Shown: positions 1-64,000, numbered from the stretch's first letter. The stretch: 64,000 nt of DNA from Pseudomonadota bacterium (GCA_027487685.1 JAIYDC010000133.1:73325-137324); one strand, 5' to 3'. The notes: generated by a model not told the origin, from the sequence alone. Made by a program: numbers and translations.

Positions 1-606
1 GAGATGGGAGATGGATTTAATGTTGGAATCGGAGCAATCAGATGGATAAGAGCTCGTGCACTTTAAAAGAACGATGTTCTCATTTCCCTCGGCCCTGATT
101 GTCTTCACAACGTCCTCGATCTCGGACAACGAGGCCATACCAGTGGATACGATGACCGGCTTCCCCGTTCGGGCGACACGCTGAATGAGTGGAATATCAA
201 CGTTTTCAAATGAAGCGATCTTATAAAAAGGAACATTTAGCTTTTCAAGGAACTCGACCGCCGAAGGATCGAACGGGGTGCTGAAGAAATCCATGCCATG
301 AGATTCGCATCTCTCTTGGATAGGTTTATGCCATTCCCAAGGAGTCATCGCAACCTTGTAGAGATCGTACAGAGAACTCCCCTTCCAGAGACTTTTTGGG
401 TCTGAGATGAAGAATTCCCCATGGGCCAAATCTAAGGTCATGGTGTCGGGAGTATAGGTTTGAATTTTTAGAGCGTCTGCACCGGCGGCAGCAGCGGCGT
501 CAACGATCGCCAGGGCCTTCTCCAGAGATTGATTATGATTCCCAGACATCTCGGCGATAAAGTACGGCCTTTTACCGATCCCGATTTCTTTTCTTCCTAA
601 TTTCAT
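1..606 (-). CDS. pseI: Pseudaminic acid synthase, 5' part (runs off window start; not in ORF track)
   Basis: Manual translation from ATG at 606: MKLGRKEIGIGKRPYFIAEMSGNHNQSLEKALAIVDAAAAAGADALKIQTYTPDTMT...FFSTPFD...YKIASFE. NeuB-family motifs; ATGA overlap with pseH stop; follows pseB/C/F/G/H. Confidence 0.93.
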   Translation of the reverse strand, partial: MKLGRKEIGIGKRPYFIAEMSGNHNQSLEKALAIVDAAAAAGADALKIQTYTPDTMTLDLAHGEFFISDPKSLWKGSSLYDLYKVAMTPWEWHKPIQERCESHGMDFFSTPFDPSAVEFLEKLNVPFYKIASFENVDIPLIQRVARTGKPVIVSTGMASLSEIEDVVKTIRAEGNENIVLLKCTSSYPSDCSDSNIKSISHL

Positions 607-1067
607 AAAACCTCTTTCGAAAAGGTGATCCACTCTTTTTTAAATCCACACTTGGCGAAGAGCTTCAGCGACGCTTCATTGTTGATAAGAACTTCTGCCT
701 TGAGAGTTCTGAGCGAACTCACCTCGGCCTTGAGCTGATTTTCACCCATCGTCAGGAGAAAGCTCCCAAGGCCCTTTCCCCAGTGAGACGGGGCCACGTA
801 GATGCTGACCTTCGCTTCGGTGCACTCCTGAGTGAGGTCGAACCTCAGGACGGCCATGATTTGCTCGTTCTCTTCAATGACGAACAACCGCCGCATCGGG
901 TTTATCAAAGTACTCTCAAACCATGCGACATGCTCAGAGTATGGGATGACCTGAGGGTTAATACTCACCTTCGTTATGAGCTCGTGGTTACGGATGTCGT
1001 AAATTGCTTTACAATCTTTGCCGGATGCCTTTCTAATAGACCAAGAGGTGCTCACAAATATGTCCAA
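603..1067 (-). CDS. pseH: GNAT N-acetyltransferase, PseH-like
   Basis: IRN...H..WF, SIYVAPSHWGKGLG, N.ASLKLF.KCGF GNAT motifs; directly before pseI. Start is TTG without SD and lies within the left inverted repeat. Confidence 0.85.
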   Translation of the reverse strand: MDIFVSTSWSIRKASGKDCKAIYDIRNHELITKVSINPQVIPYSEHVAWFESTLINPMRRLFVIEENEQIMAVLRFDLTQECTEAKVSIYVAPSHWGKGLGSFLLTMGENQLKAEVSSLRTLKAEVLINNEASLKLFAKCGFKKEWITFSKEVL

Positions 1068-2061
1068 AGTCGTTGTTGTTTGTGACTCTTCATTTCAAAT
1101 TGGTACAGGCCACGTTAGTAGGTGCTTACAATTTGCTCATAGACTCGCTGATGTCGGCTCCAATATTACTTTTGTCTCCCGAAATTTACTAGGGAATATT
1201 GCTCAGCACGTAGAGTCTCAAGGCCATAGAATCCACCTCCTGCCTTCCGAGGATTCTCAGAATCTTTTCGAGGTCTCAGAGGCAGACAAAAATACACTTT
1301 TTGACGCAGTTTCGAAGCTCAAACCCGACTGGATCCTGATCGATCACTACGGCTTGGATTACAAGTTTGAACGCCGATTTCGTGACTGCAAGATTTTCGT
1401 CGTGGATGACCTGGACCGAGACCATCAATGTAACGCCTATTTGAATCCCGCATTAAACGCTGCTCCATCCTTAAGCCCCGAGACGAAACTCTTCCTGGGG
1501 CCTCGGTTTGCGATTCTCCCTGATTCCTTCAAGGCGACTTCAATTGCCTTCAACAGTGTCGTCAGTACAGTCTTTGTCTTTTTTGGAGGAACGGACCCCC
1601 AAAGGATGAGTCTTAAGTTTTTGCGGTCACTCGAACAAACGACTATGCCCTTCAAGTTCATCCTCGTTGTTGGGGGTAAAAATCCGGACTTAGAGGAAAT
1701 AAAAAGCATTAAAAATCAGGCTGTTGAACTTCATGTCGACACTCAGAATATGGCAAAACTTATGCTGCGATCAGATATCTATCTTGGCTCTGGTGGCACC
1801 GTCACGTGGGAACGGGCAGCTCTCGGTTTATCGGGACTCTGTATTTCAGTTGCCCATAACCAAGTCAGCATGAGCAAGTCCCTCCATGATTCAGAGGTTC
1901 ATGAATATCTCGGTGAAAGTCAGCATTGGGAAATGCCTGGGATTCTCGAAAAGTTCATTGAGCTGTCTTTGGACCATAAGAGGAGAAAAACCTTCTATGA
2001 AAACAGTCTCAACCTAAAGGTCGGTGAAGACTTTCAGCAGGTTTTGGACTGCTTTAGGTAG
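1060..2061 (+). CDS. pseG: UDP-2,4-diacetamido-2,4,6-trideoxy-beta-L-altropyranose hydrolase, inverted relative to its operon
   Basis: CDSSFQIGTGHVSRC, IDHYGLD, FFGGTDP, GGTVTWERAALG PseG motifs. ATG at 1060 with GAGGTG at 1045-1050. Confidence 0.9.
   Translation: MSKVVVVCDSSFQIGTGHVSRCLQFAHRLADVGSNITFVSRNLLGNIAQHVESQGHRIHLLPSEDSQNLFEVSEADKNTLFDAVSKLKPDWILIDHYGLDYKFERRFRDCKIFVVDDLDRDHQCNAYLNPALNAAPSLSPETKLFLGPRFAILPDSFKATSIAFNSVVSTVFVFFGGTDPQRMSLKFLRSLEQTTMPFKFILVVGGKNPDLEEIKSIKNQAVELHVDTQNMAKLMLRSDIYLGSGGTVTWERAALGLSGLCISVAHNQVSMSKSLHDSEVHEYLGESQHWEMPGILEKFIELSLDHKRRKTFYENSLNLKVGEDFQQVLDCFR
1062..2049. repeat. 7-bp inverted repeat GTCCAAA (1062-1068) / TTTGGAC (2043-2049) bounding pseG
   Basis: Exact reverse-complement match read from sequence; does not extend further on either side. 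Confidence 0.8.
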
Positions 2062-2732
2062 TTGTACTTCATTTCTGCGAGTAACCAGTCTTGCTCGTTA
2101 TCGATGTCTTGGACATAGACTTCATCCATCTCAAAACCAACCGTTTTCCCAAGATAAAAATGAGAGTATTTAAAGAGAGCTTCCGTCGTACCGAAGTAAA
2201 ATTGGCCAGGATCAAAGAACCGAGGCTCCAGATCCTGAGAACGTTTGGAAAAATTTCCTGGTTCTACCATGGTTACGAGACCACTCTGCATTTGCAGCGA
2301 TCTTTGGATGGGTGTTGAGTAGCGACAAACTGGCATCAAGAAATCGGATTCAGAGGCCCGAAATTTTTTAAAGGCTTCGGTCAAAATTTCCACCCCTAAG
2401 AGAGGAGTCGTTGGGTAGATACAGCAAAAGAAATCAAAGACTTGACCTCTCGATTGATAGGCCGTCAAAACTTCTCTAAGCACCGCAAGTGTTCCAGCGA
2501 GGTCACTGGAATTCTCAGGACTCCGTAAAAAAGGGACTTTAGCTCCTAGTGCAGTAGCGACCTCTTTAATCTCCAGATCGTCAGTAGAGACCATCACCTC
2601 ATCAAAAATTCTGGACTCCAGGGCCACCTCAAGAGGGTACGACAGAATCGGTTTACCTAGAAAAGGCTTGATGTTTTTCTTAGGTATCCTCTTACTTCCT
2701 CCCCTGGCAGGAAGGATCGCAAGAATGCTCAC
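2034..2732 (-). CDS. pseF: Pseudaminic acid cytidylyltransferase
   Basis: AILPARGGSKRIPKKNIK, VSTDD, RFFDPGQFY, VQDIDNEQDW. Probable GTG start at 2732 overlapping pseC stop, with AAGGA SD. Confidence 0.9.
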   Translation of the reverse strand: MSILAILPARGGSKRIPKKNIKPFLGKPILSYPLEVALESRIFDEVMVSTDDLEIKEVATALGAKVPFLRSPENSSDLAGTLAVLREVLTAYQSRGQVFDFFCCIYPTTPLLGVEILTEAFKKFRASESDFLMPVCRYSTPIQRSLQMQSGLVTMVEPGNFSKRSQDLEPRFFDPGQFYFGTTEALFKYSHFYLGKTVGFEMDEVYVQDIDNEQDWLLAEMKYNYLKQSKTC

Positions 2733-3877
2733 GCCAGTTCCTTGAGAGACTGGCAAACGAACAGCACTTCTTCATTCGTCATAGAAGGGAACATCGGGAT
2801 GCTGAGACAAGTATTGTAATACGCTTCAGCATTTTTAAGAAAGATATCCTTGTCGAGACCCCTGTAATACGGATGGGCATAGACTGGGCGGTAATGAACC
2901 TGACAGTAAATGCCACGCTCTTTGAGTTTATCGTATAACTCCTTTCGCTTCTCATGTCTGATAACGAAGAGGTGGTAGGCATGGTTAAAGTTATCTCCCA
3001 CGCTGGGCAGCTTTAGTGTTCGAACAGAAGCTAACTCTTTGTAGTAAATTTGAGCAATCTCTCGGCGACGCTTAAGGCCCTGATCTGCTCGCTTTAACTG
3101 GCTCAGACCGAGGGCGCAAAGCATGTCGGGGATCCGGTAATTAAATCCCAGTTCCTGCATCTCATAGTGCCATCCGCCATGGTGCTCTACCAGCTCGTCC
3201 TGGGCCCGGGTGATTCCGTGAGTCCGAAGCTTTAAAATTCTTTGATAAAGGTCTTTGTCGTTGGTGGTAATCATCCCGCCTTCGCCACAGGCAATATGCT
3301 TCACGGGATGGAACGAAAACACCGAAACTTCGGCCAGTCCGCTCCCTCCACACTTCCGCCAGACTCCCTCTGAATCTTTGAAGGCCCCACCGGGAGCATG
3401 ACAAGCGTCTTCCATGATCCAAAGGCCATACTGGTCTGCGAGTTTACGAAGACCTTCGAGATCCACAGGGTAGCCTGCGAAGTCCACAGGAATGATGCCC
3501 GAGTAAGTACCAGCAGGAGCATTCTTAAGTTTGGCTTCGAGGAGCGGAAGGTCGATATTAAAGCTCTCCGGATTAATATCTACAAATTCTACCTGTCCGT
3601 CGCAATAGAGCACGGAATTGGCAGAGGCTGCGAAAGTAATGGGAGTGGTCAAAACCTTCGTTCCAGCTTTAACCCCTAGAGCAAGTGCTCCGAGATGAAG
3701 GGCCACTGTTCCGTTCATAACCGCAACAGCATATTGGGCCCCGACATACTCTGCGAAAGCCTTTTCAAACTCCAGAACCTTCGGTCCTTGGGTTAGGAAG
3801 TCAGATTTCAGAGTTTCGGTAACGGCCTGAATGTCTTCATCAGTGATGTTCTGTCTACCATAGGGGATTGGCTTCAT
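2729..3877 (-). CDS. pseC: UDP-4-amino-4,6-dideoxy-N-acetyl-beta-L-altrosamine transaminase
   Basis: MKPIPYGRQNI, LTQGPKV, EDACHAPG, FSFHPVKHIACGEGG. Start trimmed from 4066 to ATG 3877, 1 nt after pseB stop. Confidence 0.92.
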   Translation of the reverse strand: MKPIPYGRQNITDEDIQAVTETLKSDFLTQGPKVLEFEKAFAEYVGAQYAVAVMNGTVALHLGALALGVKAGTKVLTTPITFAASANSVLYCDGQVEFVDINPESFNIDLPLLEAKLKNAPAGTYSGIIPVDFAGYPVDLEGLRKLADQYGLWIMEDACHAPGGAFKDSEGVWRKCGGSGLAEVSVFSFHPVKHIACGEGGMITTNDKDLYQRILKLRTHGITRAQDELVEHHGGWHYEMQELGFNYRIPDMLCALGLSQLKRADQGLKRRREIAQIYYKELASVRTLKLPSVGDNFNHAYHLFVIRHEKRKELYDKLKERGIYCQVHYRPVYAHPYYRGLDKDIFLKNAEAYYNTCLSIPMFPSMTNEEVLFVCQSLKELA

Positions 3878-3878
3878 T

Positions 3879-4889
3879 TCAGATCTCAAACGATGGATCG
3901 ACGTGTTGTTTAATTTGCTTCCGAAGCTCTCCCACAGAGATCCACTCGGTGTTTTCTCCGGAGTTATACCTAAATCCTTGAGCAACGGGTTTTGCCTTGA
4001 AAGCTTCGATGTACTGCGCCTTATTCCAGGTTGGGTGACTAGGGATGATGACGTAGTACTTCCCACAATCCAGGGTGTTCATCGCATCGCTCTCCGTGAT
4101 CATCTCTTCATGGAGCTTTTCACCTGGCCGGATTCCGATAATTTCTTTCTTCGATTTAGGGCAAACGGCCTCTGCAACTTCTGTTATTTTGTAGGACGGA
4201 ATTTTGGGAACGAAAAGCTCACCACCCCAAGCGTTTTCAAGAGCGTACATGACCATGCTCACGCCTTCTTCGAGCGTAATGTTAAAGCGAGTCATTCTGT
4301 CATCCGTGATCGGAAGAACGCCAGTCTTTTTCATTTTTAGGTAGAAGGGAACAACAGAGCCACGAGACCCAAGTACGTTGCCATAACGAACAACGGAGAA
4401 TGAAAGCTTGCGGCTGCCTTTCATGTTGTTAGCGGCAATAAACAACTTATCCGAGCAGAGTTTAGTTGCTCCATAGAGATTTATTGGTGCCGCGGCTTTA
4501 TCGGTGGAGAGGGCCACGACTTTCGAGATCCCACAGTCCAGAGCAGCGTTGATGACGTTTTCTGCTCCGAGAACGTTCGTGCTGATGCATTCCATCGGGT
4601 TGTACTCCGCGATCGGGACATGCTTGAGCGCAGCTGCATGAACGATCACATCAATGCCTTCACAGGCCCGTTTAAGTCGCGCACCATCGCGAACGTCACC
4701 GATGAAAAATCGTAGCTGAGGAAACTGGGATGGGGGATAGAGCTGTGCCATCTCAAATTGCTTCAATTCGTCTCGGGAGTAGACGATAATTTTCTTAACG
4801 CCCTTGTAATTGGTGAGGACAGTTTCGATGAACTTTTTTCCAAAGGAACCAGTGCCGCCCGTGACTAGAACAGATTTATCATTAAGCAT
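3879..4889 (-). CDS. pseB: UDP-GlcNAc 4,6-dehydratase (inverting)
   Basis: TGGTGSFG, HAAALKHVPIAEYNP, STDKAAAPINLYGATK, RYGNVLGSRGSV, GIRPGEKLHE. Confidence 0.95.
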   Translation of the reverse strand: MLNDKSVLVTGGTGSFGKKFIETVLTNYKGVKKIIVYSRDELKQFEMAQLYPPSQFPQLRFFIGDVRDGARLKRACEGIDVIVHAAALKHVPIAEYNPMECISTNVLGAENVINAALDCGISKVVALSTDKAAAPINLYGATKLCSDKLFIAANNMKGSRKLSFSVVRYGNVLGSRGSVVPFYLKMKKTGVLPITDDRMTRFNITLEEGVSMVMYALENAWGGELFVPKIPSYKITEVAEAVCPKSKKEIIGIRPGEKLHEEMITESDAMNTLDCGKYYVIIPSHPTWNKAQYIEAFKAKPVAQGFRYNSGENTEWISVGELRKQIKQHVDPSFEI

Positions 4890-4971
4890 TTGGGTATCTC
4901 GTTTGTTGATTGAATCATCGCGAATTTTAGCCTAATATCTCACGAAAATAAACTTATATGGAAGCCTCCGC

Positions 4972-6081
4972 ATGAAGAAAGCGTTAATAACTGGGATCAC
5001 GGGCCAAGATGGTTCTTATTTGGCAGAATTTTTAATCGAAAAGGGCTACGAAGTTCATGGAGTAAAACGCCGCTCTTCGCAGTTCAATACAGATCGAATT
5101 GATCACCTCTACCAAGACCCCCATGACACCAACATAAAGCTCAAACTTCACTACGGGGACCTGACGGATTCGAGTAACCTTATCCGAATTATTCAAGAGA
5201 TTCAACCATCTGAGATCTACAATCTGGGCGCCATGAGTCATGTGAAAGTCTCATTCGACACTCCAGAATACACGGGCAATGTTGATGGCCTGGGTACTTT
5301 AAGAATTTTGGAAGCAGTCAGGCTTTTGGGCCTCCAGAAAAGCACTCGCATCTACCAAGCCTCATCCTCAGAATTGTATGGCTTAGTGCAAGAAAGTCCC
5401 CAGAGTGAGATGACGCCTTTCTACCCTCGCTCGCCCTACGCGACCGCCAAGCTCTACGCCTACTGGACCATCGTGAATTACAGGGAGGCGTACGGTATTT
5501 ACGCCTGCAATGGGATCCTTTTTAACCACGAGTCTCCAAGACGAGGAGAAACCTTCGTTACCCGAAAAATTACTCGTGCTGCATGCAAGATAGCTCTCGG
5601 ACTTGAAAACACCCTCTACCTTGGGAATCTCAACGCCCAAAGGGATTGGGGCCATGCAAAAGATTACGTCGAGGCGATGTGGTTGATGCTCCAGCAAGAG
5701 CGGCCTGACGATTTTGTGATTGCTACCGGTAAAACCACAACTGTCAGAACCTTCGTCCAATTGGCATTCAGAGAAGTAGGAATTGAGATAGAGTTTCACG
5801 GAGAAGGCTTGGAGGAGAAAGGATACGTGGTCGCCTGCACAGGGGAGTACAAAATTCCTATCGGCAGAGAAATCGTTTCTATCGACCAGGAATATTTCAG
5901 ACCCACCGAAGTCGAACTACTGCTAGGGGATGCGACGAAGGCAAAGAAGGCCCTCGGTTGGGAGCCGAAGCACGACTTACATTATTTGGTCAAAGATATG
6001 ATGACGGCAGACCTGAGCTACTTCAAGAAAGAAAAGCTCATGCATGACAATGGTCACGGAACCCTGAAGCGCTATGAATAA
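4972..6081 (+). CDS. gmd: GDP-mannose 4,6-dehydratase
   Basis: [56 protein letters not shown]. Confidence 0.97.
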
Positions 6082-7006
6082 TACTTCAAAGATTCTCGTC
6101 TTAGGTTCCAGAGGTCTCGTCGGTTCTGCGATCCTTAGAGAACTTCGCAAGCAGGGGTTCGTCAACTTGCTTCATCCCACGCGAGAGGAGCTCGATCTCT
6201 TTCGCCAAGTAGAAGTTGAGAATTATTTTAAGACCCATGAACCAGAGTATGTTTTTCTTGCGGCAGCTAAAGTTGGGGGTATCTTGGCCAACTCAACTTT
6301 CCGCGCCGACTTTATTTTTGAAAATTTGCAAATCCAACAGAACGTCTTCAATGCCGCCTTTCGAGTTAGAACGCCCAATCTTCTCTTCTTAGGTAGTTCT
6401 TGCATCTATCCCAAAAACGCTCCACAACCACTCAAAGAAGAATACTTACTCACGTCCGATTTAGAGCCTACAAACGAGCCCTATGCCGTTGCTAAAATCG
6501 CAGGCCTCAAGACTACGGAGAGCTTTCGTCTCCAATATGGTCTCAACTGGACCTCTGTGATGCCAACTAATCTCTATGGCATTAACGATAACTTCGATCT
6601 TAACAGTGCCCATGTCATTCCTGGATTAATTGCACGGATGCACGGAAGCATGAAGAGGGCCGAGAAGGTTTTTACAGTCTGGGGATCAGGAAGGCCACTC
6701 CGTGAATTTTTGTATGTAGATGACATGGCCAGGGCTTGCATCTACGTCTCTGGGATGAAGAATCTGAATCACGGTCTCATCAACATTGGTTCCGGAGATG
6801 AGATCGCTATCGGTGAATTGGCCAAGCTCGTGGCCCAAAAACTAAATTTTCAGGGTGAGCTCGTTTTCGATGGAAGCAAACCAGATGGAACCATGAGAAA
6901 GCTACTAGATATTTCAATTATGACTTCTTTTGGCTGGAAGCCAGTAGTGAACTTGAATGAGGGCTTAAACCTAACCATCGAACACTTTCTCCAGAATAAC
7001 CCTTAG
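6074..7006 (+). CDS. fcl: GDP-L-fucose synthase
   Basis: [60 protein letters not shown]; overlaps gmd. Confidence 0.96.
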
Positions 7007-7140
7007 AGTTCAGGATTATGTCTAAAACAAGTATGTTTTCTGTATCCTTTTAATCCGCTAAAATTCATTCGGTTTAGATTTTGCAGGTTTAAGTGGTAGA
7101 TTCCCTGAAATTTTAGGACAAGTCAGTCTTTTTAGATTGG

Positions 7141-8336
7141 TTAAGTCTCGATTAAAGATCCTTCCCGCTAATCTCTGAAATAATTTTCTCTGCAGCAACT
7201 TTTATTCCATGACTGTTCCAATGTGAATCGTCCTTGAAATATGTTTCGTTGTTGTTTAAGAACATTTGGCGAAACTGTGATTCAACTTCGATGACCCTAA
7301 CACCCTTACTTTTCAGATCCTCCATGAGGAAGTGAGAGAATTGAGATTTCCTCACTCCTTTTCTTAGAGGGTGTTCATCAAAATGAACTTCTGCTTTAGA
7401 GGGGATGAGCAGAAAAACAAAATTTGCCCCCTTAGAGGTTACATAATTGTGGTAGGAGGCAATCGTCCTAGATACTTGTTCGACTGATTTTTTATCATCC
7501 GGTCTAGTGAGGGCAATCTCCAAAGCGTCGTCATAGAGGATTTTTTTATCTTCATCGATGTAATAAACGACCTTATTTAAATTCTGACCACCAAAAAGGT
7601 TCTGGTAATATCTCCCAATACTAGCTTTGATAAAATTCCGGTAAGCAAGTTTGAAAAAATCATCATAATAAACCAGCGGCCCCGAAATAGAATCATACAA
7701 AGTGCTTGTATTCATTTGAATTTTTTGAGCTTCTATTGGCAAGGTCTTAATACCTAAGCCATCTGAAACAGATTCATAAACTACAGTCACTCCTGGCCCC
7801 AATTGTATCTTTGGGTCCCGAACAAAGTCATTCATCGTAGCTTTTGCGTATGGGTAGGCCCTGAGATTACTATTTTCTTCAATTTGACTAGAGAGAGTGT
7901 GTTCTTGTGAAACCCCACTCCCCACCGCAAACGAATCTCCAACGATGTAAATATCAGGTATTTTTGAAATGGCTGAGTGGTATCGGTGACCGGAAGAATT
8001 GGTGAACCATTTGACTTTTCTCGGCTGAGCATAAGCAGTGTGATGACCTAGGTCCCCAGTTTCATCCATTTCACATTTCTGATTCGGATAGAATACGTAT
8101 TCCTGACTAAGCAAGTTATTTGTCAGCATCTTTTCCCAGCACCTAAAGTAGGGAAGATAAGGGGAAAGCGAATAAAGAACGATGTACACCGCAACCGGAA
8201 GCAGCATCAAGCATAACTCCCAATGTACCTTGGGAACTTTTGTTTCAGTATTAGTTGCAATAGAATTTAAATCTGGCAATTGGTATCCCTCATACATTAA
8301 AAGCTGAATGTAATTGAAACTTTAATCAAGATTTAA
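7141..8336. repeat. Imperfect 17-bp inverted repeat (15/17) flanking the SGNH gene: TTAAGTCTCGATTAAAG 7141-7157 and CTTTAATCAAGATTTAA 8320-8336
   Basis: Direct comparison of left copy with reverse complement of right copy; each copy is TTAA-N7-TTAA; left copy contains the gene's stop codon. Confidence 0.65.
7152..8297 (-). CDS. Membrane-anchored SGNH/AlgJ-AlgX-like O-acetyltransferase
   Basis: N-terminal hydrophobic segment, IVGDSF (GDS block), FLLIPSK, YFKDDSHWNSHG (DxHW); adjacent to MBOAT gene. Confidence 0.7.
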   Translation of the reverse strand: MYEGYQLPDLNSIATNTETKVPKVHWELCLMLLPVAVYIVLYSLSPYLPYFRCWEKMLTNNLLSQEYVFYPNQKCEMDETGDLGHHTAYAQPRKVKWFTNSSGHRYHSAISKIPDIYIVGDSFAVGSGVSQEHTLSSQIEENSNLRAYPYAKATMNDFVRDPKIQLGPGVTVVYESVSDGLGIKTLPIEAQKIQMNTSTLYDSISGPLVYYDDFFKLAYRNFIKASIGRYYQNLFGGQNLNKVVYYIDEDKKILYDDALEIALTRPDDKKSVEQVSRTIASYHNYVTSKGANFVFLLIPSKAEVHFDEHPLRKGVRKSQFSHFLMEDLKSKGVRVIEVESQFRQMFLNNNETYFKDDSHWNSHGIKVAAEKIISEISGKDL

Positions 8337-8372
8337 TAAGTTGTATACTTCACTCTATTATCGAGGACTTGA

Positions 8373-9761
8373 TTGAATTTCGTTTCTATTGAATTCATAA
8401 CATTTATTATTGTCACTTTAACCATTTACTTTTGCTTGGCGCATAAGTGGAGAAATTACTGGATTTTAATTACAAGTTATTTTTTTTATGGCTGGTGGGA
8501 CTGGCGTTTTCTTACCCTTCTGTTTGCTTCCTCAGTAATCGACTTCTACTGCTCCCAATTTATGCTGGGACCTCACCGAAAAAAAGCATTATATATCTCT
8601 TTGTTTTCCAATCTAGGGATCTTATTTTTCTTTAAGTATTTCAATTTCTTCATAGAAAGTTTAACTGCCATAGTAGGTATGAAGCTAGAGGGGCAAGTTA
8701 TTAACGTAATTCTCCCAGTGGGTATCTCATTTTATACATTTCAAACCATGAGCTATACAATCGACTGCTACAGGGGGGTCCTGAAGCCATCTTATGACTT
8801 TGTTAAGTTTTTAGCATACGTAAGCTATTTCCCTCAATTGGTTGCGGGACCGATTGAAAGGGCTTCACATCTTTTACCTCAATTCGACCTGAAGCACGTA
8901 TTTAGGTCAGATCTATTTATTGCTGGTATTCAACTTGCACTTTTTGGCTTTTTCAAAAAAATCGTAATTTCAGATAATATCTCAGGAGTTGCTGATTATT
9001 ATTTTTCTCAAAATAACTTGAGCTTCATTGATACAGTTGTCGCAGTATATGCATTCTCTATTCAGATCTATTGTGATTTTTCTGGGTATACAGATATTGC
9101 TCGAGGATTAGCAAAAATGATGGGCTATGATATTTGCCTGAATTTTATGTTTCCTTATTACAGCACAAACCCTAGCGACTTCTGGCGAAGATGGCATATA
9201 AGCCTTTCTTCATGGCTCAGAGACTATCTCTATATACCCCTAGGAGGGAACAGAGGAACCACGACAAGGACTAGCATAAACCTATTCCTAACAATGTTGC
9301 TAGGTGGCCTCTGGCACGGAGCTTCACTTAATTTTGTGCTATGGGGCACTTACCATGGCTTGATTTTGATTATTTCAAGAGTATTGAATTTCACAAGTCA
9401 TGCCCAAGAATGGCCGAACTTGGCACCCAGATCTTTATTAAAGATGTTTCTATATTTCCAGGTAACTGCTTTCGGATGGTTGCTATTTAGAGCTTCTTCT
9501 TGGAAGCAGATCAAGAATATGACAGCCTCACTTTTTGGATTCCATGGTTTTAAGACTACTTCTTATGAAAACCTGATCCTAGTCATTTCCGGAGCACTCG
9601 CTGTTGGGTTATTAGATTTTTATTTGATTTACCGGAAGGATTTAGAACCTTGGATTAAATGGTCCACGCCGAAAAGGCTTGTATCTTATCTAGTGGCAAT
9701 TTTATCAATTATCTTATTTGGTTCGAGTCTGGATAATGAGTTTATTTATTTTCAGTTTTGA
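8373..9761 (+). CDS. MBOAT O-acyltransferase (AlgI/DltB family)
   Basis: LPVGISFYTFQTMSY, FPQLVAGPIER, IYCDFSGYTDIARG, FWRRWHISLSSWLRDYLYIPLGG, GLWHGA; TTG start with GAGGA SD. Confidence 0.93.
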   Translation: MNFVSIEFITFIIVTLTIYFCLAHKWRNYWILITSYFFYGWWDWRFLTLLFASSVIDFYCSQFMLGPHRKKALYISLFSNLGILFFFKYFNFFIESLTAIVGMKLEGQVINVILPVGISFYTFQTMSYTIDCYRGVLKPSYDFVKFLAYVSYFPQLVAGPIERASHLLPQFDLKHVFRSDLFIAGIQLALFGFFKKIVISDNISGVADYYFSQNNLSFIDTVVAVYAFSIQIYCDFSGYTDIARGLAKMMGYDICLNFMFPYYSTNPSDFWRRWHISLSSWLRDYLYIPLGGNRGTTTRTSINLFLTMLLGGLWHGASLNFVLWGTYHGLILIISRVLNFTSHAQEWPNLAPRSLLKMFLYFQVTAFGWLLFRASSWKQIKNMTASLFGFHGFKTTSYENLILVISGALAVGLLDFYLIYRKDLEPWIKWSTPKRLVSYLVAILSIILFGSSLDNEFIYFQF

Positions 9762-9769
9762 GGTAAGGG

Positions 9770-10717
9770 ATGAGAGCTTTTTTTTACAAGATAAAAAGAA
9801 TTTTGCTTAAAGCACGATCAGTGGGACTAGGTGGTTACCTGATAAAGCTCTTTTGCATTGCATTCGATATCCCCAATTTTTCAAAGCACCTTTATTTTTA
9901 TTACCGGATCCTTAAAAATCCCTACTCTCATATTAAGCGAATTTTGATTTCAAGAAAATTCATGGTTCACAATGCTCCGGTGATCTCGAAAACTGAGGGA
10001 TATGTTTTCCCTGATCCCGATGCATACCCCGGGATACAGAACGTTGTAGAAATATGCCAGAGGCTATATCGGGAAAAGCTTGAAAATATTAATTCTTTGC
10101 AAAGAAGCGCAGACAGAAAAGAGTTTTTTTATAACATTCTAACGGAACAGGATATTATAGAGAACCCTGAATTAATGGAGTTTGCCCTTAGCGATAAAGT
10201 ACTAAACAGCCTCATGTCTTATTATGGCTACGTCCCTAAGCTCTGCAGCCTAGGTCTTTTTGTTTCACCTCCAAATACATCAACCAAGCGTAGCCAGATG
10301 TGGCACTATGACGGTACGGATCTTCACCACGTAAAATGTTTTATTAATGTTTTTGATGTAGGAGAAGATGATGGACCGTTCTCTTTTATTCCCGCTGATC
10401 GTAGTCTTGAACTAGAAAAAGTCACCTCCCGTAGATGGAAGGTCCCCGATATAACAGAAGAGAATGAGTTGAAAGATGTTATCCAGCTTGTTAGTCCACC
10501 CGGTGGCCTAGCATTTACTGATACTTCAAGGTGTCTACATTATGGAAGCCGAGTCCGGGGTGACCGTCCAAGAGTAGTATTTCAATTCCATTACGCTGTC
10601 CATGCAGACTATACAAATCTTACTGCTGACCCTAGTAGGGATTTGAGGATCATACATTATCCTAAATTAAGACAAATCTTTAGCAAAGATAGCCTTCGAG
10701 AAGAAGTCCTCAGGTAG
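9770..10717 (+). CDS. Fe(II)/2-oxoglutarate dioxygenase-like protein (PhyH-like)
   Basis: SQMWHYDG (HxD), GPFSFIP, DTSRCLHYGSR (distal His), R..FQFHY. Confidence 0.65.
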   Translation: MRAFFYKIKRILLKARSVGLGGYLIKLFCIAFDIPNFSKHLYFYYRILKNPYSHIKRILISRKFMVHNAPVISKTEGYVFPDPDAYPGIQNVVEICQRLYREKLENINSLQRSADRKEFFYNILTEQDIIENPELMEFALSDKVLNSLMSYYGYVPKLCSLGLFVSPPNTSTKRSQMWHYDGTDLHHVKCFINVFDVGEDDGPFSFIPADRSLELEKVTSRRWKVPDITEENELKDVIQLVSPPGGLAFTDTSRCLHYGSRVRGDRPRVVFQFHYAVHADYTNLTADPSRDLRIIHYPKLRQIFSKDSLREEVLR

Positions 10718-10721
10718 TTCA

Positions 10722-12422
10722 TTACTTTGTGGTCATGTCATATACTTGGTCTGCAATTTTAATCGCATTAGATCTATGAGCAATTATAAGGATGGTTTTC
10801 TTACCTTTGAGAGATTGAATAGTGGAATTAATCATTGCCTCACACTCGTTATCAAGAGCACTCGTTGCCTCATCAAAAATGATAATTTCAGGATCAGTTA
10901 TAAGCGCCCGCGCAATCGCGATCCTTTGCCTTTGGCCTCCGGAAAGCTTAATCCCCCTGTCTCCGACCACTGTTTGATATTGCTCTGGAAGTTTTTCAAT
11001 AAACGAATCCGCTTGGGCAATTCTAGCAGCATACTTCACTTCCTCGAGAGTTGCATTCGGTTTACCCATGGCAATGTTAGCAAACAGAGATGTATTAAAA
11101 ATGAAGATATCCTGACTTACAAAGCCGATTTTGGACCGCCAAGAAATTAAGTTAAAAGTAGAAAGGCTCTTACCATTAACCAAGATATCACCTCGAGTAG
11201 GGTTCTGTAGCCTCATAAGTAAATCTACTAAGGTCGATTTACCAGACCCAGACGGACCGACTAACGCTGTTATCTTTTTTAAAGGAATTGTAAAATTAAA
11301 CTGCTGCAGGATTGGAAGATTACTTGAGTAAGAGAAAAAGACATCCTTGAAAAATATATCATCGTTTAAACCAAGAAATGATTCGCCTTTATTTAAATCC
11401 TCGGTTGGCATCTCATTATGAAAACAGATCTCGTTCACTAACTTAAATGAAGGGTAGGATGAAGACAGTCTCATCTTAAGATGGATTATTATAGAAAATG
11501 AGCCTGAAATTTTCTGAAGAACAAAAACATAAACAGCGATCAGGGGAATTATTTTAGAGAGATCATTTTCCTTCATCTTTAATAGTATTATTACTATCGC
11601 AACAAACATACTTCCCACAACTTCCATAAAGGAAGTTGGTAGCTTCTCCATCACCGCGTTTTTAACATTTAATCTTTCTGCTTCCTTTATGACGTCAGTG
11701 AACTTCATACGCTGGGTGTTTTCATAACCAAACAGCTTGATCTGTCGTATTCCTGCAATTGACTCTGCTGCAATACCCATCGACTGCTGGCTAAGCTTTA
11801 ACAGTTTCCGGCCAAACTGTTGAGAGTAATTTTTTATAAGGGTATTACTTACTAACAGAATTATTGCTCCACCTAAAAAGAGACCGATGGTCATACCGGG
11901 GGATGTTCTGTGCAGTATGAGCAATAGGAATATAGAAAGAAGTAGGCGGCTGATTAATTCAATACCAGACTTTATAAACTTAATTGCACTCGACGTTTGA
12001 GTGAACAGATGATCAAGGAGCACTCCTTGCCTAGTACTAGTAAGTGCGCTGAAAGTTGCATTTAAATAAGTCTCCATTAAATGGATTTTCCAGCGATTAA
12101 CAATAGAACTTGAAAACCATGTTGCAAGATTTATATGAATAAGCTCAAAGATTTCTTTAACGATTATGAGAACGACAACTACAATCAGACCGGAATGCAG
12201 CGGTTCAATTTCTGAAAAAATATAAAGGATCGGCTCAAAACTTTTAAAAGGCCCATGAGCTGACTGGTTGATCATCAGCTCCAATAGAGGAACAAAGATG
12301 ACAATACTGATGCTTTCTAAAATGGTGGAAACCAAGATGGTAAAGAAAAGTAACAAAGACCAAACTTTGTATTGCCCAAGAGCATTCCAAATATACTTGA
12401 TCTCAGAAATAAATTTGTTCAT
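10722..12422 (-). CDS. ABC transporter, fused permease/ATPase (MsbA/PglK-like glycan exporter)
   Basis: N-terminal TM domain; GPSGSGKST, LSGGQRQRIAIARAL, IIIFDEATSALD, IIAHR. Confidence 0.9.
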   Translation of the reverse strand: MNKFISEIKYIWNALGQYKVWSLLLFFTILVSTILESISIVIFVPLLELMINQSAHGPFKSFEPILYIFSEIEPLHSGLIVVVVLIIVKEIFELIHINLATWFSSSIVNRWKIHLMETYLNATFSALTSTRQGVLLDHLFTQTSSAIKFIKSGIELISRLLLSIFLLLILHRTSPGMTIGLFLGGAIILLVSNTLIKNYSQQFGRKLLKLSQQSMGIAAESIAGIRQIKLFGYENTQRMKFTDVIKEAERLNVKNAVMEKLPTSFMEVVGSMFVAIVIILLKMKENDLSKIIPLIAVYVFVLQKISGSFSIIIHLKMRLSSSYPSFKLVNEICFHNEMPTEDLNKGESFLGLNDDIFFKDVFFSYSSNLPILQQFNFTIPLKKITALVGPSGSGKSTLVDLLMRLQNPTRGDILVNGKSLSTFNLISWRSKIGFVSQDIFIFNTSLFANIAMGKPNATLEEVKYAARIAQADSFIEKLPEQYQTVVGDRGIKLSGGQRQRIAIARALITDPEIIIFDEATSALDNECEAMINSTIQSLKGKKTILIIAHRSNAIKIADQVYDMTTK

Positions 12423-12475
12423 GATTTTAACCCCCCATCGGAAGATGGAGGAGTTTTTGTTTTGCAGATTTCAAA

Positions 12476-13174
12476 TTAATCGAGCTTTTGAACACCGATC
12501 TTGTCAACGAATCCAGCACGAATTAAGCGAAACTTTTTGTCAGCGAGAAAAGCATCTATCGCAGGCTTAGCTTCTGGCCATTTCGCTAAGTCTCTTGGAG
12601 CATCGTATTCATCAAACAGAATCACGCCTCCAGTTGAAACGTGTTTATACAGAGCATTTAAGCACTCGGTGTACGATTTACCTAAGTCTACATCAATATG
12701 CAGTAATGCAATTGGACCGCCATTGAAATTCTTAAGGCTATTCTCAAAATAACCAATTTCAAAACTGAGCTCATCCTGTATATTTTTTTCGCTAAACCCA
12801 GCGAGCTTAAAAGCTTCTTTCACATAAGTTGTTGCCTCAACAACAGACTTAGTTGGCTTGCCTGGCATTTTCACTCCACCAGCTTCTGCATCTGCAGGGA
12901 AGCCCTGAAAAGAATCGGCCGCTATAAACTTTCTTCCAGGAGTTATAACCTTGCTTAAGGCAGCTAGAGTGGCAAGAGATTCACCACCTCGCACTCCGGC
13001 TTCCATTATTGCTCCAGGTACGTTTTCGATTAACTTTAAAAAATAAGCGAAATGAGCTGATCGGGGTATAACATAGGACCTAATTGATTTTTCCCATTTT
13101 AGTTTTTCGTCTTTCCGATTTAAGTGCAATTGTTTTGAAAACAAGCTATTTGCTACAATGTTCGCCAGATTCAT
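12476..13174 (-). CDS. TylF/MycF/NovP-family O-methyltransferase
   Basis: VPGAIMEAGVRGGES, ADSFQGFP, GYFENSL, LHIDVD, GGVILFDEY. Confidence 0.85.
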   Translation of the reverse strand: MNLANIVANSLFSKQLHLNRKDEKLKWEKSIRSYVIPRSAHFAYFLKLIENVPGAIMEAGVRGGESLATLAALSKVITPGRKFIAADSFQGFPADAEAGGVKMPGKPTKSVVEATTYVKEAFKLAGFSEKNIQDELSFEIGYFENSLKNFNGGPIALLHIDVDLGKSYTECLNALYKHVSTGGVILFDEYDAPRDLAKWPEAKPAIDAFLADKKFRLIRAGFVDKIGVQKLD

Positions 13175-13309
13175 AAGACCTCTCTTTAAGTGACTAAATC
13201 AGCCGTAAATTAACATTAATTTTTTACTTATTGCTTAGAAACTTTATGCAATTTACAAAATTATTATCAAAATGTATTGTTTTGCAAATTTTACTATAAG
13301 GACAAAGAT

Positions 13310-14401
13310 ATGCTGAAAGTGAAGATCATTGGTGCCGGATCTATCGGTAACCACATGGCTAATGCTGCTTCTACTCTAGGATGGGGTGTATGTATTTGTG
13401 ATATAGACCCCAAGGCACTCGATCGAACCAAAAGCGGAATCTACCCGTCGCGTTATGGCGCTTGGAATGACTCCATTAAATTGTATGAAAGCAAAGAGGC
13501 CCCAGTGGGTGGGTTTGATTTAATCATCATTGGGACTCCTCCAGACAGCCACTTCCCGATAGCTTTAGATATCCTCAAACAGGAAACTCCCAAAGCATTC
13601 CTTATCGAAAAGCCTTTGTGTAAGCCAGATTTAGAGAATGCAGACACACTTTACGAAATGGCCAAGAATAAAGGCGTAAAAATATTCACTGGCTATGACC
13701 ACGTCCTCGGTTTTGCAGCTAGCAAAGTCGCCGAACTCATTAATGCCAATAAGTTTGGTAAGCCAGAAACCATAGATGTTGAGTTTAGAGAACATTGGGG
13801 TGGAATTTTTAATGCTCACCCTTGGTTGAACGGTCCTGCGGATTCTTATCTAGGCTATTGGAAGAAAGGCGGAGGGGCTCTTGGTGAGCATTCACATGCT
13901 TTAAACCTCTGGCAGTATTTTTCTGACCTAACGAGTTGTGGCAAAGTAATCGAAGTTAACGCTAACTTAGAATACGTTAATGACGGCATCGTTGATTACG
14001 ACAAATTGTCCTTACTTAACCTAAGAACAGAAAATGGCATACAAGGCCGTGTCGTTCAGGATGTGGTTACGAAACCGACCCGAAAATGGGCAAGAATTCA
14101 ATGGGAGAAGTCTTTTATTGAATGGCACGCTGGATTCAAACCGGGTGTGGATGCAGTTATTTTTGAAAATAATGGTGAGATTCAAACTTTTGAGTTTCCT
14201 AAAACACGGCCTCAGGATTTTATATTAGAGCTTGAGCATATTCAAAAGGTTATGGCGACATCCACAACATCACCGATTTCGTTTGAGAAGGGCTTAGAGA
14301 CAATGCTCGTCATTTCTGGAGCTCACAAATCGAATCAATTGAAAAGATCCATAAACATTAACTATTCCAAAGGTTGGAATGCAACGGCTCTCAACAGCTA
14401 A
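13310..14401 (+). CDS. Gfo/Idh/MocA NAD(P) oxidoreductase
   Basis: IIGAGSIGNHMA, IGTPPDSH, LIEKPL, GGALGEHSHA. Start trimmed to ATG 13310 (AAGGA SD). Confidence 0.85.
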   Translation: MLKVKIIGAGSIGNHMANAASTLGWGVCICDIDPKALDRTKSGIYPSRYGAWNDSIKLYESKEAPVGGFDLIIIGTPPDSHFPIALDILKQETPKAFLIEKPLCKPDLENADTLYEMAKNKGVKIFTGYDHVLGFAASKVAELINANKFGKPETIDVEFREHWGGIFNAHPWLNGPADSYLGYWKKGGGALGEHSHALNLWQYFSDLTSCGKVIEVNANLEYVNDGIVDYDKLSLLNLRTENGIQGRVVQDVVTKPTRKWARIQWEKSFIEWHAGFKPGVDAVIFENNGEIQTFEFPKTRPQDFILELEHIQKVMATSTTSPISFEKGLETMLVISGAHKSNQLKRSININYSKGWNATALNS

Positions 14402-14410
14402 TAGGATAAT

Positions 14411-15985
14411 ATGAGTAAGTTTAATTTCGAAAATTTATTTGTTCTCGATATGGCAAACAATCACTCGGGCTCTATCAAGCACGGATTAGAAATTATTGAG
14501 AAGCACGGTGCTATTGCTAATAAACAAGGTATTAAAGCTGGAATAAAGTTTCAATTTCGCCAACTTGATACATTCATCCATCCTTTTCATAAAAAAGCAG
14601 ATCACAAACTCATTACAAGATTAAACTCCACTCGTCTGGAGATGCAAGACTTCGAAATCTTTATGAAAAAGATTAGGGAGATGGGATTGATTTCTATTTG
14701 TACTCCCTTCGATGAGGGTTCAGTTAAAGTCATAGAGGACATGGGGATAGATATCATTAAAGTCGCTAGCTGTTCTGCAAAAGACTGGCCGTTAATCGAG
14801 CGTATTTCTGAGTCAGGGAAGCCAGTGATTTATTCAACAGGTGGACTCACGACTTCAGAAATTGATAGTATCGTAAGTTTTAACCACCATCATGGGGTAG
14901 ACTTCGCCATCATGCACTGTGTCTCCATTTACCCAACACCAAGCAATCTGTGCCAATTGAACCAGGTAGAAGCCTTAAAGAAAAGATATCCTCAGGTGAC
15001 CATTGGTTGGTCAACACATGAGGATCCTAAAGATACGGATCCGGTAAAAGTAGCTTACGCCCGTGGTGCTCGGATGTTTGAAAGACACATCGGAGTGGCA
15101 ACCAATGAAATTAAACTTAATACCTACTCCTCGACTCCAGAAGAGTTAGAGAAGTGGATAGAAGCATATAAAAAATCCGTTGTTTTATGTGGAACAGAAG
15201 GTCCAAGACCGGCCAGCCCAGCCGAAGAACGAAATGACCTTATTAACCTTCAAAGAGGTGTATTTGCGAAGAGAAATATTGAAAAAGGTGAAGTCATTAA
15301 AGCCGAAGACATCTTTTTTGCAATTCCTTATAACCCAGAGCTCGTAAGCTCAGGCGAGTTTAAGCCAGGGACAATAGCTCTTCAACTCATCGAAGAGATG
15401 TCTCCACTTACAAAGCAAAACGTTCAGCTTCCAGAGTCATCAAAAGCGTTGGTAATTCAACACGCCCTCCATGAGGTAAAGGCTATGTTGAATGAAGCTA
15501 GAATCCCGCTAAACTTCAATTTTAAAGTTGAATATTCACACCATTACGGCGTCGAAAATTTCTATAAGACAGGTGCAGTTCTCATAGACCTTGTTAATCG
15601 CTCATATTGCAAAAAAATAATTGTACAACTACCTGGGCAAAGCCACCCATCCCACTTCCACAGAAGAAAAGAAGAAACGTTCTATGTCCTTCATGGGATT
15701 ATGCACCTGGAAGTAGATGGACATAAGAGAACTCTTTACCCTGGAGAAACAATCCTCGTTCAACCAGGTGTATGGCATAGTTTCTCAACAGAGACCGGAT
15801 GTATTTTCGAAGAGCTTTCAACAACTCATTACAACGATGATTCGTTTTACAAAGATAAGAAAATCAATAAAATGGCAAGAAGCGATAGGAAAACAGTCGT
15901 TGACCACTGGGGCCGCTTCCAGTTATCAGACGTGGTTGCCAATCCAAAAACTGAGACTGCTGTAAGCGAAGATGTACAAGGATAA
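14411..15985 (+). CDS. NeuB-family ulosonate synthase with SAF region and C-terminal cupin domain
   Basis: VLDMANNHSG, IKFQFR, CTPFDE, KVASCS, MHCVSIYPT, GWSTHE, FERH; C-terminal HPSHFHRRKEETFYVLHG...PGVWHSF cupin. Confidence 0.85.
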   Translation: MSKFNFENLFVLDMANNHSGSIKHGLEIIEKHGAIANKQGIKAGIKFQFRQLDTFIHPFHKKADHKLITRLNSTRLEMQDFEIFMKKIREMGLISICTPFDEGSVKVIEDMGIDIIKVASCSAKDWPLIERISESGKPVIYSTGGLTTSEIDSIVSFNHHHGVDFAIMHCVSIYPTPSNLCQLNQVEALKKRYPQVTIGWSTHEDPKDTDPVKVAYARGARMFERHIGVATNEIKLNTYSSTPEELEKWIEAYKKSVVLCGTEGPRPASPAEERNDLINLQRGVFAKRNIEKGEVIKAEDIFFAIPYNPELVSSGEFKPGTIALQLIEEMSPLTKQNVQLPESSKALVIQHALHEVKAMLNEARIPLNFNFKVEYSHHYGVENFYKTGAVLIDLVNRSYCKKIIVQLPGQSHPSHFHRRKEETFYVLHGIMHLEVDGHKRTLYPGETILVQPGVWHSFSTETGCIFEELSTTHYNDDSFYKDKKINKMARSDRKTVVDHWGRFQLSDVVANPKTETAVSEDVQG

Positions 15986-16673
15986 GAAAGTTCTTGCTGT
16001 TGTCCCTGCTCGGGGCGGCAGCAAGGGTGTCCCTCTTAAAAATATCTACCCACTAGGAGGAAGACCACTCATTGAATGGGTAGGGGATATTATAAGAGAG
16101 GTTCCATTTATAGACCGTGCTATTGTTTCTACGGATTCAAAGCTGATCGCGGATGCTGCACAGAAAGCAGGACTAGAATTTCCTTTCTTTAGACCTGAAA
16201 GCTTATCCGGAGACCGTATTGCGGATTGGGATGTTCTGGCTCATTGCTTAATAGATTTTGAATCACTAACAAAGACTGAATATGACATTATAGTCATGCT
16301 ACAGCCTACCTGCCCCCTAAGAAAGCCAAGCCACGTCATCGATTCAATCGTAAAAGTGGTAGATGAAGAGAGGGATGCCGTATGGACCATGTCTGAGACA
16401 GATTCAAAAGGACATCCGCTGAAGCAATTTGAATTAGAAAACGGGAATCTTAAGTACTACGATGAGAATGGGAAAAAAATCATCGCCCGCCAGCAACTAA
16501 CGCCAGTATATCATCGAAATGGCGCATGTTATGCCATAACAAGACAGTGCCTGCTTGAAAAGAAAAGTATCTTTGGAGATAACCCCGGATACGTCATCAC
16601 AGAAGATTTAATCAGTATCGATACGCTAAGAGATTTTGCTTTAACAGAGTGGCAACTAAAGAACGGTCTATAA
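15972..16673 (+). CDS. NeuA-family CMP-ulosonate synthetase
   Basis: VVPARGGSKGVPLKNI, VSTDS, LQPTCPLR, RQQL...RNGACY, SIDT. Confidence 0.9.
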   Translation: MYKDKKVLAVVPARGGSKGVPLKNIYPLGGRPLIEWVGDIIREVPFIDRAIVSTDSKLIADAAQKAGLEFPFFRPESLSGDRIADWDVLAHCLIDFESLTKTEYDIIVMLQPTCPLRKPSHVIDSIVKVVDEERDAVWTMSETDSKGHPLKQFELENGNLKYYDENGKKIIARQQLTPVYHRNGACYAITRQCLLEKKSIFGDNPGYVITEDLISIDTLRDFALTEWQLKNGL

Positions 16674-17567
16674 ATGAGTAAGATGAAATGCAAAATCTGT
16701 GGCTCCAATGATCAAGAAGTTATCTATAGAGGTAAAATAAGAGACGGGAAATTTGGTCATTTCGCCAAAGACGACTCAACCATAATTCGATGCTCCCTAT
16801 GCTTAGGGGCTTTCCTAAAAGAAGCTATAGCAAGCCCAGAGGAATTTTACGGATCTGATCAATATCGAAAAGATGTAGATGGAGACAATCTAGTTTCAGG
16901 CTATCACCGGAATCATGACTCTGAACAAATGAGACATATTCACTTTACCTCCACAGCAAACTTCCGAAACAAGATAATTGCAGATGTAGGTTGTGGGGCC
17001 GGTTCTTTTCTTGATCTCGCATCTGGCATGGCAAAAGAAACAATTGCGATTGAACCTAATAAGGAATTTCAAAAGCAACTTAGGGCCAGAGGGTACAAGA
17101 CTTTTGATTTTGCAACAGATGCCATTGCAACTTATAAAGAAAGGATCGATCAAATTCACTGCTTTAGTGTGATTGAACACATTAATGACCCTCTCAATTT
17201 TTTAAAAGACTTAGGTGAGCTTCTAAGCAAAGACGGTCAACTAATAATCTCCACTCCGAATACACAGGATCTACTTTTAGAATTACTACCCGAAATTTAT
17301 CCAAGCTTTTATTACAGAAAAGTTCACTCTTGGTATTTCGATAAAGTCAGTTTTAAAAACTTGCTCCATAGAGCAGGGTTTACAAAAGTTGAAGTCTTAC
17401 CTTTTCAAAGGTTTGGACTTAGTAATTTCATAGAATGGATAAGACAAGGCAAACCAACAGGGAATACAGCTCATAATTTCATCTCTCCTACTATGGATTC
17501 CGTTTGGAGAAGTGAATTAGAGAACTCGTTTCGTTGCGATTACTTATTTGCCAGGGCAAGTAAGTGA
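16674..17567 (+). CDS. Class I SAM-dependent methyltransferase with N-terminal Cys motifs
   Basis: CKICGS...CSLC, ADVGCGAGSFL, FSVIEHINDP, LIISTPN. Confidence 0.85.
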   Translation: MSKMKCKICGSNDQEVIYRGKIRDGKFGHFAKDDSTIIRCSLCLGAFLKEAIASPEEFYGSDQYRKDVDGDNLVSGYHRNHDSEQMRHIHFTSTANFRNKIIADVGCGAGSFLDLASGMAKETIAIEPNKEFQKQLRARGYKTFDFATDAIATYKERIDQIHCFSVIEHINDPLNFLKDLGELLSKDGQLIISTPNTQDLLLELLPEIYPSFYYRKVHSWYFDKVSFKNLLHRAGFTKVEVLPFQRFGLSNFIEWIRQGKPTGNTAHNFISPTMDSVWRSELENSFRCDYLFARASK

Positions 17568-19000
17568 AACTAATCCTCAAAAGAGTTCTTGGTTTTCTAG
17601 GCTTAAAAAGACTGATCGCGCGATTTATTGAAAACATAAGTTTCTTCTTGCTCACGCACAGTAAAAGCTATCTATCTCATAAGCTCAACGTAGATATTGA
17701 GCAATTTAATAAAAAAACGTTAACGCGCGACAAATCAAAATATCGTATTTTCACTATCTGGGAGACCGATGAAAAGTATCGTTGGCTAGACTATGAAAAC
17801 AGATACGATGACATGGAATTCTACCATGTCCCACGAACCATCACTCAAATCGTATTCAAGAAATACTTAAACGAATATGTTCAGACCAAATCGCGTAACA
17901 CCATAGTAGAATTCTACAAGCAGAGACACCAGAAGGGCAGAGAATCTTACTATCAATTCTGCTTAAACCTGGCCTGGATTTTTAAGAATGTTTACAAGAC
18001 GGACCTCTTCATACTCCCAAAACTCCACGACGACTGGATCATCGAATTTATTAGTGCTCTCAAAACACAAGGGATACCTATTTTGGTTAATGAAAGAGAG
18101 TCTGTAAATACTCCCAAGCGAATGGAGACAGCACCTCAATATTTCAGAGACTATGTTAAGTCCGAAGTCGATTCTCTCTGTTGTTGTAACCAAACTCATT
18201 TTGAATTTTGGAAGCTGGCCGGTCACCCAGTGGATAAGATGTGTATCCTAGGTGATATAAAAAGTGACTATTGGTCTCATCCAGAAAGATGGCAAAGCTT
18301 GAGGCAAGTACACCCAAACCTGAGAGAAGACCGCGTAAAGCTCCTTTTTTTTGCTTTTGGAAAAAAAACTTATCTGAACTATTATTACGATGAAATTGAC
18401 AAAGACATTGAGTGGACAGAACTAAATCGAGATTTTCATGATGTTATCAAATCTGTCTTAAAGAAATATAAAGGGAAAGTTCAGGTTATTTATAAAACGG
18501 GGGCGAAGCTTCAGCGTGACCTTTTCGATGGGTTTGACGACTTCGAAAAGGAGATTAAAGAAGCTTATTCCCTTGATGACTTTATTTATCTAGACTCCAA
18601 CTACAGTTCCTTAGATTTAATCAGAAACTCTTCAATCGTTATGGGTTTTCAGACGACTGCGATAATCGAAGGACTATTCACCGATAAGCCCGTTGTTACA
18701 GGGGGATGGGGAAAGTACTTTGACCTCACTAAGGACACCCTTCTCCCCTTTCATAAATGCAATTTCATAACTTTTGCCACCTCAAAAGAAGATTTGTTAA
18801 ATAAGCTTTCTGTTCATATGGAACAGAAAGATTTCCTCTTATCAGATGATCAAAAATTCTCTCGCAAGAACTACCGTGAGGAGTTCTTTTTCAACCCTGA
18901 TGGAAAGCGAACCCAAGCGTTTATCGAAAAAGGCAGAGAGCTTATTCTGACCTCATCACCTCGACGAGCTACGATCTCAACCGATACCCCGATAACTTAA
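17564..19000 (+). CDS. Uncharacterised GT-B-like protein, possible ulosonate transferase
   Basis: C-terminal DLIRNSSIVMGFQTTAIIEGLFTDKPVV resembles GT-B capsule-synthesis enzyme ends; last gene of the NeuB/NeuA operon. Function inferred from context. Confidence 0.45.
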   Translation: MKLILKRVLGFLGLKRLIARFIENISFFLLTHSKSYLSHKLNVDIEQFNKKTLTRDKSKYRIFTIWETDEKYRWLDYENRYDDMEFYHVPRTITQIVFKKYLNEYVQTKSRNTIVEFYKQRHQKGRESYYQFCLNLAWIFKNVYKTDLFILPKLHDDWIIEFISALKTQGIPILVNERESVNTPKRMETAPQYFRDYVKSEVDSLCCCNQTHFEFWKLAGHPVDKMCILGDIKSDYWSHPERWQSLRQVHPNLREDRVKLLFFAFGKKTYLNYYYDEIDKDIEWTELNRDFHDVIKSVLKKYKGKVQVIYKTGAKLQRDLFDGFDDFEKEIKEAYSLDDFIYLDSNYSSLDLIRNSSIVMGFQTTAIIEGLFTDKPVVTGGWGKYFDLTKDTLLPFHKCNFITFATSKEDLLNKLSVHMEQKDFLLSDDQKFSRKNYREEFFFNPDGKRTQAFIEKGRELILTSSPRRATISTDTPIT

Positions 19001-19002
19001 TC

Positions 19003-19022
19003 GGATGGCGATTCCGCCATCC
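19003..19022 (+). terminator. Hairpin GGATGGCG-ATTC-CGCCATCC just after the glycan operon
   Basis: 8-bp stem 2 nt after stop; U-tract not immediately adjacent. Confidence 0.5.
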
Positions 19023-19509
19023 ATCTTGGAACTACAATTTAAGTTTTTTTCCCTTTAGCCGTTAGCATCGCCTCGCATGCAAGCTCTACATGAGTAATAG
19101 TCCCCAAGTTTCATGCGGCTTCAGGATGCTGTACCCAACACGCCACTTGATTATTCTCTATATGCTGGATTTGCTCCATAGGAGTATCGGCCCAACTACG
19201 AGCTACTACATTGACTCTCAGGTGTGCGAGGAGTAGCGCTGTGGAGCGGACTAACATCTACGTTGCTAGAGTTCCAACGTATAAAACACAGACTCCTTTG
19301 ATTGGCCGGTCGATCGCGAGTCCACCAGTCAACAAGATTGAGCTATCGGGTGAGATCTTTCTTTGCAAGGAGCTGAGAAGGTGTATCTTACTTCCTGGAA
19401 CGGACATATAAGGGAACTCCCCTCTTCGTAGATCGATCCTGGAGCCGAAATTGCCAAGGATAACGGGAAGAATAAAAACTTCTACCTTCTTTGACGGATC
19501 TTCGAAATA

Positions 19510-19531
19510 AGGGCGACTTCGAAGTCGCCCT
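19510..19531 (-). terminator. Perfect 22-bp palindrome AGGGCGACTTCGAAGTCGCCCT, likely SDR terminator
   Basis: 16 nt past SDR stop; followed by TATTT on the minus strand. Confidence 0.6.
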
Positions 19532-19547
19532 CTCCTAAATCTTAAAT

Positions 19548-20297
19548 CTAGACTTGCCCAAACCCACCGTCGGCCATGATATTAGCACCACAAATATAGC
19601 TCGAATCTTCGCTAGCAAGGAATAAGGCCACCTTCGCCATTTCATCGGCCGTTCCAAACCGCTTCATGGGAACAGTGCTCGCCATGTTGCCTGCAAATGC
19701 ATCCAGCTGGTCCTTAGGCATTCCCATCTTATTATAGATCGGAGTTTCGATCGGGCCTGGCGAGAGCACATTGAACCGTGCTTCAGAAACCGGTATCTCT
19801 GCTGTCCAAGAACGAGCAAAACTTCTTACGGCAGCTTTGGTAGCTGAATAGACTGAGGCTCCGGCAATACCCTTTTCCGAGACAACTGAGGCATTGAGGA
19901 TAACGGAGCTCCCCTTGTTCAAATGAGGAAGGGCCTTGGCCACCGTATAAAAAAGACCACGAACGTTAGTATTGAACTGATTATCAAAAAACTCCGGACC
20001 TGATTCGACTGTAGGAGCAAAGAGAGCTACCCCTGCGTTCGCAAAAAGAATGTCGAGTTTTCCATACTTGGACTTGATGTGAGCATACAACCGATCTAAC
20101 TCTGATACTTGGGCAACGTCTGTCTGCACTATATCAAACTCACCGCCCAATTCTTTTAAGGCAGTCTCATAAGTAGTACGTGACCTCGCTGTGATGACGA
20201 CAGTTGCCCCTTCTTTTCTAAACAGCCGAGCAGTCGCCAGACCTATCCCTGAGTTTCCACCTGTTACGAGAGCAATTTTGTTAGATAGTTTTCCCAT
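19548..20297 (-). CDS. SDR family oxidoreductase
   Basis: TGGNSGIG, LFANAGV, YSATKAAVR, LSPGPIETP, DGG; divergent from TetR gene. Confidence 0.93.
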   Translation of the reverse strand: MGKLSNKIALVTGGNSGIGLATARLFRKEGATVVITARSRTTYETALKELGGEFDIVQTDVAQVSELDRLYAHIKSKYGKLDILFANAGVALFAPTVESGPEFFDNQFNTNVRGLFYTVAKALPHLNKGSSVILNASVVSEKGIAGASVYSATKAAVRSFARSWTAEIPVSEARFNVLSPGPIETPIYNKMGMPKDQLDAFAGNMASTVPMKRFGTADEMAKVALFLASEDSSYICGANIMADGGFGQV

Positions 20298-20315
20298 TTC
20301 CGTTTCTCCTTTTTT

Positions 20316-20396
20316 TTGAACCGATCAGTTCAATATAAGCTACACAGCAGAAAATGCAACTCAATTATTGAACCGATCAGTTTTTTATGCTATGAT
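20316..20396. promoter_or_regulatory. Two TetR operator copies (TTGAACCGATCAGTTCAA 20316-20333; TTGAACCGATCAGTT 20368-20382) and sigma70 promoter TTGAAC-17-TATGAT
   Basis: Near-palindrome repeated in divergent SDR/TetR spacer; second copy overlaps the -35; -10 at 20391-20396. Confidence 0.8.
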
Positions 20397-20401
20397 GCAC
20401 C

Positions 20402-20953
20402 ATGGGAAGGACGAAGTGTTTTAACCGCAACGATGTTTTAGACTGTGCCATCCAGAGTTTTTGGGAGCATGGATACTCTGGAACGAGTCTCTCAGACTTG
20501 GAAAAGGCGACTGGGGTTAATAAATCAGGCCTCTATTCGGAATTCAAAGACAAGGATGATATTTTTTTAGAAAGTATCAAGCGCTTTGGAGAAACAAGCC
20601 CAGTCCTCGCAATCCTCAGCACTAAGCCTCTAGGATTGAAAAACATTGAGGTCTTTTTGAGATCTTCACAAAAGTGTAGTGGTCAAAAGGGCTGCTTCTT
20701 AGCGAATACACTGCGCGATTATGCCGTTATGCCCGAAGAAGTGAAAAAAGTATTGAATAAAAACTGGTCACAAGTCCGGGAAGGCCTTGCCCAGAATCTT
20801 CTTCAAGCCGGTTTAAAGTCTCCCCTCCCGTTGACGAATCTGATCATGACTTTTTCGTTGGGACTTAACTTGAAACTCAACGCCGTCGAAGTTCAATCTA
20901 TTGATGATGAAATTAATTCTTTCCTAAAAATGTTGAAGAGCTACATCGCTTAA
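20402..20953 (+). CDS. TetR/AcrR transcriptional regulator
   Basis: MGRTKCF...FWEHGYSGTSLSDLEKATGVNKSGLYSEFKDK HTH; GCFLAN. Confidence 0.92.
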   Translation: MGRTKCFNRNDVLDCAIQSFWEHGYSGTSLSDLEKATGVNKSGLYSEFKDKDDIFLESIKRFGETSPVLAILSTKPLGLKNIEVFLRSSQKCSGQKGCFLANTLRDYAVMPEEVKKVLNKNWSQVREGLAQNLLQAGLKSPLPLTNLIMTFSLGLNLKLNAVEVQSIDDEINSFLKMLKSYIA

Positions 20954-21003
20954 GTCCTCGAGAGTGGATGGCCTAGTTGAATTTCTTCAGTCATGATGTT
21001 GTC

Positions 21004-21792
21004 ATGAACTACTACAAGGCCATCATCCAATACGACGGAAGCGACCGCATAGGCTTCCAATGGCAGGAGGGCATGCCCACGATCCAGGGCGACCTTAACC
21101 TCTCTTTGCAGCAGATCCTTAAGGGTAAGGTCACGACCAGGGCCGCCTCACGAACAGATAAGGGTGTCCACGCTATCGGTCAGGTTATAAAGATCTCGGC
21201 CGAAGATCCCTCAAAGCTTGATGCTGAGCTATTGAACACGGCACTGCCGCCACACATCAGGTGTCTTGAGATCTCCCCCTGCCCAGGTGCCTTTATCCCC
21301 TCCATCGATCAATTCTCTAAGGAGTACCGCTACCTCTTCACTAACACGCCCGAGGTCTCTGGACAGGACCAGCGCTATATTGCACAGACTCCGTTCCCCT
21401 TGGATATCGCTAACCTCCAAACCTGTGTCGAAATGCTCAAGGGGACAAACGATTTTCGAAACTTCTGCTCCATCGGTGGCATCACCAACACAACACTCCG
21501 GGATATTTTTCAGTGCGACCTCACCATAATGGATCCCCGGGACCTGTTCAAGAACACTTTGTTCACGGCAGGCCTTGTCACAGAATGTTGGCAGTTTCGC
21601 ATCGTCGGTAAGGGGTTCTTAAAACATATGGTCCGCCACCTGGTAGGGGCCCTCTGGATGGTAGGCAACGGTCGGCTCACGGTGGAAGACTTTTCGAAAC
21701 TACTCCATGGAGAACTTAAGGAGCAGCGGCCTTGGAAAAAGGCAGATCCCCGAGGACTCTATCTTCTGAAAGTCAGTTACGAAACCGAATAA
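21004..21792 (+). CDS. truA: tRNA pseudouridine(38-40) synthase
   Basis: IQYDGS, TIQG, ASRTDKGVHA, GKGFLKHMVR, GLYL. Start trimmed to ATG 21004. Confidence 0.88.
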   Translation: MNYYKAIIQYDGSDRIGFQWQEGMPTIQGDLNLSLQQILKGKVTTRAASRTDKGVHAIGQVIKISAEDPSKLDAELLNTALPPHIRCLEISPCPGAFIPSIDQFSKEYRYLFTNTPEVSGQDQRYIAQTPFPLDIANLQTCVEMLKGTNDFRNFCSIGGITNTTLRDIFQCDLTIMDPRDLFKNTLFTAGLVTECWQFRIVGKGFLKHMVRHLVGALWMVGNGRLTVEDFSKLLHGELKEQRPWKKADPRGLYLLKVSYETE

Positions 21793-21817
21793 AAGTTCTC
21801 ATCGGAGAGCTCTTTAG

Positions 21818-23854
<2,037 letters not shown>

Positions 23855-23976
23855 ATTTAACATTTTTGTATGTAGCTATAGTCCCTAATCAAAGATGCTT
23901 AGCAAAAACGTCATAGGGAAGATTGTTTACATAGACGGGTGAGGTATGCACTCAATTCTGACGGTGCCTCTGAATG

Positions 23977-24228
23977 CTAGAACCCTAGAAAGGCCTTTAC
24001 TGATATGTCTTCATCAAGATCTGGCCAATGAATCCCATAGCCGGATGGAGAAATTTCAAATTTTTGCAGCTGCTCAAGAGTTCCATTTCGTAGTCTATCA
24101 AACCAAGCAACAGGTATAGAGATGATTCGACCATCACTGATGGTTGCAGTTAGCATCTCATCAGTAACAGTAAGTTTTAAGATCGAAAGCTCATCTGGGT
24201 TCGAAACCCTTTGTGCTAACTCACCCAT
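23977..24228 (-). CDS. DUF2442-like protein, putative antitoxin
   Basis: DGRIISIPVAWFDRL...GIHWPDLDEDISV is the DUF2442 signature. Confidence 0.85.
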   Translation of the reverse strand: MGELAQRVSNPDELSILKLTVTDEMLTATISDGRIISIPVAWFDRLRNGTLEQLQKFEISPSGYGIHWPDLDEDISVKAFLGF

Positions 24229-24454
24229 GGAACTCCTCCCACTTTTTAAGTAGTAAAGCTTGATTCTCAGAGATGATTTGCATTACTACCTTTTGATGCT
24301 TAGGGGAGAGATTAAAAACTTTGCTCACAGCTAAAGAATCTAACCAAACCTTCATCTCACCACCATGGCCGACGACATGAATATGAGCCGGCTCATTACC
24401 TTCTCGGCTATAAAAGAAAAAACGAAACCCATCTTGTCGCAAGATTGTTGGCAT
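24221..24454 (-). CDS. DUF4160-like protein, putative toxin
   Basis: MPTILRQDGFRFFFYSREGNEPAHIHV...KVWL...WEEFHG; overlaps the DUF2442 gene. Confidence 0.85.
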   Translation of the reverse strand: MPTILRQDGFRFFFYSREGNEPAHIHVVGHGGEMKVWLDSLAVSKVFNLSPKHQKVVMQIISENQALLLKKWEEFHG

Positions 24455-24579
24455 GAAAATACCCTAGCAAAGTTTTAAAATAAGGAGAAGACAGCTGTGC
24501 CTTTGAAAACTGGGCGCAAGCCGCGCTCTCGCCATTGAGTGAGTCGGTATCTGTTTTTTTGTGAATGTAATTGAATATT

Positions 24580-24656
<77 letters not shown>

Positions 24657-24685
24657 ACTGAAAGGAAACTGTTGAAATTAGTGAA

Positions 24686-24714
24686 TTTATACTCTCCTGG
24701 GGGGTAGTTGTAAA
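24686..24714 (-). promoter_or_regulatory. sigma70 promoter for tRNA-fMet, TTTACA-17-TATAAA
   Basis: Consensus-like hexamers with 17-bp spacing, about 30 nt upstream of the tRNA. Confidence 0.65.
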
Positions 24715-24751
24715 GGGGAAAGCCGAAATCTTTTACTCCGACATAAATAGC

Positions 24752-24778
24752 TAAATTTCCTAGGCGCTATCCCGATAC
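24752..24778 (+). promoter_or_regulatory. sigma28 (FliA)-type promoter TAAA-N15-CCCGATAC
   Basis: Exact spacing; -10 matches GCCGATAA at 6/8; 31 nt upstream of 24810 ATG. Confidence 0.6.
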
Positions 24779-24809
24779 TGTTCAGGATTGCAGTTATAAA
24801 GGAAGAAAT

Positions 24810-25118
24810 ATGCAAAGCTTGAGTCAAAAAGATAAGGAACTTTTGGTGAAGTTCGACACCGACGGGTTAAGCCCTGCTCAGGTTCGTCTCATCAAAAATA
24901 TTCACTCCCTTCTGGCCGGCGTTTTAACCTCGGATGACGAGGGAGAATTCTTTGAATCTAGTGCCGAGCTGATGAAGCGCTCTGCGGAGCTCATTAAGCA
25001 CGCAAACTTCGCTCTTCAGCACAAGGAAATGTCCTACGGCGATCAGGCCGTGGAGTTTGCCGTGGATTCACTTAATGAGGCCACAGAAGAAGGGAAACTC
25101 CAGAATATCGATAACTAG
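24810..25118 (+). CDS. Hypothetical 102-aa acidic helical protein
   Basis: AAGGA SD; no family recognised. Confidence 0.7.
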   Translation: MQSLSQKDKELLVKFDTDGLSPAQVRLIKNIHSLLAGVLTSDDEGEFFESSAELMKRSAELIKHANFALQHKEMSYGDQAVEFAVDSLNEATEEGKLQNIDN

Positions 25119-25129
25119 AACCGATTGCT

Positions 25130-26233
25130 TTAGTGCAGAAGGTTGTACACAAATGGTATGACTTCGATCGCGATGAGAACCACGATGATCATCTCCATTG
25201 TCTGATTCCTCGACTCATTCACTTCCGAATGCAGGAGCCTCGAAACCTCAGCGAGGTTCCCGAGCTTGTCATTGATACTCCGCTGCCAATCATCGAACCG
25301 GAAGCGCTTTGACGAGGCCCGGAAGATCGTAGCAAGGTAGAAATCCCCGACTGTTTTAAATGAGTTCTCCACGTTTTCGACGATCTCAGAGATCTCAAGA
25401 TAGATCTGGCTCGCCTCTTCTGCTAGCCGAGAGTACTTGTTAGAGAAAAGCCCCTTCTTGCGGCCTACGACCTCATTATAGAGCGTGTTTAACCGCTGAT
25501 CGAGGAGGTCGTCGTAGTAACGCATCTCCAGGAGCTGGTTCAAGGCAAACTCAATGACAAGGGGGACATCCATCGAGCCGCTAGGGTCAACGACCAGGGC
25601 CGAGTTCCAGTCGGCGACGACAAGATCATCTTTTGAGTACTGAAACTGGTTTTCGAGGATGCTCTTTTTCATAGAGTCCGAAAGGAGCTCCCGGGGCTCA
25701 GCGAGAATCAGGGCAGGAATATCGATCTTTTCCGGAAGAGTTGTGAGTTCTCCGACCGGGCCCTCGAATTCCTGGATGAAATACGTGACGTAGTCTTCAT
25801 GGGTAGCCCAGTCGGAAGGAACGGAGATAGCTGTCCGAATATCAGTCTGGAATTCCTTCGCTTTTTCTCGGGCGAAGATTTCAATCTCTGCGTCGTTTTC
25901 AATCCAACTTGCGATCTTAATGAGCTCGGGCCAGCTTGTACCTTCCTTGATCGGGATCTGAAAGCAAAGAGAGACAGTTCCGAAGTGCCATACCTTCGCG
26001 ATAAGCTCGGCGGAGACACTCTCATCCACCAACTTAATATCAAAATTCCCGAGCTGCACCGAAACCGGCGAGCTCGAAATGATGAGGGACATGTTATGCT
26101 TGCGGTCGAGCTTAAAGCGCTCTTTGAGCTTTTTATCCTCAAAAAGAGCTTCGACCTTATCGAGGTCAACCTCTGAACCGATGTCGAAAACTCGGTAGAC
26201 GAGGATCTTCCCTCTCTTGACCTTAACTTCCAT
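25130..26233 (-). CDS. RMD1/DUF155-like protein
   Basis: YRVFDIGSEVDL, ALNQLLEMRYYDD, C-terminal MEMIIVVLIAIEV helix; family by resemblance. Confidence 0.55.
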   Translation of the reverse strand: MEVKVKRGKILVYRVFDIGSEVDLDKVEALFEDKKLKERFKLDRKHNMSLIISSSPVSVQLGNFDIKLVDESVSAELIAKVWHFGTVSLCFQIPIKEGTSWPELIKIASWIENDAEIEIFAREKAKEFQTDIRTAISVPSDWATHEDYVTYFIQEFEGPVGELTTLPEKIDIPALILAEPRELLSDSMKKSILENQFQYSKDDLVVADWNSALVVDPSGSMDVPLVIEFALNQLLEMRYYDDLLDQRLNTLYNEVVGRKKGLFSNKYSRLAEEASQIYLEISEIVENVENSFKTVGDFYLATIFRASSKRFRFDDWQRSINDKLGNLAEVSRLLHSEVNESRNQTMEMIIVVLIAIEVIPFVYNLLH

Positions 26234-27251
26234 GGACCTTTCTCGGTGCTGTCCGCTTCATCGTTCTGCCGAAACGGGCCGCTTTCTCGGCGGCTTCGGC
26301 CTCAGAGCGTTTGGTCGCGTCTTCTTCGACCTGACGGACTTTCAGCTCTTTCATCGAACGAACAGTTTCATAATAGTTTTCCTTGCGGAACGAATGGAAC
26401 TTCTTGTCATCCGCTGGCCGAGCCGTATTCCCGACAATTCTTTGAACCTTCGCCACGTTCAGGGTCTTCTTCGTTGAAACAAATTTCCGAAGCGCGATTT
26501 TCTCGCCATGCTCATTCAGACCAAGGGCCTTCAGGAGCTCCTTACGGGTGGTAAAGACGTAGTGGCCAACAGGGAGGGTCTGAATGTGAAGGCCCTCAAT
26601 CGCAACTCGGCGGAGCTTATCAACCGTGAGGTCGACGGCGTCACAGATTTTCCTGATCTCGCGGTTCTTCCCTTCATTCAGGCGGAACTCAAGCCAGGTC
26701 TTGTTGGGAAGCTGTTCAATGACTCGAACTGACTTAGGCTTCATGAGACCATCCTCGGTCATGACGCCGCGACGGATCTTCGCCAGAAGGCCTTCATTCA
26801 CGTGACCAAAGACCTTCACCTCATAAACTTTCTCTACTTCGTACTTCGGGTGCATGATCATATTGGCGAGATCCCCATCGTTGGTAAGAATGAGGAGACC
26901 TTCTGAGAGGTAGTCGAGGCGGCCCACCGGGAAGATCCGCTGCCTAACGCCGAAAATGAGTTCCATAACGGTTGGACGCCCTTCTGGGTCAGAGAGGGTC
27001 GTCATATAGGCGCGGGGCTTATTCAGGACTACGTAGACTTTATCCACGGCGGCAGGTTCGAGTGCAACACCGTCAACTTCAACGGTGTCAGTCGAAGGAT
27101 TCATTTTGGTTCCGAGTTCTGTAATGATCTGCCCGTTGATGGTAACACGGCCCTCGGTGATATAAGTCTCGGCCTTCCTACGGGATGTTACTCCGCAGTC
27201 AGCGATGAATTTTTGTAAACGAAGAGAAATGTCTTGCGATGACTTTGTCAT
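26223..27251 (-). CDS. rluB: 23S rRNA pseudouridine synthase, RluB/RsuA family
   Basis: S4 domain CGVTSRRKAE; LNKPR, FPVGRLDYLSEGLLILTNDG, EGKNREIR; follows scpAB. Confidence 0.88.
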   Translation of the reverse strand: MTKSSQDISLRLQKFIADCGVTSRRKAETYITEGRVTINGQIITELGTKMNPSTDTVEVDGVALEPAAVDKVYVVLNKPRAYMTTLSDPEGRPTVMELIFGVRQRIFPVGRLDYLSEGLLILTNDGDLANMIMHPKYEVEKVYEVKVFGHVNEGLLAKIRRGVMTEDGLMKPKSVRVIEQLPNKTWLEFRLNEGKNREIRKICDAVDLTVDKLRRVAIEGLHIQTLPVGHYVFTTRKELLKALGLNEHGEKIALRKFVSTKKTLNVAKVQRIVGNTARPADDKKFHSFRKENYYETVRSMKELKVRQVEEDATKRSEAEAAEKAARFGRTMKRTAPRKVHGS

Positions 27252-27297
27252 GGTGGCCCCTATCTGCTTCTCAGCAGTTAAATAATTTTAGCGAGTT

Positions 27298-28686
27298 TTA
27301 GGTTTCGCCTTCAATCTCGATTGCAGGATCAGATACTTCGTTTAGGAACGTCAGGTCAAGATCAAACTCTTTACCCTTTAGGATCGCTTCGTCGATTGAG
27401 AAATCCAAGCTACTGATATCACTAGCGGCATCAAACTCCATCTCCTGAGAGTCCAGCTTTTCACCTGTAAGTTGTTCAAAGGCAAAATCCAGCGCCCGTT
27501 CTAGTTCGTCGGCCTCTTTTTGCAGGTTAGCGAACTCTTCGTCGCTGGAAGAGCGTGCCACCATCTTCGCTTCAGATTCACTCTCGGCCTGAGCCATTTC
27601 AAGAGCGCGGAGGGCTTCGAACTCCTCGTCAATAACTGGGGCGTTGAAGATCACACCTTCCTGAGAGATATCGACGACAGATGCCTCAATAACATTCATG
27701 AGCGTTGTCGACACGGCCGCGGCCGCATTCTGGCGCACAGACTCCTCGCGGTTTACAAAGTCCTCGAGGATATCGAAGGCAGACTTCCGAACTAAAGTTC
27801 CGCCATCGACTTTTTTCTTTTCTTCCGATTTTAAGAGCATGGTGAAGCTTGTTTCGGCCGCAATCAAATTGATGCTCTCCGAAAGCTGGTCGAGTTCTTC
27901 GGTTTCGTCGACGGAGAATTTCTTCGACGTCTCTGAACGGAAGACAACAGACTTGATATCGGCGATGGTCCCGATCGTATTCTTCATTGCCATTTCTTCG
28001 AGTTCATACTCCGGTGGAAGCCCGGTGAGGTCCGCCAGATTGAAAACTTCGAGGAACTCTTCGGTAGTTCCAAAAAGAGACGGCCTTCCCAGTTCGTCGG
28101 AGCGGCCGGTGATCTTGACCAGGCGCTTATCCATGAGAGCACGGATGATGTGGGACGAATCGACGCCACGGATTTTCTCTACCTCAGTTTTGGAAACAGG
28201 TTGCTTGTAAGCGATGATAGCGAGCACCTCGAGGGCAGTGGGGGTCAGAACGAGGGAGTTGATCTTAAAGAGGTTTTGGACGAACTTAGCGTAGGTCGCC
28301 TTCGTCCGGAACTGATACCCTTCGGCGACTTCGACCAGTCGGATACCATGATGCTTTTCTTCGTAACCTACCTGAAGCTTTTGAAGAGATTCGTGAATCA
28401 CCCGGAGCGGAAGCTCAGGATCGATCTGTGCTTTGATTTTCTGGATGGAGATCGGCCGGTCTGACATGAAAATGATTGTTTCAATCGCTCCGCAAAGCGT
28501 ATCCGGATTAAGGCCCGTGCGGGCCTGCCAGAGCATGTCTTCTTGCGCGCGCTCATCATAATGGCCTAGGTCTAGTTCGAAGCTCGGAATTTCCAATACC
28601 TCTTCAGCGGCCGTGATCTCTTCTTTGGCGGCTTCTTCAACTGAAAGGTCCCACTCATAATTGATGTCGTTGTTCAAAGAATCCAT
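27298..28686 (-). CDS. scpB: SMC-Scp complex subunit ScpB with long acidic extensions
   Basis: AIETIIF, EVAEGYQFRTK, ALEVLAIIAYKQPVSK, GRPSLFGTTEEFLEVFNL..L..LP. Confidence 0.92.
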   Translation of the reverse strand: MDSLNNDINYEWDLSVEEAAKEEITAAEEVLEIPSFELDLGHYDERAQEDMLWQARTGLNPDTLCGAIETIIFMSDRPISIQKIKAQIDPELPLRVIHESLQKLQVGYEEKHHGIRLVEVAEGYQFRTKATYAKFVQNLFKINSLVLTPTALEVLAIIAYKQPVSKTEVEKIRGVDSSHIIRALMDKRLVKITGRSDELGRPSLFGTTEEFLEVFNLADLTGLPPEYELEEMAMKNTIGTIADIKSVVFRSETSKKFSVDETEELDQLSESINLIAAETSFTMLLKSEEKKKVDGGTLVRKSAFDILEDFVNREESVRQNAAAAVSTTLMNVIEASVVDISQEGVIFNAPVIDEEFEALRALEMAQAESESEAKMVARSSSDEEFANLQKEADELERALDFAFEQLTGEKLDSQEMEFDAASDISSLDFSIDEAILKGKEFDLDLTFLNEVSDPAIEIEGET

Positions 28687-28695
28687 AACACTTCC

Positions 28696-29535
28696 TTATT
28701 GGATCGTTGCATCTGCCGGAGCGGGCGTCGCAGTTGCGGAGGCAGCTTCTCCCTCCGGATCGAAACCGTTCGCCGATTCCGGATCGAACGAGTCTAAGCT
28801 TTCCTTCACTTCAATGTAGATCGAGCCTTTATCTTCGTTTTGGAAGATCTGGAGCTTCTTCAAGCGCGCCAGCTCCAGGAGCGAGATGAACGTGAGGACT
28901 TTGTCGATAATACCAGTCTCTGCTGTATCAAGGAGCATATCGAACTGAGTCGTTTCTCCTTGCTTTAATAGAGACTTGAGACGAACAAGTTTTTCCTTAA
29001 TTGAGAGGCGATCCCGCTTCACAACCGCGTACTTCTTTTTCTCACGGCGGATCAGGTCCATCATGGTCTCGGTCAACTGCTGAAGGTCGATTGGCGTCAG
29101 GATCGAGTTCTCAATGGCCTTGCGGTCGATCTTAGGGTGAACGAAGATCTCGTGGCCTTTCTTGGGAAGGCCCCAAAGCCTCTGACCCAGGCGTTGGAAG
29201 CGCTCGAGTTCTTCAAGGCGCTTAATGAGGTCCCCGCGAGTCTGGATCTCAAGACCCATTTCACCGGCGGTGATTTTGATGAGATTCAGATCCTGGGACT
29301 CATCGGCAACGGTCTGAGATTTGAGGTATAAAAGAGTCGCGGCCATGAATAGGTATTCACCGGCAACATCAAAATTCAGGTCCTGCATCTTTTGCAAGTA
29401 ATCAAGGTACTGATGCGTGATTGTCGCGAGGTCAAGATCCTGAACTCGCATCTCCTCTTTCTGAATAAGGTGGAGGAGAAGTGCCAAAGGTCCGTCGAAT
29501 CTTTCGAGCTTGACGATGATTTCATTCTCGCTCAT
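28696..29535 (-). CDS. scpA: Segregation/condensation protein ScpA (kleisin)
   Basis: FDGPLALLLHLIQK, AGEYLFMAATLLYLKS, TFISLLELAR. Confidence 0.93.
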   Translation of the reverse strand: MSENEIIVKLERFDGPLALLLHLIQKEEMRVQDLDLATITHQYLDYLQKMQDLNFDVAGEYLFMAATLLYLKSQTVADESQDLNLIKITAGEMGLEIQTRGDLIKRLEELERFQRLGQRLWGLPKKGHEIFVHPKIDRKAIENSILTPIDLQQLTETMMDLIRREKKKYAVVKRDRLSIKEKLVRLKSLLKQGETTQFDMLLDTAETGIIDKVLTFISLLELARLKKLQIFQNEDKGSIYIEVKESLDSFDPESANGFDPEGEAASATATPAPADATIQ

Positions 29536-30218
29536 CCGATACCTCCGAAGAGCCCGAGGAAAGAGAACATGAGGTAGTTGGCGATTTTCTGGGCCGGGAG
29601 GAGAACATATCCCAGAGTATGGATGCCCATGAAACTCAAGGCCATGACGACGATAAAGATCACAGGTGTGTACTGAGCAAAACTCTCATACTTATAAAGG
29701 ACTCTCCCCTTCAGGAATGACGAAACCATTTTTGAACCGTCGAGTGGAGGAAGAGGAATGAGGTTAAAGAAGGCCAGGATGAAATTGATGAATACCGAGT
29801 AGCGCAACATTCGGATAGAAATGGTATAGAACCCCCAATCAGAGGAAACCTTGGTTGCGATCACTGCCAAGAGGAGTGCTGATAGGGTGCCGAGGATTAG
29901 GTTTGAGAGAGGGCCCGCGAAACTCACCCAGAAAATGCCAGAACGGATGTTCTTGAAGTTCCGAATTTCGATCGGAACAGGTTTTGCCCATCCGATCATG
30001 GCAAAGCTGGTAAAAGCAGCTAGAAGCGGGAAAAAGATCGTTCCCCAGGGGTCATAGTGCGCAGCAGGGTTCAACGTTAGACGCCCGAGGTTTTTCGCAG
30101 TCGGGTCTCCGAAACGGTTGGCCATCCAAGCGTGGGCCGCTTCATGTGTCACGATGGCGAGCAGGAAGCCCGGCAATGATTCGGCTATGTTAAACAAGAT
30201 GACGTTCAAATCGTTCAT
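29532..30218 (-). CDS. Site-2 (M50) membrane protease
   Basis: HEAAH, GRLTLNP..H.DP, AGPLSN, FNLIPLPPLDG. Confidence 0.93.
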   Translation of the reverse strand: MNDLNVILFNIAESLPGFLLAIVTHEAAHAWMANRFGDPTAKNLGRLTLNPAAHYDPWGTIFFPLLAAFTSFAMIGWAKPVPIEIRNFKNIRSGIFWVSFAGPLSNLILGTLSALLLAVIATKVSSDWGFYTISIRMLRYSVFINFILAFFNLIPLPPLDGSKMVSSFLKGRVLYKYESFAQYTPVIFIVVMALSFMGIHTLGYVLLPAQKIANYLMFSFLGLFGGIG

Positions 30219-30351
30219 CTTTTCTACATATCAAATCGAGACTTATGACGCAATTTATAAGTTGAGTTTCAAACTCAGCTACGCAGAGCAAAGCACTTAA
30301 AATTCCAATTGAGATTTTGGACATTCCTGAAGATGTCCCCCATAATATCGT

Positions 30352-30798
30352 ATGGCCAACAAAACAAAAAAAGCTCAGGTGATCCTGGCGGCGATTGACG
30401 AGTCTAGTCAATCGTTTCAGTTTCTTCTTTTGCAGACCAACGAGCAACGCGGCTCGTTCTGGCAGAACGTCACGGGAAAAGTCGAGGACGGGGAAACCAT
30501 CGAGGAGGGAGGCCTCCGGGAAGCGATCGAGGAAACGGGCCTTGAGATCGAGAGCATTGTGGACATCAAAGGCCTAGGTCTCAATTACGAATTTACTGAC
30601 ACTCGCCAGCGGAAGGTTCACGAGGAAAGCTTCCTCATCATTCTCGACCAGACCTGGAACGTGAAGCTTGACCCTAACGAGCATCGCTCATTCAAGTGGG
30701 TCCCGCTTAAAGATATCAATCGCGACAGCGTCAAACACCAATCAAACTTTGAGACTCTCGCGAAATCAATCGCCATCCTCCGGCATTGGGGCGGCTGA
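30352..30798 (+). CDS. NUDIX hydrolase, NudB-like
   Basis: FWQNVTGKVEDGETIEEGGLREAIEETG Nudix box; LDPNEH..FKW. Confidence 0.85.
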   Translation: MANKTKKAQVILAAIDESSQSFQFLLLQTNEQRGSFWQNVTGKVEDGETIEEGGLREAIEETGLEIESIVDIKGLGLNYEFTDTRQRKVHEESFLIILDQTWNVKLDPNEHRSFKWVPLKDINRDSVKHQSNFETLAKSIAILRHWGG

Positions 30799-31808
30799 TG
30801 TGGCCCCTCTGGCTGGTCTTGCTCGCCACAACTTCAGTCTTTGCTCAGAAAGACTTGGACGCCATTCGTGAACTTGAGGCAGAACTGCCGGGGGCCTTCA
30901 TCAATCCTGATCCGACGAGCGACTTCGACCGACTGAAGCGCCGCTACTGGCCACCCAAAAGGGTTATCCAGCTTGAAAAAATTTCTCAATCTCCGGTGGT
31001 CTACGGTGCGATCCGTAAGGGCGCCTATATCCGAAACCTCGCAACGAATGAAAACCATCAGGTGACCAGACCCATGTACGTGAAGTTCTACGGCTTGGAG
31101 GATGAGAACCAATTTAAATACATCATCGATAAAAATGGCGAGGTCGGCTGGCGCGTGCGCAGCCGCTACGTCGAGCCCATCCAGGCGGAACTAGCACTCT
31201 ATGTCCCACCGTTAACCTACACTCCGGCCCCGACGAACCTGGTCCGAACAATCTATGACCGCAAACTTACCGTGCCTCCCGAGGTCAGCTACTACGCGGG
31301 TCGGGCCCAGGGCGACTATATGACTGACCTTTTCGAGGACCGCACCGCTCGCGCTGGAACTAGTACCCAGTACGGAGTCCACTTTTTCACTCAATGGAAA
31401 CTTCCGCTCAAGGCCGGTGTCGTCCTCCACTATGAGCGCACCTCTTATAACCTCCAAGATGGCGGAAGGGTGCTCTATTCAGCACCCTCAATTGGTCCAC
31501 AGCTCAAGACACGTGACTTCGATTTCTTTGGCAGAGCACTCCGGTTTCAGACGCACTTTCGCATAAGCCCCTTTGCTCGTGCCACAGCAGATACGATCTA
31601 TGGCTCCGGAACTTTCAAGTTCAACTCAACAGATGTTCTGGGGTCACTTGAAATGCCGGTGAAAAACCGCTTCGGCGAATTTGTCTTCGGGCTCTATTTC
31701 CAATCCCAGTGGTTGAACCTACGTGATCAACAAATGCCCGTGGACTTGCGCGCCGCCAATCAAACCAATAAGTCCTGGGGTCTCTCCCTGGCGCAGGTAT
31801 TTCAGTGA
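30798..31808 (+). CDS. Exported protein, probable C-terminal beta-barrel
   Basis: Signal peptide MWPLWLVLLATTSVFA; alternating beta strands; start trimmed to TGATG overlap. Confidence 0.55.
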   Translation: MWPLWLVLLATTSVFAQKDLDAIRELEAELPGAFINPDPTSDFDRLKRRYWPPKRVIQLEKISQSPVVYGAIRKGAYIRNLATNENHQVTRPMYVKFYGLEDENQFKYIIDKNGEVGWRVRSRYVEPIQAELALYVPPLTYTPAPTNLVRTIYDRKLTVPPEVSYYAGRAQGDYMTDLFEDRTARAGTSTQYGVHFFTQWKLPLKAGVVLHYERTSYNLQDGGRVLYSAPSIGPQLKTRDFDFFGRALRFQTHFRISPFARATADTIYGSGTFKFNSTDVLGSLEMPVKNRFGEFVFGLYFQSQWLNLRDQQMPVDLRAANQTNKSWGLSLAQVFQ

Positions 31809-32902
31809 AGCTTTTTGCTGCACTCTTTTTTGTTCTTACCCTAGGGAATGCTTACGCGCTCGAGGCGGTAGTGACCGTGCTTGAAACGCCGATGCTGAGG
31901 TTCAGAAGCTATGAATCCCCAGTGGTACAGTACTTGCGAAAAGGAGACGTGATAAAGATCCATCCGTCGGTGGCCAATGATCCGGAGATGAATAAGTACG
32001 CGCCGGCACAGGAGAAGCTAGCGAAGGTCCGTGAGGCGCAGAAGGCGACACCCGAGTACAATGAGGATAAGCTTTTCCGCGGAGAAGAAGAGAATACCTT
32101 TTTCGCCGATGATGAGTTCATCCCAGTCGTCGATCGGCTTGGGAACCGTGCCTACATCATCTCTCGTCACATCTACATATACTTTAACGATGCACGGGAA
32201 CTCGATCAGACCATCACCTCCGCAGATCCTACGGATTACCGGCTCGAAGAGCCGCTTCCGAGAAAATATCCCCTGAAGTCTCTCACCGGGATTCGGGGTC
32301 AGCTGCTTCTTGGAATCACGCAACCGAACTATGAGAGTTACAATTATCGGCAAGGCTTTAGAACCAAGGGCTATTCAAGCCCTCTGGAACTGAACTACAC
32401 CCTCTTAAAGCAAGCTCCGGGAGACTACCGCGAAAAACTCTTCATAGGCGCAACGGCCGCATTCCGGCAGTTCCAGAACTCGTACACCTTCCTGGGCGGA
32501 CGTCTGTCCGAAGAGCTTGGCTTCCGTTTCGGCCTGGGCCCAACCATCAGCTACGAGGCCTTCAAGACCCCTAAGGATCGACTCAACATCTCAGGAACAA
32601 TCATCGTTAACTTCTTTGATCGCATTTATATCCAGCAGAAGCTGGATACACGCCGAGAGGATCGGGAATATGTCGGCTACTCTGTCTCCCCTCGGGTTGC
32701 CCTGCAGTACCACCGGAAGCAGATCTACGATTCTTTGGACTTCGTGATTGGCACCTTCTTCGAGGTCACGCCACCCACCACCTACCGTTCTCAAGGTCGC
32801 GGGCTAGATAGGGAATGGTGGGAAAAAGTCGGTAAGGATAGCTTCAGCACCAATACGGCCTTTACTCTCGGTGGCTATTTGGGAATCCAGTCGACGTACT
32901 AA
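31805..32902 (+). CDS. Exported protein with SH3-like N-terminus and probable beta-barrel
   Basis: Signal peptide ending AYA; VVQYLRKGDVIKI; ends LGGYLGIQSTY. Confidence 0.55.
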   Translation: MKLFAALFFVLTLGNAYALEAVVTVLETPMLRFRSYESPVVQYLRKGDVIKIHPSVANDPEMNKYAPAQEKLAKVREAQKATPEYNEDKLFRGEEENTFFADDEFIPVVDRLGNRAYIISRHIYIYFNDARELDQTITSADPTDYRLEEPLPRKYPLKSLTGIRGQLLLGITQPNYESYNYRQGFRTKGYSSPLELNYTLLKQAPGDYREKLFIGATAAFRQFQNSYTFLGGRLSEELGFRFGLGPTISYEAFKTPKDRLNISGTIIVNFFDRIYIQQKLDTRREDREYVGYSVSPRVALQYHRKQIYDSLDFVIGTFFEVTPPTTYRSQGRGLDREWWEKVGKDSFSTNTAFTLGGYLGIQSTY

Positions 32903-32950
32903 AGAGCTCAGGAATTGAAGATTTTTTTTTCGCCCTTTCAAAAAAATGCC

Positions 32951-32977
32951 TAAAGTTTTTACGGCCCCCGTCGATCA
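32951..32977 (+). promoter_or_regulatory. sigma28 (FliA)-type promoter TAAAGTTT-N11-GTCGATCA
   Basis: Perfect extended -35 TAAAGTTT, exact spacing, -10 6/8 to GCCGATAA. Confidence 0.75.
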
Positions 32978-33031
32978 GAGAGATACAGACTTACAGGACG
33001 TGAGTCCCTTAGAAGAAACCACGGAGGGTTT

Positions 33032-33274
33032 ATGACAACTTCAAGAACCGAGAAAAACACTAACACCGTCAAGAGCAGCGTCAAAGACGTTCTCTTCCAG
33101 AAGATCGGGAACACCTGGTTCATCTTCTCCGAAGTGAATAACGAAGTCGTCTACTCGGTCATGCCCCAGGGGATGGATCCGAAGACTACGAAGCTCGAGC
33201 TCTTCGAAATCATCGAAGAGCACATGACCAAGATCGCCGCTAATAAGCGCCGGTCACCGGAAGCAGCCGCCTAG
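33032..33274 (+). CDS. Hypothetical 80-aa protein
   Basis: Strong GGAGG SD; downstream of sigma28 motif. Confidence 0.75.
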   Translation: MTTSRTEKNTNTVKSSVKDVLFQKIGNTWFIFSEVNNEVVYSVMPQGMDPKTTKLELFEIIEEHMTKIAANKRRSPEAAA

Positions 33275-33276
33275 CC

Positions 33277-33453
33277 ATGGCCGTTCCAAAAATCGTCTGG
33301 GAGGCATCCAGGAAGGACGCTTCCCAGCAGGATAAAAAAGCAATTGAGGCGCTCCGAGAGCGCCTCAATAAAAAGATTCAAAGTGATCCGCAGATGGCCA
33401 AAAAAGCCGCGCTGGTGATCGAAGCGTGGCTCCGTACGAGTTCTAAGCCTTAA
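33277..33453 (+). CDS. Unannotated 58-aa protein resembling the FliF C-terminal helix
   Basis: Manual translation MAVPKIVWEASRKDASQQDKKAIEALRERLNKKIQSDPQMAKKAALVIEAWLRTSSKP; starts 2 nt after the previous stop; below ORF-track cutoff. Confidence 0.6.
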   Translation: MAVPKIVWEASRKDASQQDKKAIEALRERLNKKIQSDPQMAKKAALVIEAWLRTSSKP

Positions 33454-34555
33454 ATCCATTGACGGTAGTCACGACGTAGTCAACTTCTTCGGTGGTCATG
33501 TAAGCAAAGCACGGAAGGTTAATGATCGACTTCGCAATCCACTCAGCATGGCCATGGGAGATCTTCCCGCCGATGTGAGCGTCTGCACCCGGCTGAGCAC
33601 TCATCGCACCAGGGTAAACCGTGCCGTAACCGATGTCGTGCTTCTTCAGGTACTCGATTAAAGCAGGTCTTGACTCGGGGGTCATAAGCGCTACTGAAAG
33701 GTAGCCGTTTTCCCAGACTCCAGCGGCCGGTGCCAGGAACTTGAGCGCCGGGTTCCGGATCCGGTCCCGGTAGGCCTGGCAAATCTTCCTGCGACTCTCA
33801 ATCCGAGCATCCAGGTGTTTCAAGGCCTCAACCATGAAAGCAGCTTCATAGGCCCCGAGCCGCGAGTTCCAGCCAATCATGCCATGGTCATAATGGCCAG
33901 TGCGGCCATGGTTTAAAAGTATCCGTGCTTTGTCTGCAACCGCCTGATCGGCCGTAAAAATTGCGCCGGCGTCGCCACTAGCACCTAGAACTTTGGCCGG
34001 ATAGAAACTTGTGGTCGCGACCTGGGCCTTACCGAGGAGACTCTCGCCATTAAGTTTCACTGCAATCGCTTGCGCACCATCTTCAATGACGAGGACATTT
34101 CTTTCTCGGCAATAATTGCGAATCTCAGTTGTTTCAGGACAGGCCCAGCCGTAAAGATGGACTAGAATAAGTGCCTTAGGATTAAACTTCTCGATCCCTT
34201 CTTTAACGGAGGCGAGTGTGAGATGCAGAGTCTCGCGAGAGACGTCAATGGTATAAGGAACAGCACCGACGTTGACGACTGACTCAAAGGTTGCCCAGAA
34301 AGTCATATCAGGAATAAGAACGGTATCATTCTTTTCTACCCCTGCAGCACGAAGAGCGACCTGGATAGCGTCGGTGCCGTTGGCGCAGCCTAAAGCGAAC
34401 GCTGTTTTCGTATAGTCCCTGATGGCGGTTTCGAATTGACCGACAACTGGCCCGCCAACAAAGTGGCCGTTCTTTATGAGCTCCGCGGCTTTCGCGGTGA
34501 CTGTTTCGTAGAATCCGCTTTCATAACGGAGGATATCGATGAATGGAACTTTCAT
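33443..34555 (-). CDS. DegT/DnrJ/EryC1/StrS nucleotide-sugar aminotransferase
   Basis: ANGTDAIQVAL, IEDGAQA, SFYPAKVLGASGDAG, GWNSRL, NLPCF. Confidence 0.92.
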   Translation of the reverse strand: MKVPFIDILRYESGFYETVTAKAAELIKNGHFVGGPVVGQFETAIRDYTKTAFALGCANGTDAIQVALRAAGVEKNDTVLIPDMTFWATFESVVNVGAVPYTIDVSRETLHLTLASVKEGIEKFNPKALILVHLYGWACPETTEIRNYCRERNVLVIEDGAQAIAVKLNGESLLGKAQVATTSFYPAKVLGASGDAGAIFTADQAVADKARILLNHGRTGHYDHGMIGWNSRLGAYEAAFMVEALKHLDARIESRRKICQAYRDRIRNPALKFLAPAAGVWENGYLSVALMTPESRPALIEYLKKHDIGYGTVYPGAMSAQPGADAHIGGKISHGHAEWIAKSIINLPCFAYMTTEEVDYVVTTVNGFKA

Positions 34556-34689
34556 TTGGAACTCTCTCTAGTTTGATTTAGAAATTTTTACTCGAGTTTA
34601 CTTAACTTTGTGAGGGTCGTCGAGTAAAAGGCCGATCGCACCCAAAGTGAAACCCTCAAAAAGCAGGTAGGATGTGAGGGTCAATAGAT

Positions 34690-34727
34690 GCGATGCCTGA
34701 TCAACTGGCTCAGGCAATTGCTTTTTT
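34690..34727 (+). terminator. Intrinsic terminator-like hairpin in the region upstream of flagellin
   Basis: GCGAT-GCCTGA / TCAGGC-A-ATTGC stem followed by T6 at 34722-34727. Confidence 0.55.
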
Positions 34728-34952
34728 CTCGAGTCTTAGCCTCCAAAAGCAACTATCAGCCTCTGAAAATACCTTAATAATCCGGAAAAAAATTCCTCAT
34801 ATTCCTAGAAATCACACCGAAACGCTAAGTCAAGAAAGCTTCATCATGGTGATGAAGCGATAAAAAAAATGGGCATGGTTGCCTAATGATGAGGCCGAAC
34901 ACTTCATCATCTAAAACGGAGGTTGGTATGAATTTTAGCGGAGGATAAGTCT

Positions 34953-35786
34953 ATGGGTTTCAGAATTAACACTAACGTGGCATCACTTCAGGCGCAAACT
35001 TCACTTAACAAGGTGAACAAGGAATCGCAGGAAAGCTTCTCGAAGCTTGCTTCCGGCTCCCGAATCACCAAAGCAGCGGACGATGCGGCAGGTTTAGCGA
35101 TCTCGGAGAAGTTAAAAGCCGAGATCAGGTCATCGCAACAGGCGAATAGGAACGCAAACGATGGTGTCTCGATGGTACAAGTAGCTGAGGGTGGACTTAA
35201 CGAAACGTCGAACATCCTGACGCGAATGCGCGAGCTTGCAATCCAGTCATCTTCCGACACTGTCGGAGATTCGGAGCGCGGCATGGCAAACCTCGAGTAC
35301 CAGGCGCTCAAGCAAGAAATGGATCGTATTTCCCAGGTGACTCAGTTCAACGGGAAAAAGCTCCTTAATGGCGAAGGCGAAAAGTACGAGTTCCAGGTAG
35401 GCACAGGCGGCGAGGAGTTCGAAAACCGGATCGGTTTCGATGCAGAACAACTGGGCTCCGGCACAGAGGCGCTAGGAGTCGATTCGATCGAGATTGCTTC
35501 GAAGGAAGGCGCTCAGGATTCCCTCGCATCACTCGATAGTGCGATCGAAAAGGTTTCAGGTCAGCGTTCGATGCTTGGTTCTATCCAGAACCGACTCGTG
35601 TCGACGACGAATAACTTGCAGACGTACACAGAGAATATGAGTGCTGCCAATAGTCGGATCCGTGACGCCGACTATGCGGATGAAACCGCGAAGCAGGCAC
35701 GGAACCAGATCATTAGCGCGGCGGGTACTTCGGTCCTTGCTCAGGCCAACATGAATGGTCAAAATGCTCTGAAGCTGATCGGCTAA
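34953..35786 (+). CDS. fliC: Flagellin, short (277 aa)
   Basis: RINTNVASL, LASGSRITKAADDAAGLAISEK, NANDGVS, SRIRDADYA, SVLAQAN; GGAGGA SD. Confidence 0.97.
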   Translation: MGFRINTNVASLQAQTSLNKVNKESQESFSKLASGSRITKAADDAAGLAISEKLKAEIRSSQQANRNANDGVSMVQVAEGGLNETSNILTRMRELAIQSSSDTVGDSERGMANLEYQALKQEMDRISQVTQFNGKKLLNGEGEKYEFQVGTGGEEFENRIGFDAEQLGSGTEALGVDSIEIASKEGAQDSLASLDSAIEKVSGQRSMLGSIQNRLVSTTNNLQTYTENMSAANSRIRDADYADETAKQARNQIISAAGTSVLAQANMNGQNALKLIG

Positions 35787-35809
35787 GACGTTAGAATCTG
35801 ACAAACGAG

Positions 35810-35838
35810 GGCCCTCCCTTTTGGGGAGGGCCTTTTTT
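35810..35838 (+). terminator. Rho-independent terminator of fliC
   Basis: GGCCCTCCC-TTTT-GGGGAGGGCC followed by T-run. Confidence 0.85.
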
Positions 35839-35877
35839 ATTTTACTGCAACGTGTTTTTTTGTTATTTCCCCCTCTT

Positions 35878-36591
35878 ATGACTACCGAGAAATTGAAGAA
35901 GACCATCGACGATAACTTCTGCTATCGCCCTGATTTCAAATACACTCACGATAATCCTTACCACGATAAACTCGAGGTCTTCGATTCATTCGTTCTTCGG
36001 GACGAGGAAGCAGAGGTGAACGTCGGGAAGTGGAGTGATCTTTTTAAGAACGATAAACCCCTCGAGGTTGAAATCGGTACCGGCTACGGCGAATTCATGC
36101 TGGAGTACTGCCAGAAGTACCCAGACGTAAACTTCATCGGTCTTGACCACCGCTTCAAGCGAAGTTTTTCCCTGGCCAAGAAACTCGATAAACTGGAACA
36201 CCGAAACTTCCGGTATCTGCGTGCACGGGGCGAGAGGCTCGAGTTCATGTTCGCTGAGAATGAGGTCCAGTCTGTGTTCTACTTTTTCCCCGACCCATGG
36301 CCTAAAACTCGGCATCATAAAAAGCGTCTGTTCCAAAAACCGTTTCTAAACGCCTGTCACAAAGTTCTCAAACCTGGCGGAACTCTTTTTGTGAAGACAG
36401 ATCACGATGGTTACTTCGAGTCGATGCTCGCCCAGATCGAGGGAGATGAGCGATTCGAAGTTCTTCTGACCTCATGGGACCTTCGCCGGGAGCAACCGGA
36501 GCATTTCCTCTCGCAGTTTACAACGAAGTTTGAGAAGATCTTTCTTTCTCAAGGAACACTCATCAAGTCGCTCGTGCTAAGAAAACGCTAA
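35878..36591 (+). CDS. trmB: tRNA (guanine-N7)-methyltransferase
   Basis: EVEIGTGYGEF, FPDPWPKTRHHKKRL, KTDH, TTKFE; start trimmed past the fliC terminator. Confidence 0.93.
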   Translation: MTTEKLKKTIDDNFCYRPDFKYTHDNPYHDKLEVFDSFVLRDEEAEVNVGKWSDLFKNDKPLEVEIGTGYGEFMLEYCQKYPDVNFIGLDHRFKRSFSLAKKLDKLEHRNFRYLRARGERLEFMFAENEVQSVFYFFPDPWPKTRHHKKRLFQKPFLNACHKVLKPGGTLFVKTDHDGYFESMLAQIEGDERFEVLLTSWDLRREQPEHFLSQFTTKFEKIFLSQGTLIKSLVLRKR

Positions 36592-36600
36592 GGATCGGTC

Positions 36601-38475
36601 GTGGCCTACGAACAGCTGAAAGACCGGATAAAGGAATCACCAGTCTCGTTGGTCATTTCCCATTACCTCTCCCTCGTCAAGCGCGGCACTGCTCTCGAGG
36701 CCATCTGTCCGTTTCATAACGACACCAAACCTTCATTGAAAGTTAACGACGCCAAGGGAATGTACAAGTGCTTCGCCTGTGGCGCCGGCGGTGACGCCAT
36801 CACGTTCGTTATGAACTTTAAGAAGCTAGAGTTCGTGGAGGCGCTCCGCGAGATCTCAGGTGTACTAGGTCTGCCGTTTGAGGAGCAGAAAGAAAAGCGC
36901 AAAAACCCCAAGGTTGAGATGGCGTTTCGCGTCCTGAACGCATCGATGAAAATCTACCGAAAAGTCGCTGACCAGGACCCCAAGACTTTCACTGACTTCC
37001 TCGATAAAAGGAAACTCTCTGGAGAAACAGTCGAAAAATGGCAGATAGGCTACGCCCCACGAAATAACGTCCTGCTTAATTACCTGGACTCGCTTCCGGG
37101 TGCCGACGGCCAGTTAGCACGGGAAGTGGCGCTAGAGATCAAGATTGTTCGTTATAACGAAGACCGCAATTCTCACTATGATTTTTTCCGGGATCGGGTC
37201 ATGTTTCCGATTCACGATCACGGAGGCCAGGTTCGAGGCTATAGCGGCAGGACGGTGCTCCCCGACCAGCCACAAAAATATATGAACTCGTTTGAATCCT
37301 TTGTTTTCGACAAGGGAGGCATCCTCTTTGGCTTTTTCTTCGCTAAGAACCCGATCAGGCAAGCGGACCGGGCGATCCTGGTTGAGGGAAACATCGACGT
37401 CATCACCATGCACCAGTTCGGCTTCTCTGAAACTGTGGGGACCATGGGGACCGCTCTCTCAGATACCTCCGTGAGACTCCTTTCCAATTTGACGAAGCAC
37501 ATCTACCTGGGCCTTGACTCAGATGCCGCTGGCAAAAAAGCAATGCACCGAATCAATGCCGATTTCCTCGCACACGGAGTCCTCCCCCGCTACCTCACCT
37601 TTGATCCTCATAAAGACCCGGACGAATTTCTGGTTAAAGAAGGCCGGCTTGCCCTAATGGAGCGGATTGAGAAGGCCCCCATCTACCTGGACGTCCTGAT
37701 TCTGGAGCAATTCCCTGAGAAAATTCCTGAGAACACGGACGTCAAACTCAATATTTTGCAGCAAGTCTTTGCCGTGGTTTCGCCCTTGAAAGAACACCTT
37801 TCTGCCACAGAAAGGGTGGTCAATGCGGCCAAAAGCTTAAACCTTCGCTCGGACCCCGCCACCATTCTAGAGGGATATAAGGAGTTTCTAAGCCGCCAAA
37901 AAGAAAAGCTTCCTCCTCGTGACGAGAGACCGAAAATCGCGGCCATTGAAGAAAACCTTCAAACAGAGCTCGAAGAGGCCCGGAACTTGCAGGTAGAGGG
38001 AGTGAGTCAAGTGCTCGTGCCGCCGTCGAAAAGTGAAAGGCTCGTCTTAAAAGAAATTCTCTGTCATCCCGAGTTCTTGACGCACTTAAAAGTAGACGAT
38101 TTTCTTGCCACTATCGGACATGATGAGGTAAAAAGACTAATTCAATGGCTCGTTAAAATTTATTTGGAAATTGACGATGCAGAATACGTGTCCATAGTAC
38201 AGGATGAACTTCAGTACGGAGGCTACAGTAAGAGCATCATCGAGATTGGGACGGAAGCCCTTTTCCAGTACGGAAACAAGTACAACGAGAAAGTGATTCA
38301 AAGAATGCTTAAGGACTACCTTCTCATGCTGAGAATGGACCAACTTAAGCTGAAACGCAAGGAGCTTGTGGAGAATCAGAGGACCAGTCTTTTACAGTTC
38401 GAGGTCGATGCGATCCTCAGTGAGATCGCGAAGCTAGATAAAGAGATTTTACATCTCAAAAATACGGATTCCTAA
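36601..38475 (+). CDS. dnaG: DNA primase
   Basis: [14 protein letters not shown] zinc finger, RVMFPI, KYMNS, EGNIDV, DSDAAG, KDPDEF. Confidence 0.96.
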
Positions 38476-38491
38476 GTTCCTAGGAGACACT

Positions 38492-40231
38492 ATGTCAGTC
38501 GTTATCGCTTTTTTAAATTCGCGCGAATTCTCCCGGCTCGTCATGAAGGGCAAGGACCAGAGTTACTTGACTCCCGAGGAGATCAACGACGCGATCCCGG
38601 CGAACATCGTCGACCCCGCCTCCCTTGATCAGATCATGGAGAAGGTCGAGGAGGCCCGCATTCAGGTTAAAACTCCTGACCTCGACGAAGAAGAAGCCGA
38701 CAAGGCCAACACCGAAGTCGCAGAAGATCCACTTTCACACGACGAAGAAGCCGAACTGCGCGCCAGCTCAAGTGACCCAGTCAAGCTCTACCTCAAAAAG
38801 ATGGGCTCCGTCGCCCTCCTCACCCGCGAAGGCGAAGTTAAGATCGCTAAGGAAATTGAGGAAGGTGAGAAGGAAATCGTCCTCTCATGCCTGAAGTCGA
38901 AGCACGCTCTCGAAGAGATCGTGAAGCTCAAAAACAGGATCGTCCAGGCAGAAGAGCAGAATGAGTTCGTCAAAGACCTCGTCCGTGGCCTTGATGACGA
39001 ATCCACCGAGAAAGAAATCCACGATACCCGCGACCGGATCTATGCCGTCGTTGAGCACGTGAAAGACCTGCTCACAAAGATCGTTAACGAGGATGGCACA
39101 CTCCAGAAGCTCGACCTCGATGAGCAGAAAATGATGACGAAGTCCGGCGACGAGCTCGTGGACCTGACGTTTAACCGGAAGATCATCAACTCTTTCACTG
39201 AACCAGTGAAGTCTTACTTCCTCCAGTTCCGCGAGCTCTATGAGCAGCAGGAGCGGATCTACAAGTTCCTTGAAGTCAGGACCGATGATGAATACAAAGT
39301 TCTCTATGACCGCTTGATGGAAGACGATGGGTTTAAGCGCGAACTCGCGCGGAACCTTTTCACCACCGATGCTAAGATTGAACAGATGGTTCGGACTCAA
39401 GAAGATATCCTCCGAAAGCTTCGCCGCCTGGCGATCGACGCGGGCATGGCCTTCGAGGACATCCTTTCGGTCTATAACATCATCATTACCGGTGAGGAGA
39501 AGGCGGATAAGGCGAAGTCTCAACTTGTTGAAGCGAACCTTCGCCTCGTGGTCTCAATTTCTAAGAAATACACCAATCGGGGTCTTCAGTTCTTGGATTT
39601 GATCCAGGAAGGGAACATCGGTCTTATGAAGGCCGTGGATAAGTTCGAGTACCGTCGCGGTTATAAGTTCTCGACCTATGCTACATGGTGGATCAGACAG
39701 GCCATCACCCGGGCCATCGCCGACCAAGGTCGTACGATCCGAATTCCAGTTCACATGATCGAGACGATCAATAAGCTCGCGAGAACTTCTCGGCAGCTGA
39801 TTCAGGAACTAGGCCGTGAGCCAACTCCGGAAGAGATCGCCGAAAAAATGGAACTATCTGTGGATAAGGTGAAGAAGGTCTTCAAGATCTCCAAAGAGCC
39901 TATCTCCCTTGAAACCCCGATCGGAGAAGAAGAAGACTCTTCACTCGGGGACTTCATCGAAGATAAGAAAATCATCTCACCAGCTGACGCTGTCATGAGT
40001 GTCACACTTTCAGAGCAAACCCGTTCTGTGCTTTCGACGCTCACTCCACGGGAAGAAAAAGTCCTTCGGATGCGCTTCGGAATTGGCGAAAAGTCCGACC
40101 ACACCCTTGAGGAAGTGGGCCAGGATTTCTTTGTCACTCGAGAGCGAATCCGGCAGATCGAGGCGAAGGCGCTTCGGAAGCTCCGGCATCCGTCGCGGGC
40201 GAAGCTTCTGAAGAGCTACCTGGACAACTAA
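38492..40231 (+). CDS. rpoD: RNA polymerase primary sigma factor
   Basis: [90 protein letters not shown]. Confidence 0.97.
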
Positions 40232-40237
40232 GCATTC

Positions 40238-40270
40238 AAAAAAAGCCGCTGTAGATAGCGGCTTTTTTTT
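40238..40270. terminator. Bidirectional terminator
   Basis: A7-GCCGCT-GTAGAT-AGCGGC-T8 between convergent genes. Confidence 0.9.
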
Positions 40271-40286
40271 AGCGTCTTGGCTTTGG

Positions 40287-41138
40287 CTAGAACTGGTAAT
40301 TCGCACCTAAAACAAAGTTGAAGCCATCGTAGCTGTCGATCTGCCCTGAGAGCGTTTTAACGCTCACCGAGTCGACTCCGGCACGGAGAAGAAGATCTGA
40401 TGAAATGAGATGCTGGTATTCAATGCCTGCCTGATAAGTAGTCGAGGACGCTATCTTAGTCGATTCGTCGTCCTCGTAGCCTCCGGCGAAGTTGATCAAG
40501 ATGCTCGAACGCAGGAATGACTTCTCCGCTAATTTATTGAGAACCTCGCCTCTAAAAAGGAACGAGTTATGCGCGTCCTGATCGACCGGGCCATCATCGT
40601 CTTTTACGGTTGATTTTAAGTAATGACTCCAAAGGCCAGTGATGGCCCACTGGTAGTCCCCATGCTTTTTCCCATGTTGTGTGCCCACGAAAACGGAGTG
40701 ACCGCCCTGGAGATTATTATTTTTTCTATCCGAATCAACTTCGGCGTCACCCCGACTGATCGTCGCGCCGCCGAGAAGATCCCAGCGGTAGGTCTCATCC
40801 ATTAAACGATAACGAGAGGTAATCGTAGGATCGGAAACGCCTTTTGCGGCGTCGGATTTCGCACCGCCGTCGACGTCCCTGGAGAGATGCGAATAGTTCA
40901 GGCTGGCCTCAAGGGATACCTGATCACTCATAGCATGGCCAACTGCTTGCCAGATCTGGTATCCTGATAAGTTTGTATCCTGATTTGATGTTTCTAGCGT
41001 CCGGTCAATGAAAGAGATCGTCGAGACCCCGTATGTCCTTCCTGCTTTCGGTAGATACTGGAGATCGTAGATCGCCCGGTCGGCGGCTTGGGAGACGCCG
41101 GAGGCTGCAAGGACTGCGAGAGCAAGGAAGCGTTTCAT
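40287..41138 (-). CDS. Outer-membrane beta-barrel protein
   Basis: Signal peptide ending SQA; amphipathic strands; C-terminal FVLGANYQF. Confidence 0.7.
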   Translation of the reverse strand: MKRFLALAVLAASGVSQAADRAIYDLQYLPKAGRTYGVSTISFIDRTLETSNQDTNLSGYQIWQAVGHAMSDQVSLEASLNYSHLSRDVDGGAKSDAAKGVSDPTITSRYRLMDETYRWDLLGGATISRGDAEVDSDRKNNNLQGGHSVFVGTQHGKKHGDYQWAITGLWSHYLKSTVKDDDGPVDQDAHNSFLFRGEVLNKLAEKSFLRSSILINFAGGYEDDESTKIASSTTYQAGIEYQHLISSDLLLRAGVDSVSVKTLSGQIDSYDGFNFVLGANYQF

Positions 41139-41283
41139 AATTCTCCAATCAGTTACTGTGTCTTAATTCATTCTAGTGATCCCAAATAATTCCTGTCAAA
41201 ATCATTTCCAATCCACTAACTCCTCGCGTTTTAAATGCAATTTCGAAGAAATAGTCTTATACTAATCTTTTAGAAGAGAATTA

Positions 41284-44200
41284 ATGGAATATACGAATAA
41301 TACACATTCGATCAGTCAGCTCCTTGAGAACCAGTTTCAACCTGCGGTCGTCTTTCAGGGACGAAAGATGGTGGACCAGGGACGCGTCTCCCTCTCTTTT
41401 ACAAAAGGGTCCTTCGAGACCTATTTCATCGTTTCTGGTATTGTCGCTGAGAACAATACGAACTACGAAGCGAAGGTGAGCTTTAAGCGGGTCGATGAGG
41501 CCGAGAAACTCACGACCCAGTGTAGCTGCGTTCATCCGCAACCCTGCCACCACGCCGCGAGCCTTCTGATGAAGTTTTCCGAGCTCCAGGAAAAGCAAGA
41601 AGAAGTCCGCGGTCGGCCCATATCGCTGAGCCTTCTTTCTCAGGAAGGTGTCCACGTCGAGCGCTATGGGATGCTCATCAAAGGGGCCCCGCAGATCACC
41701 GGAGCACGCAGCAGTTCAACTTTTGGTTCCCTCCAGTACACCCTGACGAACCGCAAAGTTATCAACTTCCCGGCCCCGACTCGCTGGTCAGGGAAGCTCT
41801 TGATCAACCTCGTTCGCGCCTCCGAGTTTGAAGAGTACCGTGACGTCATCTACGTTGATGAGAAGTTTACCTATCAGTTCAGCTGGCAGGACGGCGATAC
41901 GGTAACGAAGGAAGTTTCACTCTTTGACGTGCTCTACCTTTTTAACTGGCAAACCGGTGAAGCCCTTGACCAGCCGAATGAGCTCCGGGAGCTCGTGGCC
42001 AAACTCAAGCACTCCGATACACTCGGGGATATCCATGACTTTATCCGGATCTTTCTTCCCCTAAAGAACACGGGGTTTGCGGACCTACTGATCGAGGGTG
42101 AGCCATGGGATAGCTTCCCAGTGGAAGACATGTGCTACCGATTCTCGATTAATCCGTCCGCGCGCAAGACCTTCCTGAACCTCGAACTCGAGCTCTTCAC
42201 CCAGGACCAAAAACTTGTCCCGATGCCGTCTCCGTTTCTTCTCTTTGTGAGTGAACAGGGATGGGCCGGCAGCTTTAGAACAAAAAATGATGCCCTTATT
42301 TTCTTTAAGACGCTAATCGAAGACTTCGACCGGGAAACTTTCTTCCATAAGAAGTACCTTCATTCTGCCGGCAAGAAGACCCTCATGAACGAATGGATCT
42401 CGCTCGTAATGAAGGACGATGAGCTGCCATTCTTCGATCCCACGTTCCGAAAAGTATTCATGCTCTCTCCACGAGTCTTCCGCCGGGTCTTCATGGCCTT
42501 CCTGGATAGCTTTGGTGACCTCGGCTTCAAGACGTCTTTCTACTTTAAAGATGACCGCAAGATTGTGTTTCAGATCCCAAAGAACGTCCTTCTCGAAGGA
42601 GTTTCTAAATTCTACCGCGAACTCACCCCGCTGCAGATCCCGATCTTCTACGACCAGGAACAGATCCGGACGTGGAAGAGCACGATCCGCTTTGAGCGCA
42701 ACAAGGATAAGCTCGACTGGTTCCAGCTTGACTTGATTGTGAACGATGACGACCTCGACGTGATCAAAAACGCCGAGATCACCGACAACTTCATCCTTTC
42801 AAGCAAAGGTCTAGTCCTACTCTCTGACGAACAGAAGGATCTTCTGCGCTTTATGAAGCGCTACACGAAGTTCGAAGGCGAACGTAAAGAGGTCGGTAAA
42901 GGGCTCTCGCGCTTTGGTCTCTTCCTCCAGCGCTCGCGCATCTTTGAGCTCTTTGAACTCAAGCGCCTTGGGATTGAGGGTGCACTGACACCTGAAGAGG
43001 AAGACTTCTGTGATCGGATCATGACCATGAAGGACATGCCCCAGTACGACGTTGATTCACGTTACGATGAAATCGCTCGGCCCTACCAGCGCGCGGGTTA
43101 CAATTGGCTGCGGTTTTTATATGAACACAAGTTCGGCGCCTGCCTTGCCGATGACATGGGTCTCGGTAAGACGCTCCAAACGATCATGCTCCTTCAGACA
43201 CTGAAAGCGACGGCGAAGAGGATCCTGATCATTTGCCCGGTGAGCATCCTCCACAACTGGAGAAACGAGCTGGAGAAGTTCTCCGACCTCACCTACTCCA
43301 TCTACTACGGCGACGAGCGCGAGCTCAACAATGATGCCCAGGTGATGCTCACCTCTTATGGACTGATGAAGAAGGAATCATTCTCCACTTTAGGCGAAAT
43401 CGAGTTCGACATCCTGATCTTCGACGAAGTTCAGCACTTAAAGAACGTGCGCTCCCTCGGAGCGAATGCAGCACGCCAGCTCAAGGCCAAGTTCCGCATC
43501 TGCCTCACCGGTACGCCAGTGGAAAACGACCTCTCAGAGTTTTATAACATCATGGACCTCTGCGTACCTGGCGTCTGGGGCGACCTCGGGGTCATACGCT
43601 CAACGTCCAAGAATCGCAACCGCCTCCTGGCCCGTAGAACAGTGAAGCCGTTCATCCTGAGGCGAACGAAGGACCAGGTTTTAAAAGAGCTTCCTGAGAA
43701 GATCGAAAACCATGTATTCCTCGATTTCACTGACGAGGAGAGAGAGACCTATAAGCAGAAACTCAATGCCGTCCGCGCCAACATGATTGCTCCCGGGGCC
43801 AAGCGCTACGGGGAAGTCCTGAAGTCGCTCCTTGAGATGCGCCAGCTCTGCCTCTGGCAAAAGCAGCCGCAGCTTCAGTCCACTAAGATTGATTTTTTGA
43901 TGGAGAACCTCGAGCAGCTCGTTACCGAGGGACACAAGACCCTGGTCTTCTCCCAGTTTACGACCTACCTCGATCTCATCGAAAACAAGATCAAAGTCAA
44001 TGGCTGGAAGGTCGCGCGTATCGATGGCTCGCAGACAATCAAGAAACGCACAGAGATGGTGGAGTACTTCCAAAACGGTGATGCCCAGGTGTTTCTCATC
44101 TCCCTCAAGGCAGGTGGCTTTGGTCTAAACCTCACGGCCGCGAGTTATATCTTCCTGATGGATCCTTGGTGGAACCCAGCTGTAGAGCGGCAGGCGATCG

Positions 44201-44394
44201 ACCGGGCCCATCGTATCGGCCAGGAGAATAAGCTCACCGTCTACCGTCCGATCATTAAAGACTCCGTCGAGGAAAAAGTCCTGGTCCTCCAGCAGAGCAA
44301 GCGGGAGCTCTTCCGCGACCTCATGGCCGAGGACGACGATGAGTACTTTAGCGGTAAGCTTTCGATGGAGGACTTCCAGCACCTACTTAGTTAG
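41284..44394 (+). CDS. SWIM zinc-finger SNF2-family helicase
   Basis: CSC..PCHH SWIM; ADDMGLGKTLQ, DEVQHLKN, LTGTPVENDL, SLKAGGFGLNLT, DPWWNPAVERQAIDRAHRIGQ. Confidence 0.93.
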   Translation: MEYTNNTHSISQLLENQFQPAVVFQGRKMVDQGRVSLSFTKGSFETYFIVSGIVAENNTNYEAKVSFKRVDEAEKLTTQCSCVHPQPCHHAASLLMKFSELQEKQEEVRGRPISLSLLSQEGVHVERYGMLIKGAPQITGARSSSTFGSLQYTLTNRKVINFPAPTRWSGKLLINLVRASEFEEYRDVIYVDEKFTYQFSWQDGDTVTKEVSLFDVLYLFNWQTGEALDQPNELRELVAKLKHSDTLGDIHDFIRIFLPLKNTGFADLLIEGEPWDSFPVEDMCYRFSINPSARKTFLNLELELFTQDQKLVPMPSPFLLFVSEQGWAGSFRTKNDALIFFKTLIEDFDRETFFHKKYLHSAGKKTLMNEWISLVMKDDELPFFDPTFRKVFMLSPRVFRRVFMAFLDSFGDLGFKTSFYFKDDRKIVFQIPKNVLLEGVSKFYRELTPLQIPIFYDQEQIRTWKSTIRFERNKDKLDWFQLDLIVNDDDLDVIKNAEITDNFILSSKGLVLLSDEQKDLLRFMKRYTKFEGERKEVGKGLSRFGLFLQRSRIFELFELKRLGIEGALTPEEEDFCDRIMTMKDMPQYDVDSRYDEIARPYQRAGYNWLRFLYEHKFGACLADDMGLGKTLQTIMLLQTLKATAKRILIICPVSILHNWRNELEKFSDLTYSIYYGDERELNNDAQVMLTSYGLMKKESFSTLGEIEFDILIFDEVQHLKNVRSLGANAARQLKAKFRICLTGTPVENDLSEFYNIMDLCVPGVWGDLGVIRSTSKNRNRLLARRTVKPFILRRTKDQVLKELPEKIENHVFLDFTDEERETYKQKLNAVRANMIAPGAKRYGEVLKSLLEMRQLCLWQKQPQLQSTKIDFLMENLEQLVTEGHKTLVFSQFTTYLDLIENKIKVNGWKVARIDGSQTIKKRTEMVEYFQNGDAQVFLISLKAGGFGLNLTAASYIFLMDPWWNPAVERQAIDRAHRIGQENKLTVYRPIIKDSVEEKVLVLQQSKRELFRDLMAEDDDEYFSGKLSMEDFQHLLS

Positions 44395-44429
44395 TCCACT
44401 GGGAAGCAAATAGTCTTTACGGAATCTCG

Positions 44430-45248
44430 GTGCCATTGGAAAATAGGGTCAACAAGGACTGGGCCCATTGCATGAGAAATCACCCCACTGAAATTTTCAA
44501 TAAGATCCCCGATCTCAATTACAACGAAGAGCTGAGCGAGGTTGCTCCCCAAGAGTTTGATAAGCTCGTGAGAAATCGCCGCTCGGTCCGCGTTTACAGT
44601 AACGAACGAGTGCCACCTGAAGTCGTGGAGCAGGTGCTTGACTGGGGTCTTTTGGCACCCAACTCCTCTAACCTTCAGCCCTGGGAATTTTACTGGATAA
44701 AAGATCCAAAGAAAAAATCCCAGGTCGTGGAGGCTTGCTTTAATCAACCGGCAGCGAAAACCGCGCAGGAAATCATCATCTGCGTAGCGAGGATTGACCA
44801 CTGGCGGGAGCGCCGGAAGGAAATGCTCGAGACCTTCGAGAAGAGCGAGAAAATCCCGGCCTCGGCGCGGGCCTACTACGAAAAACTGGTACCACTCGTG
44901 TATACCCAGGGACCCTTGAGTCTCTTCGGCTACACCAAGCGCCTCGCGACGTCCGTCATCGGCCTCTTTAGACCGGTTCCCCGAGAACCAACGTCGCGCT
45001 CAGATATGCGGGTTTGGGCCGTCAAGTCTACCGCCCTTGCCTGTCAAAATATCATGATGGGGTTTTCGGCCTTCGGATTTGACACCTGCCCGATGGAGGG
45101 ACTCGATTCCCGCAGAGTGAAACGGATTTTAGGCGTTGGCCGGAATGCTGAGATCGTCATGGCGATCAGCGTGGGGAAACGTGACCAGAAAGGCGTTTAT
45201 GGGCCAAGGGTACGGATGGCCAAAGAAAAATTCATCAAGATCATTTGA
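44430..45248 (+). CDS. Nitroreductase family protein
   Basis: RRSVR, APNSSNLQPWEF, ACQNIM, DTCPMEG; start uncertain. Confidence 0.88.
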   Translation: MPLENRVNKDWAHCMRNHPTEIFNKIPDLNYNEELSEVAPQEFDKLVRNRRSVRVYSNERVPPEVVEQVLDWGLLAPNSSNLQPWEFYWIKDPKKKSQVVEACFNQPAAKTAQEIIICVARIDHWRERRKEMLETFEKSEKIPASARAYYEKLVPLVYTQGPLSLFGYTKRLATSVIGLFRPVPREPTSRSDMRVWAVKSTALACQNIMMGFSAFGFDTCPMEGLDSRRVKRILGVGRNAEIVMAISVGKRDQKGVYGPRVRMAKEKFIKII

Positions 45249-45257
45249 GGATTACCC

Positions 45258-46262
45258 ATGAAAATCACTTTATCATTAGCTTTCGCTCTGATCACAACTG
45301 TCGCCGCTAGTGCGGGCTATAAGCACGAGAAGGTCTTTCAAGACAGTGGAGTGATCTGGGGCTTCGACTTTCTTTCTGAAGGAACAATGATCCTCACTTC
45401 CCGTGACGGTCGACTCCAAACCTTTGACATTAAGGCGAAGAAGGCCCAACTCATCACCGGTGTTCCTGCTGTCTATGAAGTGGGTCAAGGTGGACTCCTC
45501 GATGTCAGAGTCCATCCGAAGAACGGCCACATTTACATTTCCTATTCAGAACCAAAAGGTGGAGATCGTTCGGCCACAGCTCTGGCGAGATTCAAGCTCA
45601 TCGATGGGAAAGTGGTGGATTTGAAAAAAATCTTCGAAGCGAACACCAGAAGTTCCCCCGTCCACTACGGATCTCGGATTGAATTCTTAGGCGATAAAGT
45701 CTTCCTCTCTTCCGGAGAGCGCGGTGACCGAGCCGCGGTTCAGGACACCAAAACCTTCGTCGGAAAGATCGTTCGCATGAACGAAGACGGTTCAGAGGCT
45801 GAGGTGTGGTGCCGAGGTCTCCGGAATCCTCAGGGCCTTGTTCTTAGACCCGGAACGACGGAGCTCTGGGAAGCGGAATTTGGGCCTCAGGGAGGAGACG
45901 AAGTAAATGTGATTAAAGAAGGAGCGAATTACGGCTGGCCCGTGGTCACCTTCGGCGAGGAGTACGGTGGCGGAAAGATTGGTGAGGCAAAGTCTAAACC
46001 GGGCATTGAGGCCCCCTTTATGTACTGGGTTCCGTCGATCTCTCCTTCGGCCCTCACCTTCTGGCGCGGAGATCTTTGGCTCGCAACTCTTTCTGGTGAG
46101 CACCTCCGCCAAGTGGTGCTTAAGGGCAACAAGGTCATAGCACAAGAAGTCCATTTAAAAGAACTAGGCCAACGCTTCCGGAATGTGCGTCCAGGCCCAG
46201 ATGGCGCCCTTTGGTTTTCCACAGACGAAGGAACTCTAGGGCGACTCTTAACCAATAAATAG
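45258..46262 (+). CDS. PQQ-dependent sugar dehydrogenase (YliI-like)
   Basis: Signal peptide; GQGGLLDV, HYGSRI, GLRNPQGL, GGDEVN, GANYGWP, SISPS, GPDGAL. Confidence 0.9.
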   Translation: MKITLSLAFALITTVAASAGYKHEKVFQDSGVIWGFDFLSEGTMILTSRDGRLQTFDIKAKKAQLITGVPAVYEVGQGGLLDVRVHPKNGHIYISYSEPKGGDRSATALARFKLIDGKVVDLKKIFEANTRSSPVHYGSRIEFLGDKVFLSSGERGDRAAVQDTKTFVGKIVRMNEDGSEAEVWCRGLRNPQGLVLRPGTTELWEAEFGPQGGDEVNVIKEGANYGWPVVTFGEEYGGGKIGEAKSKPGIEAPFMYWVPSISPSALTFWRGDLWLATLSGEHLRQVVLKGNKVIAQEVHLKELGQRFRNVRPGPDGALWFSTDEGTLGRLLTNK

Positions 46263-47276
46263 CTAAGGCCCGATCGTCGCTAACACCCGTTTGATGGCAA
46301 TCTCTTCAGAGCATTTAAAGTGACCTAGGGGACAACTTTTGTGCCCGTGAAGACCGCAAGGTCTGCAGTTCAAGGAATCGCCGACGTCGATGACGACAGA
46401 GTCTTCAGCGAGGGGCGTGTAACCGAAGCCAGGTATGGTCGAGCAGAAAATCGCCGTAGTCTTGGCGTTCACGCAACTGGCGAGATGGAGTGGGGCCGAG
46501 TCATTGACGAAGACTCGCCGAGCATCTTTCATCAAGGCCGCAGAATCGAGGAGGTTCAAAGCACCGCAAAGGTTCTCTGTGTTCGGAAGCTGCGCTCGAA
46601 TGCGGTCGCAGAGGTCCCGGTCAGCAGCAGCTCCGATGAAGTAGACTTTCGCAAGCTTTGCTAATTCTTGGGTGAGCTCACGGTACTTCCCTTCACTCCA
46701 GGCCTTAGTGAACCAGACAGAGGCAGGAGCGATGACAAAATAGGGTTCTGTTTTATAGGGCGCCACTTTCTCAAAGTGTTTAGCCTTCAGCGGTAACTCC
46801 GGCCGGTAATTCTTTGAGTTGTCCACAACCGGGTGGCCCGGGATGAGCTCCAGATTCCGCTGAACCTCGTGCCAACCGCGAGGATCAGGAATCTGGTGGT
46901 TTATCCGACGGGAGAAGAAAAGCGCCATCGGGTTTTGGGCGAAGCCAATTTTCTCCGGTGCTCGAACTAAGGCAGTCACGAGACCAGAATTAAAATGCCG
47001 GTGGAGGTTGAAGACGAGGTCGAAGTCAATTTTCCGAAGTTCACCAATGAGTCGCAGGAGATTTCGAGTTTTTCCACCCTGTTTATCCCACACCCAGGTT
47101 TTCTCCACCGTCGGGAGTCCTTCGATCACCGACTCGTTCCCTTTTCTCAGAAAAAAATGGATCTTCGAGTTGGGATAGAACTCACTGACAGCGCGTGCAA
47201 ACTGGCTCGCAAGGATGGTATCCCCAATGAAGGCCGTCTGGATGATGAGAATTGTTTTAGACGATGTGGCAGTCAT
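46263..47276 (-). CDS. Glycosyltransferase family 9 (heptosyltransferase-like)
   Basis: AFIGDTIL, APASVWFTKAW, VNDSAPLHLA, CRPCGLHG. Confidence 0.9.
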   Translation of the reverse strand: MTATSSKTILIIQTAFIGDTILASQFARAVSEFYPNSKIHFFLRKGNESVIEGLPTVEKTWVWDKQGGKTRNLLRLIGELRKIDFDLVFNLHRHFNSGLVTALVRAPEKIGFAQNPMALFFSRRINHQIPDPRGWHEVQRNLELIPGHPVVDNSKNYRPELPLKAKHFEKVAPYKTEPYFVIAPASVWFTKAWSEGKYRELTQELAKLAKVYFIGAAADRDLCDRIRAQLPNTENLCGALNLLDSAALMKDARRVFVNDSAPLHLASCVNAKTTAIFCSTIPGFGYTPLAEDSVVIDVGDSLNCRPCGLHGHKSCPLGHFKCSEEIAIKRVLATIGP

Positions 47277-47301
47277 ACGATAAGCTCATTCTAGAAAACT
47301 T

Positions 47302-48090
47302 ATGCAGAAAATCACAGCTATAATTCCCACCTTTAATGAGGCCGTGAACATCAAGGCCGCCATCGAATCGGTCCTTTGGTGCGATGAGATCATTGTCGTG
47401 GATTCCTTTTCAACCGATGGAACGGTTGCAATTGCGAAGGAATTTCCTCAGGTGCGGGTCCTTGAGCACGAGTACGAGCACTCAGCGGCCCAGAAGAACT
47501 GGACGATACCGCAGGCGTCTCATCCGTGGGTCTTTCTCCTGGACGCCGATGAGCGTCCTACTCCGGAGCTCGTCCATGAAGTCCAAGAGATCGTCCGGAG
47601 TGGAACGAAGTATTCCGGTTTCTGGATTTACCGGCGCAACAACTTCATGGGAAAGCGAATCGACTACTCGGGCTGGCAATCAGACAAGGTCATCCGGCTC
47701 TTTAAGCGGGACGAATGCCGTTATCAGAATAAACACGTCCACGCTGAGGTCGAAGCGAGCGGTGAGATCGGTGTTTTAAAACACAAACTCATTCACTACA
47801 CCTACAAGGACCTAACGTCTTATCTGAAGAAGGCCGACCGCTACACCACGTGGGGAGCTATCGACCGCTATAATAAGTTTAATCAGCGCGGTCGTCGCAT
47901 CGGTCTCCCCTACCTCTTCTTTCGTCCTCTTGGTCGTTTTGTGCGGCACTACATCTGGCGCCTAGGATTCCTCGACGGAACTCATGGATTCGTGGTTTCT
48001 GGGCTAGCTGCGTATAATGTGTTTATTCGGGCCGTTAAAATCTGGCGGCTTCAGAACGGCGAGAAGATTGAAGATCCGTTTAAAAAATAA
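47302..48090 (+). CDS. Glycosyltransferase family 2 (WaaE/KdtX-like)
   Basis: IPTFNE, VVDSFSTDGT, LLDADE, RLFKR, VHAEV, LGFLDG. Confidence 0.9.
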   Translation: MQKITAIIPTFNEAVNIKAAIESVLWCDEIIVVDSFSTDGTVAIAKEFPQVRVLEHEYEHSAAQKNWTIPQASHPWVFLLDADERPTPELVHEVQEIVRSGTKYSGFWIYRRNNFMGKRIDYSGWQSDKVIRLFKRDECRYQNKHVHAEVEASGEIGVLKHKLIHYTYKDLTSYLKKADRYTTWGAIDRYNKFNQRGRRIGLPYLFFRPLGRFVRHYIWRLGFLDGTHGFVVSGLAAYNVFIRAVKIWRLQNGEKIEDPFKK

Positions 48091-48268
48091 GTCTTAAGAA
48101 GTCCTGGAAGAAAAAGCAGAACAAGGTCACTTTCGTGCCGAGTAAGACAAATGTTGCGAGCTGAGCGGCGTTTTTCATACGGGCGCATTATCCACACTTT
48201 CGAGATTGCTGTGGTTAAAAAAGACGGAAGCTGGTAATAATTACCAAAAAAACCGGGGGCCTAAGCAG

Positions 48269-48754
48269 ATGAAACTTCAAGAGCATATTGATTCAACCGA
48301 TCTCGACATGACGGAAATGCAGGTCAAGGCTTTCTTCCTAGGCGTTTTATGTGCAGAAAAGCCTCTGCCCTTTCCTCGGGCCCTTGAAGAAATCCTCTCT
48401 GAATCCCCGAGTGCCCGGGAAGTTCTCGAGGCCCCTCTGAGATTGGAGTGGGATAAGCTCACGAAGAATCTTAAACGTGAACTCCTTGATATCTTTCCTC
48501 AAGAACCAGACACCCGGGCCTGGATCGACCTCGCTAAAGATCAATTAGATTTTTTCCTGACGGCCATGAGCCTCGCGGGAACAAACCTCGAGACCTGCAG
48601 CGATGAAGAGCTCGCTGGATTTATTGATGAGCTCGAAGATACGGTCGAGGACATGGATGACTTTCTTTCTGACTCGGAAGCTTCCCTAGAGGATGGGGAA
48701 GACTTTAAAGAGTTTCTGCTTGATGCGTGGAAAGAATTCGCGGAAACTAAATAG
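48269..48754 (+). CDS. Acidic hypothetical protein, UPF0149-like
   Basis: QVKAFFLGVLCA resemblance only; start trimmed to ATG 48269. Confidence 0.45.
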   Translation: MKLQEHIDSTDLDMTEMQVKAFFLGVLCAEKPLPFPRALEEILSESPSAREVLEAPLRLEWDKLTKNLKRELLDIFPQEPDTRAWIDLAKDQLDFFLTAMSLAGTNLETCSDEELAGFIDELEDTVEDMDDFLSDSEASLEDGEDFKEFLLDAWKEFAETK

Positions 48755-48786
48755 ATAGCACCGCGATTTTTTCCTGTAGAGCAACC

Positions 48787-49557
48787 ATGCGACTTTTATT
48801 ATTTCTCTTGGCCATATTCGCATTTCCTGCGATGGCCCGTGAATTCGTGACAGAAAGGCCTGATAAGGCGAGGGCGGCCTACACCCTCGACCGTGGTCGC
48901 TTCGCCATCGAGTCAGAATTCGTCAACTACTCAGTTCAAAGTGAAGATCAGATGAACACCATGACCTTCGGAGGACTTTTTTTCCGATACGGTCTCACGA
49001 CGGACCTAGAGGTTCAGGTCAACACGAATTCTTTTGTGCGCGAGTCGCTTAAGAAAGATGATCGGCGGGAAAGGGCCAAGGGTCTTGGCAATACTGAGCT
49101 CGCTCTTAAGTACAATATCCTGGGTAACGACGAAGGGGACTGGGCCCTGGCTGTTATACCCTACGGTTTCGCTCCGAGTGCCAGCGGCGGGGTTTGGGAT
49201 GAGCGGTGGGAAGGGGGTCTCGCACTTGCGACAGAAGTCAGGGTTCATGGGGATTGGATTATGGGGTTTACCATCGAGCCTAACAATGTCCGGAAAGACC
49301 GGGACCTGGATTGGCAAACAAGCCTCATCACGTCTCTTTCCCTCTCGCATCCGATTTTCCTGAACCGACTTCATGGCTTCATTGAAATCTTTCACGACGA
49401 GGAAAGAAACGAGGAAGAACCGGAAATTACCACACTGGATCTGGCGTTGCAGTATGAGGTCTCAAAAAATGTTCGGTTTGATATAGGAACTTTTGTGGGC
49501 CTTAATCCTGACGCGAACGATCTTGAGTCCTTCGCCGGTGCCTCGTACCTCTTCTAG
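48787..49557 (+). CDS. Outer-membrane transporter-like beta-barrel (MetA-pathway/DUF family)
   Basis: Signal peptide; FVTERPD, RYGLT, GLGNTELALKY, C-terminal GASYLF. Confidence 0.7.
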   Translation: MRLLLFLLAIFAFPAMAREFVTERPDKARAAYTLDRGRFAIESEFVNYSVQSEDQMNTMTFGGLFFRYGLTTDLEVQVNTNSFVRESLKKDDRRERAKGLGNTELALKYNILGNDEGDWALAVIPYGFAPSASGGVWDERWEGGLALATEVRVHGDWIMGFTIEPNNVRKDRDLDWQTSLITSLSLSHPIFLNRLHGFIEIFHDEERNEEEPEITTLDLALQYEVSKNVRFDIGTFVGLNPDANDLESFAGASYLF

Positions 49558-50261
49558 GCGATGAGATTGAGGATCTTTTCTCGGTAAGAAAACTTAAAGT
49601 CCGGGTGCTCAAGAGCGAAGATTTTTAGGCCCTGATTCCGAAGTTTACATGCCGGGCACTTCAGACAGCCTTCTTTACCGATTCCTTCGTAGCACGTCAC
49701 GGTGGTCTCCAGGAGATACTCGAGCACTCCTAAACTGTGACCAAGCTCCATGGTCTCTTTTTTTGTCATCGAGACCAAAGGTGTTCGAATCTCAAAGCTT
49801 GGGTTAGCGAAGTCTAGGCGGAGAGAACTTTGAATCAAATCCATATAGGAACGGGAGCAGTCACGGTAGCCAGAGTTGGCCGCTTCGAGTTCTAAGACTC
49901 CCATATAGATGCAGTGAGCGCCGAGGGAGTCGGCGTGAATACCAGCAACTCGTGCCATGAGTCCGTTTCTTCCCGTTACGAGGGTGTTGGGCACCTTTCC
50001 AGCGAGATGTTCGATCGCTTTATCTTTGCCGATGAGTGCTGATTCCGTAATTTGAGAAAGGCAACTCAGGTCGAGTTCGACGTGGTCAACGCCAAAGTGT
50101 TGCGAAATTTCCTGTGCTCGGTGGAGCTCTATTGAGTGTCGCTGGTTGTAAGTAAACGAGACCGACAGGACGGCCGGTGCACCGAACTCCCGGACGGCGA
50201 GTGCAAGGCAAAGGCTCGAATCCATTCCACCAGAATGCACGACAACGGCGTTTTTTTTCAT
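49554..50261 (-). CDS. queC: 7-cyano-7-deazaguanine synthase
   Basis: VVHSGGMDSS, FTYNQRH, YRDCS, TPLV..TK, CYEG..GCLKCPACKLR; TAATG overlap with galE. Confidence 0.92.
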   Translation of the reverse strand: MKKNAVVVHSGGMDSSLCLALAVREFGAPAVLSVSFTYNQRHSIELHRAQEISQHFGVDHVELDLSCLSQITESALIGKDKAIEHLAGKVPNTLVTGRNGLMARVAGIHADSLGAHCIYMGVLELEAANSGYRDCSRSYMDLIQSSLRLDFANPSFEIRTPLVSMTKKETMELGHSLGVLEYLLETTVTCYEGIGKEGCLKCPACKLRNQGLKIFALEHPDFKFSYREKILNLIA

Positions 50262-51235
50262 TAGTAAGGGCGTCGCTTTTCCCAATCATAGGCAGACTTA
50301 ATAATGACGTTCAGGTCATCAAATTTTGGTTTCCACCCGATGACGGCTTGGATCCGGTCTGCTTTTGAGGTGATGCTTGCTGGATCACCGGCCCGTCGCG
50401 GGGTATATTCGATCTTAATCTGAACTCCCGTAAGCTCTTTAACTCGATTAAGAACTTCATGGACCGAAAATCCATGTCCGTAGCCGCAGTTTAACACTTC
50501 CGACTTCCCTCCCCGATCAAGGTATTCGAGGGCCTTGACGTGGGCGTCCGCGAGGTCGCTCACGTGGATGTAGTCGCGCACACAGCTGCCGTCTGGTGTT
50601 GGGTAGTCTGTGCCGAAAACGCTAATGGAGGTTCGTTTGCCGCAAGCCGTTTCACAAGCAACCTTGATCAAGTGGGTCGCTTTCGGGAACGACTGTCCGA
50701 TCTTGCCCTCAGGATCAGCGCCTGAGACATTAAAGTACCGGAGTGCTACGTAGCGGAAGTCTGAAGCTTGGGAAAAGTCCCGGAGCATGTGCTCCGTCAT
50801 AAGCTTAGAATGGCCATAAGGATTGATGGGGGCCAGCTCAGAATCCTCGCGGCAAATACCATCTTTCGGCATGCCGTAAACCGCGGCGGTAGAGGAGAAG
50901 ATAAACTTATGGACACGGTATTTCTTGCAGAGACCCAGGAGTGAGTGGGAATTGACAGTATTATTTTGGTAGTAGGTTAATGGGTCTGACACGCTATCCG
51001 GAACCACAATGCTCCCAGCGAAATGAAGGACAGCGTCGAACTTATGGGCAGCAAAAACTGCGTCAAGTTTCTCCCGATCAGAGACATCTCCGACAATCAG
51101 TTCACCAAAGGTCACGGCCTCTCGGTGTCCGGTAGAAAGGTTGTCGTAGATAATAAGAGAATGCCCAAGGGATCCCAATGCCTTAACGACATGAGATCCG
51201 ATATAGCCTGCTCCACCTGTTATGAGAATTTTCAT
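50261..51235 (-). CDS. galE: UDP-glucose 4-epimerase
   Basis: TGGAGYIGSH, HFAGSIVV, NPYGHSK, LRYFNV, DGSCVRDYIHV, RRAGDP. Confidence 0.95.
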   Translation of the reverse strand: MKILITGGAGYIGSHVVKALGSLGHSLIIYDNLSTGHREAVTFGELIVGDVSDREKLDAVFAAHKFDAVLHFAGSIVVPDSVSDPLTYYQNNTVNSHSLLGLCKKYRVHKFIFSSTAAVYGMPKDGICREDSELAPINPYGHSKLMTEHMLRDFSQASDFRYVALRYFNVSGADPEGKIGQSFPKATHLIKVACETACGKRTSISVFGTDYPTPDGSCVRDYIHVSDLADAHVKALEYLDRGGKSEVLNCGYGHGFSVHEVLNRVKELTGVQIKIEYTPRRAGDPASITSKADRIQAVIGWKPKFDDLNVIIKSAYDWEKRRPY

Positions 51236-51244
51236 GACCCCATT

Positions 51245-51901
51245 TTAGGAGATAGAAAGTCCTCCGTCTACATGCAGAACCTGGCCCGTGACCCATGAGG
51301 ATCGCGGGGATAGGAGGTAGAGCGCTGCCTCGGCTATATCCGCTGGAGTGCCGATGCGCTTCATGGGGTGCTTCTCAAGAGTCACTTCGAGGGCCTTCGC
51401 ATTACCGGTGATCTTCGCTGCCAAGGGGGTATCTACCAGAGAAGGGGCAACCGCGTTAACCCGAATCTTCGGGGCCCATTCCACCGCGAGGCTTCGAACC
51501 AGACCCTCTACAGCCCCCTTGGCCATGGCTATGGAGGTGTGGAAATTCATCCCTTTCTGGACAGCGACCGTGGAGAAAAGAACCACAGAGGCAGACTCGG
51601 ACTTCCGGAGCTTCGGGTAAAGCGCTTGGAGAATCCTGACTGCGGCGAAGGTATTGAGCTCCATATCGTGGGCAAAGTCCTCGGCCTTTAGGAGGTGAAA
51701 GGGTCTCAGGTTAATGGACCCAGGTGCGTAAACCACCCCGTCAATCACATCAGGCAAATCAGCTAGAGGTAGTGTATCTTTTAGGACGTCAAAATTCGTC
51801 GTCCTGGAGAAAGTAAAGAGGTTAGATTCTTGGGCAAGGCCTTCGGCGATATGCTGACCAATTCCATGAGAACTACCAATGATGACAATGTTGCGTTTCA
51901 T
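51245..51901 (-). CDS. SDR family oxidoreductase
   Basis: GSSHGIG, RVNAVAPSLVDTP, VTGQVLHVDGG; catalytic Tyr replaced (HTSIAMAK). Confidence 0.85.
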   Translation of the reverse strand: MKRNIVIIGSSHGIGQHIAEGLAQESNLFTFSRTTNFDVLKDTLPLADLPDVIDGVVYAPGSINLRPFHLLKAEDFAHDMELNTFAAVRILQALYPKLRKSESASVVLFSTVAVQKGMNFHTSIAMAKGAVEGLVRSLAVEWAPKIRVNAVAPSLVDTPLAAKITGNAKALEVTLEKHPMKRIGTPADIAEAALYLLSPRSSWVTGQVLHVDGGLSIS

Positions 51902-51966
51902 AACAAATCCTTTGTGGGATGATTATGGCACCTTTCCGAGAATCATGGGTAAGACAGGATTTCGAC

Positions 51967-52449
51967 ATGAGAGTTAAATTTATCGCGATAGCGGCACACG
52001 GCAAAGGTCGGCAGATCGGTCTCAATGGAGGCCTCCCCTGGAATTTGCCCGCAGAATACCAGCACTATAAGGATACCGTACGGGATCAGTATGTCCTGGT
52101 AGGCAGAAAAAACTTCGAACTTCATGGGTCCGACATTGAGGGATCCATGCCACTGGTCTTGTCTCGAGGTTCTTTGGAGAAATCAACGGCCCCCGTATTT
52201 GACTCCATGAGTGCCGTGGTTGATTACGCAGACACCATGGCGATTGATAAAATTTACGTGATCGGAGGGGGTGAGATTTATAATCTTTCCCTCCCCTACC
52301 TCTCAGAGTTTCTCTGCAGCGTGGTTGATTACGAGGGGCCCGCCGACACCTACTTCCCAGAGTATTCGTTTTACGACTGGGAAATGGTTCACCAGGAAAT
52401 TCATGACCACTGGAGCCTCTACCACATGAGGAAAAGACCTGACTTCTAG
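51967..52449 (+). CDS. folA: Dihydrofolate reductase
   Basis: IGLNGGLPWNLP, VGRKNF, VIGGGEIY, DTYFP; start trimmed to ATG 51967. Confidence 0.88.
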   Translation: MRVKFIAIAAHGKGRQIGLNGGLPWNLPAEYQHYKDTVRDQYVLVGRKNFELHGSDIEGSMPLVLSRGSLEKSTAPVFDSMSAVVDYADTMAIDKIYVIGGGEIYNLSLPYLSEFLCSVVDYEGPADTYFPEYSFYDWEMVHQEIHDHWSLYHMRKRPDF

Positions 52450-52477
52450 GCACCCGCCAAGGTAAAATTGCAGGCAT

Positions 52478-53560
52478 ATGATGACAGAATCTAAGAAGAC
52501 AGTTGTTTTCTTCAACACCAATAAGGCCTGGGGGGGCGGTGAGAAGTGGCACCTCACGACTTGTGGGGAACTCAAGCGCCGTGGGTTTGAAACGATCCTC
52601 GTTGCCAATGACGGCTCTGAGATCGCCAAGCGCGCCACAGCGGAAGGACAAAATGTTTACCGATTCCGTGTCGGGAATATGAGCTTTCTTAATCCCATCA
52701 AGATTTTTATCTTCTTTCTGTTTTTTAAACTTAAAGGGGTCGATGCGGTCATCATGAATCTCCCGGCGGATCTCAAGGTGGCAGGCATTGCGGCCAGGCT
52801 TGCGGGAGTTAAGCGGATAATCTACCGCCGAGGGATGCCTCATCCCCTACGGAACACGGTCCTTAATCGCTTTCTCTTCCAGAAGATCATCACTCACGTT
52901 GTCGTCAACTCCAAAGAAATCGGCCGCAGCCTTAAGCAAGGTAATGAGGCGTGGTTTCCGGAAGAGAAAATGGTCTTGATTTATAATGGGGTCGATACCT
53001 CACGGCCAATTGATAAAAGTCGAAAGCTGTATGAGAAACAAGGCGATGAGATGGTCATCGGAAATGCAGGGAGGCTTACGGAGCAGAAAGGGCAGAAGTA
53101 CCTTGTCGAGCTGGCGAAGCTTTTGAAGTCTGAGGGGATCAAGTTTAAGATCCTTATCGCTGGGGAGGGAGAACTCAGGCAAACGCTTATGAAGCTGATT
53201 GATGAGGCGCGGGTTAAGGAAGAGGTTCGGCTTCTGGGCCATGTGTCGGATATGCCGGCGTTTTTTAACTCCCTGGATGTGTTTGTGTTTACGAGCTTGT
53301 TTGAAGGGTCGGCGAATACGTTGATTGAGACTTTGCAGTATGGGGTGCCGATTGTGGCCTGGGATGTGAGTTCGAATCCGGAGATTGTGGTTGATAGTCA
53401 AAATGGCTTCCTTTCACCTCCGTTTGACGTTCAAGACCTTAAGTTTCAAACTATAAAGCTTCTTAAATACCCGGTCGATTTGACAAAGAACTCAGAATTT
53501 TTAAGGCAACGGTTCGATTACTATCAAAACCTCCAGATCCTTGTAAATTTAGTTATCTAG
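52478..53560 (+). CDS. Glycosyltransferase family 4
   Basis: WGGGEK, IYNGVD, GNAGRLTEQKG, LGHVSDM, SLFEGSANTLIE. Confidence 0.9.
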   Translation: MMTESKKTVVFFNTNKAWGGGEKWHLTTCGELKRRGFETILVANDGSEIAKRATAEGQNVYRFRVGNMSFLNPIKIFIFFLFFKLKGVDAVIMNLPADLKVAGIAARLAGVKRIIYRRGMPHPLRNTVLNRFLFQKIITHVVVNSKEIGRSLKQGNEAWFPEEKMVLIYNGVDTSRPIDKSRKLYEKQGDEMVIGNAGRLTEQKGQKYLVELAKLLKSEGIKFKILIAGEGELRQTLMKLIDEARVKEEVRLLGHVSDMPAFFNSLDVFVFTSLFEGSANTLIETLQYGVPIVAWDVSSNPEIVVDSQNGFLSPPFDVQDLKFQTIKLLKYPVDLTKNSEFLRQRFDYYQNLQILVNLVI

Positions 53561-53633
53561 ATGGCTTTAAAATTTCTAATGTAATAATTTCCAAGAAATC
53601 CATCGAAGAACTGTCCTGAAATATACTTGCTGC

Positions 53634-55133
53634 ATGCTTCGTCTGTCTTGGCCCGTCATTGTCTATGCGCTATCAATTCCCTTGTACGGGAGTGAAGTGA
53701 TTTATAAAAAGAGTGTCTACTCTCTCCCACTAACTTTTGACCCAATAAAAATGAATGACACTGCTTCTCTTTTGGCCAGCAACTTAATTTACGATGGGCT
53801 TGTTCGCTTTGCACCAAATCTAAGAATTGAACCGGCCATAGCTGAAAGCTGGAGATTCTCGGGCGATGGGAAAACTATCACTTTTAAAATTCGCAAAAAC
53901 TTAAAATTTCACAACGGATCTCCTATCTCCGTAGCTGATGTCGTATTTTCATTGAAAAGAAATCTATCCGAGGAGAGTGTCACAAGGAACTATTTCGATT
54001 GTATCGTGGGTTGGAACGAGAAAGGATTTGATGAAGGTATGGGTGGAATCAAGGCTATCTCGAAAGACATCATAGAAATAAAACTAAAGCACCCATACCC
54101 AAATTTCCTCAACATCATGGCAGGAGCGACCGCCAAAGTTCTATCTAAAAGTGAGTTTGAGCGGAATCAGAATTATTTTGTAAGACCTATAGGATCCGGG
54201 CCATTCAGCTTTCACTCCCTCGATGAGAAAAGCAGGCAGGTTAGGCTGGATGCCTCGAAATTCAATTATAGAAAGGCCAAGGTTTCTCTGGATCAACTGT
54301 GGCTCATCGAGAGCGATGAAAAAACAGCAATATCCCTAGCGAAGGCCGGAAAAATAGATGATCTTACAAATTGGCCTATTTCGGGATCAAATGAGGTGTT
54401 CAAATTTGGCAAAAAAATATCAGCACCTGTTAATGGAACTTGGATTATTGGGCTTAATGCAAAGTTGGCACCTTTCAACAAAAAGTCAGTCAGAAAAGCA
54501 TTCAAACGTGACTTTAATACTGAGAATTTTCGAATAAAATTTTATTCTGATTCTTATCCTGCTCTTGGTTATATACCGCCAGGTCTCCCAGGTAACATCG
54601 AAACACCGGAAACGAATTCGTCTGTGGGTGAAGTGAGTAAATCAAAAATCAGGATCTCCATCCCTAAAGAGCTAGAAAAACACGGCGAGATGAAGAAGTT
54701 CGTTGAGAAGATGCTCATTGCGAAGGGCTGGAATGTAGAAGTTGTTCCCATAAAATGGGATGACCTCATTTCAGGTTACTCGGGTAAGAAACTCCAGAGC
54801 TTTTTAGTGGCCATGAACATGGACTACCCTGACCCTGAATTTCTGTTCAAGAACTTTGAATCAAACAACAAAGATAACTTTAGCGGGATAAGCGACAAAG
54901 AGATCGACCAATTGAACTTAGAGCTCAGAACTGAGCCAGATCGATTTAAAAAGATCCCGATCCTAAAACTACTCCGTTCAAAAATCGATGATCAATCAGT
55001 AACGGTTAATCTATTTCATCCTAAAGCAAACTACTGGATTTCTAGCTGTGTAAATGGCTTTAAGCCAAACATTATCTCAGATGTCTATATTGATTATGCC
55101 TCTATCTCCAAGAAGAAGAATTGCAAACCATGA
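53634..55133 (+). CDS. Family-5 (OppA/DppA-like) solute-binding protein, no cognate permease nearby
   Basis: Signal peptide; IYDGLVRF, PAIAESW, TFKIRKNLKFHNG.PI...DV.FS, PIGSGPF, DYPDP. Confidence 0.85.
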   Translation: MLRLSWPVIVYALSIPLYGSEVIYKKSVYSLPLTFDPIKMNDTASLLASNLIYDGLVRFAPNLRIEPAIAESWRFSGDGKTITFKIRKNLKFHNGSPISVADVVFSLKRNLSEESVTRNYFDCIVGWNEKGFDEGMGGIKAISKDIIEIKLKHPYPNFLNIMAGATAKVLSKSEFERNQNYFVRPIGSGPFSFHSLDEKSRQVRLDASKFNYRKAKVSLDQLWLIESDEKTAISLAKAGKIDDLTNWPISGSNEVFKFGKKISAPVNGTWIIGLNAKLAPFNKKSVRKAFKRDFNTENFRIKFYSDSYPALGYIPPGLPGNIETPETNSSVGEVSKSKIRISIPKELEKHGEMKKFVEKMLIAKGWNVEVVPIKWDDLISGYSGKKLQSFLVAMNMDYPDPEFLFKNFESNNKDNFSGISDKEIDQLNLELRTEPDRFKKIPILKLLRSKIDDQSVTVNLFHPKANYWISSCVNGFKPNIISDVYIDYASISKKKNCKP

Positions 55134-56476
55134 CAAAGATATCAATATACGATTACATTAATGGCTCGATTTCTAAAACTAAGTGGCAACTATCGAGCCT
55201 TCTTGCACTCATGTTAACTCTCGTGATGGGTTCAATCACTTTGCGAGACACAGTTTATAATGAGAAAAAAATTCTAGCGGCCTTGGCCCCACATCTTTCC
55301 TACCTCATTACAATTAATGACAGAACAGAAATCATGCGGATTTTATCAACGGTAGATACTCCTGGGACCAATCCCGTTTCTGTCATCAGAAATGGTACGA
55401 TTTATGCCCACTCAATAAATCCAGAGCTCATCGACACAACCATTGCATCTGAAAAATTCATACCTTTATTTGGCGCTAACTTTTCGGCAAAAAAGATCTA
55501 TGTAAAGTATCCGCTTCCATCCGCGGGATCAATTTTGCTACTCGAGCTCAGCCTAAGAAATATACTTACGAAACTAGCGACTTTCATGGGAGGTATCTTT
55601 CTTTTTTCGCTTGGTTGTCTTCAATTCCTATCTTCTAGAGTGGGTAAGCATTTAAGCAAGGTTTTAAAGTCGATCAAAATTCTAGAAAACCAAGTTCAAA
55701 GACTCTCCGATGAAAACCATGAGGAAACAGAGATTGAATTCATAGAGCTCGATAACATCCGAACGGAGCTCAATCGCACTAAAGCAAATCTGACATTGGC
55801 CAAGGAGCTCTTAGCGATCCAGAAGGCGAAAGAGATAAACATGGAAATCTACAAACGGCTGATTCATGACCTTCAAAATCCCATCACTGCTATGAATACA
55901 TTGATTACTCTTCTCGACGAGGAAGACACAGACATTGAGATTAGGAAAGAAGCCCTAGACGCTTTACCTAAAATTGCGGATGAGATTCTATGCCAAATTG
56001 TAGCTACGAAGAAAAATTTTGAGTTCGACACGAACACATTTAAAAGGGTTGATATAAGGAGCTTCATTCAAGAGGCATTAGTGCAAATAAAGTCTACTAA
56101 TCCTGATAACTATCATAAAGTCACATATATCGTTCCAAACTCTCCTGTATACACCGCATGTGATCCTCCATCTCTAAAGAGGGCCGTAATCAACATCCTA
56201 GAAAATGGTTTAGACTTTTCGCGCGAAAAGCTAGAAATCTGGCTTACACAAACTGAGGAATCAACATCCATCCATATCTCTGATGATGGACCGGGGATGG
56301 AAGAGGGCCAATTTGAAGAAATCATGAGAGGAACTACAAGGTCGGGCAAGGGTAACCGGGCTGCACTGGGTCTTTCGTCAGTTAGTCACATACTCAAGAA
56401 TCATAATGGAGTGCTTAAATTTAAAAAGAGCTCTATGGGTGGGTCTGAATTTCAACTTTTGATTGGGGTTTTATGA
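55130..56476 (+). CDS. Membrane sensor histidine kinase
   Basis: Two hydrophobic segments; IHDLQNP (H box), INILENG (N), ISDDGPGM (G1), LGLSSV (G2); ATGA overlap with SBP stop. Confidence 0.9.
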   Translation: MTKISIYDYINGSISKTKWQLSSLLALMLTLVMGSITLRDTVYNEKKILAALAPHLSYLITINDRTEIMRILSTVDTPGTNPVSVIRNGTIYAHSINPELIDTTIASEKFIPLFGANFSAKKIYVKYPLPSAGSILLLELSLRNILTKLATFMGGIFLFSLGCLQFLSSRVGKHLSKVLKSIKILENQVQRLSDENHEETEIEFIELDNIRTELNRTKANLTLAKELLAIQKAKEINMEIYKRLIHDLQNPITAMNTLITLLDEEDTDIEIRKEALDALPKIADEILCQIVATKKNFEFDTNTFKRVDIRSFIQEALVQIKSTNPDNYHKVTYIVPNSPVYTACDPPSLKRAVINILENGLDFSREKLEIWLTQTEESTSIHISDDGPGMEEGQFEEIMRGTTRSGKGNRAALGLSSVSHILKNHNGVLKFKKSSMGGSEFQLLIGVL

Positions 56477-57258
56477 GGGTAACGAAAGTTGGAAAGAACA
56501 GTCAGAACTCTATCATTTTAATACCAGGCGGTCCAGGACTCAGTACGTCTTACCTGCGATCGATGGATCAGCTAAGTGATAAGTATCAACTCCACTATTT
56601 GGACCTATGCGGGACTAATGGAACAGAAGTCGAAATTTTAGATGCAATAAAAATTGCATCTAAAATTAAAGAATATGCCGAGACTATTGAATCAGGCTTC
56701 ACACTTCTTGGTCACTCTTATGGAGGGTATCTCGCTTCCAAAACAGCCACCATCACTTCACCAAGAGCATTGATTTGCATATCGACTCCACTTAGCTCAA
56801 ATTCGATGAATTTCGCTATCGATAATTACTCTCAAAACAGAAGCCGAGAATTAATTGAGAAAGAGGCTCAATGGTTAGCAAATAATTCTGACGATACTTT
56901 CAAGGCCTGGCTGTCATCATATGGAAAACTCTACTTCAATACAAATGACGAGAGATGGAAGGATCTATTTTTAAAAGATAATACTTCATATCGTTTTTTT
57001 CTTAATAATAGTAATGATATTGAAAATGACAAATCAGTACTAATTCATATTGCGAGAACTGATTTTCCCAAACTTTTCATTGCAGGTAATGACGATGCCT
57101 TGATTCCGCCGAGCGTTTTAAAAATCGATGCTGAAGCAGGATCATTCAAATACTCGCCAATTGATAATGCTGGACATTTTCCAATGCTCGAAAATCCTAA
57201 GAGAACTATATCAACTATCGATGACTTCATATCGACCATACCTCCACAAAGGAAATAA
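56473..57258 (+). CDS. Alpha/beta hydrolase, S33 (prolyl aminopeptidase)-like, no signal peptide
   Basis: PGGPG, GHSYGG nucleophile elbow, AGNDD, AGHFPMLE; ATGA overlap with kinase stop. Confidence 0.8.
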   Translation: MRVTKVGKNSQNSIILIPGGPGLSTSYLRSMDQLSDKYQLHYLDLCGTNGTEVEILDAIKIASKIKEYAETIESGFTLLGHSYGGYLASKTATITSPRALICISTPLSSNSMNFAIDNYSQNRSRELIEKEAQWLANNSDDTFKAWLSSYGKLYFNTNDERWKDLFLKDNTSYRFFLNNSNDIENDKSVLIHIARTDFPKLFIAGNDDALIPPSVLKIDAEAGSFKYSPIDNAGHFPMLENPKRTISTIDDFISTIPPQRK

Positions 57259-57260
57259 CC

Positions 57261-57389
57261 ATGAAAACCATCTCACGCTTACTCATTCTCTTCCTTGCTT
57301 TTGCTTCATTAGCGCAAGTTTTAGCTAACCCAAAGGAAGGAGAAATCAACCCCAAATTTCAAGATGGAAATGACAAACCAGGAGTTTAG
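57261..57389 (+). CDS. Unannotated 42-aa secreted peptide precursor
   Basis: MKTISRLLILFLAFASLAQVLA-NPKEGEINPKFQDGNDKPGV; AGGA SD; 2 nt after hydrolase stop and 1 nt before next start; n/h/c signal-peptide layout. Confidence 0.75.
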   Translation: MKTISRLLILFLAFASLAQVLANPKEGEINPKFQDGNDKPGV

Positions 57390-57390
57390 T

Positions 57391-57930
57391 GTGCTTGGTA
57401 ATTATTCTGGTTCTGTAATAATGGCAGTTCTTGCAGTTCTTTCATTTATTAAATGGATGAATACTACTTGGTTTTTTTACCTGCTTCTTGCTTTCAGAGA
57501 TTTGTACCTAGTATTCTTTTTTATAAAAAGGCACGAGGCAACTGTTGTCGCAAATTCTAAGCAAAAAATCATGGCTTATGCATCAAGCGCATTACCTCTC
57601 GTGTATCAGAGCGGATTTGTCACAGCAGAATCTTCGAGAGTTGCGACTTTTTTATTTGTTATTGGATTTACAGTATCGACCCTAGCCTTAGTTGATTTAG
57701 GGTATTCATTTGGTGTCTCTCCAGGCCTGCGTAAACCCATTCGTAATGGGTTATATCGTTTTGTTAGTCATCCTATGTATATTGGCTATTGTATTGCAGA
57801 AATTGGAATGATTATTGTTGCACCTTGTCCAAATGCAGTTATCTTCCTTCTGTCGGTAACTCTTTACTTGGCTAGAGCTTCAGCCGAAAACAATCTCTTA
57901 AAAAGGTACGCACATGAAAGTACTAATTGA
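57391..57930 (+). CDS. Isoprenylcysteine carboxyl methyltransferase (ICMT/PEMT)-like membrane protein
   Basis: Multiple TMs; SFGVSP, GLYRFVSHPMYIGY, RASAENNLL; GTG 57391 with AGGAG SD preferred over 57364. Confidence 0.75.
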   Translation: MLGNYSGSVIMAVLAVLSFIKWMNTTWFFYLLLAFRDLYLVFFFIKRHEATVVANSKQKIMAYASSALPLVYQSGFVTAESSRVATFLFVIGFTVSTLALVDLGYSFGVSPGLRKPIRNGLYRFVSHPMYIGYCIAEIGMIIVAPCPNAVIFLLSVTLYLARASAENNLLKRYAHESTN

Positions 57931-58222
57931 TAACGACAAATTCGTTAAACTAAGTTGGTCATTAAAAGATAAAAAAAACGGAGATTCGTTTTTGAGTTTT
58001 CCAACAGTCGATAGTTTTCTTAGTCAGGCAGAAACTCTTCCATCCAACTCTATTATTTACATCGACTCAAATCTAGACCACGGGATTAAAGGAGAAGTTG
58101 AAGCACAACGAATCAGCGCGCTAGGCTTCTCTAACATCCATCTTTGTACAGGATATGATGATATCGATATTAAAGAATTTCCATGGATCAAAAGCATCGT
58201 TGGAAAAAGCTGTCCGTTTTAA
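57914..58222 (+). CDS. Stand-alone receiver-like domain
   Basis: VLIDND acidic pocket, IYIDSNL (putative phospho-Asp), LCTGY, VGKS; no output domain. Confidence 0.7.
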   Translation: MKVLIDNDKFVKLSWSLKDKKNGDSFLSFPTVDSFLSQAETLPSNSIIYIDSNLDHGIKGEVEAQRISALGFSNIHLCTGYDDIDIKEFPWIKSIVGKSCPF

Positions 58223-58225
58223 GAA

Positions 58226-59539
58226 CTACCGAATCGCCTTCCCAATCGCATAATACTCAAACCCATACTCCAGCACTTTCTTCGTGCTATAGAGGTTCCG
58301 ACCATCAAAGATAACCGGGGATTTTAAGCGCGACTTAATCTCTTCAAAGTCAGGAGCACGGTACTGCTTCCACTCTGTGAGAACCAACAGTCCATCGGCG
58401 CCGTTGAGAGCGTCGTATTTGTTTTCGAATTGATCGACAGGGATTCCCATCTTAACCATCAGTGCTTCAAAGTGATCAGCGGCCTGCGGGTCATGGAACC
58501 GCACTTTCGCACCTGCTTCATGGAGGGCGACAGCCGTATCTATCGCCGGAGTTTCACGGATGTCGTCAGTGTTCGCCTTGAAGGCCGTTCCCCAAATGAC
58601 AAACGTTTTACCCTTGAGGTCGTCCTTGAAGTGTTTCTTCACTTTACTGAAAAGGTATTTCTTCTGCTCTTTGTTCACGAGCTCTACGGCCTCAACGATC
58701 TTGAAGTTAATGCCATGTTCCTTGGCGGTATAGACAAGGGCCTTCACATCTTTCGGGAAGCATGATCCACCGTAGCCTGGGCCCGGATATAGGAACTGAG
58801 ATCCAATGCGGGAGTCAGTTGAAATTCCGTGACGCACTTCTTCCACGTCGGCGCCTACGATATCGCACAGGCGGGCGACTTCATTCATAAATGAAATCTT
58901 CGTGGCAAGGAAGCAGTTGGCGGCATATTTTGTCATCTCAGCAGAGATATTTGACATGCGGATGGTCCGCTTGATCTGACGGTTAAATGGCTCGTAAAGG
59001 TCTTCGATGATCTCCGCTGCCTTATCTTCAATGGAGCCGATGATGATGCGCTCGGGCTTCATGAAATCTTCGACCGCGGATCCCTCTTTCAGAAATTCGG
59101 GGTTGTTCACAACGTAGAAAGTCTTCTTAGTCTTGGACTTTAAGTACTCGCGGACCTTATTCCCGGTTCCAACTGGAACCGTTGACTTAACCACCACAAC
59201 GGTCCCGTCTTGGATGTAGGGCGCGATCGAATCACAGGCACCGAAGACGTATTTTAGATCGGCCTGACCATCATCAGAGGAAGGGGTTCCTACGGCAAGG
59301 AAGACAGCTTCTGCACTGGAGACAGAATTATAATCACTGGAGAAGTGAAGGCGACCTTCCTGAAAATTGGACTGAAGAAGGGCTTCAAGGCCTGGTTCGT
59401 AGATCGGGCACTCGCCTTTTTTCATCTTTTCAACTTTGGCGACGTTTATATCGATACAAGTCACAGTATGACCCATTTCGGCGAAACAAGTTCCAGTTAC
59501 AAGACCAACGTAACCAGTCCCAATAATGCTAAGCTTCAT
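58226..59539 (-). CDS. ugd: UDP-glucose 6-dehydrogenase
   Basis: IGTGYVGL, KSTVPVGT, NPEFLKEG, KYAANCFLATKISF, GYGGSCFPKD, FDGRN. Confidence 0.95.
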   Translation of the reverse strand: MKLSIIGTGYVGLVTGTCFAEMGHTVTCIDINVAKVEKMKKGECPIYEPGLEALLQSNFQEGRLHFSSDYNSVSSAEAVFLAVGTPSSDDGQADLKYVFGACDSIAPYIQDGTVVVVKSTVPVGTGNKVREYLKSKTKKTFYVVNNPEFLKEGSAVEDFMKPERIIIGSIEDKAAEIIEDLYEPFNRQIKRTIRMSNISAEMTKYAANCFLATKISFMNEVARLCDIVGADVEEVRHGISTDSRIGSQFLYPGPGYGGSCFPKDVKALVYTAKEHGINFKIVEAVELVNKEQKKYLFSKVKKHFKDDLKGKTFVIWGTAFKANTDDIRETPAIDTAVALHEAGAKVRFHDPQAADHFEALMVKMGIPVDQFENKYDALNGADGLLVLTEWKQYRAPDFEEIKSRLKSPVIFDGRNLYSTKKVLEYGFEYYAIGKAIR

Positions 59540-59769
59540 TAATATGCTCCGAGGAAGATGAAAAGTGAGGTCATTCTAGGTTATGAGTGGGAAAATTGGA
59601 AGAAAAAGGAAGGGTTGAGAGGGTTTTGATTCTCTTTTTCTAAAGGATTAAAAGTTCTAATCAGACGTTTGAATCTCATTTTTTGAAGACCCTTTGAGGC
59701 CATTATTTGCTTAGGAACTGGAGACCGAAAAGATAGACGCCACCCTTTGCCTTTGTTACCTTTTCCCTC

Positions 59770-60933
59770 ATGATAAAAATCATCAATGCATCTCTCTTTT
59801 TTCTCGCAGCAGGGGTCTTCACTTCTGTAAGTGTCCTCTCGATTTATCAAGTACTATTCGCAGTTCCACTTGTGTACCTTTCATTCATAGCGATCCGGGA
59901 GGGTAAACTCCAGCTGCCCAAAAGTGCGTGGTTTCTACTGGCCTTCGCTGCAGTTGCGGGCCTAAGTCTTTTGCTTAATCTCGATGATATTCCGAAGCCT
60001 TCTAAAAACTTTGGGCGGATTAAGTATTTCATTTACGGAGTGGGAGGGATCTTGGTCCTTCGGTCATGGCTTTCTGTGGCCACCCTCGAAGCCCGAAGGC
60101 TACTATTTCGGACTCTCTGTGTGAGTCTTGTGCTGGCCGGAACTTTTGCTGCCTGGCAGTTTTTTTACCTAGGTCTCTCAAGAGCTTCCGGCCTCACTGA
60201 GACGATGAGATATGGATATGGTTCTGCGATGATCCTGTTATGCCTTATCAGCTGCCTGCTGCATAGAGACAAGATCCCCTGGGTAGACATTCGGTTTGGG
60301 GTACCTGCTTTAATCATTGGCCTCCTTGGCATGTATCTTACCTATACCCGTGGTGCTCTACTTGGACTCCTCTGTGGCCTGCCTGTTGTGTTCTACTTTT
60401 ATCGCCGGACTCTCGCGCTCAAGATCGGAGGGGCGAGTCTTCTCATCATCTTAGTGCTTGCCGGTTTCAACCAGTTTGGTGGCGGATTGGTTAAGTCACG
60501 ATTTCTACAAGGCAAAGAGAGTAGTTCAGACCAGATCCGCAAAAGTCTCTGGACTGCGGCGGTGATCGCGACGAAGGAAAAACCTATTCTTGGATGGGGC
60601 TTTAGCAACTTCCATTCGCAACTTGAGCGCATCAAACTGGAACACGATCTTCCTCACAAAGACTACGTTGACGCTCACGCCCACAATCTCTATCTTGATA
60701 CGGCAGCAGGGACAGGCCTTGTGGGTATCGCTCTCTTTTTGGGATGGCTCCTCATGTGGGCAATTGAAGTCATTCGATCTTCGATCATGGTGAAAGCCGT
60801 GATTCTTCCTTTGGGGGTTTCATTTGTGATTTCGAGCCTGTTTGAGACGACTTTAAACGCCAATAATGCCTCGATGGTCATGTTCTTCTATTCCCTATCG
60901 ATTGCTTTGAAAAATCATATACAAGATGCATGA
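59770..60933 (+). CDS. O-antigen ligase (Wzy_C) family protein
   Basis: Multi-TM; TYTRGAL, PILGWG, HAHNLYL. Confidence 0.85.
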   Translation: MIKIINASLFFLAAGVFTSVSVLSIYQVLFAVPLVYLSFIAIREGKLQLPKSAWFLLAFAAVAGLSLLLNLDDIPKPSKNFGRIKYFIYGVGGILVLRSWLSVATLEARRLLFRTLCVSLVLAGTFAAWQFFYLGLSRASGLTETMRYGYGSAMILLCLISCLLHRDKIPWVDIRFGVPALIIGLLGMYLTYTRGALLGLLCGLPVVFYFYRRTLALKIGGASLLIILVLAGFNQFGGGLVKSRFLQGKESSSDQIRKSLWTAAVIATKEKPILGWGFSNFHSQLERIKLEHDLPHKDYVDAHAHNLYLDTAAGTGLVGIALFLGWLLMWAIEVIRSSIMVKAVILPLGVSFVISSLFETTLNANNASMVMFFYSLSIALKNHIQDA

Positions 60934-60964
60934 CATAAGATTTCCCAATTTGTAGAATCCGCCT

Positions 60965-62284
60965 ATGTCAAACAGGGCCAAAACCATCCTCCTTATTCTA
61001 GGCGATCTTGCGTGTTTACTAATTGCGCTAACGGCGACAATTGCGATCAAGACGGGCGGGAACTGGCGGCATAATTATTTTGACGCGCATTTTGAACTCT
61101 TTCTTTTCGTCTACCCTTTCTGGTTTATGGTCTTTTTTATCGAGGGCCTCTACGCGCTCCGGATATATAACCCGGCCTCACTACCGATTTCGCTCCTAAG
61201 GAGCATGAGCCTGAACCTCGCCGGCTCTTACGTCATCATCTACCTCCTACCAACTAACATCACAAAGCTTACACCCAAGACGAATCTGATAATCATCTCA
61301 GTCATTGCCCTCATTCTGCTTTACGGCTGGCGAAAACTCTTTCTTTCGTTTTTCTCCGACGTGCGGCGAAACCGTGGCGTCCTCGTCATTGGCTCAGACA
61401 CGACAACCGAGCTCGTCTGCGCAGAGATCAAGCGCAAACCTTACCTGGGTTACCGGATCATTCGAACGATGAAGACTGAGCACGCAGTCCAGGAAAAGCT
61501 CCCAGAAGGTGTAGAGCTAATCGCCGTAGAGCGCGGGTCGACTAAAGACACGCTGCTCCTTCAACAGATATTTAACCTCCTGGGAACCGTCGAAATCATC
61601 GACCTTGCGAAGTTCGCAGAAAAAATTTCCGGAAAGATCCCTCTTCAATCGATCGATGAAACATGGTTCATTGAGTACTGCGGTCATCAGGAAAGCCGCT
61701 CCTATGACATCATGAAGTCGCTTCTTGATCGGTCGGTGGCCCTTATTCTCATTGTACTGCTCATTCCAGTTGCCATCTTCCTTATTCCCCTTCTTCTGCT
61801 GGTGCACGGAAGACCCATTCTCTTTACTCAGACTCGAACAGGGCTTAATAACAAGGCCTTTACCCTTTATAAACTCCGCTCCATGGTACGAGACGCCGAA
61901 AAAAGTGGCGCACAGTGGGCGAAGCCGGGAGATACTAGAATCACGCCACTGGGTAAGCTTCTGCGAAAGACTCGACTCGACGAACTTCCGCAGCTCATCA
62001 ATATCCTTAAGGGAGAGATGAGTCTCGTTGGACCTCGGCCTGAAAGGCCTGAGATCATTGAAAAGCAGCTTGCTCCCACTATCCCATTTTACAATCTCAG
62101 GCACATGGTTAAGCCGGGGGTTACGGGGTGGGCCCAGGTAACCTTCCGATACGGCTATTCGGCGGAGGACTCCTTAGAGAAACTCCAGTACGACCTCTTT
62201 TACGTCAAGAACCGCAGTCTCTTCCTCGATGTGATTGTGATCCTCAAGACGATTAAAACGGTTCTAACCGGCGCGGGCCAGTAA
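60965..62284 (+). CDS. Polyprenyl glycosylphosphotransferase (WcaJ/WbaP-like)
   Basis: YKLRSM, DTRITPLGKLLRKTRLDELPQL, GEMSLVGPRPE, KPGVTGWAQV, YDLFY. Confidence 0.93.
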   Translation: MSNRAKTILLILGDLACLLIALTATIAIKTGGNWRHNYFDAHFELFLFVYPFWFMVFFIEGLYALRIYNPASLPISLLRSMSLNLAGSYVIIYLLPTNITKLTPKTNLIIISVIALILLYGWRKLFLSFFSDVRRNRGVLVIGSDTTTELVCAEIKRKPYLGYRIIRTMKTEHAVQEKLPEGVELIAVERGSTKDTLLLQQIFNLLGTVEIIDLAKFAEKISGKIPLQSIDETWFIEYCGHQESRSYDIMKSLLDRSVALILIVLLIPVAIFLIPLLLLVHGRPILFTQTRTGLNNKAFTLYKLRSMVRDAEKSGAQWAKPGDTRITPLGKLLRKTRLDELPQLINILKGEMSLVGPRPERPEIIEKQLAPTIPFYNLRHMVKPGVTGWAQVTFRYGYSAEDSLEKLQYDLFYVKNRSLFLDVIVILKTIKTVLTGAGQ

Positions 62285-62294
62285 GCGGAGTTAG

Positions 62295-63410
62295 ATGAAA
62301 AGCTACTTCTTGATCGTCCTGAACCGGGTCCTTGAAGTCGTGTCTCGGTTCTTTTTTCTTGGTCAATGCTTAAAACTCTTTGATTTTGAGAGCTATGGCA
62401 CAATCTCCTACAAAATCGCTCTCTACCAGTTTATTGCATCGATGCTGTATTCGGGAACACTCCAGTCCCTCAGCAAATACTCAGCAGACGAGCATGGCAA
62501 GCAGCAGAGCCTCCTCACCACACTCTCCTTAGTGGCACTGATCGGGGCAGGATTTCTGTACATTTTCGACGGCAGCGAGGCCCTCATTTTTCTTTTCTAC
62601 GGTCTCCTCTATATTCAAAACGGCTGGTACGGAACGCAAGAGAACCAAGTCTTCTTCAGTACGATGCGCAGCCTTGCCTTTGTTGCTCAGGCCATTTTCT
62701 TTACCTGGTTTGTTCCGGGTGACCTCATTTCAGGAGTCTACCTTAGTTTTGGCGCCGCCAGTATCGTGCTCCTCGCTTGCTTTCCCTATCAGAAACTCGT
62801 AGCGAGTGTTCTCCCTTGGGAAGATTGGGGAATTTTCTTCAAATTCCAGATCCATAATCTTGTTTTCCAGTTCACGAAGATCGCCGAACGCTCGACACTG
62901 CTTTTGATTCTCGACAAAAAGACCTTTGGTCTCTATTCCTCGATCCGAGACATTATTAACGCAGCTAACCTAACCTTCTTTTCACCAGTCTATCTGACTT
63001 ACTACAAGAAGCTTGCAAACGGAGCGGATTTCCGGCCTTTCCTCAGGAGAAGTACGGCCGGTCTCTTGGCCTTCTCGGTCTTGGGAGTCCTTTGGGTCCA
63101 AGGTCTTGGGGGGTACATTCTGATGGCCCTTGAAAAACTAGGGATTGCAAAATTTTCGATCTTCGACATCACTTTCGTCGTGATCCTGCTGGCCCTCGAT
63201 TTCTATAAGGCCATCTTAATGATGATCTTTGAATCCAGGCACAAGTTTCGAATCCTATTTCAGGCCCACTTTGTTGACCTAGCCACGCTCTGTGTTAGTA
63301 TGGTCTTATTTTTTTCGAGTCTCTCTTACTATGGAAGACTATTGGTAGTTCTTTCTAGTAGATTACTCTTGGTTAATCTTTATTATCGATGGAAACAGAA
63401 AGAGCTATGA
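62295..63410 (+). CDS. Polysaccharide flippase (Wzx-like) membrane protein
   Basis: Many TMs, ends of typical Wzx segments (ETYG.ISY; FGLYS); context. Confidence 0.55.
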   Translation: MKSYFLIVLNRVLEVVSRFFFLGQCLKLFDFESYGTISYKIALYQFIASMLYSGTLQSLSKYSADEHGKQQSLLTTLSLVALIGAGFLYIFDGSEALIFLFYGLLYIQNGWYGTQENQVFFSTMRSLAFVAQAIFFTWFVPGDLISGVYLSFGAASIVLLACFPYQKLVASVLPWEDWGIFFKFQIHNLVFQFTKIAERSTLLLILDKKTFGLYSSIRDIINAANLTFFSPVYLTYYKKLANGADFRPFLRRSTAGLLAFSVLGVLWVQGLGGYILMALEKLGIAKFSIFDITFVVILLALDFYKAILMMIFESRHKFRILFQAHFVDLATLCVSMVLFFSSLSYYGRLLVVLSSRLLLVNLYYRWKQKEL

Positions 63411-64000
63411 ATCTCCTTATCCTCGAGCCTCCGTATTCACACTTATTTAAGGAACTAGCAAAAGCGCTAAAGCCTAACCGAACTCATGTTCATTTGTTTA
63501 ACCTCGGGTACCTCATCTATCTTCCGAACTTCAGATTCAGTTTTGTGAGCCTAAAGCTTCGGAATTGGAAACCAAGGCAAGAGAGCATCCAGCGTGTACA
63601 TAAGATCCGGAGCCTTGCGAACTCAAACATCAAAACGCCGAACCCACTAGAGCTGCGTTTGATGGCGGCGTACTTGGAGTACTTTGAAAGTTTCGTCAAA
63701 GAGAATCAAATCACTCACGTCATCTGCCACAACGACCTTCGCTGGCAGCATGCTATAGCACGTGAAGTTACTCAAGAGCTTGGAGTGGAGATTTTCTTTT
63801 CTGAAGAGGGACTCTTCAGACCTCACACCCTTACCTTTGATCCTAAGGGCGTCAACGCCTTTTCATCCGTGCCCCGAAGCCCTGATTTCTATGAACGGCA
63901 CGGATTTACTGTGCGATCAACTTTTCGGCCTTTGATCAATCGCCAACTCGCACGGGCCCTACGTCTATTTTATTTTGTAAATTTTATGATATTGAATAAG
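63407..64000 (+). CDS. KpsS/capsule-synthesis family protein, 5' part (not in ORF track)
   Basis: Open from ATG 63407 to window end; FSEEGLFRPHTLTFDPKGVNAFSSVPR resembles KpsS FEEGY.RP...L...GVN..S.LP; ATGA overlap. Confidence 0.75.
   Translation, partial: MNLLILEPPYSHLFKELAKALKPNRTHVHLFNLGYLIYLPNFRFSFVSLKLRNWKPRQESIQRVHKIRSLANSNIKTPNPLELRLMAAYLEYFESFVKENQITHVICHNDLRWQHAIAREVTQELGVEIFFSEEGLFRPHTLTFDPKGVNAFSSVPRSPDFYERHGFTVRSTFRPLINRQLARALRLFYFVNFMILNK

Follow-up and report, generated by a model that had tools for sequence, protein, structure and literature searches.

Results

Organization of the gene unit

The window, a 64,000-nucleotide stretch of a Pseudomonadota bacterium genome (GCA_027487685.1, JAIYDC010000133.1:73325-137324), contains a unit of six plus-strand genes, all of which were recovered in an ORF scan (Table 1). 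The binding protein and kinase genes overlap by 13 nt and the kinase and hydrolase genes by 4 nt, a gap of 2 nt separates the hydrolase gene from a small ORF, and the methyltransferase and last ORFs overlap by 17 nt. The methyltransferase ORF overlaps the small ORF by 26 nt in its longest form, or follows it after 1 nt if translation starts at GTG 57391. This GTG is most likely the start, because an AGGAG Shine-Dalgarno sequence lies inside the small ORF and the resulting spacing is the modal one across the family. The position of the AGGAG points to translational coupling of the small gene to the methyltransferase gene. The G+C content of the unit is about 38-40%, ranging within it from 0.36 to 0.42, vs about 0.50 in the flanks, and the unit is located at a strain-variable site of a polysaccharide locus. 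An AT-rich unit of six tightly joined genes, with a Shine-Dalgarno sequence ahead of the small ORF, was thus correctly recognized in the original prediction.

Table 1. Genes and sequence features of the unit, with positions counted from the first nucleotide of the window.
Feature	Position	Strand	Description or basis
SBP_bac_5 protein	53634-55133	+	Orphan periplasmic family-5 protein (DppA/HbpA-like), 499 aa
Membrane sensor histidine kinase	55121-56476	+	451 aa
Alpha/beta-fold serine hydrolase	56473-57258	+	Cytoplasmic, 261 aa
Shine-Dalgarno AAAGGAA of the small ORF	57248-57254	+	Sequence
Small exported protein, 42 aa	57261-57389	+	ORF, dN/dS, family alignments
Signal peptide of the small protein, residues 1-22	57261-57326	+	Predicted
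Mature 20-mer NPKEGEINPKFQDGNDKPGV	57327-57386	+	Predicted from the cleavage candidate
Shine-Dalgarno AGGAG of the methyltransferase gene	57380-57384	+	Within the final codons of the small ORF
ICMT/PEMT-family integral-membrane SAM methyltransferase	57391 (GTG, likely start)-57930	+	Longest ORF from ATG 57364
Stand-alone receiver-fold protein, 102 aa	57914-58222	+	Predicted fold

A conserved cassette of predatory bacteria

In predatory bacteria, 45 or more related loci carry the small gene between the hydrolase and membrane methyltransferase genes and beside those for the binding protein and the kinase. The gene order binding protein, kinase, sigma-54 response regulator, hydrolase, small protein, methyltransferase (SBP-HK-RR54-ABH-small-ICMT) is conserved in about 40 loci of Bdellovibrionota genomes. 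The five components other than the regulator were always found together and tightly coupled. From the hydrolase stop to the start of the small ORF the distance is -4 to +17 nt in 41 of 42 loci, a purine- or G-rich Shine-Dalgarno sequence occupies the same place before the small ORF, and the modal distance from its stop to the methyltransferase start is +1 nt. Even in a rearranged variant (G005/G023) the trio of hydrolase, small and methyltransferase genes recurs. Cassettes often adjoin mobile-element genes, no neighbour gene outside the cassette is conserved in about 45 loci, and some genomes harbor two cassettes.

In the canonical loci the regulator has a REC-AAA+(Sigma54_activat)-HTH_8 architecture, and 20 of the 24 loci scanned, a set with 22 canonical members, have a -24/-12 element (TGGC-N7-8-YYGC) 35-116 nt (mostly 35-67) upstream of the binding protein gene (expected 0.055 per 260 nt). 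These loci therefore correspond to NtrC-type sigma-54 two-component operons. The window unit does not, as it has neither a sigma-54 regulator nor a sigma-54-type promoter, and this promoter element is also absent from its closest orthologue (L029). It ends in the 102-aa receiver-fold protein in place of the sigma-54 regulator and is a derived variant of the sigma-54-controlled Bdellovibrionota signalling cassette.

The binding protein and the kinase

The window binding protein matches SBP_bac_5 (PF00496) with 161.9 bits (cut-off 32.4), and no equivalog model comes near its cut-off. In the PDB, the cassette profile finds its best relatives in DppA, HbpA and other peptide binders (E 1e-40 to 1e-43), with OppA and PrgZ also among the relatives, and the protein is closest to the DppA/HbpA-type di- and tripeptide binders. 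Family-5 matches in the PDB also include binders of nickel, opines, haem, glutathione and AI-2. The GD-NGDPD motif, which holds the amino group of the ligand in DppA, has retained its invariant Asp, and D397, C472 and C497 are invariant. It is the most conserved protein of the cassette, the window copy being 43-51% identical to those of canonical loci. The window unit encodes no ABC permease or ATPase, and a permease is absent from about 45 related loci as well.

The kinase has two transmembrane segments (about 23-41 and 148-166) and a periplasmic loop of about 105 aa according to hydropathy. HATPase_c is found with 51.5 bits and HisKA below threshold (17.6 bits, cut-off 26.9). The H-box around His249 (H249-D-L-x-x-P) is invariant in 30 orthologues, in which the N- and G-boxes and periplasmic D67, E70 and R73 are conserved along with H249, D250 and P254. 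The acceptor His and the N- and G-boxes are those of a two-component histidine kinase. Since the binding protein always adjoins the kinase, a binding-protein/kinase sensor is plausible. The proposed capture of a peptide by the one and its sensing by the other is in keeping with an orphan DppA/HbpA-like protein at this position.

The lone receiver that had been assigned to the end of the unit is borne out by the predicted fold but not by sequence searches. For the 102-aa protein there was no Pfam match, including the PF00072 receiver model, at E 0.01 or better, and a profile of four homologues found no receiver in the PDB. However, its AlphaFold2 model (pLDDT 86) retrieved receiver domains as all of the top 50 Foldseek matches in the PDB (TM 0.65-0.80), D6, D8, D51, T79 and K98 are invariant in the four homologues, and the protein shares 39% identity with the C-terminal domain that a hybrid kinase of a related cassette (L073) carries. 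The model thus describes a stand-alone (beta/alpha)5 receiver fold with the acidic pocket, the putative phospho-acceptor Asp at the end of beta3, and the Thr (beta4) and Lys (beta5) of that family.

The hydrolase and the methyltransferase

Only generic models pass for the hydrolase (Abhydrolase_6, 47.4 bits; Abhydrolase_1, 41.4 bits). It had been called S33-like, but membership in this prolyl aminopeptidase family is not supported: Hydrolase_4, with a cut-off of 27, gives no more than 17.4 bits. For the proline-iminopeptidase models of NCBIfam the score is 41 bits where 167-500 would be required, and the BioH model does just as well; both give E values of about 1e-10 to 1e-11 and stay far below family cut-offs. 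The best PDB match has an E value of 4e-5. The GGPG (residues 19-22), GHS82YGG and H235 motifs are conserved in orthologues, and with the GGPG motif and the Ser and His residues in place the enzyme looks active, though it is not demonstrably a peptidase. There is no signal peptide, nor room for one ahead of the GGPG motif. Therefore, the hydrolase is cytoplasmic and could not directly reset a periplasmic signal, the role originally given to it.

The methyltransferase passes PF04140 (35.7 bits, cut-off 24), scores 34.7 bits with PF04191, and its profile matches PDB entries 4A2N and 5VG9. Across 46 ICMT orthologues, H136-P-M-Y139 and E175, with the SAM-binding His and Glu, and the carboxylate-binding R171 reach 95% conservation or more, which places it in the ICMT family (PF04140); the roles of the conserved His and Glu are those reported for RhlM/Ma-MTase (PMC11069360). 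A true ICMT/Ste14 function, which calls for a CaaX-derived substrate with a prenylated Cys at its C-terminus, is not supported: isopcys_mtase (NCBIfam) gives 21 bits against a cut-off of 160, and the mature window protein and most family members contain no Cys. The C-terminal tail ...Y..Y...R.RL.PG[VI][FYW], found in bacterial and archaeal relatives, is missing from the cassette enzymes, which end 5-15 residues past the catalytic Glu, whereas non-cassette relatives (L076-L104) are about 25 residues longer. By homology, the active site is expected to face the cytoplasm, so that methylation could only precede export. The ICMT-like assignment therefore stands, while the peptide methylation attached to it is confined to the time before export. 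The family performs carboxyl methylation of amphiphilic substrates, and its only characterised bacterial member methylates a glycolipid and not a peptide (PMC11069360).

RhlM sets a precedent for a different role, in which the kinase senses a lipid-like methyl-ester signal formed by the methyltransferase and cleaved by the hydrolase, comparable to methyl esters of rhamnolipids or, in the Ralstonia phc system, of 3-hydroxy fatty acids, and the small protein is a carrier or unrelated. Both enzymes are cytoplasmic or membrane-located, and the hydrolase resembles methyl-ester esterases and lipases, albeit with a low score. Nevertheless, we consider this role improbable: it explains neither the universal small gene nor its invariant tail, the binding protein belongs with the peptide binders of DppA type, and the cassette contains no lipid-biosynthesis gene.

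The small, probably exported protein

The 42-codon ORF is a genuine, conserved gene whose small product is predicted to be exported. Comparison with L029 gave a dN/dS of 0.11, indicating purifying selection, and the other two frames are closed. The original prediction was staked on homologous loci carrying the small ORF, and a signal-peptide ORF was indeed found at this position in each of the 47 related loci whose slot is readable. Its description as unannotated agrees with the absence of the exact 42-aa sequence from a collection of about 15 billion proteins. Signal peptides were assigned by heuristic rules only (charge, hydropathy and cleavage rules), namely a positive n-region, an uncharged h-region of some 12 residues or more, small side chains at -3/-1 and no lipobox Cys. 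The window protein has an n-region charge of +2 (MK..R), an uncharged run at residues 7-24, a cleavage candidate after residue 22 (between VLA and N) and no Cys. This predicted Sec-type (SPase I) layout, which had been noticed originally, is shared by 45 of 45 family members.

The 20 polar residues of the predicted mature part, with NPK twice and three Pro as described, had been pointed out originally. However, the NPK repeat is not kept in the two closest orthologues, in which KF-x-EGNDKPGV is the conserved part, and family-wide the conserved element is the extreme C-terminus together with the signal helix and not this polar stretch. Pro stands at position -3 in 47 of 47 proteins, Gly at -2 in 39 and Ile or Val at -1 in 44 (Pro-Gly-Val in the window), encoded by different codons among loci, and the tail is predicted to be disordered. 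K2, L12/A13 and Gln19 of the signal helix are invariant, and five columns of the signal region are at least 90% conserved, vs one in that of the binding protein from the same loci. The middle varies in sequence and in length, from about 10 to about 90 residues. Two size classes, short (37-56 aa) and long (104-118 aa), share only the signal helix and the C-terminus; genomes with two cassettes have one of each. The long forms contain a helical domain of about 75 aa in a model of low confidence (pLDDT 68), and their presence in the same slot argues against a simple short pheromone.

Discussion

The constant place of a small exported protein gene beside hydrolase, methyltransferase, binding protein and kinase genes identifies the whole as an undescribed signalling cassette. 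As anticipated in the original prediction, no published description of such a system was found. Our preferred, though tentative, explanation is that the exported tail is a self-made ligand of the DppA-like binding protein and the kinase. The small protein would be exported, and its flexible C-terminal tail bound either intact or after trimming to an aminopeptidase-resistant x-Pro-Gly-Ile/Val stub. The tail-loaded binding protein would then switch the kinase. In the canonical form the kinase would phosphorylate the sigma-54 activator, which drives the whole operon, and a self-produced (autocrine or quorum-like) feedback loop of either positive or negative sign is therefore proposed; in the window form the signal would pass to the single-domain receiver. 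The methyltransferase and the hydrolase would act on the cytoplasmic side, where they might methyl-esterify and de-esterify the C-terminal carboxylate of the precursor before export, in which case the tail may be methylated, or else act on some amphiphilic co-substrate.

A self-made ligand is favored by the conserved gene order, the universal small ORF with its tail, purifying selection, signal-peptide layout and well-conserved signal region, the tight coupling, the conserved DppA-like protein without a permease, the sigma-54 element, the disordered tail and the double cassettes. On the other hand, the tail is conserved across species, whereas pheromones diversify in the peptide quorum-sensing systems known so far, and the long forms resemble small periplasmic proteins more than pheromones. 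Both enzymes face the cytoplasm, which makes their link to a periplasmic ligand indirect, and the glycolipid substrate of the characterised bacterial relative as well as the other ligands of family-5 proteins also count against it. No clear signal of residues co-varying with Gly/Thr at position -2 of the tail was detected in the binding protein, kinase, hydrolase or methyltransferase.

The same conserved, non-diversified tail, the unusually conserved N-terminal helix of short and long forms alike and the helical domain of the long forms would also suit an accessory kinase regulator, anchored in the membrane or located in the periplasm, instead of a diffusible signal, with the binding protein sensing a non-self ligand such as di- and tripeptides from prey. 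As in MgrB-PhoQ and CpxP-CpxA, a small exported or membrane protein would be expressed under the system that it may modulate, since in the canonical cassette the small gene shares a transcript with the kinase gene, driven by an autoregulated sigma-54 promoter, and this same-operon product would feed back on the sensor through its helix, its tail or both. We regard this as possible but rather unlikely. Cleavage candidates at -3/-1 in all 45 members favor release from the membrane, the long-form model is of low confidence, and the constant wedging and coupling between the hydrolase and methyltransferase genes would be left unexplained. MgrB and CpxP have no sequence or fold relation to the small protein, and their systems lack a binding protein, methyltransferase, hydrolase and conserved C-terminal tripeptide.

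That coupling, with its tight stop-start junction and the trio kept upon rearrangement, raises the alternative that the small protein is a substrate or subunit of the ICMT-like enzyme. The signal helix would hold the precursor at the membrane, its Ile/Val carboxylate would be methyl-esterified with the hydrolase as opposing methylesterase, in analogy to LCMT-1/PME-1 of PP2A and to ICMT/ICME, and the ester would determine whether the protein is exported, is stable or is recognized by the binding protein. The enzyme belongs to a family that methylates carboxyl groups of amphiphiles (PMC11069360) and keeps the residues that bind SAM and the carboxylate, and the hydrolase matches esterase (BioH) models besides peptidase models. 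Moreover, the tail lost from the cassette enzymes, of the type ...RL-x-PG[VI][FYW], resembles the PG[IV] end of the small protein, but over three residues this may be due to chance. Modification would have to occur ahead of Sec export, and the mature window protein and most family members have neither a Cys nor a prenylation signal. We know of no bacterial ICMT-family enzyme with an established peptide substrate, and we judge this alternative unlikely.

The preferred self-ligand explanation has its closest parallel in the Rap-Phr and Opp (Spo0K) system of Bacillus subtilis, with precursors of about 40 aa that carry a Sec signal peptide and a functional extreme C-terminus, recognition of the peptide by a family-5 binding protein, and potentially several paralogous cassettes per genome, often on mobile elements. 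In contrast, no TPR/RRNPP protein or permease was found among the six window products or the conserved cassette genes, and membership in Rap-Phr/RRNPP, which combines a cytoplasmic TPR receptor with Opp import, was rejected. The partner of the binding protein is a membrane kinase instead, the tail is conserved and not diversified, long forms occur, an ICMT-like methyltransferase and a hydrolase are integral, and the hosts are Gram-negative Bdellovibrionota. The enterococcal pheromone plasmids also combine a mobile-element family-5 protein, PrgZ, with a tiny co-encoded precursor (cCF10/iCF10) whose C-terminal residues form the active peptide. However, PrgZ passes the peptide to the host Opp permease for the cytoplasmic receptor PrgX, without a kinase or methyltransferase and in a different phylum. 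An orphan periplasmic binding protein gene beside that of a membrane kinase, its presumed partner in ligand binding, is also seen in LuxP-LuxQ (AI-2) and TorT-TorS, but LuxP and TorT come from other families, bind small molecules made elsewhere, and are accompanied by no co-encoded ribosomal ligand, methyltransferase or hydrolase.

With yeast a-factor (Ste14/ICMT) and bacterial RhlM the cassette shares an ICMT-family membrane carboxyl methyltransferase encoded with, or acting on, a signalling or amphiphilic molecule. Unlike the small protein, with its Sec signal and without Cys, a-factor depends on a prenylated Cys and on export by an ABC transporter; RhlM methylates rhamnolipid, and the cassette enzyme differs from both in lacking the C-terminal tail of the family. 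It is tempting to speculate, as a long shot, that this is a mobile, paralogue-forming system of cell-to-cell control by a Sec-exported ribosomal peptide with a reversibly methyl-esterified C-terminal carboxylate. The truncated ICMT-family enzyme and an alpha/beta-hydrolase esterase would modify the peptide before export, and its x-Pro-Gly-Ile/Val end would be read outside the cell by the orphan DppA-like protein and the histidine kinase. If true, the Bdellovibrionota, as Gram-negative predators, would possess a quorum-type control without a described equivalent in any bacterium, and with it a prokaryotic, prenyl-free counterpart of yeast a-factor maturation.

Gene content and surroundings of the unit

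The original prediction described a compact, AT-rich unit of six genes, and both parts of this description hold: six ORFs lie on the + strand, overlapping or 1-2 nt apart, and G+C is 0.36-0.42 inside the unit versus about 0.50 in the flanks. The flanks form a surface-polysaccharide locus with a GT1/GT4 glycosyltransferase, a UDP-glucose dehydrogenase, Wzy_C, a sugar transferase and an epimerase. Around the unit, no direct or inverted repeats of the insertion-marking kind were found, and Rfam detected no known RNA element. Within the hydrolase gene, at 56634-56667, lies a perfect inverted repeat (AATTTTAGATGCAAT/ATTGCATCTAAAATT) with arms of 15 nt and a loop of 4 nt.

The unit had been predicted to start at 53622, which agrees with neither ATG 53634 nor CTG 53616. 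The ATG start of the orthologous binding-protein gene at locus L029 (MKYTRAM...) is CTG at 53616 in the window, and therefore the window gene probably starts at ATG 53634; no obvious Shine-Dalgarno sequence precedes this ATG. For the methyltransferase, GTG 57391 is the likely start because +1 nt is the modal distance between the small-ORF stop and the methyltransferase start in the family; AGGAG at 57380-57384 precedes this codon.

Genes of the unit in the window, with Pfam/NCBIfam assignments
Feature	Position	Strand	Match
Family-5 binding protein	53634-55133 (probable start)	+	SBP_bac_5, 161.9 bits
Histidine kinase	55121-56476	+	HATPase_c
Alpha/beta hydrolase	56473-57258	+	Abhydrolase_6/1
42-aa ORF	57261-57389	+	no match
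ICMT/PEMT-like membrane protein	GTG 57391 (likely start)-57930	+	ICMT model, 35.7 bits
102-aa ORF	57914-58222	+	no match; receiver by predicted fold

A cassette of the Bdellovibrionota

An alignment of the methyltransferase, scanned against one genome per prokaryotic species, gave about 47 loci, all labelled Bdellovibrionota or evidently mis-binned short contigs. The canonical order is binding protein, kinase, NtrC-type sigma-54 regulator (REC-AAA+-HTH_8), hydrolase, small ORF and methyltransferase, and the genes are tightly coupled, with -4 to +17 nt between the hydrolase stop and the small-ORF start in 41/42 loci. In our reading, a two-component sensor would here have an exported ligand or modulator that the cassette itself encodes. 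The source organism of the window is an uncultured Bacteriovoracaceae-like MAG, and all functional statements on the cassette are based on comparative genomics and predicted structure. One carrier is in culture, B. bacteriovorus strain Bd5 (L040).

In a tree of hydrolase and methyltransferase, the window clade is a long branch within the group that has the short form of the small protein, and short and long forms interchange at least three times. Some genomes harbor two paralogous cassettes (L046 and L049, in one MAG; L054 and L060; L050 and L058; L031 and L033), and one such genome encodes one short-form and one long-form small protein, an arrangement that recalls multiple peptide systems in parallel. 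At L028 (G029:C52 1355-3360), from the same genus as the window, a distant family-5 protein (26% identity) adjoins a distant ICMT-like gene (26%), and this pair may be another variant of the cassette theme.

A sigma-54-type -24/-12 element (e.g. TGGCACAACACTCGCA) precedes the binding-protein gene at 20 of 24 loci, 22 of the 24 being canonical, at a distance of 35-116 nt, mostly 35-67 nt; the expected background is 0.055 per 260 nt. Since the canonical unit that bears this promoter type also encodes a sigma-54 activator, its sequence is most simply read as that of an autoregulated cassette. Both the activator and the promoter are missing from the window and from L029: upstream of 53634 no sigma-54 element was found, and scans of the window copy for sigma-70 promoters and terminators gave scores at shuffle level.

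Downstream of canonical cassettes, genes of mobile elements are often found: a resolvase (PF00239) at L043, L045 and L040/L041/L044, where it starts 3 nt before the methyltransferase stop; an IS91-type transposase (Y2_Tnp) at L040, L041 and L045; and TraC/VirB4-like genes (TraG/TraC P-loop) at L035, L038, L049, L057, L060 and L062. Apart from these, the cassette has no conserved neighbour, and therefore it ends at the methyltransferase and tends to ride mobile DNA.

The small ORF encodes a conserved protein with a predicted export signal

At two loci of the same genus, L029 (genome G010) and L030 (G022), this six-gene unit recurs and is flanked by the same genes. Identity of the 42-aa ORF to that of the window is 79% and 57%, respectively, which at least equals the 49-75% of the neighbouring enzymes. 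Compared with L029, the small ORF has a dS of 1.13 and a dN of 0.13 (dN/dS 0.11), and the remaining two frames are closed in all three genomes. Inspection of the hydrolase-methyltransferase gap of related loci, proposed in the original prediction as a check, revealed a + strand signal-peptide ORF in 47/47 readable gaps, window included. The low dN/dS, the closed frames and the presence of a member at every one of these loci led us to reject a chance ORF, and on this comparative evidence the 42-aa ORF is a real gene. It had been called an unannotated precursor, and its exact sequence was indeed found in no public protein set; relatives are named 'hypothetical protein' in the databases, with one evident misannotation as 'RecN', and the small protein gave no Pfam or NCBIfam hit.

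The Shine-Dalgarno sequence (AAAGGAA) is present as claimed, and the signal peptide is upheld as a prediction, with a tripartite layout and a VLA|N site after residue 22. At the same loci, the signal region of the small protein shows stronger conservation than that of the binding protein. The small proteins are of two classes, short (37-56 aa) and long (104-118 aa, with a helical middle), which have only two features in common: an N-terminal helix with invariant K2, L12/A13 and Gln19, and the last three residues, of which -3 is Pro in 47/47, -2 is Gly in 39/47 and -1 is Ile/Val in 44/47. Further short-form members from a profile search have the same ending. The tail codons differ between loci (CCA GGA GTT, CCT GGT ATT, CCT GGA ATC); thus, the constraint acts on the protein and not on an overlapping ribosome-binding site. 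Position -2 of the tail (Gly versus Thr, in three independent clades) was compared with residues of the binding protein, kinase, response regulator, hydrolase and methyltransferase, and no convincing convergent column emerged. The predicted structure of the long form, helical with a disordered tail, is of too low confidence for a fold search (pLDDT 68).

Potentially, the exported small protein's tail is the ligand of the DppA-like binding protein, which would in turn control the kinase, and the two enzymes would act on the carboxylate of the precursor or on another amphiphile; we regard this reading as tentative, with somewhat less than even chances. Alternatively, the small protein might act as a non-diffusible feedback protein like MgrB or CpxP, which seems doubtful to us.

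Binding protein, kinase and enzymes

The binding protein is the best conserved part of the window unit, with 43-51% identity to canonical loci versus 24-32% for the kinase, and its profile is closest to di- and tripeptide binders of the DppA/HbpA type. Asp397 of the binding protein (MDYPDP) is invariant and corresponds to the Asp in the GD-NGDPD motif, the residue that binds the alpha-amino group of the ligand in the DppA structure. Two of its Cys residues are likewise invariant, and a partner permease is absent. In the kinase, the H-box is intact, and besides two TM segments there is a periplasmic loop of about 105 residues that includes a conserved D67/E70/R73 patch. X-Pro bonds are not cut by ordinary aminopeptidases, and the disordered tail could serve as ligand either intact or trimmed down to this bond.

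The hydrolase harbors GGPG at residues 19-22, GHS82YGG and His235; it has no signal peptide and is therefore cytoplasmic. Its assignment as an S33-like peptidase could not be established, with Hydrolase_4 sub-threshold and BioH-type esterase and proline-iminopeptidase models equally low. In the form first proposed, a step in which a peptidase resets the signal is unlikely: the hydrolase is located in the cytoplasm, and no importer is encoded in the cassette. Both enzymes face the cytoplasm, where they might condition the C-terminal carboxylate of the precursor.

The methyltransferase retains Arg171 and the His (HPMY) and Glu that bind SAM in RhlM and in the archaeal enzyme (PMC11069360). Among the bacterial members of the family, only RhlM has a known substrate, the rhamnolipids, whose carboxyl group it methylates (PMC11069360). 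By analogy, the two enzymes could make and degrade a lipid methyl-ester signal, which we consider very unlikely. The cassette falls outside the definition of true ICMT action, as no prenyl-Cys substrate is present.

The cassette methyltransferase lacks the roughly 25-residue C-terminal tail of its non-cassette relatives. Such relatives (L076-L104, from Alphaproteobacteria, Acidobacteriota, Bathyarchaeia and others) end in ...R-x-R-L-x-P-G/F-[VI]-[FYW]. At its end the lost tail has PG[VI] plus an aromatic residue, and P-G-[IV] is the end of the small protein, whose gene lies just upstream. The resemblance could be a coincidence, or the tail of the small protein could sit in the vacated site. 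In a further alternative, which overlaps with the ligand reading and which we judge unlikely, the small protein would be a substrate or subunit of the methyltransferase and the hydrolase an esterase. The chance that the cassette harbors new chemistry, with an ICMT-family enzyme forming a methyl ester at the C-terminus of a peptide, is modest.

Relation to known signalling systems

By analogy, the nearest known logic is that of Phr/Opp combined with LuxP-LuxQ-type sensing. The cassette shares a signal-peptide precursor and a family-5 binder with Phr/Opp, in which the C-terminal end of the precursor is the active part, but the defining Rap/TPR receptor and permease are absent. Like LuxP-LuxQ it would sense via a binding protein and a kinase; however, the binding-protein family and the source of the ligand differ. 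The literature search found no publication that describes the cassette, in agreement with the original prediction, to which no described system of this composition in a Gram-negative predator was known.

Peptide-based self-signalling is regarded as a Gram-positive trait, and little is known about how predatory Bdellovibrio-like bacteria perceive each other or their prey. For such sensing the cassette offers a concrete and conserved candidate that lends itself to experiments, with a small protein that has a three-residue invariant end, a purifiable binding protein and a sigma-54 promoter usable as reporter. It would also give bacterial ICMT-family methyltransferases a second, very different context.

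A receiver-fold protein at a variable polysaccharide site

The lone receiver of the original prediction is supported by the predicted fold of the 102-aa product (pLDDT 86), whose 50 best PDB matches are all receiver domains (TM 0.65-0.80), and not by sequence, where Pfam and PDB profiles failed. D6/D8, D51, T79 and K98 are conserved. The product shares 39% identity with the C-terminal domain of a hybrid kinase at L073, a variant with the order binding protein, hydrolase, 42-aa ORF, methyltransferase and hybrid kinase.

Within the genus, the site between glycosyltransferase and UDP-glucose dehydrogenase (window 52478-59539) varies between strains, as compared at L122 (G005), L123 (G023), L124 (G011), L125 (G031), L126 (G033) and L127 (G015). 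G005 and G023 carry a hydrolase, a 42-aa signal-peptide ORF ending in GQSEPQ or GNGEPH, an ICMT domain with about 450 extra residues and a kinase-receiver fusion. At L122 2890-5674 and L123 2847-5636 (both - strand), a protein of 633-640 aa has the ICMT domain as its N-terminal third. The extra residues share a YSLP...IY motif (YSL-P...IY) with the cassette binding protein (BLASTP E 0.022); their identity as a binding-protein domain was not supported (hhalign probability 1.5%). In G011, another family-5 protein and a 304-aa unknown accompany a kinase and the receiver, and in G031 and G015 the site holds a kinase and the receiver. The receiver beside the dehydrogenase gene is the constant element (33-46% identical between strains), and the sensing modules ahead of it differ, which points to an exchange of sensor modules on one constant receiver output.
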